Origin: Elusimicrobiales bacterium
GTDB taxonomy: Bacteria; Elusimicrobiota; Elusimicrobia; Elusimicrobiales; UBA9959
DNA: 64,000 nucleotides
NCBI GenBank assembly: GCA_049972095.1
Contig: JBMFKQ010000004.1
Span: forward strand, 5,727 to 69,726
Reading direction: 5' to 3'
In this document: positions 1 to 64,000 of the stretch, one piece after another
Layout of the letters: every line of letters starts with the position of its first letter
Position numbering within the stretch: the first letter of the stretch is position 1
The notes under the pieces: model-generated
What the model was told of the DNA's origin: nothing
Databases searched by the model: none
Seen by the model: the letters and a program-made list of their open reading frames with translations, nothing else
Position numbers and translations under genes: made by a program

Positions 1-16
1 GTTTTTTGAGGAAGAG

Positions 17-556
17 GTGTTTAAGAATTTTTTTGAACTTGTTAAATCAAGAAAAAGTATAAGGAGATTTAAAAATACCACAATCTGTAATGAAACACTA
101 AAATATATACTTGAATGTGCAATAAACTCCCCATCGGCATGCAATGTTCAACCATACAGATTTGTTGTTATAAAAGGAAGAGCAAAGGAGGAATTCTGTA
201 ATGAGGTTTTTAGTGGAATTTATTCTCTTTCTTCTTTTGTGAAAAAAGCCCCTGTTATAATAGCCATTGTCAGGAGTAAGAAGAGCATAAAAATGAGTAT
301 TGGTGAAGGTATAGTTGATTGTGATTTTTCCCTTATAGACATAGGTATATGCGGGCAACATATTGTGCTTGCTGCAACTGAAAAGGGGCTTGGAAGTCTA
401 TGGGTTGGATGGTTTAATAGGAAAGCAGCAGATAGGTTTATTGGGGTTTCTAAAAACGAAAGGGTTGAGATACTGATTGCTTTAGGAGAAAAGGATGAAG
501 AGCCTTGTGAAAGGAAAAAGAAGAATTTTAATGAGCTTGTCAGTTTTATTGATTAG
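17..556 (+). CDS. Nitroreductase family protein (FMN-dependent)
   Basis: RKSIRRF, SPSACNVQPYRF and LAATEKGLGSLWVG motifs; GTG start after GAGGAAGAG. Confidence 0.9.
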   Translation: MFKNFFELVKSRKSIRRFKNTTICNETLKYILECAINSPSACNVQPYRFVVIKGRAKEEFCNEVFSGIYSLSSFVKKAPVIIAIVRSKKSIKMSIGEGIVDCDFSLIDIGICGQHIVLAATEKGLGSLWVGWFNRKAADRFIGVSKNERVEILIALGEKDEEPCERKKKNFNELVSFID

Positions 557-686
557 CTTTAAGGCTTTTGCTCAAAACGATAAGAGGGTTGTTTTTGAAA
601 ACCCGGGTGTTTTTGTTATTTTTATTGTGGTTGTTTTCCTTATTTACATATATCTTGGTGGGAGAAAGAAAAGAAGAAAGGGATGA
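531..686 (+). CDS. Small membrane protein (signal-like N-terminus, one TM helix, basic tail)
   Basis: MSLSVLLISFKAFA, hydrophobic GVFVIFIVVVFLIYIYLGG, tail RKKRRKG; fills the gap between genes and its stop overlaps the pyrC start (ATGA). Start could also be 495. Confidence 0.55.
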   Translation: MSLSVLLISFKAFAQNDKRVVFENPGVFVIFIVVVFLIYIYLGGRKKRRKG

Positions 687-1951
687 TGCTTCTCAAGAAT
701 GGTTTTGTTGTTGATACTCTTACAGGCTCTATAGAAAAAAAGGATATACTTATCAAAGGTAGAATAATAAAAAGTATTGGGAAGGTATCTGTATCTAGGT
801 CAAAAATAAAGAAGGTTTTTGATCTCAAAGGAAGGTTCGTTATACCAGCTCTTGTTGATATTCATGTTCATTCAAGAGTGCCTGGTAAGGAGTATGCTGA
901 GGATTTTTCAACCATTTCAAAACAGGCTTTACGGGGAGGGATTGGAAGGATTGTGACTATGGCAAACACCATTCCTGTTGCTGATGATGAGCAAACATTG
1001 AGGTATATAAAAAAAAGGGCAGCAAAAGAATCGCTCATAACAGTGTTTCAAACATCAGCAATAACTGAAAATCAAGAAGGGAAGAAGATTGTTGATATAG
1101 AGAGAAATTCAAGGTATGCCTTGGGTTTTAGCGATGATGGTAGGTGGGTTTTTAAAAGCGAGCTTATGATTGAGGCTATGAAAAGAGCATGGAGATGCGG
1201 CAAAAAGGTTTTTTCTCATCCACAGATACCATTTGAGGCGGTTTTAAATAGAAAAATGTTTTTGCGTAGATATAAGGGGATACCATCCTTTACAGAATAT
1301 CTTGCGGTTTTTAGGGATTGCATGATTGCTATTGTTGAGAATATACCACTCCACCTTCAACATATAAGCACAAAGCAGGCATGTCAGATAATCAGAGAGG
1401 CTAAAAAAATAAATCCTTTGATAACAGCAGAGACATGTCCTCATTATATGTGGTTTAGTGAGGATGATGTTAAGGATGCAAATTTTAAGATGAATCCTCC
1501 TTTAAGAAAGCGCAAGGATGTTGATGAGGTTATAAGAGGCGTTGTGGATGGAACTATTGAGGTCATAGCGAGCGATCATGCCCCGCACACTGAGATTGAG
1601 AAATCCCTTGGATTTGAAAAATCACCTTTTGGAGTAATTGGCCTTGAAACACTACTTCCTGCCTCTGTTGACAAATTGCATATCGAAAAGAAGATGCCTC
1701 TTGTTGAGGTTATCAAAAGGCTTACGATTAATCCTTCATCTGTTGTAGGGATTAATGCTGGTTTTTTAAGAGAAGGTTCATCTGCTGATATATGTGTTTT
1801 TTCTTTTTCAAGCTGGCTTTATGATAGTTCATTTTCAAAATCAAAAAACTCACCGTTTCTTGGAATGAGATTTAAATCAAAGGTTGATATGACATTTGTT
1901 GCAGGAAGGCTTCTTTATGAGAATGGTAGATTGGCTTTACAGAGCATTTAG
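683..1951 (+). CDS. pyrC: Dihydroorotase (type I)
   Basis: DIHVHSRVPG, MANTIP, FSDDG, KMNPPLR, IASDHAPH, GVIGLET, SKSKNSPF. Confidence 0.93.
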   Translation: MMLLKNGFVVDTLTGSIEKKDILIKGRIIKSIGKVSVSRSKIKKVFDLKGRFVIPALVDIHVHSRVPGKEYAEDFSTISKQALRGGIGRIVTMANTIPVADDEQTLRYIKKRAAKESLITVFQTSAITENQEGKKIVDIERNSRYALGFSDDGRWVFKSELMIEAMKRAWRCGKKVFSHPQIPFEAVLNRKMFLRRYKGIPSFTEYLAVFRDCMIAIVENIPLHLQHISTKQACQIIREAKKINPLITAETCPHYMWFSEDDVKDANFKMNPPLRKRKDVDEVIRGVVDGTIEVIASDHAPHTEIEKSLGFEKSPFGVIGLETLLPASVDKLHIEKKMPLVEVIKRLTINPSSVVGINAGFLREGSSADICVFSFSSWLYDSSFSKSKNSPFLGMRFKSKVDMTFVAGRLLYENGRLALQSI

Positions 1952-2924
1952 CGGAATTCTTTTTATGATAAAGCCTGAAGAAATGCATAATACTGCGCTT
2001 TTGGGCTTTAAGATTGCAGGGGAGATTGAGGGTGTTAGAAGAATTGTTAAAGGTATTTTTGGATTTGAACAGCCTTTTGAATATATGGGCCTTAATTTTA
2101 AAAATCCTATTGGACTTGCAGCAGGTTTTGATAAAAATGCTGAGGTCTTTGATGTTGTGGAGGCTCTTGGCTTTGGTTTTTGTGAAGTTGGGAGTGTTAG
2201 CCTTAAGCCTCAAAAAGGAAATCCAAAACCAAGAATATTTAGGATTGTTGATGAAGAAGCTCTCATCAATCATATAGGTCTTGAAAACAATGGATCTTAT
2301 GCTGTTGCAAAGAATATTGAAAGAAAAAGGAAAAGGATTACTTTTCCTCTTGGTATAAATATAGTTAAAAACAATGATGTTGATCTTAAAGATGCAGCTA
2401 ACAATATATTTGAGTGCTTTAGAATAATGAAGGACCTGGGTGATTTTTTTGTTTTCAATATAAGCTGTCCTAATGTAGAGTTTTTTCATAGGAATATTTA
2501 TGATTATATATCGGAGATCGGTGAAGAAATAAACAGGATCTGTGTTAAAAAACCAAAGTTTATAAAACTTTCCCCTGATCTTGACAACAGAGATCTTGAG
2601 CTTGCAGTTAAGGCATGCAAGGAGTGTGGTTTTGGCATTGTTGCTGGCAATACAAGTAGAAGAAGGGATATACTTAAAAACAGATGTTTTGATTTGATTG
2701 ACGGAGGGGTTAGTGGTAAGCCTTTAAATAAGCCTTCATCTGATATGCTTGAGAAGATAAGGAAAATAGATAATAAAGTGGATGTGATTTCATGTGGTGG
2801 AATATTTGAGAAGAAGGATATTGAGTTAAGAAGAACTTTTGGTGTAAGACTTTTTGAGATATACACATCTTTCATATATTATGGTCCAGGTATTATTAGA
2901 AGGCTTCTTTGTGATGTAAGATAA
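1917..2924 (+). CDS. pyrD: Dihydroorotate dehydrogenase, class 2 (quinone) type
   Basis: PEEMH, NPIGLAAGFDKN, PQKGNPKPRIFR, NISCPN, KLSPDL, GGVSGKPL; start chosen after GGAAGG. Confidence 0.88.
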   Translation: MRMVDWLYRAFSGILFMIKPEEMHNTALLGFKIAGEIEGVRRIVKGIFGFEQPFEYMGLNFKNPIGLAAGFDKNAEVFDVVEALGFGFCEVGSVSLKPQKGNPKPRIFRIVDEEALINHIGLENNGSYAVAKNIERKRKRITFPLGINIVKNNDVDLKDAANNIFECFRIMKDLGDFFVFNISCPNVEFFHRNIYDYISEIGEEINRICVKKPKFIKLSPDLDNRDLELAVKACKECGFGIVAGNTSRRRDILKNRCFDLIDGGVSGKPLNKPSSDMLEKIRKIDNKVDVISCGGIFEKKDIELRRTFGVRLFEIYTSFIYYGPGIIRRLLCDVR

Positions 2925-2942
2925 AGTGTTTTCGGAGGTCTT

Positions 2943-3167
2943 ATGGAAAAAAGTATAGGAAGGATTATAAGTGAGCTTGCATGGACAAATATAGAGCTGT
3001 GGCATGAGGAGGATAAGGCAAGATCTGAGGATGATAAAGAGGTTGCTATGGCTAAAAGGAATATAGATAGGCTTAATCAGAAAAGAAATGATCTGATAGA
3101 GCTCATTGATGAGATTGTTATAGAGAGTTTATCAGCAAAGAAAAGAAAGAAAAGATTTGATTCTTGA
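2943..3167 (+). CDS. DUF4254 protein, N-terminal half
   Basis: LWHEEDKAR...[20 protein letters not shown]; SD GGAGG. Confidence 0.75.
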
Positions 3168-3171
3168 TAAA

Positions 3172-3441
3172 ATGGCTGAGACTGTTGGAAGTTTAGTTGA
3201 TAAGATAACGATAATAAATCTCAAGATATATCATATGATGGAACAGCTTAAGAGAAGTGATGTTGATGACAGCTTCAAAATATCTGTTGTCAATAAGATA
3301 AAGATTTTAAAGATTCAAAGAAAGGATCTTGAAAAAGAACTAAATCAGCTTTTTGATGATGTGGTAGAAGGGAGGAAAAGGCTTAAGGTATATAGACAGT
3401 TCAAGATGTATAATGATCCAAGATACAGGATGAAGAAGTGA
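3172..3441 (+). CDS. DUF4254 protein, C-terminal half
   Basis: ETVGSLVDKITIINLKIYHM...KVYRQFKMYNDP; ATG 4 nt after the upstream stop. Confidence 0.75.
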   Translation: MAETVGSLVDKITIINLKIYHMMEQLKRSDVDDSFKISVVNKIKILKIQRKDLEKELNQLFDDVVEGRKRLKVYRQFKMYNDPRYRMKK

Positions 3442-4385
3442 ATTTTCTCATAATAGTTTATAAAGGGATAGGTGATGTTATACTAACAACCCCTCTGGTC
3501 AAAGCCATCAAAAAAAATTTTCCGAGCTCAAAGGTTTTTTTTCTTACAAAGAAATACTCCTCAAGCATACTCAAAAACAATCCTTATGTAGATGAGATTA
3601 TTGTTAGGGAGGAGATGAGGCTGATTGATCTTATGTCAAAAGGGATTGATGTTTCAATAGACACTATGCTCTCATCCTCATCTGCATTCTTTTCTCTTTT
3701 AAGTGGGGCAAAGAAGAGAGTAGCCTTTTTTAGAAATTGGGGCTTTCTTGTCTATAACTGTATGATAAAAAGTCAGTGGCACGGATATAATGTTATAAAA
3801 AGACTTGAGTATCTCAAAGTTTTTGGGATTGATTGGAGAAACATAAAGGATATAAAGCCAGAGATCTATCCTGCCCCTTGTGATTTTGAGAATGTAAAAA
3901 AAACCCTTGAAAGGTATCTTATATATCCTGGTAGAGATAAGATAGTTAGCTTTGATATTACAAGCCCCCGCAAGGAAAGACAACTGCCAGCTGATATTTT
4001 TATCTACTGTGCTGATAGGCTTGTTGAAATGGGTTTTAAATCCCTTTTTATGCCTGCAGCTTGGGATTATGAATATGTTATCTCCTCAATTAAAAGATAT
4101 TCATCTCATCCTGATAGATATGTTGTTATAAAGGATTTCTCCATTCTTGAGCTTTCAGCTGCAATATCGTTTGCAGATATTCATATAGGCACATCATCCG
4201 CACCTATGCATATTGCAGTAGCTTTTGATGTGCCAACCTTTACTCTATATACACCACAGGTTAATCCAATTTCCTGGAGTCCCCCCTTTCCTCATCACAG
4301 ATGGATACAGTCAGAGATATCTAAGATAGATAAGTTTGATGTGTGGAAGGCTATTGAGAGGCAGATTGATACTTTAAATTTGTAG
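3438..4385 (+). CDS. Glycosyltransferase family 9 (LPS heptosyltransferase-like)
   Basis: IGDVILTTP, NNPYVDEII, SSAPMHIAVAFDVPT. Confidence 0.88.
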   Translation: MNFLIIVYKGIGDVILTTPLVKAIKKNFPSSKVFFLTKKYSSSILKNNPYVDEIIVREEMRLIDLMSKGIDVSIDTMLSSSSAFFSLLSGAKKRVAFFRNWGFLVYNCMIKSQWHGYNVIKRLEYLKVFGIDWRNIKDIKPEIYPAPCDFENVKKTLERYLIYPGRDKIVSFDITSPRKERQLPADIFIYCADRLVEMGFKSLFMPAAWDYEYVISSIKRYSSHPDRYVVIKDFSILELSAAISFADIHIGTSSAPMHIAVAFDVPTFTLYTPQVNPISWSPPFPHHRWIQSEISKIDKFDVWKAIERQIDTLNL

Positions 4386-4436
4386 TATAATTAAATTATA
4401 AGGTTTGAAACTTTTAAAGAGTTAGGTATAAGGAGG
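4386..4436 (+). promoter_or_regulatory. Putative -10 box (TATAAT) and SD (AAGGAGG) for the hpf-PTS operon
   Basis: TATAAT at 4386-4391; AAGGAGG at 4430-4436. Confidence 0.45.
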
Positions 4437-4440
4437 AAGA

Positions 4441-4956
4441 ATGAATATTCATATAGTTGGAAGGAAGATAAAACTTACTGCTGCCATAAAAGATTTTATA
4501 GAGAGTAAGGTTAACAATGTTCTTGGATATATGGATAATATAGTTTGGGTTCAGGTTACAGTTGGAGTTGATAAGAAACAGCATTATGCTGAGATAGTGG
4601 CTCATGTTGGCCATCAGACTATAAAGGCAGTAGGGATATCCGATGATCTTTATTCCGCAGTTGATAATGTCCTTGATAAGATAGAAAAACAGGCAAAAAG
4701 GTACAAGGAAAAGATTATTGATTCAAGAAAGGAGGTTGGTAGTTGTAATTATACTACTGGTGTGGTTGGGGATATAAGGTTTTCTGTTATAAAAACCGTT
4801 CCTATAAAACCAATGACAAGGGAAGAGGCTGTTATTGAGATGGAAAGACTTGGCTATAACTTCTGGCTTTTCTATGATAAAAATACTAATCAGCCTCAGG
4901 TTGTTTTCAGAAGACTTGATAATACATATGGAATACTTCAGCCTGTTAAAAAATGA
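4441..4956 (+). CDS. hpf: Ribosome hibernation promoting factor (long HPF / RaiA)
   Basis: DLYSAVDNVLDKIEKQAKRYKEK plus C-terminal KPMTREEAVIEMERLGYNF domain. Confidence 0.93.
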   Translation: MNIHIVGRKIKLTAAIKDFIESKVNNVLGYMDNIVWVQVTVGVDKKQHYAEIVAHVGHQTIKAVGISDDLYSAVDNVLDKIEKQAKRYKEKIIDSRKEVGSCNYTTGVVGDIRFSVIKTVPIKPMTREEAVIEMERLGYNFWLFYDKNTNQPQVVFRRLDNTYGILQPVKK

Positions 4957-4967
4957 TGTGTTTTTAA

Positions 4968-5918
4968 ATGGATAAGGCGATAACAGTAAAACAGCTTGTT
5001 GAAGAAAAGGGTAAAGAGCTTAAACTGAGGCTTGTTGTAGGAAAGGGATTTCTTGGGAGAAAGATTGTTGTAAGTGAGATCAATCGCCCAGGTCTTGCGC
5101 TTACCGGATATCTTGAACAATTTAGGTCAGAAAGAATACAGGTAATTGGAAGAGGGGAGTATTATTACTGTATATCACGCAGCTATCAAAAAATATTTAA
5201 AAACCTTGACAGAATGTTTAAAACAGGGGATGTACCTTGTGTTGTTATAACTGGTGGAATGAAACCTAATTCAGCAATAGTAGATGCTGCAAAGAAAAAT
5301 AACATTCCTCTTCTTGTGAGCCTTCTTAATACCGCAGATTTTGTAAGAGAGCTCATAGCATACCTTGATGAAAAACTTGCTCCATCAACCATTGTCCATG
5401 GGGTTCTTGTTAATGTATATGGGCTTGGTGTTTTGATACAGGGGGATGCCGGCATAGGCAAGTCAGAGTGTGCCATAGAGCTTCTTAAAAGAGGTCATAT
5501 ACTTATTAGCGATGATGTTGTTGAGATAAAAAGAAGGGTTGGGCACATACTCATTGGAAGTTCACCAAGGACTATTAAGAATTTTATGGAGGTTAGAGGA
5601 ATAGGGATAGTTGATGTAGAGATGATTTTTGGGGTTGGTGCAATACTTCCAAGCTCTGCGATTGAGCTTGTAGTTTATCTCCAGTCATCTAAGGGTGTTG
5701 ATCTAAGCAGTTATGACAGCACAGGGCTTGAAGAACAGACAATTGATATACTTAATGTTAGTGTGCCAATGATAAAGATACCAGTTACTCCCGGAAGAAA
5801 CCTTGCTGTTCTTATTGAGGTTGCTTCACTTAACCAGCGGCTTAAAAATACAGGTTATTTTGCAGCAAGAAGACTTAATGATATTGTAAAAAAAGAGATA
5901 AAAAGAAATTCAAAATGA
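4968..5918 (+). CDS. hprK: HPr kinase/phosphorylase
   Basis: NRPGLALTG, GDAGIGKSECAIEL, MEVRGIGI, PVTPGRNLA. Confidence 0.96.
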   Translation: MDKAITVKQLVEEKGKELKLRLVVGKGFLGRKIVVSEINRPGLALTGYLEQFRSERIQVIGRGEYYYCISRSYQKIFKNLDRMFKTGDVPCVVITGGMKPNSAIVDAAKKNNIPLLVSLLNTADFVRELIAYLDEKLAPSTIVHGVLVNVYGLGVLIQGDAGIGKSECAIELLKRGHILISDDVVEIKRRVGHILIGSSPRTIKNFMEVRGIGIVDVEMIFGVGAILPSSAIELVVYLQSSKGVDLSSYDSTGLEEQTIDILNVSVPMIKIPVTPGRNLAVLIEVASLNQRLKNTGYFAARRLNDIVKKEIKRNSK

Positions 5919-6763
5919 AAACTGTATTTATAGTTAGCGGCATAAGTGGTTCAGGTAAAAGTCAGGCACTTAAGTGTTTTGAGGATTTTGGATTTCACTG
6001 TATAGATAACATTCCTGTAAAGCTTTTCTCAAGTCTTGAGAAGCTCATAATGAGTGAGGAGTATCTTAATAAGGTTGCGGTATGTATTGATATAAGGGAG
6101 ATGAGACATTCAAAAAACTTCATATCTGGAATATCCTGTCTTAATATGAAGGGTGCGGAGTGTAAAATAATATTTCTTGACTGCCAGGATAATGTTATTA
6201 TACAGAGGTTTTCTGAAACCAGACATAGACATCCTCTTGGTGAAAATATATCCGTTGCTATAAAGAAGGAAAGAAAAATGCTTGCTCCTCTTAAAGAGCA
6301 GGCTGATAGAATAATAGATACGACCAACCTAACGCTTGGAGAGCTTAAGGAAATAATCTCATCACTTGTTGCTGTTAAAAGTGTTTATGATTTTAAGATA
6401 AATTTTATTTCCTTTGGTTACAAGTATGGTATTCCGATAGATGCGGACATTGTTATGGATGTGAGATTCCTTCCAAACCCTTACTATGTTAAAAATCTCA
6501 AAGATAAAACCGGTCTTGACAGAGAGATCAAAAGGTATCTTGAGAAAAGTAAAGTCTATTGTGAGTTTATTTCAAGCTGGTCTAACCAACTTAGAAACCT
6601 TCTGCCTCTTTACATAAAAGAGGGTAAATCCTTTTTGACAATTGCCGTGGGCTGTACAGGAGGGAAGCATAGGAGTGTGTGTGTTGTTAATCGTATGACA
6701 TCGATATTCAAGGATGATGGTTACGATGTAAGTGAGTTTCATAGGGACATAAGAAAGGTATGA
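5915..6763 (+). CDS. rapZ: RNase adapter / P-loop NTPase RapZ (YvcJ)
   Basis: SGISGSGKS, RFSETRHRHPL, SFGYKYG, DVRFLPNPY, GCTGGKHRSV. Confidence 0.95.
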   Translation: MKTVFIVSGISGSGKSQALKCFEDFGFHCIDNIPVKLFSSLEKLIMSEEYLNKVAVCIDIREMRHSKNFISGISCLNMKGAECKIIFLDCQDNVIIQRFSETRHRHPLGENISVAIKKERKMLAPLKEQADRIIDTTNLTLGELKEIISSLVAVKSVYDFKINFISFGYKYGIPIDADIVMDVRFLPNPYYVKNLKDKTGLDREIKRYLEKSKVYCEFISSWSNQLRNLLPLYIKEGKSFLTIAVGCTGGKHRSVCVVNRMTSIFKDDGYDVSEFHRDIRKV

Positions 6764-7179
6764 TAGGTATAATCATAGTAACACATGGAGATTTCGGCTC
6801 ATATCTTCTTGAAGCATGTGAGCATATTGTTGGCAGAAAAGATAAGATAAGAAGTGTTTCGATATATCCTAAAATGACTATGGATGATATAAGAAAGACA
6901 ATAAAAAAGGTTACAGATGAGATGAGAAGTGAATGCAGCAGCCTTGTTTATCTTGTTGACATTCCGGGTGGCACTCCAATGAATGTTGTTATTCCTTTTG
7001 CAAAGGAGATTGAAAAATCTTATGTTGTGTGTGGTCTTAATATGAACATGCTTATAGATGCTATGATTCTTAGAGAAAGACTTGACCCTGATCATTTTGT
7101 TGACAAGATAATAAGTGATGCGAGAAGATCCATATGTGAGGTTAGTGAAATTTTTTCATCACTAAATGATAAAAAATGA
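6760..7179 (+). CDS. PTS mannose/fructose/sorbose family EIIA
   Basis: IIVTHG phospho-His, VDIPGGTPMN, GLNMNMLI. Confidence 0.92.
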   Translation: MIGIIIVTHGDFGSYLLEACEHIVGRKDKIRSVSIYPKMTMDDIRKTIKKVTDEMRSECSSLVYLVDIPGGTPMNVVIPFAKEIEKSYVVCGLNMNMLIDAMILRERLDPDHFVDKIISDARRSICEVSEIFSSLNDKK

Positions 7180-7637
7180 AGATATACAGGGTTGATGACA
7201 GATTGATTCATGGACAGGTGGTAGAAAATTGGCTTGATTTTTTCTCTATAAACTGCATAGTTATTGTTAATGATGATATTGTTAGTGATGAACTGAGAAA
7301 GAACATAATGAGGTTTGCTGTTCCTCACAGTGTTAATGTTTTTTTTATAAAGACAGATGAACTTGTTTCTTTTCGCAGTGATGATTCAAAAAACTATCTC
7401 TTTCTTTTTGAAAATCTTAGGGATGTTATGAAATGTATCGATATGGGTGCTAAAATAGATAGGCTCAATCTTGGAGGGATTCATTTTGCACATGGAAGAA
7501 ACTTTACCCTTGGAAAGGTTGTTTATCTGAGTGGTGAGGAATGTGAGATTTTAAAAAGGCTTATTTCTTTTGGGGTTGATGTTTATAGGCAAGCCATACC
7601 TCAAGAAATTCCTGTTAATGTTTCAAAGGAGATATGA
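7176..7637 (+). CDS. PTS mannose/sorbose family EIIB
   Basis: RVDDRLIHGQV, LNLGGI. Confidence 0.92.
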   Translation: MKIYRVDDRLIHGQVVENWLDFFSINCIVIVNDDIVSDELRKNIMRFAVPHSVNVFFIKTDELVSFRSDDSKNYLFLFENLRDVMKCIDMGAKIDRLNLGGIHFAHGRNFTLGKVVYLSGEECEILKRLISFGVDVYRQAIPQEIPVNVSKEI

Positions 7638-9598
7638 AAAAATTTATTTTTGCTGTTCATAATCATCAGCCTGTTGGAAATTTTGATCATGTTATAAAGG
7701 AGGCATTTGAAAAAAGCTACAAGCCATTTGCTGAACTTATTTTTAGGCTTGAATACCCTAAGGTTTGCTTTCATTTTTCAGGAATAGTTTATGAATGGAT
7801 TGAAAAAAATTTTCCACAATACCTTGATATGATCTCTGCAATGGCAAAAAGAGATCAGATAGAGCTACTCACTGGTGGTTATTATGAACCAATCCTTTCT
7901 GTTATACCTCAAAGAGATGCAGTTGAGCAGGTGAAAAAACTCAATGATTATATATTCAGAAGATTCGGTGTTGTGCCAAGGGGGATATGGATAGCTGAGA
8001 GGGTTTATAGTCCTAACATAATAAATGTCCTTACAAAGTGTGGAATAGAGTATGTGATTGTTGATGATACTCATCTTATGACATGTGGTATCAGCGATAG
8101 TGATATAAAAGAGATTTTAATAACAGAAAACAACGGTGATGTAGTTAATGTTTTTTCAATAGATCATAATCTCAGATATCTAATTCCTTACAAACCACCT
8201 AATCAGAGTATTGATTATATAGAAAACTCGCAAGGAAGTATATTTGTAATGGCTGATGATGGGGAGAAGTTTGGACTGTGGCCTGAAAGTTACAAGCTTG
8301 TTTATGAAGATGGATGGCTTTATAATTTTTTTGAAAGCATAAAAAACTCAAAGCTTGAGATGAAAACCTTCTCTCAGTGTCTTGATGAACATAAAAGTAG
8401 AAAAAAACTTGTTTATATGCCTAATACATCGTATTTTGAGATGACACAATGGTCTATTGATCCTGATACATCTATTAAACTTGATGAGTTTAAAGAGAAG
8501 GTAGGTGCTCAAAATAAGAGATTTGTTAAGGGCGGTATATTTGAAAACTTTTTTACAAAATATCCTGCCTCAAACATGATTCACAGAAGGGTTTTTGATC
8601 TCAGCACTAAGCTTGAGAAAAATTACAATCTTAAGGCCGCAGATTTTCTATATAAGGCTGAGTGTAACTGTGGATGGTGGCATGGTGTCTTTGGGGGAAT
8701 TTACCTTCCACATATAAGGCATACTATTTATGAAAACCTTCTTAACTGTCAGAGGCTTATATACATTCCATCATCCATACCATCAGTTGATATATGTGAT
8801 TTTGATCTTGATGGTAAAAATGAAATAACTCTTGAGACAAATAATAACTACTTAATATTCTCTCCTTCATATGGGGGTTCAATTGTTGAGTTTTCAAGCA
8901 AAAGAAAAGCTGTTAATTATTCTTCAGTTATGAGCAGGGTTAAAGAATCTTATCATATGAAGGAGATAAGGGATATAAATGGGAGGGTGATAAACAGCAT
9001 TGATAGAGAGATTTGCTATGACTGGCATGAAAGAAGAATGTTGCTTGATCACTTTGTAACTCCACAAACAAGTCTTGAAAGTTTTTCAAAGGCATCCTAT
9101 CCAGAGCAGGGTGATTTCATACCACAGGAATATGAGTATTCTATAAGTGTTTTCAATGGAGGTGCTGAGATAAGGCTTTATAGAAGAGGAACTGTCTGGT
9201 ATGATGATTTTCCATTCTCTGTTATGGTTGATAAGTTTGTAAAGGTGTCTAATGAAGATGGTTTTGATGCTGATTATAGAATAAGAAACCTTTCAAACAG
9301 ATCCAATAGATTTGTATTTATATGTGAGCTTGTTTTTGGTTTCTCTTCTAAAAGCGTTGCTGATACAAGAGATGTTGATGGGATAACTGAGTATATTTTC
9401 AATGATGAGGTGAGGGGAATTGTGAAGCTTAATTTCTCAAAGCCAACAAGGCTTTGGATATTTCCGATTATGACATCTTCAAGCTCTGAGGCTGGAATTG
9501 AAAAAACATATCAGGGTTCGGTTGTTGGTTGTGTTTTTGATGAGTATATAAATCAAGGTGAGCTAGCTACTTTTTCTTTTTCCTTGAGGGTTTTATGA
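7634..9598 (+). CDS. GH57 4-alpha-glucanotransferase / alpha-amylase
   Basis: HNHQPVGN, GGYYEPIL, WIAERV (nucleophile), DDGEKFGLWP (acid/base), CNCGWWHGVFGGIYLPH, C-terminal beta domain. Confidence 0.9.
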   Translation: MKKFIFAVHNHQPVGNFDHVIKEAFEKSYKPFAELIFRLEYPKVCFHFSGIVYEWIEKNFPQYLDMISAMAKRDQIELLTGGYYEPILSVIPQRDAVEQVKKLNDYIFRRFGVVPRGIWIAERVYSPNIINVLTKCGIEYVIVDDTHLMTCGISDSDIKEILITENNGDVVNVFSIDHNLRYLIPYKPPNQSIDYIENSQGSIFVMADDGEKFGLWPESYKLVYEDGWLYNFFESIKNSKLEMKTFSQCLDEHKSRKKLVYMPNTSYFEMTQWSIDPDTSIKLDEFKEKVGAQNKRFVKGGIFENFFTKYPASNMIHRRVFDLSTKLEKNYNLKAADFLYKAECNCGWWHGVFGGIYLPHIRHTIYENLLNCQRLIYIPSSIPSVDICDFDLDGKNEITLETNNNYLIFSPSYGGSIVEFSSKRKAVNYSSVMSRVKESYHMKEIRDINGRVINSIDREICYDWHERRMLLDHFVTPQTSLESFSKASYPEQGDFIPQEYEYSISVFNGGAEIRLYRRGTVWYDDFPFSVMVDKFVKVSNEDGFDADYRIRNLSNRSNRFVFICELVFGFSSKSVADTRDVDGITEYIFNDEVRGIVKLNFSKPTRLWIFPIMTSSSSEAGIEKTYQGSVVGCVFDEYINQGELATFSFSLRVL

Positions 9599-10203
9599 CT
9601 CATGGTTTTGTTTATTCTGCTATTGTATCACTTATTAATCTTGATACAACATCTTTTCTTCAGTCATCCATCTCAAGACCTTCTGCCTCAGGACTTATAC
9701 TTGGTTTCCTTACAGGACATGCCTTTGAGGGTTTTATTCTTGGTATTATCTTTGAGCTTGTTATACTTGACTTTCCTCCTATAGGTGGAATGCCTGTGCC
9801 AAACGGGTGTATTGCGGTAGGGATTTCGTGCTATTTAGTTAGCATAGCAGATGCCGGATTTTCGTTTTTTGCAGGTCTTATAGGAGGTATTCTTTATTCT
9901 TATGTTGAGATGATTTTGAGAAGTAGAAGGAAAATCTTTAATAGAGCTGTAGAGAAAAGTATTTTATCCTTTAGATTTTCTGTTGGGAGATTTGTGTTTT
10001 TATCATTGATGATTGAGTTTCTTGTAGCTCTTATTTATGTTTATTCCTTTAGTCTTTGCTTGAAGTGGTTTTTTTCAAAGCTTTCATTAGATCTTTCATA
10101 TCGTGTCAAACAATGGCTTGAACTTTCTCTGATATCAACAGTTTTTATTACACTGACATCTATGGTTTTCAAATTTTTAACTCAGGTGAGAAAAAATGCT
10201 TAG
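9595..10203 (+). CDS. PTS mannose-family EIIC (short)
   Basis: LD...LQSSISRP...G, ELVILDFPPIGGMPVP; hydrophobic; operon context. Confidence 0.8.
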   Translation: MTHGFVYSAIVSLINLDTTSFLQSSISRPSASGLILGFLTGHAFEGFILGIIFELVILDFPPIGGMPVPNGCIAVGISCYLVSIADAGFSFFAGLIGGILYSYVEMILRSRRKIFNRAVEKSILSFRFSVGRFVFLSLMIEFLVALIYVYSFSLCLKWFFSKLSLDLSYRVKQWLELSLISTVFITLTSMVFKFLTQVRKNA

Positions 10204-10987
10204 TAGATTTGATGTTTTTATAACAGTTTTTAGAAGCTTTTTTCTTCAAGCAGTTTTTAATTTTGAGGGATATCAAAATATTGGTTTTGTTTTTTCGTTG
10301 CTATGGATTATTAAGAAACACATATCTGATGTTAGTGAGCTTAGGAAAATTATGATTAGACACCTTGAGATATTCAATACTCAACCATATATGTCAGGTT
10401 TTGTTATAGGTAATGTTGCAAGAATGGAGATTGACAAGAAAGATGAAAAGGATATTATTAAAGTTAAGCAATCGCTTGCCTCAAGCTTTGCCTCAATAGG
10501 CGATAGAATATTCTGGGCAAGAATGAGGTGTATTGAGGCATATACTACAGTTCTTCTTACAGTAATTTTCTATTACTTATGCCACAACGATTTTGAAACA
10601 TGGGGCATGTGGATAGCCGCAAGCCTACCAACTCTCTTTTATTTTGCATATACGCTATATATCAGATATATAGGGATTATTTATGGCTTTAAGTGCGGTG
10701 GGATAAAAAACTGTGGGCTTGATCGTTTTGACTGGAACCAAATGATAAGGAGACTTAGCAGAATATCTTTCTTCCTCGGTGTTGTGAGTGTTATAGTTAT
10801 TGTTTTTGTCTATGGATTTTTTCTTTTCAGTAAAAGCATTTCTCATAATGCTGTTTATATCTCTATACCTTTTCTTTCTTTTGCATCTCAGCGCTTTTTT
10901 AGAAAAGATAGAAAAAACATACTTTATCCAATTGGTGTTATGATGATTATCTGTTTTATCTTGTGTTTTTTACGGATTGAGATATGA
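10196..10987 (+). CDS. PTS mannose-family EIID
   Basis: RSFFLQAVFNFEGYQNIGF, RHLEIFNTQP, ASIGDRIFW. Confidence 0.88.
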   Translation: MLSRFDVFITVFRSFFLQAVFNFEGYQNIGFVFSLLWIIKKHISDVSELRKIMIRHLEIFNTQPYMSGFVIGNVARMEIDKKDEKDIIKVKQSLASSFASIGDRIFWARMRCIEAYTTVLLTVIFYYLCHNDFETWGMWIAASLPTLFYFAYTLYIRYIGIIYGFKCGGIKNCGLDRFDWNQMIRRLSRISFFLGVVSVIVIVFVYGFFLFSKSISHNAVYISIPFLSFASQRFFRKDRKNILYPIGVMMIICFILCFLRIEI

Positions 10988-11250
10988 TAAGGAAAACTGT
11001 GAAGGTGATAAACGAGCAAGGGCTACATGCAAGACCCTGTAGAATGATATCACAGCTAGCTATGAGTTATCAGTGTGATATAAAGCTTATCAAGGATGGC
11101 TATGAGGTTAATGCCAAAAGCATAATGGGGATACTTTCAATGGCAGCCCCCAAGGATTCAATTATAACAATAGTAGCTGATGGAATCGATGAAAAAAAGG
11201 CTGTTGAGGAGATTTCACATCTTTTTGAAACGAAATTTGATGAGGAATAG
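10984..11250 (+). CDS. ptsH: Phosphocarrier protein HPr
   Basis: GLHARP (His15), NAKSIMG (Ser46). Confidence 0.96.
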   Translation: MIRKTVKVINEQGLHARPCRMISQLAMSYQCDIKLIKDGYEVNAKSIMGILSMAAPKDSIITIVADGIDEKKAVEEISHLFETKFDEE

Positions 11251-11253
11251 TCT

Positions 11254-12990
11254 ATGATAGTAAAAAGGGGAATCGGTATAAATGTGGGTATAGCCATAGG
11301 CAAGACATTTGTCCTTGAGGATGATAGCATAGTTATTGAAAAAAAGTTCATACCAAAAGAAAAGATTAAAGATGAGGTTGCGAGGTATAAAACAGCGCTT
11401 GCAAAAACAGAGGAAGAAATTGAGCTTGTAAAAAAACATGTCCTTGATGCTCTTGGAAAGCAGCATGTAAAACTTATAGATGCCCATACCACAATATTAA
11501 AGGATCCCCTCATAACAAAGGATGTTATCTCTCTTATTATCAGTCAGAGAATAAACGCAGAATATGCTCTTTCAAAAAAGATAGAAGAGATTCTTCAAAA
11601 ATTTAATAAGATAAGTGATACCTTTTTCCTTGAAAGGAAAAATGAGATACTTGACATATCCAAAAAGATAATTCAAAACCTTACAGATAGAAAAACAAAT
11701 GTTATAGCTCAGATAAATGAGCCTATAATACTTATTGCAAACAATCTTTTACCATCAGATCTGATAAACATAAGTAAGTCACCAAATGTAGTTGCTTTCT
11801 GCACAAATCTTGGTTCAAAAACAAGTCATACAGCGCTTTTTGCACAGAATATGGGGATACCTGCTGTGGTTGGGCTTGGAGACATAACAAGGGTTGTTAG
11901 AAGCGGTTGCCTTGTTATAGTTTCAAGCAGTGAAAACAGTGTTATAATAGATCCAACCCCTGAGATTGTTGAATCCTATAAGAAAAAAAAGGAACAGCTT
12001 GCAAAAAGTGAACTATATCTTTCCAGAATCAAAAAACTTCCAACCATCACACGCGATGGAAAGAAAATTTCTCTTATGGTCAATCTGAACAGCGATGATG
12101 ATTTAGATGAATACCGTAGTATTAATTCTGATGGGATTGGGCTTTTTAGGACCGAGTTTCTCTACATAAACAAAGAGAATATCCCTATAGAGAATGAGCA
12201 GCTAAACATTTACAGAAGGATTCTCACATCAACACCTAATCTTCCTATTGTTATAAGAACTGCTGATATTGGAGCTGACAAGATATCAAATATAGGATTT
12301 AAAGATATAAATGAAGCAAATCCTTTTATGGGATTTAGAGGCATAAGACTTTTTCTTAGATATCCTGATCTTCTTAAAACCCAACTTAGAGCAATATATC
12401 GTGCAAGTGTGGATACCTCTGTTCATATAATGATACCAATGGTTACAAATCTCGATGAGATTATTCAGGTTAAGGCAATAATTGAGGATGTGAAGAAAGA
12501 GCTTCTTATAAAAAAAATTCCTTTCAAACCTGACATACCTCTTGGTGTTATGATTGAGATTCCATCTGCTGCGCTTATAGTTGACTACATGCTTGACTAT
12601 GTTGATTTTGTTTCTATAGGGACAAATGATCTAATACAGTATCTTCTTGCGGTTGATAGGGTCAATCAGTATGTAAGCAGCATGTATGACCCATTTCATC
12701 CTGCGGTTTTGAGGATAATAAATCTAATAGTTAACGCATCTCATAAGAAAGGCAAAAAAGTTTCGGTCTGTGGTGAGATGGCAAGTGATCCATTAGGCTG
12801 TCTTGCACTTATATCCCTTGGTGTTGATTCCCTTTCAGTTCCTCTAAAGCTTTTTCTCAAGGTTAAACAACATATTCGAAACATAAATTATGAGAGGTTA
12901 GCAAAACTTTCAATCAAGATACTTAATGAGAGTGATTCATCGAAGATTGCCGGGATCTTAGAAAAAGAGATGGCTTATGAATTCAAGTAG
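11254..12990 (+). CDS. ptsI: PEP-protein phosphotransferase (Enzyme I)
   Basis: TSHTA, GIGLFRTEFL, EANPFMGFRGIR, SIGTNDLIQY, VCGEMA. Confidence 0.96.
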   Translation: MIVKRGIGINVGIAIGKTFVLEDDSIVIEKKFIPKEKIKDEVARYKTALAKTEEEIELVKKHVLDALGKQHVKLIDAHTTILKDPLITKDVISLIISQRINAEYALSKKIEEILQKFNKISDTFFLERKNEILDISKKIIQNLTDRKTNVIAQINEPIILIANNLLPSDLINISKSPNVVAFCTNLGSKTSHTALFAQNMGIPAVVGLGDITRVVRSGCLVIVSSSENSVIIDPTPEIVESYKKKKEQLAKSELYLSRIKKLPTITRDGKKISLMVNLNSDDDLDEYRSINSDGIGLFRTEFLYINKENIPIENEQLNIYRRILTSTPNLPIVIRTADIGADKISNIGFKDINEANPFMGFRGIRLFLRYPDLLKTQLRAIYRASVDTSVHIMIPMVTNLDEIIQVKAIIEDVKKELLIKKIPFKPDIPLGVMIEIPSAALIVDYMLDYVDFVSIGTNDLIQYLLAVDRVNQYVSSMYDPFHPAVLRIINLIVNASHKKGKKVSVCGEMASDPLGCLALISLGVDSLSVPLKLFLKVKQHIRNINYERLAKLSIKILNESDSSKIAGILEKEMAYEFK

Positions 12991-14806
12991 GATAAGGAAT
13001 TTTTCAATCATAGCTCATATAGATCACGGTAAATCTACACTTGCAGACAGATTCATAGAGATAACACAGGCTATTCCTGACAGAGCAATGAGGGAGCAAT
13101 TTCTTGATACAATGGAGCTTGAAAGGGAAAGAGGAATAACAATAAAGGCAAAAGCCATAAGAATGAAATACAGCTCAGTTGATGGTGATGAGTATGTATT
13201 CAATCTTATAGACACGCCCGGACATGTTGATTTTTCATACGAGGTTTCAAGGGCTCTTTATGCCTGTGATGGAGCAATTCTTCTTGTTGATGCAACTCAA
13301 GGGGTTGAGGCTCAGACCCTTGCTCATGCACAACTTGCTATCTCCCTCGGTATAAAGGTAATTCCAGCAATAAACAAGATAGATCTTGAACATGCTGATA
13401 TTGAAAAAACTCAAGCTGATATATGGGAGATACTAAAAGATCCTATAGATATCTCTTATGTAAGTGCTAAAACAGGGAAAGGCGTAAGGGAGTTGATGGA
13501 GAGAATTGTGAAGGAGATACCTCCCCCTACTATTAGAGATATACAAAGGCTTAAAGCCCTTGTTTTTGATTCTGTTTATGACAGCTATAAAGGAGTCATA
13601 GTTTATACAAGAGTTTTTGATGGAAGGATTAAAAAAGGTGATATCATATTTTTTTACTCAACTAAAAAAAGCTATAAGGTTGAAGAGGTGGGTTATCTTA
13701 CTCCTGATATGAAAGAATCTCAGAGCATTGAGGCAGGTGAGGTTGGTTATATAGTGGCAGGAATAAAGGATATACATGATATAAAGATAGGTGATACAAT
13801 TTTTCTTAAAGAAATGGTGGCAGAGCCACTTGGTGGTTTTAAGGATATAAAACCTGTTGTTTTTGCAGGGATATTTCCTCTTAATAGCTCTGATTTTAAT
13901 TCACTTAAAAATGCAATAGAAAAACTTCACCTCACTGATTCCTCTTTTACATATCAGGGAGAATCATCAAAAGCTTTAGGATTTGGTTTTAGATGTGGTT
14001 TTATGGGGCTTTTACATCTTGATATAATAAGGCAGAGAATAGAAAGGGAATTCTCTATTCCAGTTATAATTACAAATCCAAATGTTATCTATAAGGTTAA
14101 AAAGAAGAAAAAAACCCACTCAAAAGAATCAGAGATAATTGAGGTAAAAAACCCCACAGATTTCCCTCATTATGGTGATATTATTGAGGTCTATGAGCCC
14201 TATGTAAGTGCAAGGATAATAACACCTCTTGATTATCTTGAAAATGTTATAAATCTGCTGAAGGAAAAAAGGGGAGTTCATAGAAGTATTGATTACATAT
14301 CCACGACAAGGGTTATAATTAACTATGATCTTCCTCTTGGAGAGATAATAGTTGATTTTTACGACAGATTAAAGTCATCTTCCAGAGGGTATGCTTCATT
14401 TGATTACGAACATTCAGATTACAGAGTAGGTGATATAGTCAAGGTTGAAATTGTTGTTTGTGGGGAGGTTGTTGACGCTCTCTCTTTTATGTCACACAGA
14501 ACAACAGCACAATCAAGGGGAAGGGAGATGTGTGAGAGACTAAAAAAGATTATTCCAAGGCATCTTTTTGAAATAGCTGTTCAAGCAAGGATTGAGGGAA
14601 GGGTTGTTGCAAGGGAAAGCATTCGGGCTTTAAGAAAGGATGTTTTGGCAAAATGTTATGGTGGTGATATTACAAGAAAGAGGAAGCTTCTTGAAAAGCA
14701 GAAGGAAGGGAAAAAAAGGATGAAGATGTTTGGAAGTGTTGAGATACCTCAAGATGCTTTTGTAGATATTCTCAAGATTAGCTCTAACAAAAAAGAAAAC
14801 AGTTGA
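12977..14806 (+). CDS. lepA: Elongation factor 4
   Basis: IRNFSIIAHIDHGKSTLADR, GFRCGFMGLLH, KCYGGDITRKRKLLEKQKEGKKRMK. Confidence 0.98.
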   Translation: MNSSRIRNFSIIAHIDHGKSTLADRFIEITQAIPDRAMREQFLDTMELERERGITIKAKAIRMKYSSVDGDEYVFNLIDTPGHVDFSYEVSRALYACDGAILLVDATQGVEAQTLAHAQLAISLGIKVIPAINKIDLEHADIEKTQADIWEILKDPIDISYVSAKTGKGVRELMERIVKEIPPPTIRDIQRLKALVFDSVYDSYKGVIVYTRVFDGRIKKGDIIFFYSTKKSYKVEEVGYLTPDMKESQSIEAGEVGYIVAGIKDIHDIKIGDTIFLKEMVAEPLGGFKDIKPVVFAGIFPLNSSDFNSLKNAIEKLHLTDSSFTYQGESSKALGFGFRCGFMGLLHLDIIRQRIEREFSIPVIITNPNVIYKVKKKKKTHSKESEIIEVKNPTDFPHYGDIIEVYEPYVSARIITPLDYLENVINLLKEKRGVHRSIDYISTTRVIINYDLPLGEIIVDFYDRLKSSSRGYASFDYEHSDYRVGDIVKVEIVVCGEVVDALSFMSHRTTAQSRGREMCERLKKIIPRHLFEIAVQARIEGRVVARESIRALRKDVLAKCYGGDITRKRKLLEKQKEGKKRMKMFGSVEIPQDAFVDILKISSNKKENS

Positions 14807-14858
14807 TTTTTTGGATTTTGTATAATTTTATAGTATTTGCTTCAAGAAAAGAACTTGT

Positions 14859-14946
14859 GGAAGGGTGGCTGAGCGGTTTAAAGCGCCGGTCTTGAAAACC
14901 GGTGTGCGGTTCTTCCGCACCGTGGGTTCGAATCCCACCCCTTCCG
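14859..14946 (+). tRNA. tRNA-Ser (anticodon UGA), CCA not encoded
   Basis: GGAAGGG/CCCTTCC acceptor stem, CCGGT-CTTGAAA-ACCGG anticodon arm, long variable arm GTGCGG-TTCTT-CCGCAC, GGTTCGAATCC T-arm, G discriminator. Confidence 0.97.
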
Positions 14947-15002
14947 TGCTTTTCTAAGAAATGCGAAAGCATTTCGTGGGAAAGGGATTAATAAAAGATT
15001 AT

Positions 15003-15197
15003 ATGAAGGAGAAAAAATATAAAACAATCGAAATTTGTAATGAATGTGGTAGAGATGTAAGTTTAAATAACGGACTATTTATAAACAGAGTTATTGACTT
15101 TGATGATTATAAAATTAGAAAAGAAATGAATAAACCCTTTCCACGAGGAGATTATATTTGCAGAGTGTATAATTTCATAAACATACTAGACTTTTAG
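15003..15197 (+). pseudogene. Small Zn-ribbon-like protein, probably frameshifted near the C-terminus
   Basis: N-terminal CNECG; C-terminal ICR|VY becomes ICRECIIS* if 2 nt are restored in the AGAG run at 15162-15165. Confidence 0.5.
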
Positions 15198-15234
15198 GTA
15201 TAATAGAATTAGTGTATGTATCTGGAGGTTTGCT

Positions 15235-15455
15235 ATGAGGTATTTTAACATTCCACATTATAAGGCTTTGGTAGAGTTAAAAAGGCGGTTTGAGATGGTG
15301 AATGTAGAGGGGATGGATATAGCAGTCATAGATTAGAGGTATCATAAGATTATAAGATAACACCGATGGAATATTTAATTAATAAAGAGAAAATAGAAAA
15401 CAAAGAATTAACACCAGAAAAGTCCAAAATGTATGGAGATCTTACAGCCTCTTGA
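15235..15455 (+). pseudogene. Decayed ORF remnant
   Basis: TATAAT and a strong SD (GGAGG) precede MRYFNIPHYKALVELKRRFEMV..., which stops after 33 codons; a second fragment DYKITPMEYLINKEK... follows in another frame. Confidence 0.4.
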
Positions 15456-15489
15456 TTATTTAAGCTATTAATTGGTAAAATAATATTTT
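15452..15489 (+). promoter_or_regulatory. sigma70-type promoter for rpsF, near-leaderless
   Basis: TTGATT-18nt-TAAAAT, then 8 nt to ATG; no SD. Confidence 0.55.
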
Positions 15490-15798
15490 ATGAAAGCAAA
15501 TTGTTATGATATAGTTATTGTTTTTGATCCGAGGCTGAGCGAGAATACTCTAAAGGATTTGCTTACAAATAAAGTGAAAAATCTCATCTCTTCAATGAGT
15601 GGAGAAATACTCACTGAAGATAGCTGGGGAATACGAAGGCTTTCTCATCCAATAAACAAAAACAAAGATGGCTTTTATTATTTTATAAAAGCAAAGCTTG
15701 ATGTAACCAAAATAAAGGATATAAACTATAACCTTAAAATAACAGATGGTATTTTAAGAGTTAGTATAATTAAATCAGCAATAGGAGTAGTGAAGTAA
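15490..15798 (+). CDS. rpsF: 30S ribosomal protein S6
   Basis: WGIRRLSHPINK, DGFYY, ILR; rpsF-ssb-rpsR synteny. Confidence 0.95.
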   Translation: MKANCYDIVIVFDPRLSENTLKDLLTNKVKNLISSMSGEILTEDSWGIRRLSHPINKNKDGFYYFIKAKLDVTKIKDINYNLKITDGILRVSIIKSAIGVVK

Positions 15799-15799
15799 T

Positions 15800-16234
15800 A
15801 TGGCTTTGAGAATTCCATCACAGAACCAGGTTACAATAACAGGTAGGCTAACAAGGGATCCAGAGTTTAGAGCAACTCAGAAAGGCACTACTGTATGTTT
15901 TTTTGATATAGCATCAAATAGAAGAATCAAAGATCAAACAACTCAGCAATGGAGAGATGATACAACATATGTTCCAGTGATAGCATGGGGACAAATAGCC
16001 GAAAGATGCAGGGATAAAATAAAAAAAGGAACCCCTGTGTATATAGAAGGCAGACTTTCAAACAGTGAGTATGTAAACAAAGAGGGAACTAAAATAAAAA
16101 AACTAAGAATTGTTGTAAATAAGATTCAGATTCTTGAACAGATAAAGGGAGAAACCACTGAGTCTGATGCTATAGCTGATAAGGATACAGATGTTGATAT
16201 TGTAAAAGATATTGATGATGAAATACCTTTTTAA
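15800..16234 (+). CDS. ssb: Single-stranded DNA-binding protein
   Basis: NQVTITGRLTRDPE, KGTPVYIEGRL, C-terminal DDEIPF. Confidence 0.96.
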   Translation: MALRIPSQNQVTITGRLTRDPEFRATQKGTTVCFFDIASNRRIKDQTTQQWRDDTTYVPVIAWGQIAERCRDKIKKGTPVYIEGRLSNSEYVNKEGTKIKKLRIVVNKIQILEQIKGETTESDAIADKDTDVDIVKDIDDEIPF

Positions 16235-16244
16235 GGAGTAGTTT

Positions 16245-16550
16245 ATGGAAAATATAGATCAAACCTCAAGCCCTCAGGAATCGAAAGATACATCAGGGGT
16301 TAAAAAAAACTTTTATTTTCAAAGGAGAAACCAGTTTAAAAAAAAGCAGTGCAGATTCTGTCTTGAAAAGATAAAGCAGATTGACTGGAAACAAACACAG
16401 ATGCTTAAGCCTTTTACAACAGAAACAGGAAGAATACTTCCCAGAAAAATAACAGGAGTATGTGCAAAACACCAAAGACAGCTTTCAAAAGCCATAAAGA
16501 TAAATAGAAACCTTGCAATTCTTCCATACACAACAATGTGCTCTAAGTAG
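16245..16550 (+). CDS. rpsR: 30S ribosomal protein S18 (Zn-binding form)
   Basis: CRFC...[24 protein letters not shown]...LPY. Confidence 0.96.
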
Positions 16551-16561
16551 GGAGAGGTTTT

Positions 16562-17005
16562 ATGAAAGTCATACTCAAAAAAGACCATCCTCATTTAGGA
16601 AGAGAGGGAGAGATAAAAGAGGTTGCAGATGGTTATGCCAGGAATTACCTTTTTCCAAGAGGTATCGCTATTCTTGCTACAGAAGCTGCTGTAAAGGCTT
16701 TGAAGTCAAGCGAAGATAAAAGGAGAAAGAAGCTTGAACAGAAGAAAAAAGCTCTTGAAGAGCTTGCGAAAAGAATATCTCAGGTAAAACTTTCTTTTTC
16801 AAAACCCAAGAATGAAGAAGGGTGTATGTTTGGCTCAGTTACAAAGGCTGAGGTATTGAAAGCTCTTAAAAGCGCAAACATAGAAATAGATAAATCAGCT
16901 CTTGATATGCCTGCATCACTAAAGGAGTTTGGTAGTTTCGAAATAAAAGTTAATCTTTCAACAGATGTTAAGGCATCATTCAAGGTAGATATAACTCCAT
17001 TCTAA
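16562..17005 (+). CDS. rplI: 50S ribosomal protein L9
   Basis: [22 protein letters not shown]. Confidence 0.96.
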
Positions 17006-17093
17006 AAAACTTTGAACCATTTGTGAAAAAATTATACCTAATATGTAGATCTTATAGTTCATGAGGAAACAAAATAATTAGAAAGGAGATTAG

Positions 17094-18434
17094 ATGAAGG
17101 TCATTGTAATAGGTTCAGGACCAGCGGGATATTCATCCGCCCTTAAACTTAAAAGCATGGGGGTTGATGTTAAGATTGTTGAAAGCGGGGATTTTGGTGG
17201 AACATGCCTTAACAGAGGATGCATCCCAGCAAAAGCAATACTTGAGATAGCAAGAAGATATTATGAGATAAAAGAAATAAAAGATTTTTTCACACCACAT
17301 CCTGAAATAAATCCTATATGGGAGAAGATAAAAGAGTATAAAACAAAGGTTGTAACAAATTTAAGATCATCGCTTGAAAGATTGTTTTTTTTAAAAAAAA
17401 TAGAGATAATAAAAGGAATAGCAAAAATTTTATCACCGAAAGAAATAGAGGTTAGCACAGATGGGAAAAGACAGATACATCAGTTTGATAAACTTATAAT
17501 TGCAACAGGCACAAAGCCGTTTTATCCAAAACCCTTTGACTCACACAAAGATATCCTTATAGACTCTGACAGAATATTTGATCTTGAAAGAATACCATCA
17601 AAACTTGCAATAATAGGTGCAGGAGTTATAGGGATTGAGATAGCATGTTTTTTTAATGCTGTTGGTGTTGAGGTAAGTGTAGTGGATATAATGAGTGAGA
17701 TTCTACCTTCTGAAGATCCTGAGGTTGTCAGATTTCTAAGAAATTCACTTGAAAAAAGAGGTGTGAAGTTCTATCTATCATCAAAGATAAATAAGATAGA
17801 AATAAACAAAGACAAAAAAACACTTCTTCTTGAAAATGGCTCACATATTGATGCAGACACTGTTATGATTGCAGCGGGTAGAACCACAGAACTCCAAGAG
17901 TTAAATCTTGGGTTAGCAGATATCAAATACTCAAAATATATTGAAGTCAACAATTTTATGCAGACATCAAATCCCGATATATATGCATGTGGCGATGTCA
18001 ACGGAATATCTATGCTTGCACACTCTGCAATAAGACAGGCAGAGATAGCAGCCCAGCATATAGTTAGAGCAAATAGTGAGAGGTTTGATAAAAACATAGT
18101 TCCATTATGTATATACTCATGGCCGGAGTATGCGTCTGTTGGCTTCAACACAAAAACAGCAAAGGAAAACGGAATAGATATAAAAGTTAAAAAGGCATAT
18201 TTTCAAGCAGTTGGAAAGGCTGTTGCAACAATGCATACAGAAGGCTTTATACAGATAATAATAGATGAAAATGAAACTGTAATAGGCTCACAAATACTTG
18301 GAGGCCCTGCAACAGAGATAATACACACACTTGCAGTTGCAGTTAAGAATAAACTTAAACTTAAAGAACTCAAATCAATAATATATGCTCATCCAACAAT
18401 GAGTGAGATAATAATGGAAGCGATAAATAGATAA
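17094..18434 (+). CDS. lpdA: Dihydrolipoyl dehydrogenase
   Basis: IGSGPAGY, GGTCLNRGCIP redox disulfide, IGAGVIGIE, MLAH, AHPTMSE. Confidence 0.93.
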   Translation: MKVIVIGSGPAGYSSALKLKSMGVDVKIVESGDFGGTCLNRGCIPAKAILEIARRYYEIKEIKDFFTPHPEINPIWEKIKEYKTKVVTNLRSSLERLFFLKKIEIIKGIAKILSPKEIEVSTDGKRQIHQFDKLIIATGTKPFYPKPFDSHKDILIDSDRIFDLERIPSKLAIIGAGVIGIEIACFFNAVGVEVSVVDIMSEILPSEDPEVVRFLRNSLEKRGVKFYLSSKINKIEINKDKKTLLLENGSHIDADTVMIAAGRTTELQELNLGLADIKYSKYIEVNNFMQTSNPDIYACGDVNGISMLAHSAIRQAEIAAQHIVRANSERFDKNIVPLCIYSWPEYASVGFNTKTAKENGIDIKVKKAYFQAVGKAVATMHTEGFIQIIIDENETVIGSQILGGPATEIIHTLAVAVKNKLKLKELKSIIYAHPTMSEIIMEAINR

Positions 18435-18435
18435 A

Positions 18436-19656
18436 CTAACTCTGTGTTTTTAATAACACTACTTTTTTAAAATAAAAAAGTGCTATAAATCTTCCTATTG
18501 TTGAAAGTCCAAGAAGGAGAAGAAAGGGTGAAAAGCTGGTTTTAACTCCGTCATAAAGCAAGCCACCTATAATTGAGCCAAGAAACTGTGCAATTGACAT
18601 TACAAATATAAGACAAGCTGTATATCTTGTTCTTTCTTTTGACTCAACATATTCATATATTATTGTATTGTATACTATTGAAAAAGCACCCCACACAAAG
18701 CCCGAAAAAACCTCAACTAATAGAAGATACCAAAAATTCTTAGTAAGCATCCACAAAAGTGATATGAAAGGTATAAACAAAAGCCCTTTTTCAAGTGTTA
18801 GGACACTTCCATATCTATCAACAATCCTTCCCCACCCCCTAGCACTTATCCAGATAAGAACCTGTCCAAAGCTTGTAAGAAACATATATCTCATATAATC
18901 AAACTTTAACTCTTTTAAAACATAAACACTGAAATATGGAGCTGCAATATATACAGAAAAAAGAAGAAGAAAAATTGCTGTAAAAATCTTTTTCATATAA
19001 CTATTCAAACTGAAACTAAGAAAATCATAAAAATGTGTATATTTTTGAGGTATATGAAATTTTTTCTCAGGCTCATACATTAAGCTCACATAATATGCTG
19101 ACAAAAACCTAAAAAAGGATGCAAGTATAAAAAAAACAAAGAGAATCTCCTTTTCAGATGAATGGTATTTTTTTAGAAAATAACCTACGATAAAACTTGA
19201 AAGAAAAAAAACAACACCTATAATCTGTAGTCTAATGCCAAAAAATCTTCCCCTCTTATTGGCTGGAAGATACTCTCCCATAAGTGTAGCCCATGGTGCT
19301 GAGGCTATTGAACCAGAGAAATTATAAATAATAATCATTAACAAAAAAAAATACTTTGCCCACCAAATATTAATAAATATACTAAAAGAGATTATAAAAA
19401 TTGTCAAAGCCTGAACAAAAACTGCACGAAAAACAACCTTTTTACATGATCTCAACCTAACAACAAGCATCTCAGAAACTGTCTGTGAGAGTGATGAAAG
19501 AAGAGATGGAATTGATCTTAAAAAACCTATAAAAAGGTTGTTTGAGCCAAGATTTATTGCAAAGGGAATAATGTAAGGCTCAACAAAACCAACCATAGAA
19601 GCCCAGCATATTCCATCCTTAATAGAATATTCAATAGATTTTCTTACCTTATTCAT
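18436..19656 (-). CDS. MFS transporter
   Basis: ~12 TM, WGRIVDRYG motif-A-like, RGRFFG. Confidence 0.85.
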   Translation of the reverse strand: MNKVRKSIEYSIKDGICWASMVGFVEPYIIPFAINLGSNNLFIGFLRSIPSLLSSLSQTVSEMLVVRLRSCKKVVFRAVFVQALTIFIISFSIFINIWWAKYFFLLMIIIYNFSGSIASAPWATLMGEYLPANKRGRFFGIRLQIIGVVFFLSSFIVGYFLKKYHSSEKEILFVFFILASFFRFLSAYYVSLMYEPEKKFHIPQKYTHFYDFLSFSLNSYMKKIFTAIFLLLFSVYIAAPYFSVYVLKELKFDYMRYMFLTSFGQVLIWISARGWGRIVDRYGSVLTLEKGLLFIPFISLLWMLTKNFWYLLLVEVFSGFVWGAFSIVYNTIIYEYVESKERTRYTACLIFVMSIAQFLGSIIGGLLYDGVKTSFSPFLLLLGLSTIGRFIALFYFKKVVLLKTQS

Positions 19657-19722
19657 TTAAAAGGAATTATCTATAAATCCATTCACAACTAAACTATGTA
19701 TTAAAAAACACAAAGAACAATA

Positions 19723-20718
19723 TTACTTCTCAACTATCTTTATCCCTGAATTTTCACCGACATTAAATGAATAGCTATTTCCCTCAAGAACAGCATTCGG
19801 ACCTATTATTGAGTTTGAAAGATTCAAATTTTTTATCACCGCCCCTTCATTTACAATTGAGGAGCTTACTATTGAGTTTTCAACCCTTGCATTATCTCCA
19901 ATAGAAACATAAGGACCTATAATAGATGATTTAATCCTTGCAGATGGTGATATATAAGAGGGAGCTATTATAACGCTTCCTTTTATTTTACATGACAACC
20001 TCTTTGAACTGAGTATGTAGGTATTTGTTTCAAGAAGTGTTTCTGATTTTCCACAGTCATACCAGCCATTTATTTTTACTGCAAGCATCTTATAACCCCT
20101 TTTAACCATAAGCCTCATAGCATCAGTTAGCTGATACTCATTTTTCGTTTTTATACCTGATTTTATTATCTCATCAAGAGCAGAATAAAGCTTTTTAGAA
20201 TCAGGAAATGAATATATCCCTGATATAGCAAGATTTGTTTTTGGATTTTCTGGCTTTTCAACCATATCAACTATAAAATTATCATCAGAAACCTCAACTA
20301 TACCAAATCTCCTTGGATCACTCACCTCTCTTACACCAAGCCTTGCTATTTTAAGATCCAAAAAATCCTTTATATCAGCATCTATTATCGTATCACCCAA
20401 GATTATTAAAAGAGGACCTTTAACACATCTTCTTGTAAGCCATACTGCATGACCAAGGCCTTTTTGCTCTTTTTGAGTCACAAAAAAAGCTCTTACTTTC
20501 CTGCCATATTCTCTTTCAATATAATCCTTAACCTTTTCACCTAAATAACCTATAACAAAACATATATCTTTGATACCACAATTTAAAAGTTTATCAACTA
20601 TATGACCAAGTATTGGTTTATCCCCAACGGTTAGAAGAACCTTAGGATATGTATATGTATGCGGTTTTAATCTTGTTCCTGCACCTGCAACAGGAACCAC
20701 AGCAGTATAATGACTCAT
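19723..20718 (-). CDS. Sugar-phosphate nucleotidyltransferase (long-form glucose-1-P thymidylyltransferase-like)
   Basis: AGAGTRLKPHT, PKVLL, GLGHAV, EKP, EYQLTDA, WYDCG, hexapeptide-repeat C-terminus. Confidence 0.9.
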   Translation of the reverse strand: MSHYTAVVPVAGAGTRLKPHTYTYPKVLLTVGDKPILGHIVDKLLNCGIKDICFVIGYLGEKVKDYIEREYGRKVRAFFVTQKEQKGLGHAVWLTRRCVKGPLLIILGDTIIDADIKDFLDLKIARLGVREVSDPRRFGIVEVSDDNFIVDMVEKPENPKTNLAISGIYSFPDSKKLYSALDEIIKSGIKTKNEYQLTDAMRLMVKRGYKMLAVKINGWYDCGKSETLLETNTYILSSKRLSCKIKGSVIIAPSYISPSARIKSSIIGPYVSIGDNARVENSIVSSSIVNEGAVIKNLNLSNSIIGPNAVLEGNSYSFNVGENSGIKIVEK

Positions 20719-20726
20719 ACATCCTC

Positions 20727-21011
20727 CTATCTTTTTAAAATCAAGCCTGAGATTACTGTTATAAAAACTATAAATGAGTAGAAAGAATATCGGTAGTCAG
20801 ATATATGATAAAAACCAACACAAAGCACTATTATTCTTATAAGTGGGGTTATTATCAGAAAAAAAACTGCATAGCTTGAAATATACCAGGAAATAGCGCC
20901 GCTTACAGGAGCAATGAGATAAGATATAACTCCTGCAAAAATGTATATGACAACCCCTACTCTAAGCACAAAACTAACAATTGAAAATATCTTCTTTTCC
21001 TCGCTTTTCAT
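20727..21011 (-). CDS. DUF1634-like small membrane protein
   Basis: VLRVGV, LIITPLIRI; usual TauE partner. Confidence 0.7.
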   Translation of the reverse strand: MKSEEKKIFSIVSFVLRVGVVIYIFAGVISYLIAPVSGAISWYISSYAVFFLIITPLIRIIVLCVGFYHISDYRYSFYSFIVFITVISGLILKR

Positions 21012-21838
21012 CTGAAAACCCCAGTTATCATCTTAAAACTCACAGCCATAAGCAAGGCTGAGAATACAAGCTGAAGGGTTGAGTTTTTAGCACGATAGAG
21101 CATCTTCATACCAAATATGCTTCCTGCAATGACTCCTCCAATAAGAAAAAACGCTATATCATTAACAATATAATTTTTTTTCCAGAGTATCAAGGAACTT
21201 GCGCAGGCAGAAAGACCTATCATAAAATTGCTTGTTGATGTAGCAACCTTCATTGGCAGCTTACATATTATATTCATAACAGGCACTTGAATTAAACCAC
21301 CGCCAAGTCCGAAAAGGCCGCTAAGCATACCGCTGAAAAAAGACAAGATAAGGGCTGTTTTCTTTCTACAAACGGAGTAGTTTACTGTTTTTCTTAATGA
21401 ATGATCATAATATGAGTAAACCTCACCCTCACAAAACTTATTAAAATCTTCATTATCCTTTTTCTTTCTTGATTTGAGATACATACTAATAGCTGTTGGA
21501 AGAAGCATAAACGCAAAAAGTAGCTGAAGGATTTTTGGGTTTATGGATATCATTAGATATGTAGCAATAATTGATCCTAAAGCCATCGTCATTTCAAAAA
21601 GTATTCCAATCCTTATATTTGCAAGCCCTCTTTCAACATTAACAGAAGCCACAGCACTTGATGTTGCAATTATTGAAACAAGAGAAACTGCTATCGCATT
21701 TTTTATTGGCAGATGAAAAACCATCATAAGAAAAGGCACTATAAATGCCCCCCCACCTATTCCCATAACAGAACCAATTATTCCAATAAAAAAACCAAAC
21801 AACACAAGAATTACTACATCGTGAAAAGAAAAAATCAT
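21008..21838 (-). CDS. TauE/SafE family (TSUP) exporter
   Basis: GIGGGAFIVP and GLGGGLIQVP repeats, KVATSTSNFMIG. Confidence 0.9.
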   Translation of the reverse strand: MIFSFHDVVILVLFGFFIGIIGSVMGIGGGAFIVPFLMMVFHLPIKNAIAVSLVSIIATSSAVASVNVERGLANIRIGILFEMTMALGSIIATYLMISINPKILQLLFAFMLLPTAISMYLKSRKKKDNEDFNKFCEGEVYSYYDHSLRKTVNYSVCRKKTALILSFFSGMLSGLFGLGGGLIQVPVMNIICKLPMKVATSTSNFMIGLSACASSLILWKKNYIVNDIAFFLIGGVIAGSIFGMKMLYRAKNSTLQLVFSALLMAVSFKMITGVFR

Positions 21839-21963
21839 AAGAGTTAATTAAATTTTATCATTTTATGAAGTGAAGCTTGCAGACTCTAAGTCGCATTTCA
21901 GTATTAAAAAACAGATTAACAAAAAATACTAAAATATAGTTGTACTATCTAAGGAGGTAAAAG

Positions 21964-23007
21964 TTGAATACTCTGGTACTTTTTGCCCTTGTTGTGATAA
22001 TAATAGCTGTTCTTGTTTTGCCTTTTTCTGTTAAAAAGGTTGAGGAAGAGCTTGAGATATTCCTTTTCATAATGGGTACAATTTCATTAACAGTTTCAAA
22101 TCTCTGGAGTAAAGATCTAATAATTCAAGCATTAAAAGAGCCAATACCAATATCCATTACAGTTCTTATTATGGGACTTCTCTTTAAACTTTTTAGGAAA
22201 AAACTGATATATCTTTCAAAAAAACTCATAGAGAAATATAAAGCCGAATTTGTTGTTTTCTCTGTTGTATTTGTACTTGGGGCATTTTCAAGTATTATAA
22301 CTGCGATAATAGCAAGTTTAATACTTTCAGAGATTATAAGCATAATGAAATTTAAAAGAGACTATGAGATAAAAATAACAGTTCTTGGATGTTTTGCAAT
22401 AGGAGCAGGAGCAGCACTAACACCAATAGGAGAACCTCTCTCAACAATAGTTGTATCAAAGCTTAAATCACCTCCACATAATGCAGACTTCTTTTATCTA
22501 ATCAAAAACCTTGCTCATTGGATTATACCAATTATAACAGTATTTTCACTTCTTGCATCAAAAAAAGCATCAAAAAACCTATCAATGCAAGATGGGCTTA
22601 CGGAGGAATATATTGAGACATCAAAAACAATTATTCTTCGCGCTTTTAAGGTTTATCTTTTTGTTATGGCACTTGTCTTTCTTGGAACAGGAATAAAGCC
22701 ACTTACACAAGCTGTCATCACAAAACTAAAGCCAGAGATACTCTATTGGATGAACTCAATATCAGCTATACTTGACAACGCAACCCTTGCAGCAAGTCAG
22801 ATCATACCTGAACTTTCAGACAGACAAATAACATTCATAATAATGGGATTGATAATATCTGGTGGTTTTTTAATCCCCGGAAATATACCAAACATAATCT
22901 GCGCTTCAAAACTAAACATAAAATCAAAAGAGTGGGCAAAATATGGACTTTTATATGGAATTCCTACGATGGTTATATACTTTTTTATTCTTTATTTCTT
23001 TGCATAA
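21964..23007 (+). CDS. DUF1646 family membrane transporter (IT superfamily)
   Basis: VEEELEIFLF, GAALTPIGEPLSTI, SAILDNATLAA, GGFLIPGNIPNII; TTG start after AAGGAGG. Confidence 0.85.
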   Translation: MNTLVLFALVVIIIAVLVLPFSVKKVEEELEIFLFIMGTISLTVSNLWSKDLIIQALKEPIPISITVLIMGLLFKLFRKKLIYLSKKLIEKYKAEFVVFSVVFVLGAFSSIITAIIASLILSEIISIMKFKRDYEIKITVLGCFAIGAGAALTPIGEPLSTIVVSKLKSPPHNADFFYLIKNLAHWIIPIITVFSLLASKKASKNLSMQDGLTEEYIETSKTIILRAFKVYLFVMALVFLGTGIKPLTQAVITKLKPEILYWMNSISAILDNATLAASQIIPELSDRQITFIIMGLIISGGFLIPGNIPNIICASKLNIKSKEWAKYGLLYGIPTMVIYFFILYFFA

Positions 23008-23018
23008 ATGGAGGGAAT

Positions 23019-24425
23019 ATGAAAGATACAAAAAAGAAGAAAGACTGGCCATGGAAGACAATAATAGAGCCTTTTAAGATAAAGATGGTTGAACCACTTG
23101 GTTTTACAACATATGAAGAAAGGCAGAAAATCCTTGAGCAAGCACACTATAATATGTTTAATATAAAAGCAGAAAAGGTTCTGATAGACCTTCTTACAGA
23201 CAGCGGGACGAATGCTATGAGTGCAGATCAATGGGCAGGAATAATGGTTGGTGATGAGTCATATGCAGGTGCGAAAAGCTTTTTTCACTTCAAACAAACA
23301 ATTGAAGAGCTTACAGGGCTTGATGAGATTATACCAGTGCATCAAGGAAGGGCTGCTGAAAGGATACTTTTCACAGTCTTAAATGGCAAAGGTAAATATG
23401 TTATATCAAACTCCCACTTTGACACAACAAGGGCTAATGTTGAAGCAAGTGGAGCAATTGCAGTCGATTTTCCAATAAAAGAGGCATTAGATTTTGATAA
23501 ATATCATCCATTTAAAGGGAATGCTGATGTTGAGAAAATGGAAAGGTTTATAAAAGAAAAGGGAGCGGAAAACATACTTCTTTGTGTTATGACAATCACA
23601 AACAACTCATGGGGAGGTCAGCCTGTTTCAATGCAAAATCTTAAAGAGGTTTATGAGTTGTGCTCAAAATATGGAATAAAGGTATTCATTGACTGTGCAA
23701 GATTTGCTGAAAACGCATACTTTATAAAGATAAGGGAAAAGGGTTATGACAAAAAGCCTGTTATAGAGATAGCAAAAGAGATGTTTGAATACTGTGATGG
23801 AGTTATGATGAGCTCAAAGAAGGATGCTTTGGTAAACATTGGTGGTTTTCTTGCAATGAATGATAAAGAGCTTGCTAAAAAAGCACGTCAGCTTCTTATA
23901 CTCACAGAGGGGTTTGTAACATATGGTGGCCTTGCTGGAAGGGATCTTGAAGCAATAGCAATTGGACTTAAAGAAGCAGTTGATGAAAACTACTTGCAAT
24001 ATAGAATTAGAAGCGTAGAATATCTTGGAGAGGGACTTTTAAGACACAACATACCAATAATATATCCAACAGGAGGGCATGGAGTTTATATAAATGCAAA
24101 AAAACTCCTTCCTCACATAAAACACCACAACTTTCCTGCACAATCACTTTGCTGCCGGCTCTATCTTGAAGGAGGGATAAGAAGTGTGGAGATAGGAACA
24201 CTTATGTTTGGTAAGAAAGATGAAAAAGGAGATATACTGCCGGCACCGATGGAGCTTGTAAGAATGGCTATACCAAGAAGAGTATATACACAAAGTCACA
24301 TAGATTATGTAATTGAGGTTGTCAGTGAGGTTGCAAGAAAGAAAGAAAGTATAAAAGGTCTTAAAGCCATTGAAATACCTGATATACTACCTCATTTTAC
24401 AGCTAAGCTTGCTCCCCTCTCATAG
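23019..24425 (+). CDS. tnaA: Tryptophanase (PLP beta-eliminating lyase)
   Basis: IDLLTDSGT, HQGRAAE, MSSKKD (PLP Lys), RMAIPRRVYT; FDTT, VEIG and HFTA are the TnaA residues rather than the Tpl ones (FTTT, ERG, FFTA). Confidence 0.9.
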   Translation: MKDTKKKKDWPWKTIIEPFKIKMVEPLGFTTYEERQKILEQAHYNMFNIKAEKVLIDLLTDSGTNAMSADQWAGIMVGDESYAGAKSFFHFKQTIEELTGLDEIIPVHQGRAAERILFTVLNGKGKYVISNSHFDTTRANVEASGAIAVDFPIKEALDFDKYHPFKGNADVEKMERFIKEKGAENILLCVMTITNNSWGGQPVSMQNLKEVYELCSKYGIKVFIDCARFAENAYFIKIREKGYDKKPVIEIAKEMFEYCDGVMMSSKKDALVNIGGFLAMNDKELAKKARQLLILTEGFVTYGGLAGRDLEAIAIGLKEAVDENYLQYRIRSVEYLGEGLLRHNIPIIYPTGGHGVYINAKKLLPHIKHHNFPAQSLCCRLYLEGGIRSVEIGTLMFGKKDEKGDILPAPMELVRMAIPRRVYTQSHIDYVIEVVSEVARKKESIKGLKAIEIPDILPHFTAKLAPLS

Positions 24426-24428
24426 TAT

Positions 24429-26420
24429 ATGCAGGTATTATTGGAAAAAGCCAAGGAAGAAATATTAAAAATTTGTAGAGTAAGCTGTGATGAGCTTTCA
24501 AATCTTATATACTCATCAGATGCTTCAATGATAAAAGCAAAACCAGCAGGTGTAATACACATAAATGATATTGATGAGATATCAGCTGTTGTAAGAATCC
24601 TTTACAAAAACGGAGTTTCATTTACGCCAAGATGTGCAGGCACAAACCTAAGTGGTGGGGCAACGAACAGTAAAGGTGGATTTATAATAAATCTTGCTCA
24701 ATGTAGAAAAATACATCAAATAGACACTCAAAAACAGATTGCCGTGGTAGAGCCTGGTGTTGTAAACATACATCTGCAAAAGGAGCTTGAAAGGTTTGGT
24801 TTTTTTTATCCGCCTGATCCAGCAAGTCAGAAGGTTTCGACAATAGGTGGTAATATTGGAGAAAATGCAGGCGGTCCAAGATGTATAAAATACGGTGTTA
24901 CATTGAATAACGTGCATAGTCTTGAGATTGTCCTTCCTGACGGAACAGAGAGTTTTTTTTCAGTTGATGATTATGGGCCTGAGCTTATAAATCTTTTTAT
25001 AGGAAGTGAAGGGACACTTGGAATAATAAAAAAGGCGTATCTCAAAATATTTCCTATTCCATCTTTTTCAGGTGTAATATATGCAGAGTTTCATACACTT
25101 GAAGATGCTATGAAATCTGTTGAGGATATTATATCATCAGGTATCATTCCGGCAGCTATAGAAGGGCTTGACAGAATGACTGCTGAGCTTGTTCTTAAAA
25201 AAGAGCTTGATAAAAAGATTGAAGGCATGTTGATAATTGAGATAGATGCACATGATAAAGACGAGTTCTTAAAACAGAAACAGGATATTGAAAATATAGT
25301 AAATAAAAGAGCAGTTCTGATTAAGTTTTCAGATGTAAAAGAGGAGATAGAAGAACTTTTCAGAATAAGAAAGGATGCATATCCATCTCTTGCAAAAATA
25401 GCAAATAATATACTTGTTGAGGATGGATGTGTGCCAAGAAGTGTTCTTTCTCAAGCGGTTAAAGAAATAAAAGAGATAATATCAGAAAATGGGCTAAAAG
25501 CAACCCTTGTTTTTCATGCAGGTGATGGGAATATTCATCCAAATATAATCTTCGATGAAAGGGATGTAAAAGAGACAAATAGAATAAGAAAGTTAGCTCG
25601 TAAAATTCTTGATGTTTATCTTAAATACAACGGAACAGTAAGTGCAGAGCATGGTATAGGGGTTGAGAAAAGGGGATATGTTGCACTCCAGCATGATAAA
25701 AATATACTTGAGATATTGTATAAGATAAAAAATCTAGTTGACGAAAAGAATCTATCAAATCCATACAAAAAAATACCTCTAACCTCAGATATACCGAAGA
25801 AGATTAAAAGGAAAACATATTATGTATCTGATTATCTAAAAGAGTTAGAGAATGAAATAAAAAAAAGATATAACACCAACACACCAAGTATAATTAAAGG
25901 CTCATCAACATATCTTAAAGGTGATTGGGGATTAAAAGAGCTTTCATCAAAAGATTTAAAAAGAATAGTTGATCTTGACACAAAAAACCTGATACTCATT
26001 GCAGAAAGTGGTATAAGCATTGATGTATTAAATGATCTTCTTAAAGATGAAGGATTTATGACACTTCCATACAAAGGAACACTTGGAGGTTTTGTTTCTC
26101 AAGGCTTGTGGCACCAAATAAGGGAGCTTATAGTTTTAGTTGATGTAATACTAAGCAATGGTGTGGTTTTACATTTAGGTTCAAAAAACATAAAAGACAC
26201 AAGTATATATGAGATAATGAGAATATTTATAGGCTCAAGAGGGAGTCTTGGTTTCATAACATCAGTTGGGATAAAAATATTTAAAGGCAAAGGTGATATA
26301 AAACTCACGCCTAAAAAACTTATCAAAAACATCTCCCCAATTCATCCAAAAATAAAAAAAGCCTTTGATGAAAAAAATCTCTTTAATCCCTTCTTAACAC
26401 AGGAGCTATATGGGAAATGA
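24429..26420 (+). CDS. FAD-linked oxidase GlcD fused to a truncated GlcE-like domain
   Basis: FYPPDPAS, STIGGNIGENAGG, GSEGTLG, FHAGDGNIHP, SAEHGIG; second FAD-binding domain with TLGG, GSRGSLG, KKAFDEKNLFNP. Confidence 0.85.
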   Translation: MQVLLEKAKEEILKICRVSCDELSNLIYSSDASMIKAKPAGVIHINDIDEISAVVRILYKNGVSFTPRCAGTNLSGGATNSKGGFIINLAQCRKIHQIDTQKQIAVVEPGVVNIHLQKELERFGFFYPPDPASQKVSTIGGNIGENAGGPRCIKYGVTLNNVHSLEIVLPDGTESFFSVDDYGPELINLFIGSEGTLGIIKKAYLKIFPIPSFSGVIYAEFHTLEDAMKSVEDIISSGIIPAAIEGLDRMTAELVLKKELDKKIEGMLIIEIDAHDKDEFLKQKQDIENIVNKRAVLIKFSDVKEEIEELFRIRKDAYPSLAKIANNILVEDGCVPRSVLSQAVKEIKEIISENGLKATLVFHAGDGNIHPNIIFDERDVKETNRIRKLARKILDVYLKYNGTVSAEHGIGVEKRGYVALQHDKNILEILYKIKNLVDEKNLSNPYKKIPLTSDIPKKIKRKTYYVSDYLKELENEIKKRYNTNTPSIIKGSSTYLKGDWGLKELSSKDLKRIVDLDTKNLILIAESGISIDVLNDLLKDEGFMTLPYKGTLGGFVSQGLWHQIRELIVLVDVILSNGVVLHLGSKNIKDTSIYEIMRIFIGSRGSLGFITSVGIKIFKGKGDIKLTPKKLIKNISPIHPKIKKAFDEKNLFNPFLTQELYGK

Positions 26421-27742
26421 AAAGATATAATGAACTATATACCCCAAATACCCCTCATCTCAAAGGCATCATAACCCAAAACGGCACTTTTGATATATAT
26501 GATGCTGTCTCAAGATGCACAAGGTGTGGATACTGTATTGAAACATGTCCAACATATGCTATCTTGAATGATGAAAGGCTATCTCCAAGAGGTAGAAACA
26601 TAACAGTCAGAGCTCTTATAGAAGGAAGGTTAAAGGATGTCAGATATGCATCCTTTTCTATAGATAGTTGTCTTTTATGCAGTGCATGCAGTGATGTTTG
26701 CTATGGTGATGTTCCAACACCAGATGTAATCCTTGAGGCAAGAAGAGAAAAAAGAAGTTTATATGAGCAAGCAATTTTAAAATTTATTCTCAGGATGAGA
26801 GAAAAGGCAAATGTATTTGATCTTATTGTGAAAATATTTTATCTTATGATAAAAGCAGGGCTTTTAAAAATTGCAGATAAGCTTGGATTTTTTAAGCTAA
26901 TTGGGTTTCCTGCACTTTGTGAAGTAAGCAAAAAACTTTTTAATCCCCCCCTTAAATTTTTACATGAGAGCATAGAAAGATATATAAACATCAACCAAAA
27001 TACACCCACAAAATGGGTATATTTTCTAACATGTGGAACAGACTATCTTTTCCCCAATGTAGGCAAATCAACACTAAGGGTAATGAACAAGATATTTGGA
27101 AACATTATTTTTATGAAGAACAAATGCTGTGGGCTTATATCTTATAACTATGGTGATTTAGAAGATGCAAGAAAGCTTGCCATTGAGAATATAAACATAT
27201 ATCTGGAACTTAGAAAAATACATAAAGATCTTTTAATAGTCGTTGATTGTTCAAGCTGTGCTGCTTTTATGAAAAAATATCCACAGCTGTTTATAGATTC
27301 TTCCTATTACGATAGCGCAATTGAATTCTCATCAAAGGTAAAGGATATAATAGAGGTTATAAGACCCCAACACATCACTGGACCTTTACCCAAAGAGCTA
27401 AAAAACAAAAAAATCACTATACATCATTCATGTAAGGCATATCGTGAAGAAAAGTTAAAAGACAATCAAGAAAAAGTGCTTCTTCCCCTTTTCAAAGAAA
27501 ACCTTATAAACCTAGATGAGGTTATGTGCTGTGGAGGTGCAGGGGCATATACCTTTACACATCCTCAATACTCACACCAAATACTTTTAAGAAAAATCAA
27601 AAACATAGCAGAAACCCACGCTGAGATAACTGTTGTAAGCTCAACAAGCTGTCTTATGCAGCTTGGCTATGGTAAGACAAAGTATTACCCCTACACAGAG
27701 GTAATTCATTACATCGAGCTTATAGACAAAATAATAGGGTAA
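26417..27742 (+). CDS. GlcF-like Fe-S subunit (two 4Fe-4S motifs plus two CCG domains)
   Basis: CTRCGYCIETCP, SPRGR, CLLCSACSDVC, CCG twice. Confidence 0.88.
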   Translation: MKRYNELYTPNTPHLKGIITQNGTFDIYDAVSRCTRCGYCIETCPTYAILNDERLSPRGRNITVRALIEGRLKDVRYASFSIDSCLLCSACSDVCYGDVPTPDVILEARREKRSLYEQAILKFILRMREKANVFDLIVKIFYLMIKAGLLKIADKLGFFKLIGFPALCEVSKKLFNPPLKFLHESIERYININQNTPTKWVYFLTCGTDYLFPNVGKSTLRVMNKIFGNIIFMKNKCCGLISYNYGDLEDARKLAIENINIYLELRKIHKDLLIVVDCSSCAAFMKKYPQLFIDSSYYDSAIEFSSKVKDIIEVIRPQHITGPLPKELKNKKITIHHSCKAYREEKLKDNQEKVLLPLFKENLINLDEVMCCGGAGAYTFTHPQYSHQILLRKIKNIAETHAEITVVSSTSCLMQLGYGKTKYYPYTEVIHYIELIDKIIG

Positions 27743-27749
27743 AAAATTC

Positions 27750-28967
27750 TTATCTCAAAAAATCTGAAAGGAGTTTTCTATTTTCAAGCTCTTTTAAAAA
27801 GCTTTGAAGGAAATAACCTTCAAAAATATCATCTATAACCTCAAATATATCAAAACCATTGTCATATGCTTTTTTAAACCAGAAGTATGTTCTTTCGAAA
27901 TTCCTCTCTGCCTTCCACCACCAACATGCCCTTAATATATTGATCTTGGATGTTGTATCATCATCGCTGATATATTTTCTTGCCTCATCATAATTATCAA
28001 GATACATCTCAACAAGTGCCCTCATAGATTTGTAGGATAAATTTGTTTTTGACTGAAAATATGATTTGAGAATACTTTTAGCAACAGAGAAATCCATTGC
28101 TGCAGCAATATGCTTTCCATATGAAAGGTAAATTGCCCCTCTTGCTATATAGTATGAAGGGGATATATAAAAATCTCCAAATACTAAACCCTCACTCTCA
28201 ACAGCCACATTTATATCCTCCTCAGCCATATCATAGTATCTGTGATAGTCTTGTTCAAAACCTAAGAGCGATCTCTTAACCTTATCTACGAGTATGGAAG
28301 GAATTGAGTTTTTTGCTATAAGTTTAAGTAGTGATGCAATAGTTGCATAAATAATAGCTCTGTTTAGTCTGTAGATACTATGTGAAGGTTTTATTTCTAT
28401 TAAACGATTAAAATCATTAATAACCCCTACATAATTTTTTGTCAATAAATTTATATTTGCCCTTAAAACATAATAATCAGCTGCTGATGGCTTCATCTTT
28501 ATCGCTAAATTTATATCACCTATCGCACCATTAATCATCCCCATTCTATATCTTGTAAGCGCTCTTCTGTAATAGATATCTGAACCCCTTTTACCATTTT
28601 TTATCGCTTTAGTATAATACTCCTCTGCCAAAGAGTATTCTTTCTTATCATATAATAACCTTCCAAGTTCATAATAAGCAAATGGATCTCTATCGTTGAT
28701 ATCTATAACCTTTTTAAGACACTTAAAAGCCATATCCTCATCCTTCATCATCCTATATACAATGGCAAGATTATAATAAACAATACTCTCATCAGGCTTT
28801 ATAAATGATGCATGAGTAAAATCCGAAAGGGCAAGTTCATATTCATGCTCTTGCATATAATAGAGTCCCCTTTCAAGATATAACCAGAAAAGATCATCAT
28901 TACTCCCCTTTTTTGAAAGCTCCTCTATAAGGTGGGTATAATATTTTATTCTATCCCTTGTATCCAT
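27750..28967 (-). CDS. Tetratricopeptide repeat protein
   Basis: ~34-aa periodicity (YYNLA, YYELG, YYRRA, YVLRA). Confidence 0.85.
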   Translation of the reverse strand: MDTRDRIKYYTHLIEELSKKGSNDDLFWLYLERGLYYMQEHEYELALSDFTHASFIKPDESIVYYNLAIVYRMMKDEDMAFKCLKKVIDINDRDPFAYYELGRLLYDKKEYSLAEEYYTKAIKNGKRGSDIYYRRALTRYRMGMINGAIGDINLAIKMKPSAADYYVLRANINLLTKNYVGVINDFNRLIEIKPSHSIYRLNRAIIYATIASLLKLIAKNSIPSILVDKVKRSLLGFEQDYHRYYDMAEEDINVAVESEGLVFGDFYISPSYYIARGAIYLSYGKHIAAAMDFSVAKSILKSYFQSKTNLSYKSMRALVEMYLDNYDEARKYISDDDTTSKINILRACWWWKAERNFERTYFWFKKAYDNGFDIFEVIDDIFEGYFLQSFLKELENRKLLSDFLR

Positions 28968-28988
28968 TACATAAGATTATACAAAATT

Positions 28989-29591
28989 CTAAAGTTTAAG
29001 ACTGTAAAAACCATCTCCTTCAGGTATAAATCCTAACCTTTCAAGGTATAATCTGTAAATTTTGTTTGAAGAATATGTTCTAAGAATAGCATTCTTAAAC
29101 TCAGGATTTGATGATAAATACGCAAAGAAATTTACTGCATTTTTAAAATCTCTCCAATCAGCAACTATATAGTCAATCTCTATCATAATACTCTTATCAC
29201 TAATCTTTTTATATCCAAAAATGCCTACAAAAACAAAATTTCTTATTATTATGTAATACGAAAGACTTTTCAAATCCTTTCTATCAACATCAGGAAAATA
29301 TCTTTTTATATCATCAATATTTTCTTTAATAAAAGCTTCAATTAGCTCATTATAATTCATAGGAACAAATCTAAAATGCCCCAGTTCTTTCTTAAGCCTA
29401 TGTATGTAGTACATATCAACTATAGCTATAAACAGATTTACAAGCCACACAGCATGAGCTTTTATCATAAAACCATACATCACAAAAAGCAAAGCACCAA
29501 ATAGATTAACTATTCTAAGCTTTAAAACATTTTTCATTAGAAGTGACAAAGCAATAACAAAAGAACCAATATATCCTATGATTTCAGTCAT
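28989..29591 (-). CDS. YgjV-like membrane domain plus GNAT-like C-terminal domain
   Basis: IGYIGS..ALSLLMKNVLKLRIVNLFG..LF..YG; IDYI..DWRD, YLERLGF. Confidence 0.65.
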   Translation of the reverse strand: MTEIIGYIGSFVIALSLLMKNVLKLRIVNLFGALLFVMYGFMIKAHAVWLVNLFIAIVDMYYIHRLKKELGHFRFVPMNYNELIEAFIKENIDDIKRYFPDVDRKDLKSLSYYIIIRNFVFVGIFGYKKISDKSIMIEIDYIVADWRDFKNAVNFFAYLSSNPEFKNAILRTYSSNKIYRLYLERLGFIPEGDGFYSLKL

Positions 29592-29692
29592 ACAGTATAA
29601 TATTTTATTATTTTCACCAATTTAATTGATAAATCAACAAACCACAAAATTCAGCCAACTGTTTTTTATGTATATCAGTTCCTTCAATAAAA

Positions 29693-30085
29693 TCACTCTA
29701 CAACTACATCAAACTCAGGTGGATCTATAATTGTCCTTTTAACGCTACATAGACTAACACTTTCCATAAGAGCCTTTTTATATTTTTCTGGAAAGTTAGA
29801 TGAAAGTTTCATTTTTATAACAACCTTTGAAAGTCGGTGTTTTACGCCATCCCACTCCACCTCAAGCCACATCTTAAAGCCATCAGTATTCAACCTTCTT
29901 GTTTGAAAAAAACTTATTGCAAAAATCCCTGCACATGCTGCAAGCGAGGCCATAAAAAGATCGTATGGTGTCGGAGCTGTTCCATCTCCACCTGCCTCAA
30001 CTGGTTGATCAGTTTTTATCTCAAAACCTCTAAATTTTACATTAACCTTTTTGTTTCCAGCAAAGATAACCTCAATCTTTTCCAT
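29693..30085 (-). CDS. OsmC family protein
   Basis: TDQPVEAGGDGTAPTPYDLFMASLAAC, second Cys in LCSVKRTI. Confidence 0.9.
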   Translation of the reverse strand: MEKIEVIFAGNKKVNVKFRGFEIKTDQPVEAGGDGTAPTPYDLFMASLAACAGIFAISFFQTRRLNTDGFKMWLEVEWDGVKHRLSKVVIKMKLSSNFPEKYKKALMESVSLCSVKRTIIDPPEFDVVVE

Positions 30086-30098
30086 AACCTACCTCCTT

Positions 30099-30770
30099 TT
30101 ACCTAAAACCAAAAATCTTGTGAATCTGCGGTAAAAATCTAATATCAAAAAGTTTTTCATAAGCAATATTATAAAGTTTTTCAATAAGTTTTACAATCCT
30201 TTTGTCAATGATTAGTCTTGAATCTGGTTGTATAAAGAACGGAATTTTTCTATCCACCTTTGCAACACAATCAACAGCAGTTCTAAAATCTGAAAGACTC
30301 ACATCCAAATCAAAAACAAGCTTTACATAAAGAGTTTTGCCTTTTGAAAGATTTAAAAAACTAATATGCTCATCCCATAGAGCCTTTCCACAATACTGTG
30401 GAAGTTTTATATCAGCAGAAATAATATCTATCATCTTTCTAATGCGAATAAAGCTTTGTGGTAATGTAGCGTTTGTCTCAAGAAGATATCTATGATTCAA
30501 ACCTAAGTCTTTTATAACATTTGATATAAAATCTGAATAAAGAAGCGGCTCACCACCTGTAAAAGAAATCACATCTGTTTTATTTAAAAGGCTTTTTATC
30601 TTCTCGACCACATTAAAAACACTCATTTTTTTCCATTTTTTTGTGCTCTCATCACAATAACTACATCTCAGATTACATCCATAAAACCTAACAAATATGT
30701 GTTTTTGTCCAACAAAAAGCCCTTCACCCTGAAATGAATCAAAAATCTCACTTACCTTGGCATAAATCAT
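30099..30770 (-). CDS. queE: 7-carboxy-7-deazaguanine synthase (radical SAM)
   Basis: EIFDSFQGEG, CNLRCSYCD, TGGEPL, PQIHK. Confidence 0.92.
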   Translation of the reverse strand: MIYAKVSEIFDSFQGEGLFVGQKHIFVRFYGCNLRCSYCDESTKKWKKMSVFNVVEKIKSLLNKTDVISFTGGEPLLYSDFISNVIKDLGLNHRYLLETNATLPQSFIRIRKMIDIISADIKLPQYCGKALWDEHISFLNLSKGKTLYVKLVFDLDVSLSDFRTAVDCVAKVDRKIPFFIQPDSRLIIDKRIVKLIEKLYNIAYEKLFDIRFLPQIHKIFGFR

Positions 30771-31423
30771 AAGGCAGGATCCTTTATTCCAAGCTCACTA
30801 AAACCCTTTGCTCTAAGCCTACATGCATCACATCTTCCACAAGGTTTTTTACCACCTTCATAACAAGACCAACTATATTCAATTGGTGCTTTTAATCTAA
30901 GAGCAAGCTCAATTATCTCTTTTTTTGAAAGATTTATTATTGGAGTCAATATTTTGATATTTCCCTTTTTTGTGCCATATTTCAAAGCATTGTTAAGATG
31001 TATATAGAAAGCTGGTCTGCAGTCAGGATATCCTGAAAAATCTATTGCATTCGGTCCCATTACTATGTAATCAAAGCCATAACTATCAGCATAAGAAGCA
31101 AGAAGAGATGCAAAAACAAGGTTTCTTGCAGGTACATATGTTGAAGGTATTAGGTTATTAGTTATTTTATCAACAGGATTATTAGGTAGTGGAATATTTT
31201 TGGATACAAGACTACTTACCTTAAGCCATGGCAACACAAGCTTAACCTCAATCAGCTTAACCCCAAGAATCTTAGATATTTTTCTGGCTGAGTCAATCTC
31301 CCTTTTATGACGCTGTCCATAGTCAAAAATAACTGCAACAGTTTTATACCCTTTTCTCAAAGACCACATAAGGCATGTTGTTGAGTCAAGCCCTCCAGAA
31401 AAACTAACAACTGCTTTTTTCAT
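30767..31423 (-). CDS. queC: 7-cyano-7-deazaguanine synthase
   Basis: SGGLDST, DYGQRH, TYVPARN, GYPDCRP, SCY..CGRCDAC. Confidence 0.96.
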   Translation of the reverse strand: MKKAVVSFSGGLDSTTCLMWSLRKGYKTVAVIFDYGQRHKREIDSARKISKILGVKLIEVKLVLPWLKVSSLVSKNIPLPNNPVDKITNNLIPSTYVPARNLVFASLLASYADSYGFDYIVMGPNAIDFSGYPDCRPAFYIHLNNALKYGTKKGNIKILTPIINLSKKEIIELALRLKAPIEYSWSCYEGGKKPCGRCDACRLRAKGFSELGIKDPAL

Positions 31424-31455
31424 ACCCCACTCCCACAAAACCTCCTTTGTTTTTA

Positions 31456-32745
31456 TCAAACCTCATCTATCACCCTGCACCTTCTCAACCTACCATAAGC
31501 TGATACAACATTAACTCTATAAAAACAACCTAACCTCATATCTCTATCCGTCTCAAAAATGCCATCTATATCTGGAGCATCCATATATGATCTTGCACAT
31601 CTTTGAGAATCAGCAATAACAACAAAATCTCTTCCCTGTATTTTTCTATTGAGCTCATTAAGCTTTATAGATGCTTTTGAAAGGAGTATTTTATATCTTT
31701 CATTCTTAATATTAGAGGGAATCTGTTTAAAAAAGTAAGAAGAGCTTCCTTTTTCACGAGAATATTTAAAGAGATTTACATATGCAAAAGGATAATCATC
31801 AATAATCCTTACAACCTTCCTAAAATCAGATTCTGTCTCATATGGAAAGCCAACTATAAAATTCGTCCTTACTGCTGCATCTTTAATCTCACTGAATATC
31901 ATATCAAGTAAATCTCTCATCATAACTTCATCATATCTTCTGTTCATAAGCCTTAAGATCTTTGAAGAGGCATGCTGAAGAGGGATATCAAAATATGGAA
32001 GAAGTTTTTTTGAGTTTTTCATATACTCAATTAGATCCCTACAAATCTCTGAAGGATAAAGATACATCAACCGTATCCATGAAAGTGAGGGAATTTTTTC
32101 AAGCCTTTCAATTAGGCTAATAATGGATTTTTTACCATATATATCACTTCCATATCTAAGCGTATCCTGAGATATTAAAACCAATTCCCTAACCCCACAA
32201 TCTGCAAGAGCTTTTGCCTCAGCTATTAATTCTTCAATATTTCGTGATCTAAAATATCCCCTTATATTAGGTATCACGCAGTAGCTACACATATTATTAC
32301 AACCCTCAGATATTTTAAGATAAGCAACATGGTTTTTAGTAAGAAGAAACCTTGAACTATGATGGAAATATGATGATGTTGATATTAGTCTTTGAGATGA
32401 GCGAGTAGTCACAAACCTTTCAAGCCCATCAAGTGACTCAACATCAACAAAGGCATCAACATCTGGATATCTTTTTAATATACTTTGCTTATACCTTGAG
32501 ACCATACATCCTGCAACAACAACTTTTTTTATTGCACCCTTTTTCTTAAAATCAATAAACTTCTTTATAACCCTATCAGATTCTCTTGTCGCTGATGAAA
32601 GAAAAGAGCATGTGTTTATAATAACCACATCACACTCAATTTCACTTGTAAAAATATATCCATTCCTCACAAAAATATCAGCAATTCTTTCGCTGTCAAC
32701 AAGATTTTTTGGACATCCAAGGCTTACAAGATGAAATCTTTTCAC
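31456..32745 (-). CDS. rimO: Ribosomal protein S12 methylthiotransferase
   Basis: SLGCPKNLVDSE, INTCSF, AYLKISEGCNNMCSYC, DAPDIDG. Confidence 0.93.
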   Translation of the reverse strand: MKRFHLVSLGCPKNLVDSERIADIFVRNGYIFTSEIECDVVIINTCSFLSSATRESDRVIKKFIDFKKKGAIKKVVVAGCMVSRYKQSILKRYPDVDAFVDVESLDGLERFVTTRSSQRLISTSSYFHHSSRFLLTKNHVAYLKISEGCNNMCSYCVIPNIRGYFRSRNIEELIAEAKALADCGVRELVLISQDTLRYGSDIYGKKSIISLIERLEKIPSLSWIRLMYLYPSEICRDLIEYMKNSKKLLPYFDIPLQHASSKILRLMNRRYDEVMMRDLLDMIFSEIKDAAVRTNFIVGFPYETESDFRKVVRIIDDYPFAYVNLFKYSREKGSSSYFFKQIPSNIKNERYKILLSKASIKLNELNRKIQGRDFVVIADSQRCARSYMDAPDIDGIFETDRDMRLGCFYRVNVVSAYGRLRRCRVIDEV

Positions 32746-33683
32746 CTGCTAATAAATCCTTTCTCCTCAAGTTTCCTAAATATGTAAAAGATAAACCATG
32801 CTATAAAAACAGAGAGTACAAAAAACAATAGAAAAGCAACCCTTACATTTTCAATTCCAACAAAAGCACTAAGCTCAGACATACCAAACACAGAAGCAAA
32901 GTAGTTTGGAATAGAAACAGCGATTGTAATTACTGTAAGTGTCTTAAGCCAGAGGTTCATATTGTTGTTTATTATTGATGCTCTTGCATCCATAAGATTT
33001 GAAAAAACCTGAAGGTATATCTCTGCTTGGTTCTTCGCTTGAGAGTTTTCTATGTATATATCCTCAAGATATTCTATGCTTCTTTGTGTAAAATTCATTC
33101 TTTTGGCTATTGTTCTTAGTTTTTCCAAGGCATATCCATTTGAGGCTATTGCACTTGTATAATAAACAAGAGATTTTTCAAGAGTAAACATATGTATGAG
33201 ATACTTATTATCCATAGACATTGAGATCTTTGTTTCTATTTCATCTGCTATCATATTTATGACCCTCAGATGCTCTATAAAATGGTATATTGAGTTATAT
33301 ATAATCTTCAAGAATATCTCTTTTATTCCTATAACATGCTGAAAATACTTTCCTGAAAATATATTTATATCTTCATTAAGAATAACTATAAGCCTTTCTT
33401 TAAACAAGAAAAGCCCTATAGATGAAACCTTGAAAAGATAGTGATCTTTTGATGAGTAGTTTTTCGGTCTTTTAAATATAAGCTCTATTCTTTCATTATC
33501 AAACTCAACTCGCGCAGGTTCTTCAGGATCAAGAGAGGAGTTTATGTTATGTATATCAATAGAGTATTCTTGGGATATCTTTTCCTTCTCAGCCTGATTT
33601 GGATTTATAAGAAGAATTATTTTACCCTCTTTATTTTCAACCTCTAATATCTTATTATTTTCTATGGTATAGTTCTTTATCAT
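32742..33683 (-). CDS. CorA-family divalent cation transporter
   Basis: [22 protein letters not shown], two C-terminal TMs, GMS in place of GMN. Confidence 0.85.
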
Positions 33684-34585
33684 CTTTTAACCTTTTTTCT
33701 GTCTTTAAGATACTGTGATATAGTTTTCCCTATCTCACATAGATTTTCAATCACAACTATACCCGCTCTTTTTAGTTCATCAACCTTTGCCTGGTGAGTT
33801 CCGCTCAAACCCTCAACTATTGCTCCTGCATGCCCCATTCTTCTCCCCTTTGGTGCAGTTTTACCCGCTATAAAAGCAAAAACTGGTTTTTTGACATTCT
33901 CCTTTATAAACCTTGCAGCCTCCTCCTCCGCACTTCCACCAATCTCACCTATCATTAGTATCGCATCAGTCTGTTTATCCTGATTAAAAAGGGATATGAC
34001 ATCTATAAAATTCATACCTTGTATAGGATCACCTCCTATACCAACAACACTTGATTGTCCAAGACCTTCATTGGTTATCTGCCAAACAGCTTCATAGGTA
34101 AGGGTGCCTGACCTTGAAACTATACCAACACTTCCCTTTTTATGTATATACCCTGGCATTATTCCACACTTCGCTTCACCCGGGGTAATAACCCCAGGGC
34201 AGTTTGGACCAATAAGATATACCTCCTTCTTAGAAGCTCTAATCATATTAAGATGTTTTTTTACCCTTGCCATATCAACAACTGGTATTCCTTCTGTTAT
34301 ACATATTATCACCTTTATTCCGTTATAAGCACACTCAAGAATAGAATCTGCTGCATAAGGAGCAGGCACAAAAATCATTGCGGTATCTGCCTTAGTATGA
34401 AAAACAGCATCAGAAACTGTATTAAAAACAGGCAAGCCAAGATGTTGAGTTCCACCTTTTCCAGGTGTTACTCCTGCAACAATATTTGTGCCATACTTAA
34501 TGCACTCGTTGGTATGAAAACTCCCATGACTTCCAGTCATACCACAAACCAAAACTCTGGATTTTTTATTTACCAAAATTGACAT
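33680..34585 (-). CDS. sucD: Succinyl-CoA ligase alpha subunit
   Basis: [31 protein letters not shown]. Confidence 0.97.
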
Positions 34586-34596
34586 AAAGCCCCCTT

Positions 34597-35751
34597 TTAA
34601 CCTGCAAGCTCAACTGCTTTTTTACAGGCAGACCATAAGTTATCTACCTGATAAAACCTCAACCCTGATTTTTCAAGCAAATCTTTTCCTTCTTTAACAT
34701 TCGTTCCTTCAAGCCTCACGACCACAGGCAGCTTTATATCAACATTTTTGGCAGCTTCAATTATTCCCTTTGCTATATTATCACATCTCATTATTCCACC
34801 AAATATATTAACAAGCACAGCCTTAACCTTTGGATCCTTCAATATAATCTTAAAAGCATTTGTTATCTGCTCTACATTCGCCCCTCCCCCCACATCAAGA
34901 AAGTTTGCAGCATTTCCACCTGCAAGATTTATTGTATCAAGGGTTGCCATAGCAAGCCCTGCACCGTTAACCATACAACCTATATTGCCATCAAGGGATA
35001 TATAGTTTATCCCTACTTTCTTTGCCTCCTTTTCAAGATCGCTTGATTCTCTGTCGGGAAGGACTTCTATATCCTTATGCCTAAAAAGGGCATTATCATC
35101 TATTATCAGCTTTGAATCAAGTGCTATAAGCTTTTTATCCTTCGTTATTACTAAAGGATTTATCTCAACAAGGCTTGCATCATATTCTATAAAAAGCCTA
35201 ACAAGATTTTTCAAAAACTCTGTAAAATCACAAAAAATCTCATTTGGTATTGATAGCTTATAAGCGAGAGCTCTTGCCTGCCACATCATAACACCACTCT
35301 CTATATCCACAGGTATTTTAATAATAAGCTCGGGAGTTTTTTGAGCAAGTTCCTCTATAGAGATTCCCCCCTCTCTTGATGCTATTATAAGTGGCATTGA
35401 AATATTTCTGTCCATTATAACCGATATATACATCTCCCTTTCAATCTCGCTTGCCTTTTCTATCAAAACCTCCTCAACCTTAACACCATTTTTACCAGTC
35501 TGGTTTGTCACAAGCATCATACCAAGCATATTCTTCACAATCTCCGATGCCTCTTTTTCATTTTTTGCAATTCTAACCCCACCTGCCTTACCCCTTCCAC
35601 CCGCAAGCACTTGTGCCTTTATAACAACAGGATATTCTATTATATTTATCTTTTTAAACTCATCATAGCTTCTAACAACACCAAATCTTTTTGCAACAGG
35701 TATAGAATACTTCTCAAAAAGCTTCTTTCCTTCATATTCAACAAGCTTCAT
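34597..35751 (-). CDS. sucC: Succinyl-CoA ligase beta subunit
   Basis: [44 protein letters not shown]; SD GGAGGTGA. Confidence 0.97.
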
Positions 35752-35816
35752 AAAATCACCTCCACAGGACAAAAGATGACTAATATAATTTTACAATTTT
35801 TTATCTCACCAAACTC

Positions 35817-35871
35817 AAAAAAAAACCTTTCAAATCTCCAAAGGAAATAAAAATCATTTGAGAGTTTGAAA
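35817..35871 (-). terminator. Putative intrinsic terminator after the hppA operon
   Basis: Imperfect stem TTTCAAACTCTCAAA/TTTGGAGATTTGAAA followed by GG and T9 on the minus strand. Confidence 0.55.
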
Positions 35872-35880
35872 TATAGCCAC

Positions 35881-36648
35881 TCAATGTTGAGTTCTATTTA
35901 GAGTTTTTAGCCAATTAATGACGAAATACCAGATATTCCCGTAAAACTCATGAATGAAAACAGATGAGTATCTGAAATCACCAGGTAAAAAATCAAGATA
36001 TGAAAAATTGCTGCACATATATGATGAAGGATAGAGAGAAAACTTAATTCCTTTTTTATCCAAAAGATATGCTATTCTTGGCAGATGAATAGCATCGCTT
36101 ACAGCAATAATCTTTTTAAAACCTTTTTTCTTACATATCTTGCTAATCATCTCAACATTTTCTAATGTATCCTTTGATGATGTGTCTTGATGAATCCTTT
36201 CAGCATCAACCCCAATCGATTGAAGTAGTAATGAGGACTCATAGCCAAAGGATCTTTGATTTAAAACATAACCGCCACTGACTATTACATCTATATGCTT
36301 TTTTTGATAAACTCTATATGCTGCAAAAATTCTTTGTGCTGAAATAGAATCAACAGAATACGAAGCAGAAATCTTATCTAAAAAAAAAGATACCCCCCCT
36401 CCAAAAACAGCAATAACATCCCCCTCATCAGAAGATCTTTCATAAATCTTTTCTTCAATCCTGCATATCAGATACTTCCAAAGAAAATTGGACGAAAAAA
36501 GATAAATAAAAAAAGCAAAGAATGCAGAGAGACAAAAGCTATATTTGTTCTTTTTAAAAATTGATAAAACCAAAGAAAAAATTGACAAGAGGAAAAGAAA
36601 ACCACCTGGAAGAAGAAATGCTGATATAATTTTTTTGATCTCAAACAT
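35881..36648 (-). CDS. YdcF/ElyC (DUF218) family protein
   Basis: Two N-terminal TMs, AVFGGG, IVSGG, SKDTLEN, VSDAIHLPR, HEFYG. Confidence 0.85.
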   Translation of the reverse strand: MFEIKKIISAFLLPGGFLFLLSIFSLVLSIFKKNKYSFCLSAFFAFFIYLFSSNFLWKYLICRIEEKIYERSSDEGDVIAVFGGGVSFFLDKISASYSVDSISAQRIFAAYRVYQKKHIDVIVSGGYVLNQRSFGYESSLLLQSIGVDAERIHQDTSSKDTLENVEMISKICKKKGFKKIIAVSDAIHLPRIAYLLDKKGIKFSLYPSSYMCSNFSYLDFLPGDFRYSSVFIHEFYGNIWYFVINWLKTLNRTQH

Positions 36649-38131
36649 AGATTATCAAGTAGGTTACAGATAGGTATACCAAAGCTGTCAGATATGATAT
36701 ATATTTTGATGAAAACATAAGGGTTAAAAAGGCATATAGACAGAAGCATGAAACAAGGTTTGTAAAGTTGATACCAAATGTGTAAGAGCATATAACAAGA
36801 GATGCTGAGTAAATGAATGTTATAACAGAAAGGCTAAATAACGAATCTATAAAAAGGTTATTGAATCTTTTAAATATGTTATCTGAGTAAAGATCAAATA
36901 CATAGAAGAAAAAAACAGCAATCACAACAGAAAAAAAGCTGTAACTATCTGAATAACCAAAATAAAGGACAAGATAATCATATGCTATTTTAAAGCCAAG
37001 TCCTGATGAAAGAACTGCAAGGAGAAACATATTCTTAAAAGACACAACATCACACTCAATTCTCTCAAATGAAGAATTATTCTGTATAAAATAAACAAGA
37101 TAATTATAATCTCTATGTTTAGCAGTTAAGTAGAAAAAGGGAATTAAAAGCATAAGATTGAAAATTACAAAGCGCTCATAGTTCATTGATGTATTGAATA
37201 TGTAAAACATTTTGCTTAAGAAAAAAAAGAATATGATAATAAAAAATGACATAAATGCATAATATCTCTCAAATACATCTCCCTTTACAAATACGAAAAG
37301 CATGGAAAAATAAAGTATAGCTGCAGGCAGAACAAAGAATAGATTTGAATAACTATGATATGACATATAAAAAAGTATCGCAGGATAAAAAAGTGTAAGG
37401 GATAGTCCAAAAGGTATTTTAAAATAATATTTTTTGTAGTTATCTGGGAGAAAAACAGATGCAGCTTCATTAATCATAGCACAGATAAAAAAAACTGATA
37501 TTGCATCAAAAACATATCTTACATCCGATGGCATAAGATACTTTAAGCCAAATAAAGCAGTTAAAATCATTATGAGAGATATAGATGAAGAGGTTATAAA
37601 ATAAACAATCTTAGAATATCTTTTCTCAAAGGCTGAGTATGCAAGAAAGGATAAAAAAACTGCACCTAAAAAAATAACAGGATAGTCAAAATCTATTCCT
37701 TTTTTAAAATAAAGCAAAATAAGTGCTGAATATACTGCAAAGACAACAAAGAGTTTTGAAACCACAAAGATATCTCTCACCAAATACCTCTTATCAGAAA
37801 AGACAAAAGGATAGATAATCTTTAAAAGATTAAAAGAGATAAAAACATCCGCAGATAAAAAAATAAAAAAGAGCAATGAACCATATATTAGAATAAATGA
37901 GAAGTCTTTTCTGATAAAAAAAATAAAAACAGCAAAAATAAAAACAAAGATAAAAAGAGGTATAAGCCTTCTTATTAAAAACTCACCAAAAAGCTCTTTT
38001 AATGAGTAAATTGTAATCTCGTATTCTTGTGGTGCAGTGGTTTTTAAAGATGAAGATACTTTGAAATATCTAACCGCTGCATACAAACTGGCTATGGCGG
38101 CAAGAGATATGTATAAAATAAAATGCAGCAA
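36641..38131 (-). CDS. Polytopic membrane protein (~16 TM), possible non-catalytic membrane-PPase paralogue
   Basis: 496 aa, about 16 hydrophobic segments, TTG start 3 nt after the hppA stop; N-terminus resembles PPase TM1-2; no acidic PPase motifs. Confidence 0.6.
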   Translation of the reverse strand: MLHFILYISLAAIASLYAAVRYFKVSSSLKTTAPQEYEITIYSLKELFGEFLIRRLIPLFIFVFIFAVFIFFIRKDFSFILIYGSLLFFIFLSADVFISFNLLKIIYPFVFSDKRYLVRDIFVVSKLFVVFAVYSALILLYFKKGIDFDYPVIFLGAVFLSFLAYSAFEKRYSKIVYFITSSSISLIMILTALFGLKYLMPSDVRYVFDAISVFFICAMINEAASVFLPDNYKKYYFKIPFGLSLTLFYPAILFYMSYHSYSNLFFVLPAAILYFSMLFVFVKGDVFERYYAFMSFFIIIFFFFLSKMFYIFNTSMNYERFVIFNLMLLIPFFYLTAKHRDYNYLVYFIQNNSSFERIECDVVSFKNMFLLAVLSSGLGFKIAYDYLVLYFGYSDSYSFFSVVIAVFFFYVFDLYSDNIFKRFNNLFIDSLFSLSVITFIYSASLVICSYTFGINFTNLVSCFCLYAFLTLMFSSKYISYLTALVYLSVTYLIIYV

Positions 38132-38134
38132 GAT

Positions 38135-40498
38135 TTAATCCTCTTTTATTCTCATTCTATAAAAGCTTCTCCAGATAAATATAACAGAAAGTACAAAGAA
38201 GATAATGAAAAGAATAAATCTTGTTCTGTTATTAAGCTCTATTGCAAGCTCAACAGCAAGAAGTCCAAAAAGTGTTGTGAATTTGATTATTGGGTTCATA
38301 GAAACTGATGCAGTATCCTTAAATGGATCACCAACAGTATCTCCAACAACAGTTGCAGCATGAAGTTCAGTTCCTTTAGCATTCAACTCTGTCTCAACAA
38401 GCTTTTTAGCATTGTCCCATGCAGCACCAGCATTTGCCATAAAAACTGCCTGAAAAAGACCAAAGAGTGCTATTGATATAAGATAACCTATAAACAAATA
38501 ATGGTTCAGGCAAGCATAGGCAAGCGTTGCAAAGAAGACAGCAAGAAATATATTAAACATACCCCTTTGGGCATAAACAGTGCATATTTCAACCACCTTC
38601 TTTGAATCTGATACACTTGCTTTTGTAACCCCATCAAGCTTTATATTCTTCTTAATAAACTCTGTTGCTCTGTAAGCACCTGTGGTTACTGCCTGATTTG
38701 ATGCACCACTAAACCAATATATCATTGCCCCACCAACTATAAGTCCAAGGAAGAAATAAGGATTAAGTATTGAAAGTCCTTCAGTAGCACCTGCTTCTCC
38801 ATATTTTATTCTCAAAACCTGAATTATTGAAAATATCAAAGTTGTTGCTCCCACAACAGCAGTTCCTATTAAAACTGGTTTTGCAGTTGCCTTGAATGTG
38901 TTTCCGGCACCGTCATTTTCCTCAAGATATATCTTTGAGTTAAAATCCGGCTCAAAACCATAGCTCTTTTTAATATCCTGCTTTATGTTTGGTATATTCT
39001 CTATGGTTGAAAGCTCATATATTGATTGGGCATTGTCTGTGACAGGACCATAGGAATCAACAGCAATTGTTACAGGACCCATACCAAGAAAACCAAATGC
39101 AACAAGGCCAAAAGCAAAGACAGTTGGATTTACCATAATAGCATCAAGTCCGAGTCTGCTTACATAATATGCAATAGCCATAAGAAAAACTATAGCAATA
39201 CCAAGCCAGTATGATGAAAAATTTCCAGCCACAAAGCCCGAAAGTATATTAAGTGATGCGCCTCCTTCCTTTGAGGCATTCAGGACCTCCTTAACATGCT
39301 TTGACTTCGTTGATGTAAAAACCTTAACAAACTCAGGTATAATTGCACCTGCAAGAGTTCCACAGGTTATTATGGTGGCAAGCTTGTACCAATATGTGTT
39401 ATCTCCTCCAAGCTCTGGTATTATAAGACAGCTCAAGATGTATGTCATTATTATTGAGATAAAAGATGTAAGCCACACAAGCGATGTTAGTGGAAGCTCA
39501 AAATTAAGATGCCTTTCATCTTCATACCTTGATTTAAAATAAAAACCATTAATCCAGTAAGACACAATACTTGTTATTATCATTGCTATACGCATTACAA
39601 ATATCCATACAAGAAGCTGTATCTGAACTACAGGATCTTTCACTGCAAGAAGTATAAAGGTTATGAGAGCAACTCCTGTAACACCATATGTCTCAAAGCC
39701 ATCAGCAGTCGGACCAACAGAATCACCGGCATTGTCTCCGGTACAATCTGCAATAACACCCGGATTTCTTGCATCATCCTCTTTTATCTTGAATATTATC
39801 TTCATCAGATCTGAGCCAATATCAGCAATCTTAGTAAATATTCCTCCCGCTATTCTAAGCGCCGCAGCTCCAAGCGATTCTCCAATAGCAAAGCCTATAA
39901 AGCAGGGACCTGAGTATTCACCTGGAATGAAAAGAAGTATGATAAGCATTATTATTAGCTCCACGCTTATAAGAAGAGTTCCTATGCTTATGCCTGCCCT
40001 AAGAGGAATATCCATAGCAGGATATGGATATCCCTTAAGCACAGCAAAAGCTGTTCTTGAGTTTGCATAGGTATTCATTCTCATACCAAACCAGGCAACG
40101 CTATAAGAGCCCAAAATTCCTACAACACTAAATAAAAGGATTATAAAGACTTTTTCAGCTGTAAAATGCATAAGATATCCAAAATAGAAAAGGATTATAA
40201 CCGCAACAAAACACCACAAGATAAAAAGAAACCTTCCCTGAGTTAGAAGGTATGTTTTACAGGTTTCATATATCAATTCTGATACCTCAAGCATCGCTTT
40301 ATGAACTGGAAGTTTTCTAACATTTGCAAAGTGATAGAGTCCAAAAAGCATTCCTCCAAAACACACAACTATACCCCAAATAAGAAGACTATGCCCTGTG
40401 AAAGGACCAAAGTTGACTGTTGATAGATCAGGCACAATAAGATTTGCCTCACTTGCTGAAAGAGCCTGTACAAAAACAGATACAATCTTCATCATCAT
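38135..40498 (-). CDS. hppA: Membrane-bound H+-translocating pyrophosphatase, divergent K+-independent type
   Basis: GGIFTKIADIGSDL, EDDARNPGVIADCTGDNAGD, DSYGPVTDNA, GNTFKA (Lys determinant), GDTVGDPFKD. Confidence 0.95.
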   Translation of the reverse strand: MMMKIVSVFVQALSASEANLIVPDLSTVNFGPFTGHSLLIWGIVVCFGGMLFGLYHFANVRKLPVHKAMLEVSELIYETCKTYLLTQGRFLFILWCFVAVIILFYFGYLMHFTAEKVFIILLFSVVGILGSYSVAWFGMRMNTYANSRTAFAVLKGYPYPAMDIPLRAGISIGTLLISVELIIMLIILLFIPGEYSGPCFIGFAIGESLGAAALRIAGGIFTKIADIGSDLMKIIFKIKEDDARNPGVIADCTGDNAGDSVGPTADGFETYGVTGVALITFILLAVKDPVVQIQLLVWIFVMRIAMIITSIVSYWINGFYFKSRYEDERHLNFELPLTSLVWLTSFISIIMTYILSCLIIPELGGDNTYWYKLATIITCGTLAGAIIPEFVKVFTSTKSKHVKEVLNASKEGGASLNILSGFVAGNFSSYWLGIAIVFLMAIAYYVSRLGLDAIMVNPTVFAFGLVAFGFLGMGPVTIAVDSYGPVTDNAQSIYELSTIENIPNIKQDIKKSYGFEPDFNSKIYLEENDGAGNTFKATAKPVLIGTAVVGATTLIFSIIQVLRIKYGEAGATEGLSILNPYFFLGLIVGGAMIYWFSGASNQAVTTGAYRATEFIKKNIKLDGVTKASVSDSKKVVEICTVYAQRGMFNIFLAVFFATLAYACLNHYLFIGYLISIALFGLFQAVFMANAGAAWDNAKKLVETELNAKGTELHAATVVGDTVGDPFKDTASVSMNPIIKFTTLFGLLAVELAIELNNRTRFILFIIFFVLSVIFIWRSFYRMRIKED

Positions 40499-40532
40499 TT
40501 CCTCCTAACTAAAAATAAAACCTCTTTCTAAA

Positions 40533-40561
40533 AATATACAAAAATTTCCTTCAAAAATCAA
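40533..40561 (-). promoter_or_regulatory. sigma70-type promoter of hppA
   Basis: TTGATT-17nt-TATATT on the minus strand; SD AGGAGG before ATG. Confidence 0.6.
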
Positions 40562-40648
40562 ACAGCTTGAGATATCCATACTTTGTTGCAAATAGGAAGG
40601 AATTTTGAAGTTTTAAGGTATTAACCTTTATCTTCCACCTGCAAACCA

Positions 40649-41407
40649 TTATAAAAATCTCTTTATAACATCACTTGTTATCTCATAAACAGATGATATT
40701 TTATCAATATTTGCATAAAACTCATTAGAGCTAAAATTTAAGCAAATACTCCCGTTCTTCATAAAAAGCATCTGATCAAAATAATAAGATGCTGCTTTGA
40801 GATCATGCATAACAGCTATCACTGTTAGTTTTTCATTAATAACCATTTCTTTTAGCATTGAAAGGATCTCAATCCGATGTTTTATATCAAGATGTGATGT
40901 CGGTTCATCAACAAGAATAATAGATGTTTTTTGAACAGCTGCCTGTGCTATTAATACCATCTGCCTTTCTCCGTTTGAAAGCTCATTTATTCTCCTATTG
41001 AACAGATGCTCTATTCTCATAGCTCTTGCCACATCATAAATTAAATCAATGTCCTCATCACTGTAGAATGAAAAAAAGCTATGAAAACGCCTTCTTCCCA
41101 TAAGAAGTATATCCTTGACATAAAAATCAAAATAAAAAAAAGTATCACCACAAACATATGAAACAAGTTTTGATAATTCAACCTCATTGAGAAGTTTTAG
41201 CTCAGCATAAGAGTTATCCTTTCTTATCCTGACACTCCCTAAATAGTTCTTGTATATGCCTGAGATTATCTTAAGAAAAGTTGTTTTACCACAACCATTT
41301 GGTCCACAGAGTGCATAAAACCTACCACCTTCAAAATCAAAATTTAGTCCATTTAGGACCTTAATTCCTCTAATATATTCAAACGACAATCCAGAGATTT
41401 TTATCAT
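40649..41407 (-). CDS. ABC transporter ATPase (BtuD/FecE type)
   Basis: GPNGCGKTT, LSNGERQ, LVDEPTSHLD, VMHDL. Confidence 0.92.
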   Translation of the reverse strand: MIKISGLSFEYIRGIKVLNGLNFDFEGGRFYALCGPNGCGKTTFLKIISGIYKNYLGSVRIRKDNSYAELKLLNEVELSKLVSYVCGDTFFYFDFYVKDILLMGRRRFHSFFSFYSDEDIDLIYDVARAMRIEHLFNRRINELSNGERQMVLIAQAAVQKTSIILVDEPTSHLDIKHRIEILSMLKEMVINEKLTVIAVMHDLKAASYYFDQMLFMKNGSICLNFSSNEFYANIDKISSVYEITSDVIKRFL

Positions 41408-42336
41408 TTAAAAGCCCTTTTCACAACACTAAGATAGATAAAGAAAATTGAGCCAGCTATGGATGTGAATACCCCGGGCGGAATTTCAATAGGATAGAAA
41501 AAAAGCCTCGATGTTATACTTGATATTAAAAGCATAGAAGAACCAACTATCATACTCATTAAAAGTCTCTTTTCTTCACACAAGCTTCTAAATAAAAGCC
41601 TTGTTATATGTGGGCTCATAAGCCCAACAAAACCTATTATCCCTGACAAAGAAACTGATAAGGAAGAAAGTGCAGAAGAAAAAAGGAGTGATAAAAATAC
41701 AACCCTGTTTCTGTTTATCCCAAGTGTCAGCGATTTATCCTCATGAAAGGCAATTATCTTTATATCCTTCATCATTATAAAAACAAACAGAACTGAAAAA
41801 ACACCAGCTATTAAAGAGTAAACTATACTTCTCCAATCAGAGTATGAAAAACTCCCAAAGCTTATATGAAGAAAGCTCAGCGAGTTTTCCTTTGAAAATA
41901 TAACTCCAAGAACAATAATAGAGAGTATAAATGAATTGACAGCAACACCACTCAACAGTATGTTTCCGGGAATTTTTGATGCCCTTGATATCATTATGGA
42001 TAGATATGTTGATATGAATGCAAGAGATATTACAATAAAAAAATAACCACAAGATGATGATGACACTCCAAGCAAAATAGACAATATTATACCCAACATA
42101 GCACCACTTGATGTCCCGACTATAAACGGATCTGCAAGTGGATTTCTTGTTATCATCTGAACAATATATCCTGCTGATGAGAGAAATGCGCCTGTAAAAA
42201 AAATAGATATACTTCTGGGAATTCTTAGATCAAGTATAATCTCCTTATCATAATAGGGTAGATAAAGATCAATTAAAAAAAGCAGGATAAAAAAAATAAT
42301 TAAAAAAACAATTTTTATTTTTTCACCTTTCATCAA
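41404..42336 (-). CDS. FecCD/BtuC family permease
   Basis: LRIPR, RNPLADPFIVGTSSGA, GIIGFVGLMSPH, EIPPGV. Confidence 0.92.
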   Translation of the reverse strand: MMKGEKIKIVFLIIFFILLFLIDLYLPYYDKEIILDLRIPRSISIFFTGAFLSSAGYIVQMITRNPLADPFIVGTSSGAMLGIILSILLGVSSSSCGYFFIVISLAFISTYLSIMISRASKIPGNILLSGVAVNSFILSIIVLGVIFSKENSLSFLHISFGSFSYSDWRSIVYSLIAGVFSVLFVFIMMKDIKIIAFHEDKSLTLGINRNRVVFLSLLFSSALSSLSVSLSGIIGFVGLMSPHITRLLFRSLCEEKRLLMSMIVGSSMLLISSITSRLFFYPIEIPPGVFTSIAGSIFFIYLSVVKRAFK

Positions 42337-42342
42337 TCAAAA

Positions 42343-43155
42343 TCACTGAAAAATCTTTCTTAGGTTTTGCACAATACCAACAATTCTGGGAGTAGGTCTT
42401 GATATAATCTCTCTTTCGTATTCAGAAAATTTATAAACCTTTGAATTCTTAATGGCAGAGACTTTTTGCCAGGATATAAGAGACTTAAACTCATCTGGAT
42501 TTCTTGATGAGACTATAAGAATAACATCCGGATTTCTTCTTACAATCTCTTCCCAGTTTGTTTTAAAATATCCAAGCTTCACATCATTAAATATATTAAC
42601 ACCACCAGCCTTTAATATAACATCAGATATAAATGACTCACTGCCGCATGTCCAGAAATCATAATCTAAATCAACATATACTTTTTTAAAACTCTTTGGC
42701 TTCAATCCATCTTTGAGTTTTTTTTTCATAGTATTTATTATCTCTAACGCTCTGTCATTTTTGTTGATATATCTTGCTATCGTTTCTATTGTGATATATA
42801 TATCCTCCAGCTTTTTCTCCTGTGGTATAACAACTATCTTTATATTTCTTTTCAAAGCAAGTTTTTTTATAACATCATTTTTCCAATCACCCATAAATAT
42901 TATATCTGGCTTGAGTCTATATATCATCTCCTTATCTGGATTTAGATAATCCCCAACCTTTGTTATCATTTGTGCCTGGGGCGGATAATTGCAAAAATTT
43001 GTAACACCAACAAGATTATTTCCTCCCCCAAGTTCAAATATTATCTCGGTATATGATGGAAGTAGTGAAATAACCCTTTTGTGTGTTAAAGACTGCGGAA
43101 AAACCCAGCATGATAAAAAGAAAAGATGACTAAATAAAACTATAAAAGATCTCAT
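42343..43155 (-). CDS. BtuF-like metal-chelate/cobalamin-binding protein
   Basis: RVISLLPSYTEIIFELG, VGVTNFCNYP, AGGVNIF, WEEIVRRNPDVI, RPTPRI; signal peptide. Confidence 0.88.
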   Translation of the reverse strand: MRSFIVLFSHLFFLSCWVFPQSLTHKRVISLLPSYTEIIFELGGGNNLVGVTNFCNYPPQAQMITKVGDYLNPDKEMIYRLKPDIIFMGDWKNDVIKKLALKRNIKIVVIPQEKKLEDIYITIETIARYINKNDRALEIINTMKKKLKDGLKPKSFKKVYVDLDYDFWTCGSESFISDVILKAGGVNIFNDVKLGYFKTNWEEIVRRNPDVILIVSSRNPDEFKSLISWQKVSAIKNSKVYKFSEYEREIISRPTPRIVGIVQNLRKIFQ

Positions 43156-43880
43156 AGTCTCAATGCTATTTCATAGATATCAGAATAGCATTTTGTGTTT
43201 TTTATCTTCTCTATATCTCCAATGGCAGCATCAATACTACTATCATACCTTATTTTCATATCAGCCTTATCCTTAACCATATTCTCAATCTCAATTATCT
43301 CATATCCTTTTTCTTTGTAAATCACTATCATCCTGTTATAGACCTCAAGAGAAAGCGGTGAAGGAGTTCTTACTGCAATTACTTTAAACCTCTTTATTAG
43401 ATTAATAACATCAAAAGCAACATCATAAAAACCAGCCGGCATGTCAACAATTAGATAATCAAGCCTTCCCCATCTTGTAATAGTAAGAATCTCTTTTATG
43501 GCATCAGATATTGAACCTCCTCTTAATGCAACTGCTTTTTGCAAGATTTTGGAGTTAGGATGAATCTCGTTATGATAAAGAGAGTTTGAGAAGAATTGAA
43601 AACTCATAAAGGAAATACCATAAACCACAGGCGCAATTATTCCATTTTCCTCATAAGGATAGATGTCATAAACCCCAAGAATTCTATGACAGCTAAAAGA
43701 TGTTATATCAAGGTCAAGAAGCCCAACCTTATAACCTCTATCTGAAAGTGCAATGGATAAAAAAGTTGCTACAATACTCTTCCCAATCCCTCCCTTAAAT
43801 CCACTAACAAGGTAGATTTTCCTAATATCTTTAAGGTTATCATCTATTAAAGCAATTCTTGGATCTATATTCTTAACCAT
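43152..43880 (-). CDS. hypB: Mrp/MinD-family ATPase, ATPase-type HypB
   Basis: IDPR, KGGIGKS, VGLLDLD, LRGGSISDAIKEILTITRWGRLDYLIVDMP, TPSPLS; no C-terminal CxxC; directly after hypA. Confidence 0.8.
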   Translation of the reverse strand: MVKNIDPRIALIDDNLKDIRKIYLVSGFKGGIGKSIVATFLSIALSDRGYKVGLLDLDITSFSCHRILGVYDIYPYEENGIIAPVVYGISFMSFQFFSNSLYHNEIHPNSKILQKAVALRGGSISDAIKEILTITRWGRLDYLIVDMPAGFYDVAFDVINLIKRFKVIAVRTPSPLSLEVYNRMIVIYKEKGYEIIEIENMVKDKADMKIRYDSSIDAAIGDIEKIKNTKCYSDIYEIALRL

Positions 43881-43881
43881 T

Positions 43882-44283
43882 CTATTTCACCTCTTTAGAA
43901 TGAGTTTCCACAGCAAGGCTAACCCCTCTACCATCAACTATATCAAAATCAACACTCATACATCTTGGGCATCTTGTAAATGCCTTTACCATCTCTGGAA
44001 TAAAATGGATATTTTCCCTTTCTTTTTCATCATTAAGTTTAATATCCTTCATAGTAAATCTAAAACCACAACCTCTACATTCAAAAAGAGCAGATACATT
44101 CTCTATTTCATACTCAAAACTAAGGTTTTTTTGTTTCATTATCTCAGCGATTGCAAAATTAAAGATCTCCTTATCAATGCTTTGAAGCTCACCAAGAAGT
44201 ATTTTTATCCTTTTCCCCTTTAACTCATCATTGGTTTCAACGCTTCTAACTACACTTTCTGCTAAAGCCCATTCATGCATCAT
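43882..44283 (-). CDS. hypA: Hydrogenase nickel metallochaperone HypA
   Basis: MHEWALA, GELQ, CRGC...ENIHFIPE...CPRC, GRGV. Confidence 0.93.
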   Translation of the reverse strand: MMHEWALAESVVRSVETNDELKGKRIKILLGELQSIDKEIFNFAIAEIMKQKNLSFEYEIENVSALFECRGCGFRFTMKDIKLNDEKERENIHFIPEMVKAFTRCPRCMSVDFDIVDGRGVSLAVETHSKEVK

Positions 44284-44321
44284 CCCTCCCTTTAATCAGA
44301 TGACTGTTATTTTTATCCCTA

Positions 44322-45662
44322 TCATCTCACAGTTACGCTCAAATACATCGGTTCTCCATCTCTTATCATATCAAAAAGAACACCCTCAGATAAATCAACA
44401 GTTGAAAAAAACTTCACCATATCATCATAGCTCTTAAATCCCTTATTGTTAATCTTCAATATCTCATCCCCTTCTTTAAGATATCCTTTTAGAGGCGAGT
44501 TTGGCAAAATCTCTTTGACAACACAATAACCATCAGAGTAGACAAAAATCACTCCTTTAAACTCATACTCACCAGAAGATTTTGCACCACTAATACCTCT
44601 CTCTATATTAAGAAGCTCTTTATCAGATGGCCTTGGAGCTAAAACAGCTGTTGTTGTTCTTTCTTTTCCATCTCTAACATACTTTATCTCAACCTTATCA
44701 CCGGGATTTTTGTAATATATCCTCATAACAAGATCCTCATCATTATCAACATCTTCTCCATCTAAGGATACTATTATATCACCTCTTGCAAGCCCTGCCT
44801 TCTGAGCGGGTGAATTCCTATAAACCTTATTTATTATTCCACCCTTAGGAAGATTGTATGAAAAATATCTGTTCATAATAGCATCAGTTGGAAGAAGAGA
44901 GATTCCAAGCCATGCTCTTTTTACCTTCTTACCATACACAACCTCATCAACAACCTGTCTCACCTTCCAAGCAGGTATGGCAAAACCAATACCTGCAAAA
45001 GCACCACTTGGAGAATATATAGCTGAATTTATACCAACAACCCTACCATTTATATCAACAAGCGGACCGCCAGAGTTCCCCTGGTTTATTGCCGCATCAG
45101 TTTGAATAAGATTGTTGTAGATCCTTCCCTCAATCTTGAGATTGACATCCTTTGAGGATACTATACCCATAGTATATGTCTGCTTAAAGCCAAAAGGATA
45201 ACCAACAGCAAAAACTAAATCCCCTATATTTACAGCTGATGTAGAAAACTCAAGATATGGAAATTTTCTCCCTTTACCATCTATCTTAAGCACTGCTATA
45301 TCAAGTGCAGGCTCGCCACCAATGTATCTGGCAATGTATGATGTTTTTTTACCTTCATCATTCACCTCAATATTTATCTCATCAGCACCTCTTATAACAT
45401 GATCATTAGTTACTACATAGCCATCCTGAGTTATAATAACACCAGAACCTATTCCAGAAACCTCAAATCTGTAAATCTTCTCCATTGGAAAACCAAAGAA
45501 AAACTCAGGCTCTATAACGCTTATCTTACCTTCCTTTACAACCCTAACACTAACAACAGCCTTCTTTGTTTTTTCGATAATCGAGCCTATCTCTCCTTGA
45601 AGAAATGAAAGATTAACCCCAGCACATAGATTAATGGTTAAAATTATTGAGATAAGACTCAT
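44322..45662 (-). CDS. HtrA/DegP family serine protease with two PDZ domains
   Basis: GSGVII, TNDHV, IQTDAAINQGNSGGPL, GIGFAIP, SPAQKAGL. Confidence 0.93.
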   Translation of the reverse strand: MSLISIILTINLCAGVNLSFLQGEIGSIIEKTKKAVVSVRVVKEGKISVIEPEFFFGFPMEKIYRFEVSGIGSGVIITQDGYVVTNDHVIRGADEINIEVNDEGKKTSYIARYIGGEPALDIAVLKIDGKGRKFPYLEFSTSAVNIGDLVFAVGYPFGFKQTYTMGIVSSKDVNLKIEGRIYNNLIQTDAAINQGNSGGPLVDINGRVVGINSAIYSPSGAFAGIGFAIPAWKVRQVVDEVVYGKKVKRAWLGISLLPTDAIMNRYFSYNLPKGGIINKVYRNSPAQKAGLARGDIIVSLDGEDVDNDEDLVMRIYYKNPGDKVEIKYVRDGKERTTTAVLAPRPSDKELLNIERGISGAKSSGEYEFKGVIFVYSDGYCVVKEILPNSPLKGYLKEGDEILKINNKGFKSYDDMVKFFSTVDLSEGVLFDMIRDGEPMYLSVTVR

Positions 45663-45801
45663 ATCTACCTCCTATAAAATTATTATAGGAAACTTGACAG
45701 ATTTTATCAAAATTTATTAGAATTAGATTAAGGCTATTATACAAGCCTTTCGAACTTTCCGATAAAAACTCGGTGCAAAGTATATAATGAGGAGAAAAAC
45801 T

Positions 45802-46464
45802 ATGAAGAAGCTAATATTAGTTATAGTATCATCAGTAGGAATAATGCTTAAGGCAGAGGTATATGACTTCACGACAGACATAAATATAAAAACTGAGGGA
45901 ATAAAGACTGAACTACCTACTCCAAAACCTCAAATACTTAACAAAAACTCAACACAGACTCATAATCCCTATCTTTATCTTCCGATATTTAAAAAAATAA
46001 GATATGAATATTCATATACATCAACCAATTTTATAGGAACAAAGAAAATAGAGGTTGAGTTTGTTGAATATTCTACAAAAGACTCTCTTACAACTGCAAC
46101 AATAACATACTACAATAAAAACAATGTAAAAAAAGTAAATTATCAACTCAAAATCACTGATAAAGGAATCTTTGCAACAGATAGTATAATTGGTGATCAA
46201 AGGATTGAGATACCTATACCACTATTTAAGGATAGAAGATGGAGCGAAAATGGAAACGAAAACAGGGTAATAGGATTTTCATCTAAGGTTAAAACTCCTT
46301 ATGGAAGTTTTGATAGCTGCCTTAAAATACTAACAAGCATTAAAGGAAGTGAGATAGGAAAGAATGAGAGGTATTATGCTCCAAATGTAGGGCTTGTTAA
46401 GGAAGTATTCAAAAGTGAGGAAAGGGTTGATACAATAGAGCTTGTTAAGTTTGAGATTTACTAA
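45802..46464 (+). CDS. Secreted hypothetical protein
   Basis: Signal peptide MKKLILVIVSSVGIMLKA; VKTPYGSFDSCLKI...YYAPNVGLVK; SD GAGGAG. Confidence 0.7.
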   Translation: MKKLILVIVSSVGIMLKAEVYDFTTDINIKTEGIKTELPTPKPQILNKNSTQTHNPYLYLPIFKKIRYEYSYTSTNFIGTKKIEVEFVEYSTKDSLTTATITYYNKNNVKKVNYQLKITDKGIFATDSIIGDQRIEIPIPLFKDRRWSENGNENRVIGFSSKVKTPYGSFDSCLKILTSIKGSEIGKNERYYAPNVGLVKEVFKSEERVDTIELVKFEIY

Positions 46465-46469
46465 TAAAT

Positions 46470-46736
46470 ATGTTTGATAAGATAAGAGAACTATATGAAT
46501 TGAAAAATAAAGCAGAGGAGATAAAAAAAGAGCTTGATTCAATAAAATTTACATCAGAAGATGATATTTCATCTGTGACAGTAAGAGGCACAATGGAAGT
46601 TGACTCAATAGTAATAAAATGTGAACTTACACAATCTAATAAGTCTAAAATTGAAAACTCAATAAAGGAAAATATAAACAGAGCAACACGAAATGCTCAG
46701 ATTGAAAGCGCAAGAAAAATGCTTTCAAAAGGCTAA
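46470..46736 (+). CDS. YbaB/EbfC family nucleoid-associated protein
   Basis: MFDKIRELYELKNKAEEIKKEL, VTVRGTMEV..I.I, C-terminal helix. Confidence 0.75.
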   Translation: MFDKIRELYELKNKAEEIKKELDSIKFTSEDDISSVTVRGTMEVDSIVIKCELTQSNKSKIENSIKENINRATRNAQIESARKMLSKG

Positions 46737-46739
46737 ACA

Positions 46740-47621
46740 CTACCCGATGTGAAACATATCTTTTTTTAAGCAGATATCAGTTTCTAATTGGAGGGTTGTG
46801 TGATGGATTTTATATTTTTCTTTTAAAACATTCTCAATCTTCTTAAGCACCACACATGACTCTGAAACACTCATATCAGCTATCTCAATATGAGCCTCAA
46901 AATAAATATCACTTTCATTTCCAAGCCATGAATGTAGATCGTGAATATTTCTTACACCCTCTATTGACTCTATATCCTTCTTTATGCTTTCATAGTTAAG
47001 ATCTGCGGATGACTGCATAAGTATATTAAATGATCTTCTCAATACCTTCCACCCCTGATATATCATAACACATCCTATTATCAATGAAAGAAATGGATCT
47101 ATCCATAAAATAGAATGCCTTTTCACAAAAAAAGCACCAACCATAACAGCCAGTGAAAACAAGGCATCACCAAGCATATGAAGATATGCTGATTTCCAGT
47201 TGATGTTGTAATGAGAATCATTATGTATGATGAAGGCTGATATAGCATTCACAAGAAAAGCAAGAATTGATGTAAAAAGCATTATATCTGCATTAACAAC
47301 GGGTGCTAAAAAATATCTCTTAATTCCCTCAGCAATTATAAAGACAGAGATGATTATAAGAAATATTGAATTAACAAAAGCAGCAATAACCTCAGCCCTT
47401 TTATATCCATAGGTTTTTTCCCTGTTTGCTCCCTTAAAAGAATAAATCCAGGCAATATAGCTTATAAAGACACTTGCTGTATCCTCAATATTATGAAATG
47501 CATCTGAAACAAGTGCAAGACTTTGAGATATTATTCCAAGAATAAGCTCAAGCACAGAAACTAAAAGGTTTATTAAAACAACAAATATAAAGCGCCTTCC
47601 CTTAAATCTATATTGGTGCAT
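46740..47621 (-). CDS. Cation diffusion facilitator (CzcD/ZitB-like)
   Basis: SLALVSDAFHNIED, TYGYKRAE, AYLHMLGD, IHDLHSW, HTTLQLE. Confidence 0.93.
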   Translation of the reverse strand: MHQYRFKGRRFIFVVLINLLVSVLELILGIISQSLALVSDAFHNIEDTASVFISYIAWIYSFKGANREKTYGYKRAEVIAAFVNSIFLIIISVFIIAEGIKRYFLAPVVNADIMLFTSILAFLVNAISAFIIHNDSHYNINWKSAYLHMLGDALFSLAVMVGAFFVKRHSILWIDPFLSLIIGCVMIYQGWKVLRRSFNILMQSSADLNYESIKKDIESIEGVRNIHDLHSWLGNESDIYFEAHIEIADMSVSESCVVLKKIENVLKEKYKIHHTTLQLETDICLKKDMFHIG

Positions 47622-47690
47622 TATAGCTAATCTCTCATAACCTTTTTTAAAACAAGCACTATAAAAGATTATATCAAACTTGTTGATTTA

Positions 47691-48155
47691 TCAGATTACA
47701 AGATTGTTGAAATAGGTTATGACAATCTCTGCACTTTCTTTGACCCTACTGTCTATACTCTGACCAAAACCAGTATCTAATATCTGGATACCAACTATAA
47801 CAAAATTAACACAAGGCAAATCATTTCTTATCATATCAATTAAAAGAGTTATTGGAAGTGAATGTGTTGATAGCATTCTAACCTCACAAAGACTTCTTTC
47901 ATCAAGGATTCTTATCTCTCCAACCTCACCACCAAAAAATGCACCATCAACTATAATAACATCCGTTGGTTTGTATTCAACTATATCAAATACATAGTTT
48001 TCAAAACTTTGTTCGGCATTTATAACCTTAATCCTATGATTAGATATTTTTTTTGCAATATAAGGACCAATACCATCATCATTTCTAAACTCATTACCAA
48101 GGCATACTATAACAGGTTTGTCTCCTTTATAAACAATTTTATCAAGAGGGTTCAT
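47691..48155 (-). CDS. Hydrogenase maturation protease (HycI-like)
   Basis: LGNEFRNDDGIG, IIVDGA, STHSLP. Confidence 0.9.
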   Translation of the reverse strand: MNPLDKIVYKGDKPVIVCLGNEFRNDDGIGPYIAKKISNHRIKVINAEQSFENYVFDIVEYKPTDVIIVDGAFFGGEVGEIRILDERSLCEVRMLSTHSLPITLLIDMIRNDLPCVNFVIVGIQILDTGFGQSIDSRVKESAEIVITYFNNLVI

Positions 48156-48197
48156 TAAATTCGTAAAAAAGTATTTTTTTTGATGAGGTTACAATAT

Positions 48198-49529
48198 TTA
48201 TTCAATAAACTCAACATTAAGATAATGAGCTGAGCATGATATACATGGATCATATGCCCTTACAAGCATCTCAAGTTTAAGCTGTATCTGTTGCTTAGGC
48301 TCGTTTATTATCTCTGGAAGAAACTTCATAAGATCATACTCTATATTGTTTATGTTCTGGTTTGTTGGGATTATGCAGTTTGCATGCCGGATTATTCCTC
48401 GATCATCAATCTCATAGTTATGGAAAAGTATCCCTCTTGGTGCTTCAATAGCCCCAACGCCGTCTCCTGGTTTAACAGCTATTCTGTTCTTTTCGTTTAT
48501 ACCAACAACAATCTCCTCAGAATAATCTATACCTGTTTTTTTAAGTTCATTGATAAGATCTATTGCATGCTCATAGCAGTGCACAAGCTCAACTACTTGA
48601 GCCATAGTGTTCATAAAAGGGTTGAAACAAGGCGCTTTTAGTTTAATCTTTTCTACAAGATTTTTTGCTTTTTTATGAAGCTTTTTATGATTAAGATTGA
48701 ACCTTGCAAGTGCACCAACCATATAGGATTCTCTTGAAAGTTTAGTAAATTTTGCGGAGGATCTTGGATCAATAAACTCATTTGTTGCAAGTTTATAATC
48801 CTTTTTGTTGAAGTTTTTTCCATCACTTGAGCCAATATTACCTTCAAGAAGCGGGTATTCATCACTCTCATTGACAAGGGCAACATATTCAGTTTCCCTA
48901 TAGAACTCAGGGAATTTAAAATCCATTGCCACATCAACAAAATCATCCATATCCTTTCTCATACCTTCAAGTATCTCAAGCATTCTGTCAAGATCTGATG
49001 GCCTTGGTAATTTGGTAAAACCACCAACAACTGCTGATATAGGATGAACATGTCTTCCGACAAGTATATCACAAACATCATTGATTCTCTTTTTTGCACC
49101 AAGTATCTTTTTAACAAGAGATGGATTTTTTTTCACAAGCGGCACAAAAGAACCCACTCCAACTACATCAGGAAAAACAAGAAGATATATATGAAGAAGA
49201 TGACTATCCAAAAACTCACAATCAAGCATAAGTTTTCTCAATTTAATAGTCTGCTCAGATGGCACAAAACCAACAGCATCCTCTGCTGCCTGTATTGATG
49301 CTAAAGAATGGGCACATGAGCATATACCACATATCCTTGATGTTATATGCTGGGCTTCAAGTATACTTCTTCCTCTAAGCATACCTTCAAAAAATCTTGG
49401 TGTTTCTACAACATGAAACTCACACTTTTCTATATTCCCATTTTTAACATTCACCACAATATTGCCATGTCCTTCAACCCTTGTAACATACTCAACTTTT
49501 ATATCCAGATCCTTACCCTTTGTTGCCAT
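48198..49529 (-). CDS. hydA: Group 3b NiFe hydrogenase large (alpha) subunit
   Basis: TRVEGHG, PRFFEG, SRICGICSCAH (L1), EAPRG, YDPCISCSAH (L2) plus 8-residue extension. Confidence 0.93.
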   Translation of the reverse strand: MATKGKDLDIKVEYVTRVEGHGNIVVNVKNGNIEKCEFHVVETPRFFEGMLRGRSILEAQHITSRICGICSCAHSLASIQAAEDAVGFVPSEQTIKLRKLMLDCEFLDSHLLHIYLLVFPDVVGVGSFVPLVKKNPSLVKKILGAKKRINDVCDILVGRHVHPISAVVGGFTKLPRPSDLDRMLEILEGMRKDMDDFVDVAMDFKFPEFYRETEYVALVNESDEYPLLEGNIGSSDGKNFNKKDYKLATNEFIDPRSSAKFTKLSRESYMVGALARFNLNHKKLHKKAKNLVEKIKLKAPCFNPFMNTMAQVVELVHCYEHAIDLINELKKTGIDYSEEIVVGINEKNRIAVKPGDGVGAIEAPRGILFHNYEIDDRGIIRHANCIIPTNQNINNIEYDLMKFLPEIINEPKQQIQLKLEMLVRAYDPCISCSAHYLNVEFIE

Positions 49530-50292
49530 TTAAACCCCCCTTCGCTCTGTTATACACATCAAACTTCTTCTTCATCAAATCATCACCAATCTCTTTTATC
49601 TTTTCGTTTACATTGTATTTTTTTATTATGTCAAGCGCTGCATCCCTTGCAGGGTTTGAAACAAGCCCACGGCATCCATAACATATGTTTCCATTATTTG
49701 GACACCAACTATTACATCCAGCCTTTGTCCACGGACCAAGACACACAACCCCCTTTTCATAAAGGCATACATTTTCATTAAGTTTACACTCCCAACACAC
49801 TGGTTTATCACAAACAGTATATGGAACGCCCCTCAATATACTTTTTATAACCTCAACAACCTCAGGCAGATAAACCGGACATCCAGGTATATAATAATCA
49901 ACATTAACAACCTCATCTACTGCCTTTGTTGGTATAGCATCAAAGCATCTATATTTATCCCCATATACATACTTCCTTATCTCTTCAAGGTTAAATGCAT
50001 TCTTCATACCATTAACACCACCAAGAACTGCACAGGAGCCATAGGCTACAAGTATCTTAGACCTCGACCTTATTCTTTTAAGCCTCTCCTCAGCATGATG
50101 ATCACCGATTGAACCCTCTATAAAAACAATATCGTAGCTTTTATTGTATCTCTCAGTCATTATCTCTCTAAACTCTACTAGATCAATAACATCAAACAAA
50201 TCAACAAGCACTTCACCAAGATTTGCCACCTGAAGTTGACATCCTTCACAAGATGCGAAATCAAAAAATGCCACTTTTGGCTTTGACATCAT
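49513..50292 (-). CDS. hydD: Group 3b hydrogenase small (delta) subunit
   Basis: SCEGCQ, EGSI, GSCA, PGCP, VCWEC, CLGP, CYGCRG. Confidence 0.92.
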   Translation of the reverse strand: MMSKPKVAFFDFASCEGCQLQVANLGEVLVDLFDVIDLVEFREIMTERYNKSYDIVFIEGSIGDHHAEERLKRIRSRSKILVAYGSCAVLGGVNGMKNAFNLEEIRKYVYGDKYRCFDAIPTKAVDEVVNVDYYIPGCPVYLPEVVEVIKSILRGVPYTVCDKPVCWECKLNENVCLYEKGVVCLGPWTKAGCNSWCPNNGNICYGCRGLVSNPARDAALDIIKKYNVNEKIKEIGDDLMKKKFDVYNRAKGGLNGNKG

Positions 50293-50298
50293 TCCTCC

Positions 50299-51153
50299 TT
50301 ATAGCCTTTTTGCATCCTTTATCTCGTCATATGTAAATGTTGGACCATCCTTACAGCAATAGTAATTTTTAGGATGGTCTATCTGACAATGTCCGCATTT
50401 CCCCATACCGCATTTCATATGTCTCTCAAGTGAAAGAACAATCTGTCTTTCTGGTATGTTCTTCTTCAAAAGTTCAGCTATAACGAACTTATACATAACA
50501 GGTGGTCCAACGACAACTGCATATGTTCTTTCAGGATTAAGATTAACACCAGGGATAAGCGTTGTTATAAGACCGATATTACCCTTCCAATCCGGATCTG
50601 CCTTATCAACAGTACAAGCAAAGTTTATATCCATCCTTTTCGACCATTTTTCTATATCCTGTTTAAAAAGCATATCTTGTGGGGTTCTTGAACCAAGAAG
50701 TATATTCACCTTCCCAAAATCCTTCCTCATATCCATAACATAGTTTATGAGAGATCTCAAGGGGGCTATACCAAGCCCACCTGCAATAAAAAGGATGTCA
50801 TTTCCAAACATCTGTCTTACTGGAAAAGGTCTTCCAAAAGGACCTCTTATATAAACTCTATCACCTTTTTCAAGCTTGTGTATCTCATTTGTAACCCTTC
50901 CAACAGCTCTTACGGTAAGCTCAAATCCTCTTTCTTTTGTCGGTGATGAGCATACGGATATCGGAACCTCACCAACTCCAAAAACTCCTATCTGAATAAA
51001 CTGACCTGGCTCATGATCTAAGTTTCCATCATCAAGCTCTATCTCAAACCATTTCTCCGTCTTTGTCATCATCTTTGTATCAGTTATTCTTCCTTTTCTA
51101 TATCTCCATACTGAACCCTTTATCTCAAATAAGTTTTTTACCTCTGTCTTCAT
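50299..51153 (-). CDS. hydG: Group 3b hydrogenase gamma subunit (FAD/NAD(P), 2Fe-2S)
   Basis: PGQF, GEVPIS, RGPFG, AGGLGIAPLRS, ERHMKCGMGKCGHC, CKDGP. Confidence 0.9.
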   Translation of the reverse strand: MKTEVKNLFEIKGSVWRYRKGRITDTKMMTKTEKWFEIELDDGNLDHEPGQFIQIGVFGVGEVPISVCSSPTKERGFELTVRAVGRVTNEIHKLEKGDRVYIRGPFGRPFPVRQMFGNDILFIAGGLGIAPLRSLINYVMDMRKDFGKVNILLGSRTPQDMLFKQDIEKWSKRMDINFACTVDKADPDWKGNIGLITTLIPGVNLNPERTYAVVVGPPVMYKFVIAELLKKNIPERQIVLSLERHMKCGMGKCGHCQIDHPKNYYCCKDGPTFTYDEIKDAKRL

Positions 51154-51167
51154 AAAATACTCCTTTT

Positions 51168-52208
51168 TTAAAACTTAACCTCTTCACTTATCTTAACAAG
51201 TATATCCTTCAAAGATATACCTGCCATACAGCTTCTACTACACCTTCCACAACCAGTGCAGAAAAACCTATTAAACTTATCGTAAGGGAATTTAAATTTT
51301 CTATAAACTCTGTGTCTTAGCCTTAATGACCTTTCTTTTCTAAAATTCTCACCACCCGCTACCTTTGCAAATGTTTCAAACTGACATGAATCCCAACTTC
51401 TTATTCTCTTTCCTGAAATAAGATTGATCTCAACTCTATCCTCCATATCAAAACAGTAGCATGTTGGACATACATTCGTGCAGTTTCCGCATGAAACACA
51501 TTTCAAGGCAACATCTTCCCATACCTTTGAGTTATATGCCTTATCAAATATCTCAGGAATCTTTGATGCCTCAAAACCAACCTCATTTTTGAAAATCTTC
51601 TTTTTATTTTCCCTGACTAAATCAAGTTTTTTGAGATCCTCACTTGTTGCTTGAGGAAGTCCAAACAATTCAACTAAATCCTCACCTTCCTGAGTATTCA
51701 CATAAACAAAATACCTATCTCCTATGTCAGTGAGAAAAAGATCATAACCACCATTTGGAAGATGAGAATTTACAAAACAGCATGATGCATACTCATCACA
51801 ATATGTAAGGCACTCTACTCCTATTATGAAAAGATTTTCTTTTCTTATTATGAAATGATGATCAACAGGCTTGTCACTCATTACTATATTCAAACACTGT
51901 ATTCCAGCCAGATCGCAGGTTCTTACCCCAAAAATTGCCATCTTTTCAGATAAAACAACCACATTTTCATCAAAGCCATCGTTTTTCATGCTAAATTCTA
52001 AAATGGTCTCCTTTTGTGGCATAAGATATTTTTTAGGCGGAAGTATTGTAGGAACATAACCATCAACTACAATATCTTCAGCACAGCTTATCTCCTCAAA
52101 GGCAAGACTATTTCCCCACTTTTTTACAGGGGCAACAACCTTCATTTTTTTTGAAAGGATTTCTATAAAGTCATTAATCTCATGTTTTAGAAGCAGATGA
52201 TACTTCAC
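51168..52208 (-). CDS. hydB: Group 3b hydrogenase beta subunit (4Fe-4S)
   Basis: PPKKYLMP, GVRTCD, CVSCGNCTNVCPTCYC, CTGCGRCSRSC; GTG start after GGAGG (alternative 52214). Confidence 0.9.
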   Translation of the reverse strand: MKYHLLLKHEINDFIEILSKKMKVVAPVKKWGNSLAFEEISCAEDIVVDGYVPTILPPKKYLMPQKETILEFSMKNDGFDENVVVLSEKMAIFGVRTCDLAGIQCLNIVMSDKPVDHHFIIRKENLFIIGVECLTYCDEYASCCFVNSHLPNGGYDLFLTDIGDRYFVYVNTQEGEDLVELFGLPQATSEDLKKLDLVRENKKKIFKNEVGFEASKIPEIFDKAYNSKVWEDVALKCVSCGNCTNVCPTCYCFDMEDRVEINLISGKRIRSWDSCQFETFAKVAGGENFRKERSLRLRHRVYRKFKFPYDKFNRFFCTGCGRCSRSCMAGISLKDILVKISEEVKF

Positions 52209-52306
52209 TTTCACCTCCCTAAATCCATCCTTAACAAATCAATTTTATAAATTTATTTAAACATAGAATTATCATTATTTCTAAAATAACTATTATTTTT
52301 TATTCT

Positions 52307-53344
52307 CTAAGACGATGAATTCTTTTCTTTTATGTACATATCAAGAATTGTAATAAAAACAGCAATAAAGACAGGTCCTATAAAAATCCCCACAGGACCA
52401 AACGACTTAATCCCTCCAACAATCCCAAGAAAAACAAGCCCAATTGGAAGTTTTGCATAGTTTCCTATAAGTATCGGCCTTATGAAATTATCAATAAGCC
52501 CAACAACAAAAATACTCCAAATAAAAATAAAGGTAGTGATTATAAAAGGTTTTGTGAAATAACAGTAAATAACAATAGGAATTGTAACTGTTGCCGTGCC
52601 GATAAATGGTATGAGGGCTGAAAACATAACCATTGTTCCAAGAAGCACAGGAGAAAAAAGTCCTCCAACATAAAAGCCAAACATTGCAACAATACCTTGA
52701 ATAAAAGCTGTTATAACAACACCCCTGATAATTGAATTAACAGAGTTTTCAAACTGAAACAGAATCCTTTCTATATTCTCATTGCTGAAAGGGATTATTT
52801 CTATAATATATGAAAGAATTTTCTCCCCATCTCTGAAAAAAAAGAACATTGAAATAAACATAACAAAAAGATTGACAAAAAGAAAAAAAATATTTTTTAT
52901 TAAACCTCCTCCTAATCTTATTATTGTTCCCCGGATCTCATCCAGGTTTGATACAATTATCTCCTTTATATCAGAGTGTGAGAAAGGTAAAAAATCTGGT
53001 ATTTTAATTCTGCTAAAATTAAACGATGAATAATAATCTACAAGGGACGGATATATCAATCTTGCCTCTCTGAAAAGCAGCCAGCCAAAAACAAGAAAGG
53101 GTGCTATAATTACAAAGAAGATACACAACACACTAAGAAAGGATGCAATATTATTGTTGGAAGTAATTCTTTTTTTAAAAAAAAGATAAATAGGATGAAA
53201 CACCACTGTGAAGACCACACTCAAAAAAAGTGAAATAATAAATGGTGATATGAGCTTTATGAATGTATAGATTATAAGTATAAAAAAAATACTTATAACA
53301 AGATTCATCACAAACCTACGACTTATTCTAAACTCATTTCTCAT
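52307..53344 (-). CDS. AI-2E family transporter
   Basis: FFFFRDG, IPFIGT, DNFIRP, FGPVGIFIGP. Confidence 0.9.
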   Translation of the reverse strand: MRNEFRISRRFVMNLVISIFFILIIYTFIKLISPFIISLFLSVVFTVVFHPIYLFFKKRITSNNNIASFLSVLCIFFVIIAPFLVFGWLLFREARLIYPSLVDYYSSFNFSRIKIPDFLPFSHSDIKEIIVSNLDEIRGTIIRLGGGLIKNIFFLFVNLFVMFISMFFFFRDGEKILSYIIEIIPFSNENIERILFQFENSVNSIIRGVVITAFIQGIVAMFGFYVGGLFSPVLLGTMVMFSALIPFIGTATVTIPIVIYCYFTKPFIITTFIFIWSIFVVGLIDNFIRPILIGNYAKLPIGLVFLGIVGGIKSFGPVGIFIGPVFIAVFITILDMYIKEKNSSS

Positions 53345-54116
53345 AAAACCAGCTTGTAATTACCCAAACCCCAAGGATAATTCTATAAACAACAAAAAGA
53401 TTAAGATTGTGTTTTTTAAGAAACGAAAGAAGAAATTTTATTGAGGCAAGACCTATAATAAAGCTTGAAAGAAATCCAACAATAAGATCAATACCAGGGC
53501 AAAATAATCCCACCTTTTTAAACTCAAAAACACCTGCCCCAAGTATTATAGGCATAGACATAAAAAAGGAAATCCTTGCAGCATTGTGCCTTGAATAACC
53601 ACACAAAAGAAGTCCGCATATGCTCATTGCTGATCTTGAAGCACCGGGAATTATTGCAATTGACTGAAAAATACCTGCAACAATACCATCCTTCCAGTTA
53701 AAGTCTTTATCAATACCCTTATCCCCATAAAGCCTATCAACAAGATATATAATAACAGAAAAAAATATAAGTGCAGCACCTATAATATAAACCTCTCTGA
53801 GCAATGTTTCAGCATAATCATTTAAAAAAAAACCTGCAAAAACACCTGGAAGTGTTGCTATAAAAAGGGCAAAAACAAAACCTTGAGCTTTTTTATCACC
53901 TTTTAAAAGATTTTTTATTATATCAATTATATCCTTACGAAAATATATAAAGACTGCAAGGATTGTTCCAAGATGAAGCATAACATCAAAAAAAATACCT
54001 TGATAATGTAGATTAAATATGTATGAGTAAAGCCTTAAGTGTGCAGATGATGATATAGGCAAAAATTCGCCGATCCCTTGAACAGCTCCAAGAAAGAAGG
54101 CATGAAATGCACTCAT
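53334..54116 (-). CDS. uppP: Undecaprenyl-diphosphatase
   Basis: VQGIGEFLPISSSAH, LHLGT, PGASRS, AARISF, YRIILG. Confidence 0.95.
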   Translation of the reverse strand: MSAFHAFFLGAVQGIGEFLPISSSAHLRLYSYIFNLHYQGIFFDVMLHLGTILAVFIYFRKDIIDIIKNLLKGDKKAQGFVFALFIATLPGVFAGFFLNDYAETLLREVYIIGAALIFFSVIIYLVDRLYGDKGIDKDFNWKDGIVAGIFQSIAIIPGASRSAMSICGLLLCGYSRHNAARISFFMSMPIILGAGVFEFKKVGLFCPGIDLIVGFLSSFIIGLASIKFLLSFLKKHNLNLFVVYRIILGVWVITSWFYEK

Positions 54117-54128
54117 AATTAGATTATA

Positions 54129-54833
54129 TTACCTTTTATTGGCTCGGTATGGACAGATCTCCTTTGCAAGACATATATCACAGTTTCCCTTTTTTGAAAG
54201 CTCAAGATTTTTCATCCTTGATGCTATTTCCTTTAAGTCTTTTATAAGATTCTCATCCTCATTATAATTCATCCTATGCTTCTGAGGCCCATTTATATAA
54301 TAATAACTAACAACCGACACCCTTTTCAGGTATTTCTTAGATATGCCATACGCATATATTAAAAGCTGAAGTTCATTCCTGTGGTGTGATGAATTTCTTT
54401 CATCCATAGCAAGCTTATAATCAATGATCTCATAACCCCCATCATCAAGCTCGTCAATTCTATCAACGCTTCCTTTGAGGATAAACTCATCATCAAGAGG
54501 GATTTCAAAGGGTTCATCAACAAATACAATTTTTGAAGGGTTATTTTTCTCAAATTCATAAAATTTCTTTATAAGCTCAACCCCTATCTCATAATACTCC
54601 ATCATCTGCTGAGGGGTTAGAAAACCAGAATTATTCCATCCTTCTTCAAAGCTTTCTAACATCCCTTTAAGTGTAAGTCTTCTTTTTGCATAATCACTAA
54701 GACACCTATGAATCGAAACACCAAGAGATGTTCTTGGATTGTGCTTAACATAATTTCCATCTACATATACAAATTTATAAAGATAATTACAAAAATTGTA
54801 TGCATTTATTTTTGAATAATTTATCTCAAACAT
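54129..54833 (-). CDS. PD-(D/E)XK RecB-family nuclease with Fe-S cysteines
   Basis: YSK....FC, GVSIH, GSVDRID, IIDYK, QLLIYA, CDICLAKEICP. Confidence 0.85.
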   Translation of the reverse strand: MFEINYSKINAYNFCNYLYKFVYVDGNYVKHNPRTSLGVSIHRCLSDYAKRRLTLKGMLESFEEGWNNSGFLTPQQMMEYYEIGVELIKKFYEFEKNNPSKIVFVDEPFEIPLDDEFILKGSVDRIDELDDGGYEIIDYKLAMDERNSSHHRNELQLLIYAYGISKKYLKRVSVVSYYYINGPQKHRMNYNEDENLIKDLKEIASRMKNLELSKKGNCDICLAKEICPYRANKR

Positions 54834-55407
54834 TTTTTTGCCTAAAAAAATCTATAATAGAATCTCCATATCTTTCACTTCTGTATTTAACAAGAGATGA
54901 TGGTGATTTAAAAATCTCTTTTATATGATGCTGAGAAATCAATATAGCATGGTCTGAAAAAAGTTTTGCTTCAACAACAAGCTCCATTGTTCTTGCTGTT
55001 AGATAAAGTGGTTTATTCTCACAATCTCTATAAGGAGGTCCCATAAAAACTATATCATACCCTTGTGGAGCATATATTTTTAAAAACGCAAGCCCTTTGA
55101 GTATATCTGATTTGATAACTACAGCCTTATCCTCAAAATCAAGATGTTTAAGATTTCTTTTTATTGTTTTTATACACTGATTATCATTATCAACAAAAAC
55201 AACCTTTGCAGCTCCTCGAGAAAGAGCCTCAAGTCCAACAAGCCCTATTCCAGCATAAAGATCCAAGAAAAAGGATGCGGTTATGTATGGCCTTATTATA
55301 TCAAAAAGCGATTTCCTTACCCTTGCCGATATAGGCTTAACATGATGAGTTATGGGAAGAGACAAAACCCTCCTATTTTTTCTAAGACCTGCTATTATCC
55401 TTATCAT
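54826..55407 (-). CDS. rsmD: 16S rRNA m2G966 methyltransferase
   Basis: IRIIAG, VRKSLFDI, LDLYAGIG.VGLEALSRGA, GPPY, RYGD. Confidence 0.9.
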   Translation of the reverse strand: MIRIIAGLRKNRRVLSLPITHHVKPISARVRKSLFDIIRPYITASFFLDLYAGIGLVGLEALSRGAAKVVFVDNDNQCIKTIKRNLKHLDFEDKAVVIKSDILKGLAFLKIYAPQGYDIVFMGPPYRDCENKPLYLTARTMELVVEAKLFSDHAILISQHHIKEIFKSPSSLVKYRSERYGDSIIDFFRQKNV

Positions 55408-55494
55408 AAGTTAAAAAAAATTTAAAACTTTTCTAACATAAATTCTATAATATATTATAGCAAAGCTGATTTAATAGATTTTAAGTGAGGTCAT

Positions 55495-56814
55495 ATGCCA
55501 GAAGAAACAAAGCCAGATATAGTAATAATAGATGATGATCCAATGACAGGTGAACTTACAAAGGATCTATTAAGCGATGAGGGATTAAGTGTAATGCTTG
55601 TTGATGATTCAGCAAAGGCTTTAGAGATAATAAAAGAGATTAAGCCAAAATTGGTTATAAGCGATATAATGATGCCAGGAATAGATGGAATGGAGATATG
55701 TAAAAGGATAAAATCAAATCCTGAAACGAAAAATATAAAGGTCATAATAATGTCAGGAAAATCATATGAAAAAGAAAAACAAAGAGCAATGATGCTTGGA
55801 GCAGAGTATTTTATAACAAAACCATACAATACTGAAAAATTCTCAAAACTTGTAAAAGAAATTCTTCAAGGTTCTCCAACTGTCCCTTCAATTCCACCTC
55901 CTCCTTCTCAAATATTAAAAGAATCATCAACATTTTCTGCCTCAGATGTTAAAGAAAACACTATAAGAATTACTGCCTATGGCATTAGAGGACTTGGACC
56001 ACAACTTCCTGAAAACCCATCAGAATACGGAAGACAAAGCATATGTATATCAGTTGAAACATCAAATGAGATCTTTATACTTGATGCTGGCAGTGGACTT
56101 TATCAGCTTGGCAAAGATCTTATTAGTTCCAAGCGCTTTTATCCAACGATATGGATATTTTTAACTCACTTCCACATTGACAATATAATAGGGCTTCCAC
56201 ACTTTGAGCCCTTCCTTTATCCTGAGTTTAACATAAATATAGTTGGTTCAAATGATCCTGAAAAATCACTCAAAGATATAATAAAAACAAATCTTTATAG
56301 CTCATTTTCTCCTATCCCATCAACCCCCAAGGCTAAGATAAAACTTTATGAAGTAAAAGAAGAAAACTATGAGATATCATCAAATGTTAAACTTGGAACA
56401 ATCTACTCAAACCACCCAACCACAACAATGATATACTTTTTTAACATAAAAGGCATAAAACTGGTATTTGCTCCTGACAGTGAAATATGGGAAGAGGCAA
56501 CTGTCTTTCAGGACTACAACGAAAGACTTGGAAGATTTGCAAACTCATCAAATATATTTATACATGATGCATATTATGATTCGCAGGATTATGAAACAAT
56601 GCATCATAAGGGACATTCATCCATATCAATAGCTGCAAAATTCGCAGTTAGAAACAAAATACAAAACTTCATCCCAATAAACATAAATCCAAATTATGAT
56701 GATCTAAAAATAAATTCAATGCTTGAGGAAGCATATAAAACAATATCATCTTTCCCCCAGACACAGACTTCTCTTAAAATCATTAAGGAGAAGCAAAGCA
56801 TTGTTATAGGCTAA
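55495..56814 (+). CDS. Receiver (REC) domain fused to an MBL-fold (RNase Z / class II PDE-like) domain
   Basis: DDD, ISDIMMPGIDG, KP; Pro-rich linker; LDAGSG, THFHIDN, NHP, IHDA, GHSS. Confidence 0.85.
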   Translation: MPEETKPDIVIIDDDPMTGELTKDLLSDEGLSVMLVDDSAKALEIIKEIKPKLVISDIMMPGIDGMEICKRIKSNPETKNIKVIIMSGKSYEKEKQRAMMLGAEYFITKPYNTEKFSKLVKEILQGSPTVPSIPPPPSQILKESSTFSASDVKENTIRITAYGIRGLGPQLPENPSEYGRQSICISVETSNEIFILDAGSGLYQLGKDLISSKRFYPTIWIFLTHFHIDNIIGLPHFEPFLYPEFNINIVGSNDPEKSLKDIIKTNLYSSFSPIPSTPKAKIKLYEVKEENYEISSNVKLGTIYSNHPTTTMIYFFNIKGIKLVFAPDSEIWEEATVFQDYNERLGRFANSSNIFIHDAYYDSQDYETMHHKGHSSISIAAKFAVRNKIQNFIPININPNYDDLKINSMLEEAYKTISSFPQTQTSLKIIKEKQSIVIG

Positions 56815-56830
56815 ATTTTAAGGAGGTCAG

Positions 56831-57133
56831 ATGGAAAACAGAAAAGATAAAAATACTAACGAGCTTCAGATAGAAATACAGGCAGATGATCAGATATCTC
56901 AAGGAGTCTATACAAATCTTGCAGGAATTACCCATAGTGAAACAGAGTTTATATTCGATTTCCTTTTTATGCAGCCAAATCAGCCAAAAGCAAAGCTAAG
57001 AGCAAGGATAATATCAAGCCCTATTCATACAAAGAGGTTTTTGCTTGCGCTTATGGAAAATATAAGAAGATATGAAGAAAGATTTGGTAAGATACCAGAA
57101 AGAGAATACACACCTCAAGGTGGGCATTCCTAA
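56831..57133 (+). CDS. DUF3467 family protein
   Basis: GVYTNLA.I.HS.TEFIFDF, RIISSPIHTKRFL.AL.ENI..YEERFGKI. Confidence 0.88.
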   Translation: MENRKDKNTNELQIEIQADDQISQGVYTNLAGITHSETEFIFDFLFMQPNQPKAKLRARIISSPIHTKRFLLALMENIRRYEERFGKIPEREYTPQGGHS

Positions 57134-57157
57134 AAGGGGAGTTAATATATCCCTTTT
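57132..57157 (+). terminator. Putative intrinsic terminator
   Basis: AAAAGGGG-10nt-TCCCTTTT immediately after the DUF3467 stop. Confidence 0.45.
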
Positions 57158-57194
57158 CGCATTAACATTTTAGTAATATAGTAAAATTTATTAT

Positions 57195-58091
57195 ATGATT
57201 GACTCCTATCTATCAGGGGTTAGAAAAATAGTTGAAAGACGACTGAAAGATTACATAAAAACAAAAAGATATGCTCACCCATTATTAAAGAGATCAATGT
57301 TCTATTCGATCACAGCTGGTGGAAAGAGAATAAGGCCAGCGCTAATGATGCTTTTTTATGAGCTTTCAGGAAAATCAAAACACCAGATAATAGATGCTGC
57401 ATGTGCTATAGAAATGATACACACCTACTCACTCATACACGATGATCTACCCGCTATGGACAACGATGATCTAAGACGAGGCAAACCAACAAACCACAAG
57501 GTTTTCGGTGAAGCCATAGCAATACTTACAGGAGATGCTTTATTGACTGATGCTTTTCAAATGATTTGTTCGATGAAAAATATAAAACCAGAATTTAGAC
57601 TTAAAGCAGTTGAGATCTTGTCTCAAAAATCAGGTTCAAGCGGAATGGTCAGTGGGCAGGTGGCTGACATACTCTATGAAAAAACAAAGGAAAAAAACAA
57701 AGATAAACTCTCAAAAGCAGTATTGTATATACACACTCACAAAACTGCAGATATGATATCAGCTGCATGTATAATTGGAAGGATTTTAAGTGGAAGGATG
57801 GATGACATTAAAACAGTGGAGAGATTTGCAATCCATTTAGGAATTGCCTTTCAAATCACCGATGATATACTTGATGTAACACAAACTGTTGAAAAGCTTG
57901 GTAAAAAACCAAGCGATGAAAAAAATCAAAAACTTACATATGTTAGCCTTTATGGTATAGAAGGATCAAAAAAAATAGCAGAATATGAAATAGGCAAATC
58001 TTTATCTGAACTAAAAAAAATTGAAGGGAAGAAAGAAATCAAAGATATAATAGAAAGTCTTTGTTATTTTATCATAAAGAGAGAGCAATGA
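57195..58091 (+). CDS. ispA: Farnesyl/geranylgeranyl diphosphate synthase
   Basis: GGKRIRP, SLIHDDLPAMDNDDLRRGKPT, HKTA, FQITDDILD. Confidence 0.95.
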   Translation: MIDSYLSGVRKIVERRLKDYIKTKRYAHPLLKRSMFYSITAGGKRIRPALMMLFYELSGKSKHQIIDAACAIEMIHTYSLIHDDLPAMDNDDLRRGKPTNHKVFGEAIAILTGDALLTDAFQMICSMKNIKPEFRLKAVEILSQKSGSSGMVSGQVADILYEKTKEKNKDKLSKAVLYIHTHKTADMISAACIIGRILSGRMDDIKTVERFAIHLGIAFQITDDILDVTQTVEKLGKKPSDEKNQKLTYVSLYGIEGSKKIAEYEIGKSLSELKKIEGKKEIKDIIESLCYFIIKREQ

Positions 58092-59953
58092 GATATCTAC
58101 CCTATATAAAAAACCCAGCTGATCTTAAAAGGCTAAGAGTTGAAGAACTGGATGAGGTAGCAAAAGAGATAAGAGAGCACATAATAAATGTTGTAAGTCA
58201 TAACGGAGGGCACCTCGCGTCAAGCCTTGGGGCAGTAGATATCATAGTTGCACTTCATTATGTATATGATTCCCCAAGGGATAAAATAATATTTGATACA
58301 GGGCATCAAGCATACGCTCATAAAATACTCACAGGAAGGTTTGAAAAATTTGAAACATTGCGAAGATTAGGTGGTATATCAGGTTTTTTAAAAAGATCTG
58401 AAAGCGAACATGATATCTTTGGTGCAGGACATGCTTCTACAGCTCTAAGCGCAGCATGTGGTATTGCTGCAGCAAGAGATATACTTAAAGAAGATTACAA
58501 GGTTGTTTGTGTAGTTGGAGACGGGACATTGACGGGTGGGATGAGTTGGGAGGCAATGCAAAATATTGGTCAACTTAATCAAGATATGCTTGTTGTTTTA
58601 AACGACAACCAGATGTTTATATCGCACAGAGTTGGACAGCTTGGAAAAATACTTACAAAGATTCTAACAAAAGGTTTGATAAAAAACGCTGGAGAAAAAA
58701 TAAAGCTCCTTTTAAACCGATTCCAGTTTGGAGGAAAAAACATCATTAAGGTTGCAAAAAGAGCAAGGGTTATTTTTTTCCCCGGTATGATATTTGAGGA
58801 GATGGGCTTTGCCTACTTTGGCCCAGTAGATGGTCACAATATAAAAGAGCTTGTAGAGGTGCTTGGTTATCTTAAAGACCTTAAAGGCCCGGTGCTTTTG
58901 CATACTATAACAAAGAAGGGTAAAGGATATGAGCATGCCGAAAAAAAACCAATAAGTTTTCATGGCGTCTCAAAATTTGATAAACAATCAGGAGAGGTTA
59001 TAAAAATAGAAACAGAAGAAAAAAAGATAACATTTACTGAGATATTTTCAGATACACTTATTAAACTTGCTGAAAAAAATCCAAAGATAGTTGCAATCAC
59101 TGCGGCGATGCCTGAAGGAACAGGGCTTGATAAATTTAGAGATATATTCCCCTATCGGTATTTTGATGTAGGAATAGCAGAAGAACATGCAGTTACATTT
59201 GCTGCAGGGCTTGCAACACAAGGTTTTCATCCAGTAGTTGCAATATACTCCACTTTTATGCAGAGGGCTTTTGATCAAGTAATGCATGATATTGCTTTAC
59301 AAAAACTACCAATTGTTATATGTATGGACAGATCTGGTATAGTTGGAGAGGATGGTCCAACACATCATGGAGTTTTTGACCTTGGACTTTTTAGAATGCT
59401 TCCTGAAATTATCATTATGGCACCTTCAGATGAAAATGAACTAAAAAATTGTCTTTATAGTGCTTTTGAGCTTAAAAAACCTGTTATTATAAGATATCCA
59501 AGAGGAAGTGGCTTTGGCGTAAAAATATCTGAAAACTATGAGTTTCTTCCCCCACCAAATGCAGTCAAATTAATGGAAGGAAGCGATATGATTATTCTTG
59601 CAACAGGCAGCCGAGTAAATGCTGTAATAAAAGCTAGCAATATGGCAAGGGAAAAAGGAATAAATCCATCAGTTTATTATTTCAGATATGTAAAACCAAT
59701 AGATAGAGAGGTTATAAAAAAGCTTGATGGGAGTAAGGTGATAACAGTTGAGGATAATGCCCTTATGTGCGGTTTTTCAAGCGCTGTTATAGAAGAGATG
59801 GCAGAAATGGGGGTGAAGGCTGATATAATCAGAATAGGCATACCAGACAGATTTATAGAGCATGGCTCATCCTCTGAGCTCTATAAGATACTTGGCATGG
59901 ATGAAGAAGGAATTTTTAAAAAGATAGTTGAAATATCAGCTAAGGCAATATGA
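58088..59953 (+). CDS. dxs: 1-deoxy-D-xylulose-5-phosphate synthase
   Basis: GGHLASSLG, DTGHQAY.HK, GDG...NDN, GIAEEHAV, GEDGPTHHG, IRYPRG; ATGA overlap with ispA. Confidence 0.97.
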   Translation: MRYLPYIKNPADLKRLRVEELDEVAKEIREHIINVVSHNGGHLASSLGAVDIIVALHYVYDSPRDKIIFDTGHQAYAHKILTGRFEKFETLRRLGGISGFLKRSESEHDIFGAGHASTALSAACGIAAARDILKEDYKVVCVVGDGTLTGGMSWEAMQNIGQLNQDMLVVLNDNQMFISHRVGQLGKILTKILTKGLIKNAGEKIKLLLNRFQFGGKNIIKVAKRARVIFFPGMIFEEMGFAYFGPVDGHNIKELVEVLGYLKDLKGPVLLHTITKKGKGYEHAEKKPISFHGVSKFDKQSGEVIKIETEEKKITFTEIFSDTLIKLAEKNPKIVAITAAMPEGTGLDKFRDIFPYRYFDVGIAEEHAVTFAAGLATQGFHPVVAIYSTFMQRAFDQVMHDIALQKLPIVICMDRSGIVGEDGPTHHGVFDLGLFRMLPEIIIMAPSDENELKNCLYSAFELKKPVIIRYPRGSGFGVKISENYEFLPPPNAVKLMEGSDMIILATGSRVNAVIKASNMAREKGINPSVYYFRYVKPIDREVIKKLDGSKVITVEDNALMCGFSSAVIEEMAEMGVKADIIRIGIPDRFIEHGSSSELYKILGMDEEGIFKKIVEISAKAI

Positions 59954-60825
59954 AGAAAGACATAGTTAAAAAGAGCTGGATATACTCTATGGATAAAAAG
60001 GCAATGATAGAAAACATAAAAAGTTCTCAATCATATCAAAAGGCTTATGAGGATTTAAAATTCCTTAAAAGCCCAGAGTTAAGACCAGTTAGATTACAGC
60101 TTGAACTTTTAAAACCAGAGATGATACTTAAAAAACACAAAATAAAGGATACCGTGGTATGTTTCGGCAGTGCAAGAATATTCGATAGATCAGATTTACA
60201 ACAAAGAATAAAAATAATAAAAGAAGAACTTAAAAAAAATCCTAATGACAGTCTTCTCAAAAAGAAACTTAAGGATGCAAAAAAACTTCTTAAATCATCA
60301 AAGTATTATGAGCAAGCAAGGAAATTTGCAAAACTTGTAGCCTCAAACACTGTAAACGGTAAAAAATTTATTATAGTAACAGGTGGTGGGCCCGGAATAA
60401 TGGAGGCTGTAAACAGAGGAGCTTACGAATGTGGAGAAAAAAGTGTTGGACTAAATATCACCCTTCCAACAGAACAGCATCCTAATCCGTATATACACCC
60501 GGAGCTATGTTTTAGATTTCACTATTTTGCTATAAGAAAAATGCATTTTGTAATGAGAGCAAGAGCAATGGTCAGTTTTCCTGGGGGTTTTGGAACAATG
60601 GACGAACTATTTGAGGTTCTTACGCTTGTGCAAACTGGGAAAAAATCAAAGATACCGATCATCCTTTTTGGTAAAGATTATTGGAAGAGTGTGATAAACT
60701 TTAAAAGGATGGCAGAGCTTGGATACATATCTGAGCAGGATCTTAACATATTCTGCTATGCAGATAGTGCTGAGGAGGCATGGAAGATAATCAAAGATTT
60801 CTACGAAAAAAAACATAGCATATGA
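59950..60825 (+). CDS. LOG family nucleotide phosphoribohydrolase-like protein
   Basis: FGSAR, TGGGPGIMEA.NRGA, FHYFAIRK, PGGFGTMDE. Confidence 0.9.
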   Translation: MKKDIVKKSWIYSMDKKAMIENIKSSQSYQKAYEDLKFLKSPELRPVRLQLELLKPEMILKKHKIKDTVVCFGSARIFDRSDLQQRIKIIKEELKKNPNDSLLKKKLKDAKKLLKSSKYYEQARKFAKLVASNTVNGKKFIIVTGGGPGIMEAVNRGAYECGEKSVGLNITLPTEQHPNPYIHPELCFRFHYFAIRKMHFVMRARAMVSFPGGFGTMDELFEVLTLVQTGKKSKIPIILFGKDYWKSVINFKRMAELGYISEQDLNIFCYADSAEEAWKIIKDFYEKKHSI

Positions 60826-62270
60826 AACCTATATTAATACTTTCAACACTTATTGTAAATGCAATTGGCCCATATTTCAATGGGAGTTTTTATCCTTCAT
60901 CACAAAAAGAAACAGAAGATTTTATAAGAAAATATTCTGAAAATCTAAAAAATAAGACATTCTCAAATGCAATAGCACTACTTGTCCCTCATGCCGGCTA
61001 TATCTATTCAGGAAAGGTTCAAGCGCAGGGATACGCAGCGATACCAAAAGCTGATACATACTTTATAATCTCACCCTCTCACAGACATTGGTTTGACGAT
61101 GCTGTAGTATGCAGTAAAAGCTTCTTCATCTTTGAAACAGAGATTGAAACTGACAATTCAATTATAAAAAAACTCACATCATATAGTGATCTATTTAAGG
61201 ATGACTGCTCAAAATTTGTAAATGAACATGCTGTTGAGGTTCAACTTCCATTCCTTAACTATAGATTTAAGAAGGATTTTAAGATAGTTCCTCTTCTTAT
61301 AAACACTCAACAGATCAATAAAATTAAAAAAATTGCAGAAAAAATAAAAACTGCCTGCGATAGCTCAGGCAAGAAAGTCTTTTACATAATATCATCTGAT
61401 CTATCACACTACCCATCCTATGAAAAGGCAAAAAAGTTGGATCTTACATTAATAGAAGCCATAAAGTCGATGGATATTTTTTATATTGATCTCACATCAA
61501 AACTTTTGCTCTCAAAAAAAATAGAAAACTACGAAACATCAGCCTGCGGTCTTGCGGGCATAATGTTAGGTGTTGAGATATCAAAGCTGTATACTGAAAA
61601 TCCATCATTTGAGCTTTTGAAATATTCAAACTCATATGATGAAAATCCATCAATGGCAGATAAAAAAAATGTTGTCGGCTATGCATCAGCCTTCTTTGTT
61701 CCAGCAAAAGAAAAACACAAAAGAGAAAAACTCTCAAAAGAAGAAAAAAGATATCTCTTATCTCTTGCAAGACAATCAATAGAACAAGCATTCGAATCAA
61801 AAGAACTGAATATTCAAGATATATATGACAATCCAAAATTTAATCTTCCAGCAGCAGTTTTCGTAACACTTACACAAAATAAAAATCTAAGGGGATGTAT
61901 GGGAACTACAGAACCAAGATTGATTTTAGGTGACGCCGTCAGATACTTTGCAAGGGTTAGTGCATTTTCAGATCCAAGGTTCATCCCTCTCAAAAAGGAG
62001 GAGCTAAGCAAAACTGCTATAGAAATATCAATTTTATCACCTCTTAGAAAGGTTAAGGATTACACCGAGGTGAGAGAAAAAAAGGATGGAGTTGTTATTG
62101 TATCAAAAAGAGGAAGTGGGCTTTTTCTACCTCAGGTTTGGGAACACTTTTCAAGCAAAGAAGAATTCTTATCTGAACTATGCAGTCAGAAAGCAGGACT
62201 TGAGAGTGATTGCTTTAAAAACAAGGAGAATGAGATATTCGTATTTGATGTAGAGAGTTTTTCGCAATAG
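60822..62270 (+). CDS. AmmeMemoRadiSam proteins B+A fusion (Memo + AMMECR1 domains)
   Basis: GSFYP, PHAGYIYSG, EHAVEVQLPFL, SSDLSHY, ACG, VGYA; FVTL...LRGCMG, DPRF, FLPQVW, KAG. Confidence 0.92.
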   Translation: MKPILILSTLIVNAIGPYFNGSFYPSSQKETEDFIRKYSENLKNKTFSNAIALLVPHAGYIYSGKVQAQGYAAIPKADTYFIISPSHRHWFDDAVVCSKSFFIFETEIETDNSIIKKLTSYSDLFKDDCSKFVNEHAVEVQLPFLNYRFKKDFKIVPLLINTQQINKIKKIAEKIKTACDSSGKKVFYIISSDLSHYPSYEKAKKLDLTLIEAIKSMDIFYIDLTSKLLLSKKIENYETSACGLAGIMLGVEISKLYTENPSFELLKYSNSYDENPSMADKKNVVGYASAFFVPAKEKHKREKLSKEEKRYLLSLARQSIEQAFESKELNIQDIYDNPKFNLPAAVFVTLTQNKNLRGCMGTTEPRLILGDAVRYFARVSAFSDPRFIPLKKEELSKTAIEISILSPLRKVKDYTEVREKKDGVVIVSKRGSGLFLPQVWEHFSSKEEFLSELCSQKAGLESDCFKNKENEIFVFDVESFSQ

Positions 62271-62275
62271 TTTAT

Positions 62276-62530
62276 CTATGATTGTTTGGCAGGTTGCTCC
62301 TGTTTTTTTCTTGGAGGCGGTATAACCTTTGTTGCTTTATAACCCTTTTCAGTTTTCACGGCCTCATAGTTTACTTCCATATTCTGTTTAATGGTTTTAA
62401 AGCCTTCTTTTTCTATCACACTATAATGAACGAATATCTCTTCTGATTCATTTTCAGGGATTATGAATCCGAATCCCTTTTTGTTATTAAACCACTTTAC
62501 TTTTCCTTTTCCGCTTTTACTCCCCTCCAT
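62276..62530 (-). CDS. Cold-shock domain protein
   Basis: GKVKWFN.KKGFGFI (RNP1), IFVHYS (RNP2), GFKT. Confidence 0.95.
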   Translation of the reverse strand: MEGSKSGKGKVKWFNNKKGFGFIIPENESEEIFVHYSVIEKEGFKTIKQNMEVNYEAVKTEKGYKATKVIPPPRKKQEQPAKQS

Positions 62531-62666
62531 ATCCCTCCCTCTTATTAGACATCTTCAACGCCAGAACAAACTGAGGTGCAATCCCCTTTGAGTTTTACGA
62601 AAAACTGCCTTTTTATTTATACACAACCAAGGCTTGTGGCATTATGGCAGCTTCCATAATATTATA
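62531..62666 (-). promoter_or_regulatory. -10 box and long structured 5' UTR of the csp gene
   Basis: TATAAT at 62661-62666, about 125 nt leader with several hairpins, SD AGGGAGG. Confidence 0.5.
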
Positions 62667-62672
62667 CTAAAT

Positions 62673-64000
62673 TTATTCATTCCATACTACATAACCAGGA
62701 ATGAATATATCAGGAAGATTTTTGTTAAAAGGAACTGCTCTTACTGCCATATCATATCTTCCACTTCTATAACACTTTATATCAGCAGAATAAACAGCAT
62801 TGTTAACTGAAATGTTTTCAACCTTCATCTCAATTGATCTTCCATACTTAAACATATTATCCCCATCAAGACAACCTACAACACACTCAACCTTTATATC
62901 ATCTGTTTTAAGTCCATTCAAATTAACAACAGCTTTAACATTTATACTACTTGCAGTTTTTATTTCTCCATCATGTTTGAAATCAAGATATATCTTAACA
63001 CCATAAAAATTACTAAGAATCCTTTTCCACCAATCTCCTATATCTTTTATTATATTATAGTCTTTGAGATTTTCATAATAGCCATGAGCCTTAACATAGA
63101 ATTTTTTATAATACTCTGTTAGCATTCTATCAGTGTTAAAGAAAGCAGAAAGTTTTGAAACAGAATTTTTCATCATTCTTATCCACTTTCTTGGAATACC
63201 ATTTTCCCTCTCATCATAATAAAGCGGAACTATGACTTTCTCAAGAAGGTTGTATAGAGACTCTGACTCAACATAATCCCTCTCCTCATCATTTCTATAT
63301 TCCTCCATCCCTCCTATAGCCCAACCAACATCAGGTGAATAACCCTCAACCCACCATCCATCAAGCACTGAAAGATTAAGAGTGCCATTTATTGCAGCCT
63401 TCATACCGCTTGTACCACTTGCTTCAAGTGGTCTTATTGGGTTATTCAACCATACATCAACTCCCTGAACCATATACCTTGCAACATTCATATTATAGTC
63501 TTCAACAAAAACAATTCTTGATTTAAACCTTTTATCTAAACTTAATGAAGCAACCTGTTTTATTAGCTCTTTACCTGCAAGATCAATCGGATGTGCCTTA
63601 CCAGCTATTATAAACTGAACAGGTCTTTCATCACTATTAACTATCTTTGAAAGGCGTTCAATATTTTTCATAAAAAGATTTGCTCTTTTATATGTTGCAA
63701 ATCTTCTTGCAAAGCCTATTGTAAGATAATCTGGATTTAAAACACCTTCAAGCTCCCTTATTACTGTTGTATCAGCGCCAAGCCTTTTGTATTGTCTTAT
63801 AAGCCTTTCCCTTACAAGCTTTATAAGTTTTTCTTTTCTTATTCTTTTGATCTCCCACATCTTATCATCAGGAATTTCATTAATTTTATCCCATAAATAA
63901 TTCTCAACCGTTGTTTCGCCACATTTCTCAGCACCTATATAATTCTTGTAAACATCATAATGCTCATGGCTTATCCAAGAGTGTGTATGCACACCGTTTG
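62673..64000 (-). CDS. glgP: Alpha-glucan (glycogen) phosphorylase, 5' end outside the window
   Basis: IGFARRFATYKRA, AGKAHP, DVWLNNP.RPLEASGTSGMKA, LDGWW.EGY; frame is open to the window edge. Confidence 0.95.
   Translation of the reverse strand, partial: NGVHTHSWISHEHYDVYKNYIGAEKCGETTVENYLWDKINEIPDDKMWEIKRIRKEKLIKLVRERLIRQYKRLGADTTVIRELEGVLNPDYLTIGFARRFATYKRANLFMKNIERLSKIVNSDERPVQFIIAGKAHPIDLAGKELIKQVASLSLDKRFKSRIVFVEDYNMNVARYMVQGVDVWLNNPIRPLEASGTSGMKAAINGTLNLSVLDGWWVEGYSPDVGWAIGGMEEYRNDEERDYVESESLYNLLEKVIVPLYYDERENGIPRKWIRMMKNSVSKLSAFFNTDRMLTEYYKKFYVKAHGYYENLKDYNIIKDIGDWWKRILSNFYGVKIYLDFKHDGEIKTASSINVKAVVNLNGLKTDDIKVECVVGCLDGDNMFKYGRSIEMKVENISVNNAVYSADIKCYRSGRYDMAVRAVPFNKNLPDIFIPGYVVWNE

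Follow-up and report, generated by a model that had tools for sequence, protein, structure and literature searches.

We found that the window, a 64,000-nt stretch of genome from an Elusimicrobiales bacterium, probably codes for a minimal protein that adopts the 16-helix membrane pyrophosphatase (mPPase) fold but has no catalytic activity. Its 496-aa ORF would be a selected gene and, among several dead mPPase paralogues lying between the pyrophosphatase gene hppA and a DUF218 gene, the most reduced. Most likely, the product is a stripped, enzymatically dead copy of a 16-helix pump fold, a kind of mPPase-fold protein for which we found no earlier description.

A three-gene locus on the minus strand

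The upstream gene, hppA (38135-40498, minus strand), encodes a 787-aa, 86-kDa protein which, judged by its sequence, is a working, slowly evolving membrane pyrophosphatase of the NF001950 type. HppA scored 1379.5 bits against NF001950 (cut-off 826) and matched PF03030 at E 1.6e-182, and its alignment to PDB 8b37 showed that the catalytic motifs are all present. The protein has a signal-peptide-like N-terminus and an additional hydrophobic helix at the C-terminus. It is 85-87% identical in the sister genus, and the genome has no PF03030 match other than hppA.

The 496-aa ORF (36641-38131, minus strand; 58.5 kDa) follows. Direct reading of the junction (38129-38143, minus strand) confirmed the earlier note's observation that it starts 3 nt past the hppA stop: the TAA lies at 38137-38135 and the TTG start at 38131-38129, with a GAGGA at 38143-38139, 7 nt upstream of the TTG. 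Alignment with homologue N-termini begins at residue 1. The SD-like GAGGA and the 3-nt spacing suggest that the protein may be produced jointly with HppA. At its other end the ORF overlaps the DUF218 gene start by 8 nt, and the overlap of 8-14 nt in every lineage read points to putative joint production with the DUF218 protein as well. The ORF is a real gene: about 30 stops were expected from base composition, none of 20,000 shuffles was open, and the other five frames contain 29-50 stops. The frame is uninterrupted, as had been reported.

The third gene (35881-36648, minus strand; 255 aa) encodes an ElyC/SanA-like, "Upr-like" DUF218 protein, with 64.2 bits against PF02698 (cut-off 27.6; E 1.5e-17) and two hydrophobic N-terminal segments ahead of the domain. 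It lies within the coordinates covered by the earlier note, which does not mention it. According to the available text of a 2026 preprint (10.64898/2026.10.14.759067), DUF218 proteins act in the periplasm, where they hydrolyse C55-PP-linked glycans.

The boundaries previously proposed for this unit did not hold up. The promoter-like hexamer pair upstream of hppA (40533-40561, minus strand) matches at 9 of 12 positions, which is chance level, as the scan found 20 such sites versus 23.1 expected in shuffles. The weak hairpin 3' of the DUF218 gene (35817-35871, minus strand), a putative terminator, has a 5-bp stem followed by a T9 run; it was not called by the terminator scan, and the predicted folding of the region is no stronger than that of shuffled sequences (z -0.59).

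Predicted fold of the 496-aa protein

The 496-aa protein had no Pfam or NCBIfam match, with Pfam searched to E up to 1. A likeness to HppA had been judged by eye, and it was not borne out: BLASTP against HppA gave a best E of 1.9, hhalign of the 496-aa family profile against HppA or the dead paralogues gave probabilities of 0.04-0.12%, and no segment attained P < 0.47 in the segment comparison. Because no sequence method ties the protein to any mPPase or long paralogue, homology rests on one structure prediction and on gene position.

AlphaFold2, given an alignment of only 12 rows, returned five confident models (pLDDT 73-84). The best (pLDDT 84.4, pTM 0.86) has 16 long helices, matching the earlier count of about 16 hydrophobic segments. 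Foldseek of this model against 350,542 PDB chains listed mPPases only (T. maritima, V. radiata and P. aerophilum) down to rank 36, at E 2e-4 to 4e-2, probability 1.00 and query TM 0.48-0.62, and not the MFS, MOP or polymerase folds that had been named as the check. The first non-mPPase match came at rank 37 (E 0.23, TM 0.12), and other folds, the oligosaccharyltransferase AglB among them, reached TM 0.09-0.13 at best. In a control, a low-confidence single-sequence model gave no mPPases in 28 matches (best E 3.4, TM <= 0.17). The ESM Atlas model was poor (pTM 0.29), with no structural match found. The AlphaFold2 training set included mPPase structures, and with a 12-row alignment a memorised mPPase fold keeps some probability.

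In the model, loops 5-6 and 15-16 span just 3 residues apiece; the Asp/Lys-rich catalytic loops are therefore missing, as the earlier reading held. Loops 1-2 (15 aa) and 11-12 (11 aa), previously described as long, are indeed among the longest, along with 7-8 (14 aa). Counts of K+R in the loops, made by hand, fit the N-out/C-out orientation of mPPases. Every cytoplasmic catalytic loop is gone from the model while the 16 helices are kept, and most likely the protein has lost the whole hydrolytic centre. Such a protein would neither bind nor hydrolyse PPi, and would therefore be unable to pump on its own. Of the "stripped pseudo-PPase" proposed earlier, the dead mPPase-fold core stands on the Foldseek result, the 16 helices and the gene linkage, whereas the sequence cues cited for it are insignificant.

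A series of decayed paralogues in the same slot

We surveyed 30 hppA loci of one bacterial family. The short ORF was found in 4, a long paralogue in 6, and hppA followed directly by DUF218 in 12; DUF218 came after hppA or after the middle gene in 22 of the 30. The context of the short ORF was readable in 5 distinct lineages (the window, G019, G010/L146, G041 and L147), and in all five hppA lies upstream and DUF218 downstream, so the linkage to hppA, another check named beforehand, is kept. In sister genera g3, g5 and g9 the slot is filled by proteins of 616-709 aa. These long paralogues matched PF03030 (E 6e-85, 2e-60 and 3e-36), and their best NCBIfam model was NF001953, at 412.8, 249.8, 181.3 and 99.6 bits against a cut-off of 783 and 1051-1063 bits for intact proteins in other families. 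Nine bona fide mPPases have 38 invariant D/E/K/R/N columns, of which the long paralogues retain 5-11; the gate residue D6.50 is kept in 5 of 7, as is K16.50. Within a genus they are 41-80% identical. On these alignments, the long slot proteins are decayed NF001953-type mPPases that are still recognisable.

The 496-aa protein is most likely the extreme end of this series. We infer that it descends from a long paralogue; no sequence signal joins the two. Its ancestor was likely of the NF001953 type, another subfamily than the adjacent NF001950-type hppA, and hence the gene would not have arisen by recent tandem duplication of hppA. Losses of the middle gene recur in the family, even inside one genus (g9).

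Conservation and selection

Across the 12 members of the 496-aa family (461-497 aa), 26 columns are invariant and 13 more are nearly so; many of these columns hold polar residues within helices or at helix ends. The frames are open at this similar length across lineages only 22-45% identical. In 6 of 6 pairs pN (0.38-0.53) was below pS (0.65-0.73); dN/dS was 0.22-0.44, a rough value because dS is saturated. Selection appears to keep the ORF open, given an open frame despite 23-45% identity across lineages. The long paralogues evolve under purifying selection: their dN/dS is 0.21-0.35, and one of the pairs (dS 0.34) is unsaturated.

Between sister genera, identity was 23-28% for the middle protein, 37-40% for DUF218, 77-78% for SucC and 85-86% for HppA. 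The 496-aa gene thus evolves far faster than its neighbours, which implies that any function is dispensable or loosely constrained. Helices 13-16 form the best-conserved block (mean pairwise identity 0.41-0.50 versus 0.32 overall), and loop 12-13, periplasmic in the predicted topology, is also among the best-conserved parts; helix 10 is poorly conserved (0.25). Invariant polar clusters lie at predicted periplasmic helix ends and in loop 12-13: D149-Y150, Y390/G392/Y393/D395, N458 and the C-terminal Y495-V496.

Proposed working and alternatives

We propose that the 496-aa protein would be a non-enzymatic membrane partner working through protein contacts. Helices 13-16 and loop 12-13 would be the contact candidates; their counterparts in real mPPases are on the side of the dimer interface and exit channel. 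Tentatively, it may act as a self-dimer of the pump core; apart from partner roles, what likelihood is left falls to a protein without a role of its own or to a wrong fold. Pairing with HppA through helices 10, 13 and 15, whether to regulate the pump or to help assemble it, we consider unlikely, and we rank it behind a self-dimer or a role with another partner. The suggested joint translation, the linkage in all five lineages and the conserved helices 13-16 are consistent with such a heterodimer. So are the placing of the mPPase interface at helices 10, 13 and 15 with communicating subunits, in the accessible part of a review (PMC6882861), and the dead paralogues that activate a live partner in other enzyme families, as excerpts of PMC5201418 and PMC3663545 describe. 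However, the probable ancestor belongs to a different subfamily from HppA, so heteromerisation is not the default state after duplication, and helix 10 of the 496-aa family is poorly conserved. HppA is conserved equally in genomes without the middle gene (73-87% identical), and only 0, 0 and 1 of the 23 HppA positions fixed in the short-ORF clade alone fall in helices 10, 13 and 15, the one being in helix 15; these two results lean against an obligate heterodimer.

The repeated losses, the fastest evolution in the cluster and the region's lowest GC (0.27-0.28) would also suit a relic without function of its own. On that view the frame would stay open only to spare the cell a harmful truncated polytopic protein, or to supply translation to the DUF218 start, which overlaps it in every lineage read. 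We regard this as improbable, since open frames of similar length across diverged lineages, conserved polar columns, pN below pS in all pairs and the loss of exactly the cytoplasmic catalytic extensions with 16 of 16 helices kept argue against it. At or slightly below the same level we place a partnership with the periplasmic DUF218 enzyme rather than HppA, in which the protein would, for example, anchor or position the enzyme or handle its lipid-pyrophosphate product. The stop/start overlap, the reported glycan hydrolysis and the polar residues gathered on the predicted periplasmic side point that way, but the periplasmic assignment comes from the predicted model plus the positive-inside rule, and DUF218 does not need the 496-aa protein, as 12 of 30 loci lack a middle gene between it and hppA. 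Finally, the missing sequence homology, the shallow alignment and the adjoining envelope gene would fit a fast-evolving polytopic protein unrelated to mPPases (a Wzy-like polymerase, GT-C enzyme or transporter) and an artefactual fold. In its Phe/Tyr richness, its low GC and its orphan status, the 496-aa protein may resemble envelope polymerases. This reading is very unlikely in view of the absent Pfam match to such families at E up to 1, the low TM of non-mPPase folds including AglB, the five confident models and the bona fide decayed PF03030 genes filling the same slot in three sister genera. We retain a dead protein of the mPPase fold as the preferred reading.

Comparison with known systems

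The downstream gene belongs to the DUF218/ElyC-SanA family, with its score above the PF02698 cut-off and its two hydrophobic N-terminal segments, but is not an ElyC orthologue (58.8 bits against NF007794, cut-off 205). The trypanosomatid "prozymes" of AdoMetDC and deoxyhypusine synthase, dead paralogues described in the consulted portions of PMC5201418 and PMC3663545 as pairing with and regulating the live enzyme, offer a conceptual model only: they are soluble and form demonstrated hetero-oligomers, whereas the 496-aa/HppA pairing is putative and joins different mPPase subfamilies.

Among the solved mPPases (PF03030 H_PPase; T. maritima 4AV3, V. radiata 4A01, P. aerophilum 8B37), every one listed shares the predicted 16-helix fold (query TM 0.48-0.62) and probably the N-out/C-out topology, and the 496-aa gene directly follows a working hppA. 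The protein differs in being smaller (496 aa, 58.5 kDa, against the 70-81 kDa quoted in the part of PMC6882861 available), in matching neither PF03030 nor NCBIfam, and in lacking the hydrolytic-centre motifs, with 3-residue loops 5-6 and 15-16, so PPi hydrolysis and pumping are not expected. The decayed paralogues of g3, g5 and g9 are 120-210 aa longer, still match PF03030 (E 3e-36 to 6e-85), keep D6.50 and K16.50 in 5 of 7 each, and show no sequence signal to the 496-aa family. They share with it the slot between an NF001950-type hppA and DUF218, fast evolution under purifying selection, and a hydrolytic centre whose residues are mostly gone (5-11 of 38 kept in the long paralogues).

A real gene between hppA and the DUF218 gene

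The minus strand of the window carries, in this order, hppA (38135-40498, minus strand; 787 aa), a 496-aa ORF with a TTG start (36641-38131, minus strand), a 255-aa ORF (35881-36648, minus strand), sucC, sucD and a corA-like gene. The TTG start lies 3 nt 3' of the hppA stop and is preceded at a distance of 7 nt by GAGGA, the stop of the 496-aa ORF and the ATG of the 255-aa ORF overlap by 8 nt, and the 496-aa protein is probably co-translated with its neighbours. The 496-aa ORF is a real gene. Its frame is not open by chance, because about 30 stops are expected from its composition (GC 0.28, T 0.46) and none of 20000 shuffles stayed open; the remaining five frames hold 29-50 stops. The earlier note had also taken a promoter-like site and a hairpin as the boundaries of this unit; neither was above chance level, and both were discarded as evidence.

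The region 36000-38000 forms a GC trough (0.27-0.28, versus 0.36-0.39 in hppA), and over exactly the 496-aa ORF the GC skew turns positive (+0.16), with a strong AT skew of +0.29 to +0.31. The T-rich coding strand accounts for this skew (the protein is 16% Phe and has no Trp), and no replication feature is involved. On the 5' side of hppA, the same strand encodes an ABC import system at 40649-43880 (PF00005 ATPase, FecCD permease and Peripla_BP_2 binding protein), with a ParA/NUBPL-type P-loop ATPase ahead of it.

Judged by its sequence, HppA is an ordinary, complete membrane pyrophosphatase (mPPase). It matched PF03030 with an E-value of 1.6e-182 and NF001950 with 1379.5 bits (cut-off 826), showed all catalytic motifs in an alignment with the P. 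aerophilum enzyme of solved structure (8b37), and was the sole PF03030 match in the 96.5%-complete genome. The same alignment, combined with the residue table in the part of a review available to us (PMC6882861), mapped D266 to 6.50 and K739 to 16.50 in mPPase helix.position numbering. The P. aerophilum enzyme was also the best PDB match (E 8e-61), and HppA shares with this K+-insensitive enzyme a Lys at 12.46; Glu occupies 6.53. Residues 1-16 resemble a signal peptide, an extra hydrophobic segment (755-782) follows helix 16, and the generic NCBIfam name does not specify the transported ion. The 255-aa protein belongs to DUF218 (PF02698, 64.2 bits versus a gathering score of 27.6, E 1.5e-17, profile positions 1-133 of 133). 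DUF218 proteins are described, in the accessible portion of a preprint (10.64898/2026.10.14.759067), as periplasmic hydrolases that free glycans from C55-PP.

The 496-aa protein has few sequence relatives

At E up to 1, neither Pfam nor NCBIfam contained a family that matches the 496-aa protein, and there was no above-cut-off match to PF03030 or NCBIfam PRK00733. Sequence cues seen by eye had been taken to link it to HppA, and these were not significant: BLASTP against HppA gave an E-value of 1.9, and hhalign of the 496-aa family profile against HppA gave a probability of 0.12%. The 12-sequence profile found no PDB entry by hmmsearch at E up to 10. The best feature score in ESM Atlas was 0.84, to unnamed clusters, and structure matches there had TM of 0.36 or less with a poor Atlas model.

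An exhaustive HMMER search of 1.84 billion representatives recovered, with E-values no higher than 0.001, 9 proteins, of which eight have 461-497 aa and one is a 92-aa fragment. A word-indexed protein search returned only 4 relatives, whether started from the single sequence or from the profile, a cluster look-up yielded no names, and a pattern scan of genome contigs with the 4-sequence alignment matched 72 stretches, none of them a relative. The 12-member alignment of the family contains sequences 22-66% identical to the window protein; 26 of its columns are invariant and 13 nearly so.

The predicted fold is that of an mPPase, without the hydrolytic centre

AlphaFold2 reached a pLDDT of 45 without an alignment. 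With the 12-row alignment the model had a pLDDT of 84.4, a pTM of 0.86 and 16 long helices (the five models scored 73-84). When this model was compared with the PDB by Foldseek, all matches among those listed to rank 36 were mPPase chains, with E-values of 2e-4 to 4e-2, probability 1.00, query-normalised TM of 0.48-0.62 and alignments covering the whole target; rank 37 fell to E 0.23 and TM 0.12. As a control, the single-sequence model, with the same sequence and helices in another packing, gave no pyrophosphatase among 28 matches (best E 3.4). The 496-aa protein is therefore confidently predicted to adopt the mPPase two-ring fold with sixteen transmembrane helices, in agreement with the count of about 16 hydrophobic segments made earlier from sequence. 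Lys and Arg counted by hand over the loops fit the N-out/C-out topology of mPPases.

Other identities were considered. MFS, MOP flippase, Wzy-like polymerase and GT-C had no Pfam match at E up to 1, and non-mPPase folds, including AglB (3waj) and 7e9s, reached at best a Foldseek E-value of 0.23 with TM 0.09-0.13. Thus no profile or fold match pointed to the MFS, MOP flippase or polymerase families that had been named as competing assignments.

The hydrolytic centre of mPPases is built from cytoplasmic Asp/Lys motifs on the extended helices 5, 6, 11, 12, 15 and 16, and loops 5-6 and 15-16 hold much of it. In the AlphaFold2 model of the 496-aa protein, loops 5-6 and 15-16 each have 3 residues, bearing out the earlier reading that the Asp/Lys-rich catalytic loops are missing, and the lengths of helices 5, 15 and 16 fall between 17 and 19 residues. 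The protein contains 27 Asp and Glu residues in total versus 58 in HppA, and none of the HppA catalytic motifs looked for in its sequence was present. In the family alignment, invariant S182 and S185 fall in helix 6 and invariant Tyr residues in helix 16, with no Asp/Lys pair. The cytoplasmic hydrolytic centre is absent, and the protein probably has no pyrophosphatase activity.

The slot downstream of hppA varies among relatives

Among the 80 genomes of the taxonomic family, the short family was detected in 4, namely the window's genome and all 3 of the sister genus g10. A 401-genome sample of the phylum yielded no others apart from a spurious match of 26 residues. hppA itself occurs in 69 of the 80 genomes, in all 13 genera, at 73-87% identity. 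We read the state 3' of hppA in 30 loci, calling DUF218 by N-terminal likeness and running Pfam on some. A DUF218-like gene followed directly in 12 loci, a hydrophobic ORF of 616-709 aa in 6, the short ORF in 4 and something else in 4; three loci (G074, G048 and G046) were unreadable and one ended with the contig.

The short ORF lies between an NF001950-type hppA and DUF218, on the same strand, in the window, in the genomes G019, G010 and G041 and at two metagenome loci (L146 and L147). The proposed linkage to hppA is conserved in all five distinct short-ORF lineages with readable context, two of them metagenome contigs, each with the order hppA, short ORF, DUF218, sucC, sucD, corA. The short-ORF clade was monophyletic on the HppA tree (SH-aLRT 100), a quick search that included four mis-extracted rows; these rows (L021, L027, L029 and L030) are opposite-frame ORFs from high-GC loci, flagged as long branches, and three of them are the loci unreadable downstream.

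The neighbourhood has features of its own. In most of the taxonomic family, NF001950-type hppA and DUF218 are neighbours on the same strand (at 35881-40498 in the window and at L012, L015, L017, L019, L020, L023, L028, L032, L033, L035 and L036), directly in 12 of 30 loci and with a middle gene in 10 more. A DUF218 orthologue of the window gene was found in all 6 other sampled family members; of 144 genomes from outside the family, only 3 had one. The pairing puts a pyrophosphate pump beside a family of C55-PP-glycan hydrolases. Some genomes of genus g4 (L041/G064; G004:C26:6021-7579) have 1.5-1.9 kb between hppA and DUF218, filled by non-hydrophobic ORFs, for example of 214 aa; this may be another insertion or a paralogue remnant. 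In one g13 genome (L042, 40-1995), an OPT oligopeptide transporter (PF03169, E 1.7e-42) takes the place of DUF218 after hppA. The contig carrying hppA ends 2.1-3.8 kb from the gene in many family genomes, which suggests an assembly-breaking repeat at a fixed distance on one side, perhaps an rRNA operon.

Decayed mPPases occupy the same slot in sister genera

The long ORFs are members of PF03030 (E 6e-85, 2e-60 and 3e-36), and their profile was found in 7 of 80 genomes: 1 of 1 in g5, 3 of 3 in g3 and 3 of 7 in g9 (L038 4366-6495, L048 610-2607, L050 1208-3253, L051 1172-3181, L046 4727-6583, L052 1264-3285 and L053 1229-3079). Their best NCBIfam model was NF001953, at 412.8, 249.8, 181.3 and 99.6 bits, compared with 1051-1063 bits (cut-off 783) for intact 696-aa NF001953 proteins from other families of the phylum. 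Nine bona fide mPPases share 138 invariant columns, 38 of them D/E/K/R/N, of which the long paralogues keep 5-11. These scores and residue losses indicate a dead NF001953-type mPPase between a live NF001950-type hppA and DUF218; its stage of decay differs by genus, and it has been lost in many, even within g9. The long paralogues are under purifying selection, with dN/dS of 0.21-0.35 (one pair at dS 0.34).

Nearly all hydrolytic-centre and coupling residues are lost in the long paralogues; for instance, D481, aligned with D11.50, survives in 1 of 7 and K12.50 in 0 of 7. The gate residues D6.50 and K16.50, by contrast, are each present in 5 of the 7, as if retained for structural or conductance reasons. 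Scanning with the alignment of the long paralogues brought up 79 loci, of which one was a paralogue (L054) and the others were ordinary mPPases, mostly from Acidobacteriaceae, 25-28% identical.

The fold predicted for the 496-aa protein and its position suggest that it descends from a long paralogue. Descent from an NF001953-type mPPase was not detectable in sequence: the 496-aa protein scored nothing against the model that gave the long paralogues 99.6-412.8 bits, hhalign of the 496-aa family against the 7 long paralogues, or against these together with HppA, gave a probability of 0.12% or less, and the two profiles compared with each other gave 0.04%, no single segment reaching P<0.47. The GC gap (0.28 versus 0.47-0.64) may hide any signal between the short and long forms.

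Conservation points to a possible role in protein contacts

Relative to genus g10, identity is 23-28% for the 496-aa family, 37-40% for DUF218, 77-78% for SucC and 85-86% for HppA. The 496-aa family evolves fast yet keeps its length, helix number and polar invariants. The best-conserved parts are helices 13-16 (0.41-0.50) and periplasmic loop 12-13 (0.61), the least conserved helices 1, 2, 7, 9 and 10. In mPPases, the dimer interface is formed by helices 10, 13 and 15, and the exit channel runs next to loop 12-13, according to the available part of the review (PMC6882861). Because the conserved helices 13-16 and loop 12-13 would lie on this interface and exit-channel side, we favour a non-enzymatic role through protein contacts. 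Among the dimer helices, conservation was 0.41 for helix 13, 0.45 for helix 15 and 0.25 for helix 10. A complex prediction for two copies of the 496-aa protein from the 12-member alignment, run without controls, scored 0.28 (mark 0.42), which counts neither for nor against a self-dimer.

Such contacts could be made with HppA itself, in a heterodimer of the two that is rather improbable; against it, the putative ancestor of the 496-aa protein belongs to another mPPase subfamily, HppA is equally conserved in genomes without the middle gene, and the 23 HppA positions substituted only in the short-ORF clade include one in helix 15 and none in helix 10 or 13. Given the role of DUF218 in the accessible part of the preprint (10.64898/2026.10.14.759067), a connection of the overlapping DUF218 gene with the periplasm-side invariants also deserves attention. 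Under this alternative, the stripped mPPase core would have been repurposed with a DUF218/Upr-like enzyme and would bind, position or move C55-PP or C55-P at the periplasmic face. Having formerly dealt with soluble pyrophosphate, the fold would be turned to the lipid-linked pyrophosphate that Upr-like hydrolases release, and the hppA-X-DUF218 cluster would then be a lipid-carrier recycling module. The gene overlap, the DUF218 function reported in that preprint and the invariant polar residues, which in the model appear to cluster on the periplasm side, speak for it, but DUF218 stands directly 3' of hppA in 12 loci without any middle gene, and we regard this proposal as very improbable.

Comparison with known mPPases

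No report of a dead, inactive-paralogue or pseudo-enzyme mPPase was found in the literature searched, the portion of the review available to us (PMC6882861) makes no mention of a non-catalytic mPPase relative, and the search for literature on DUF218 together with pyrophosphatase yielded nothing relevant. The forms in this slot would represent a stepwise loss of the hydrolytic centre, from about 700 to 616-709 to 461-497 aa, with all 16 predicted helices kept. Such a series of dead paralogues can reveal what selection maintains in the membrane core on its own, and the 496-aa protein would be a ready-made minimal core on which ideas about the pump's ion gating, dimer coupling and folding could be tried. 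It would also illustrate that a known family can have members so diverged that they pass for an "orphan hypothetical membrane protein", and the conserved hppA-DUF218 neighbourhood comes to attention just as DUF218, on the evidence of the accessible preprint text, gains a biochemical role. In the part of the review consulted (PMC6882861), mPPases have 15-17 helices and 70-81 kDa and are reported only as homodimers; at 58.5 kDa, the 496-aa protein is smaller than this range. Set beside these enzymes, it lacks their sequence signature and catalytic centre but is predicted to share their fold.
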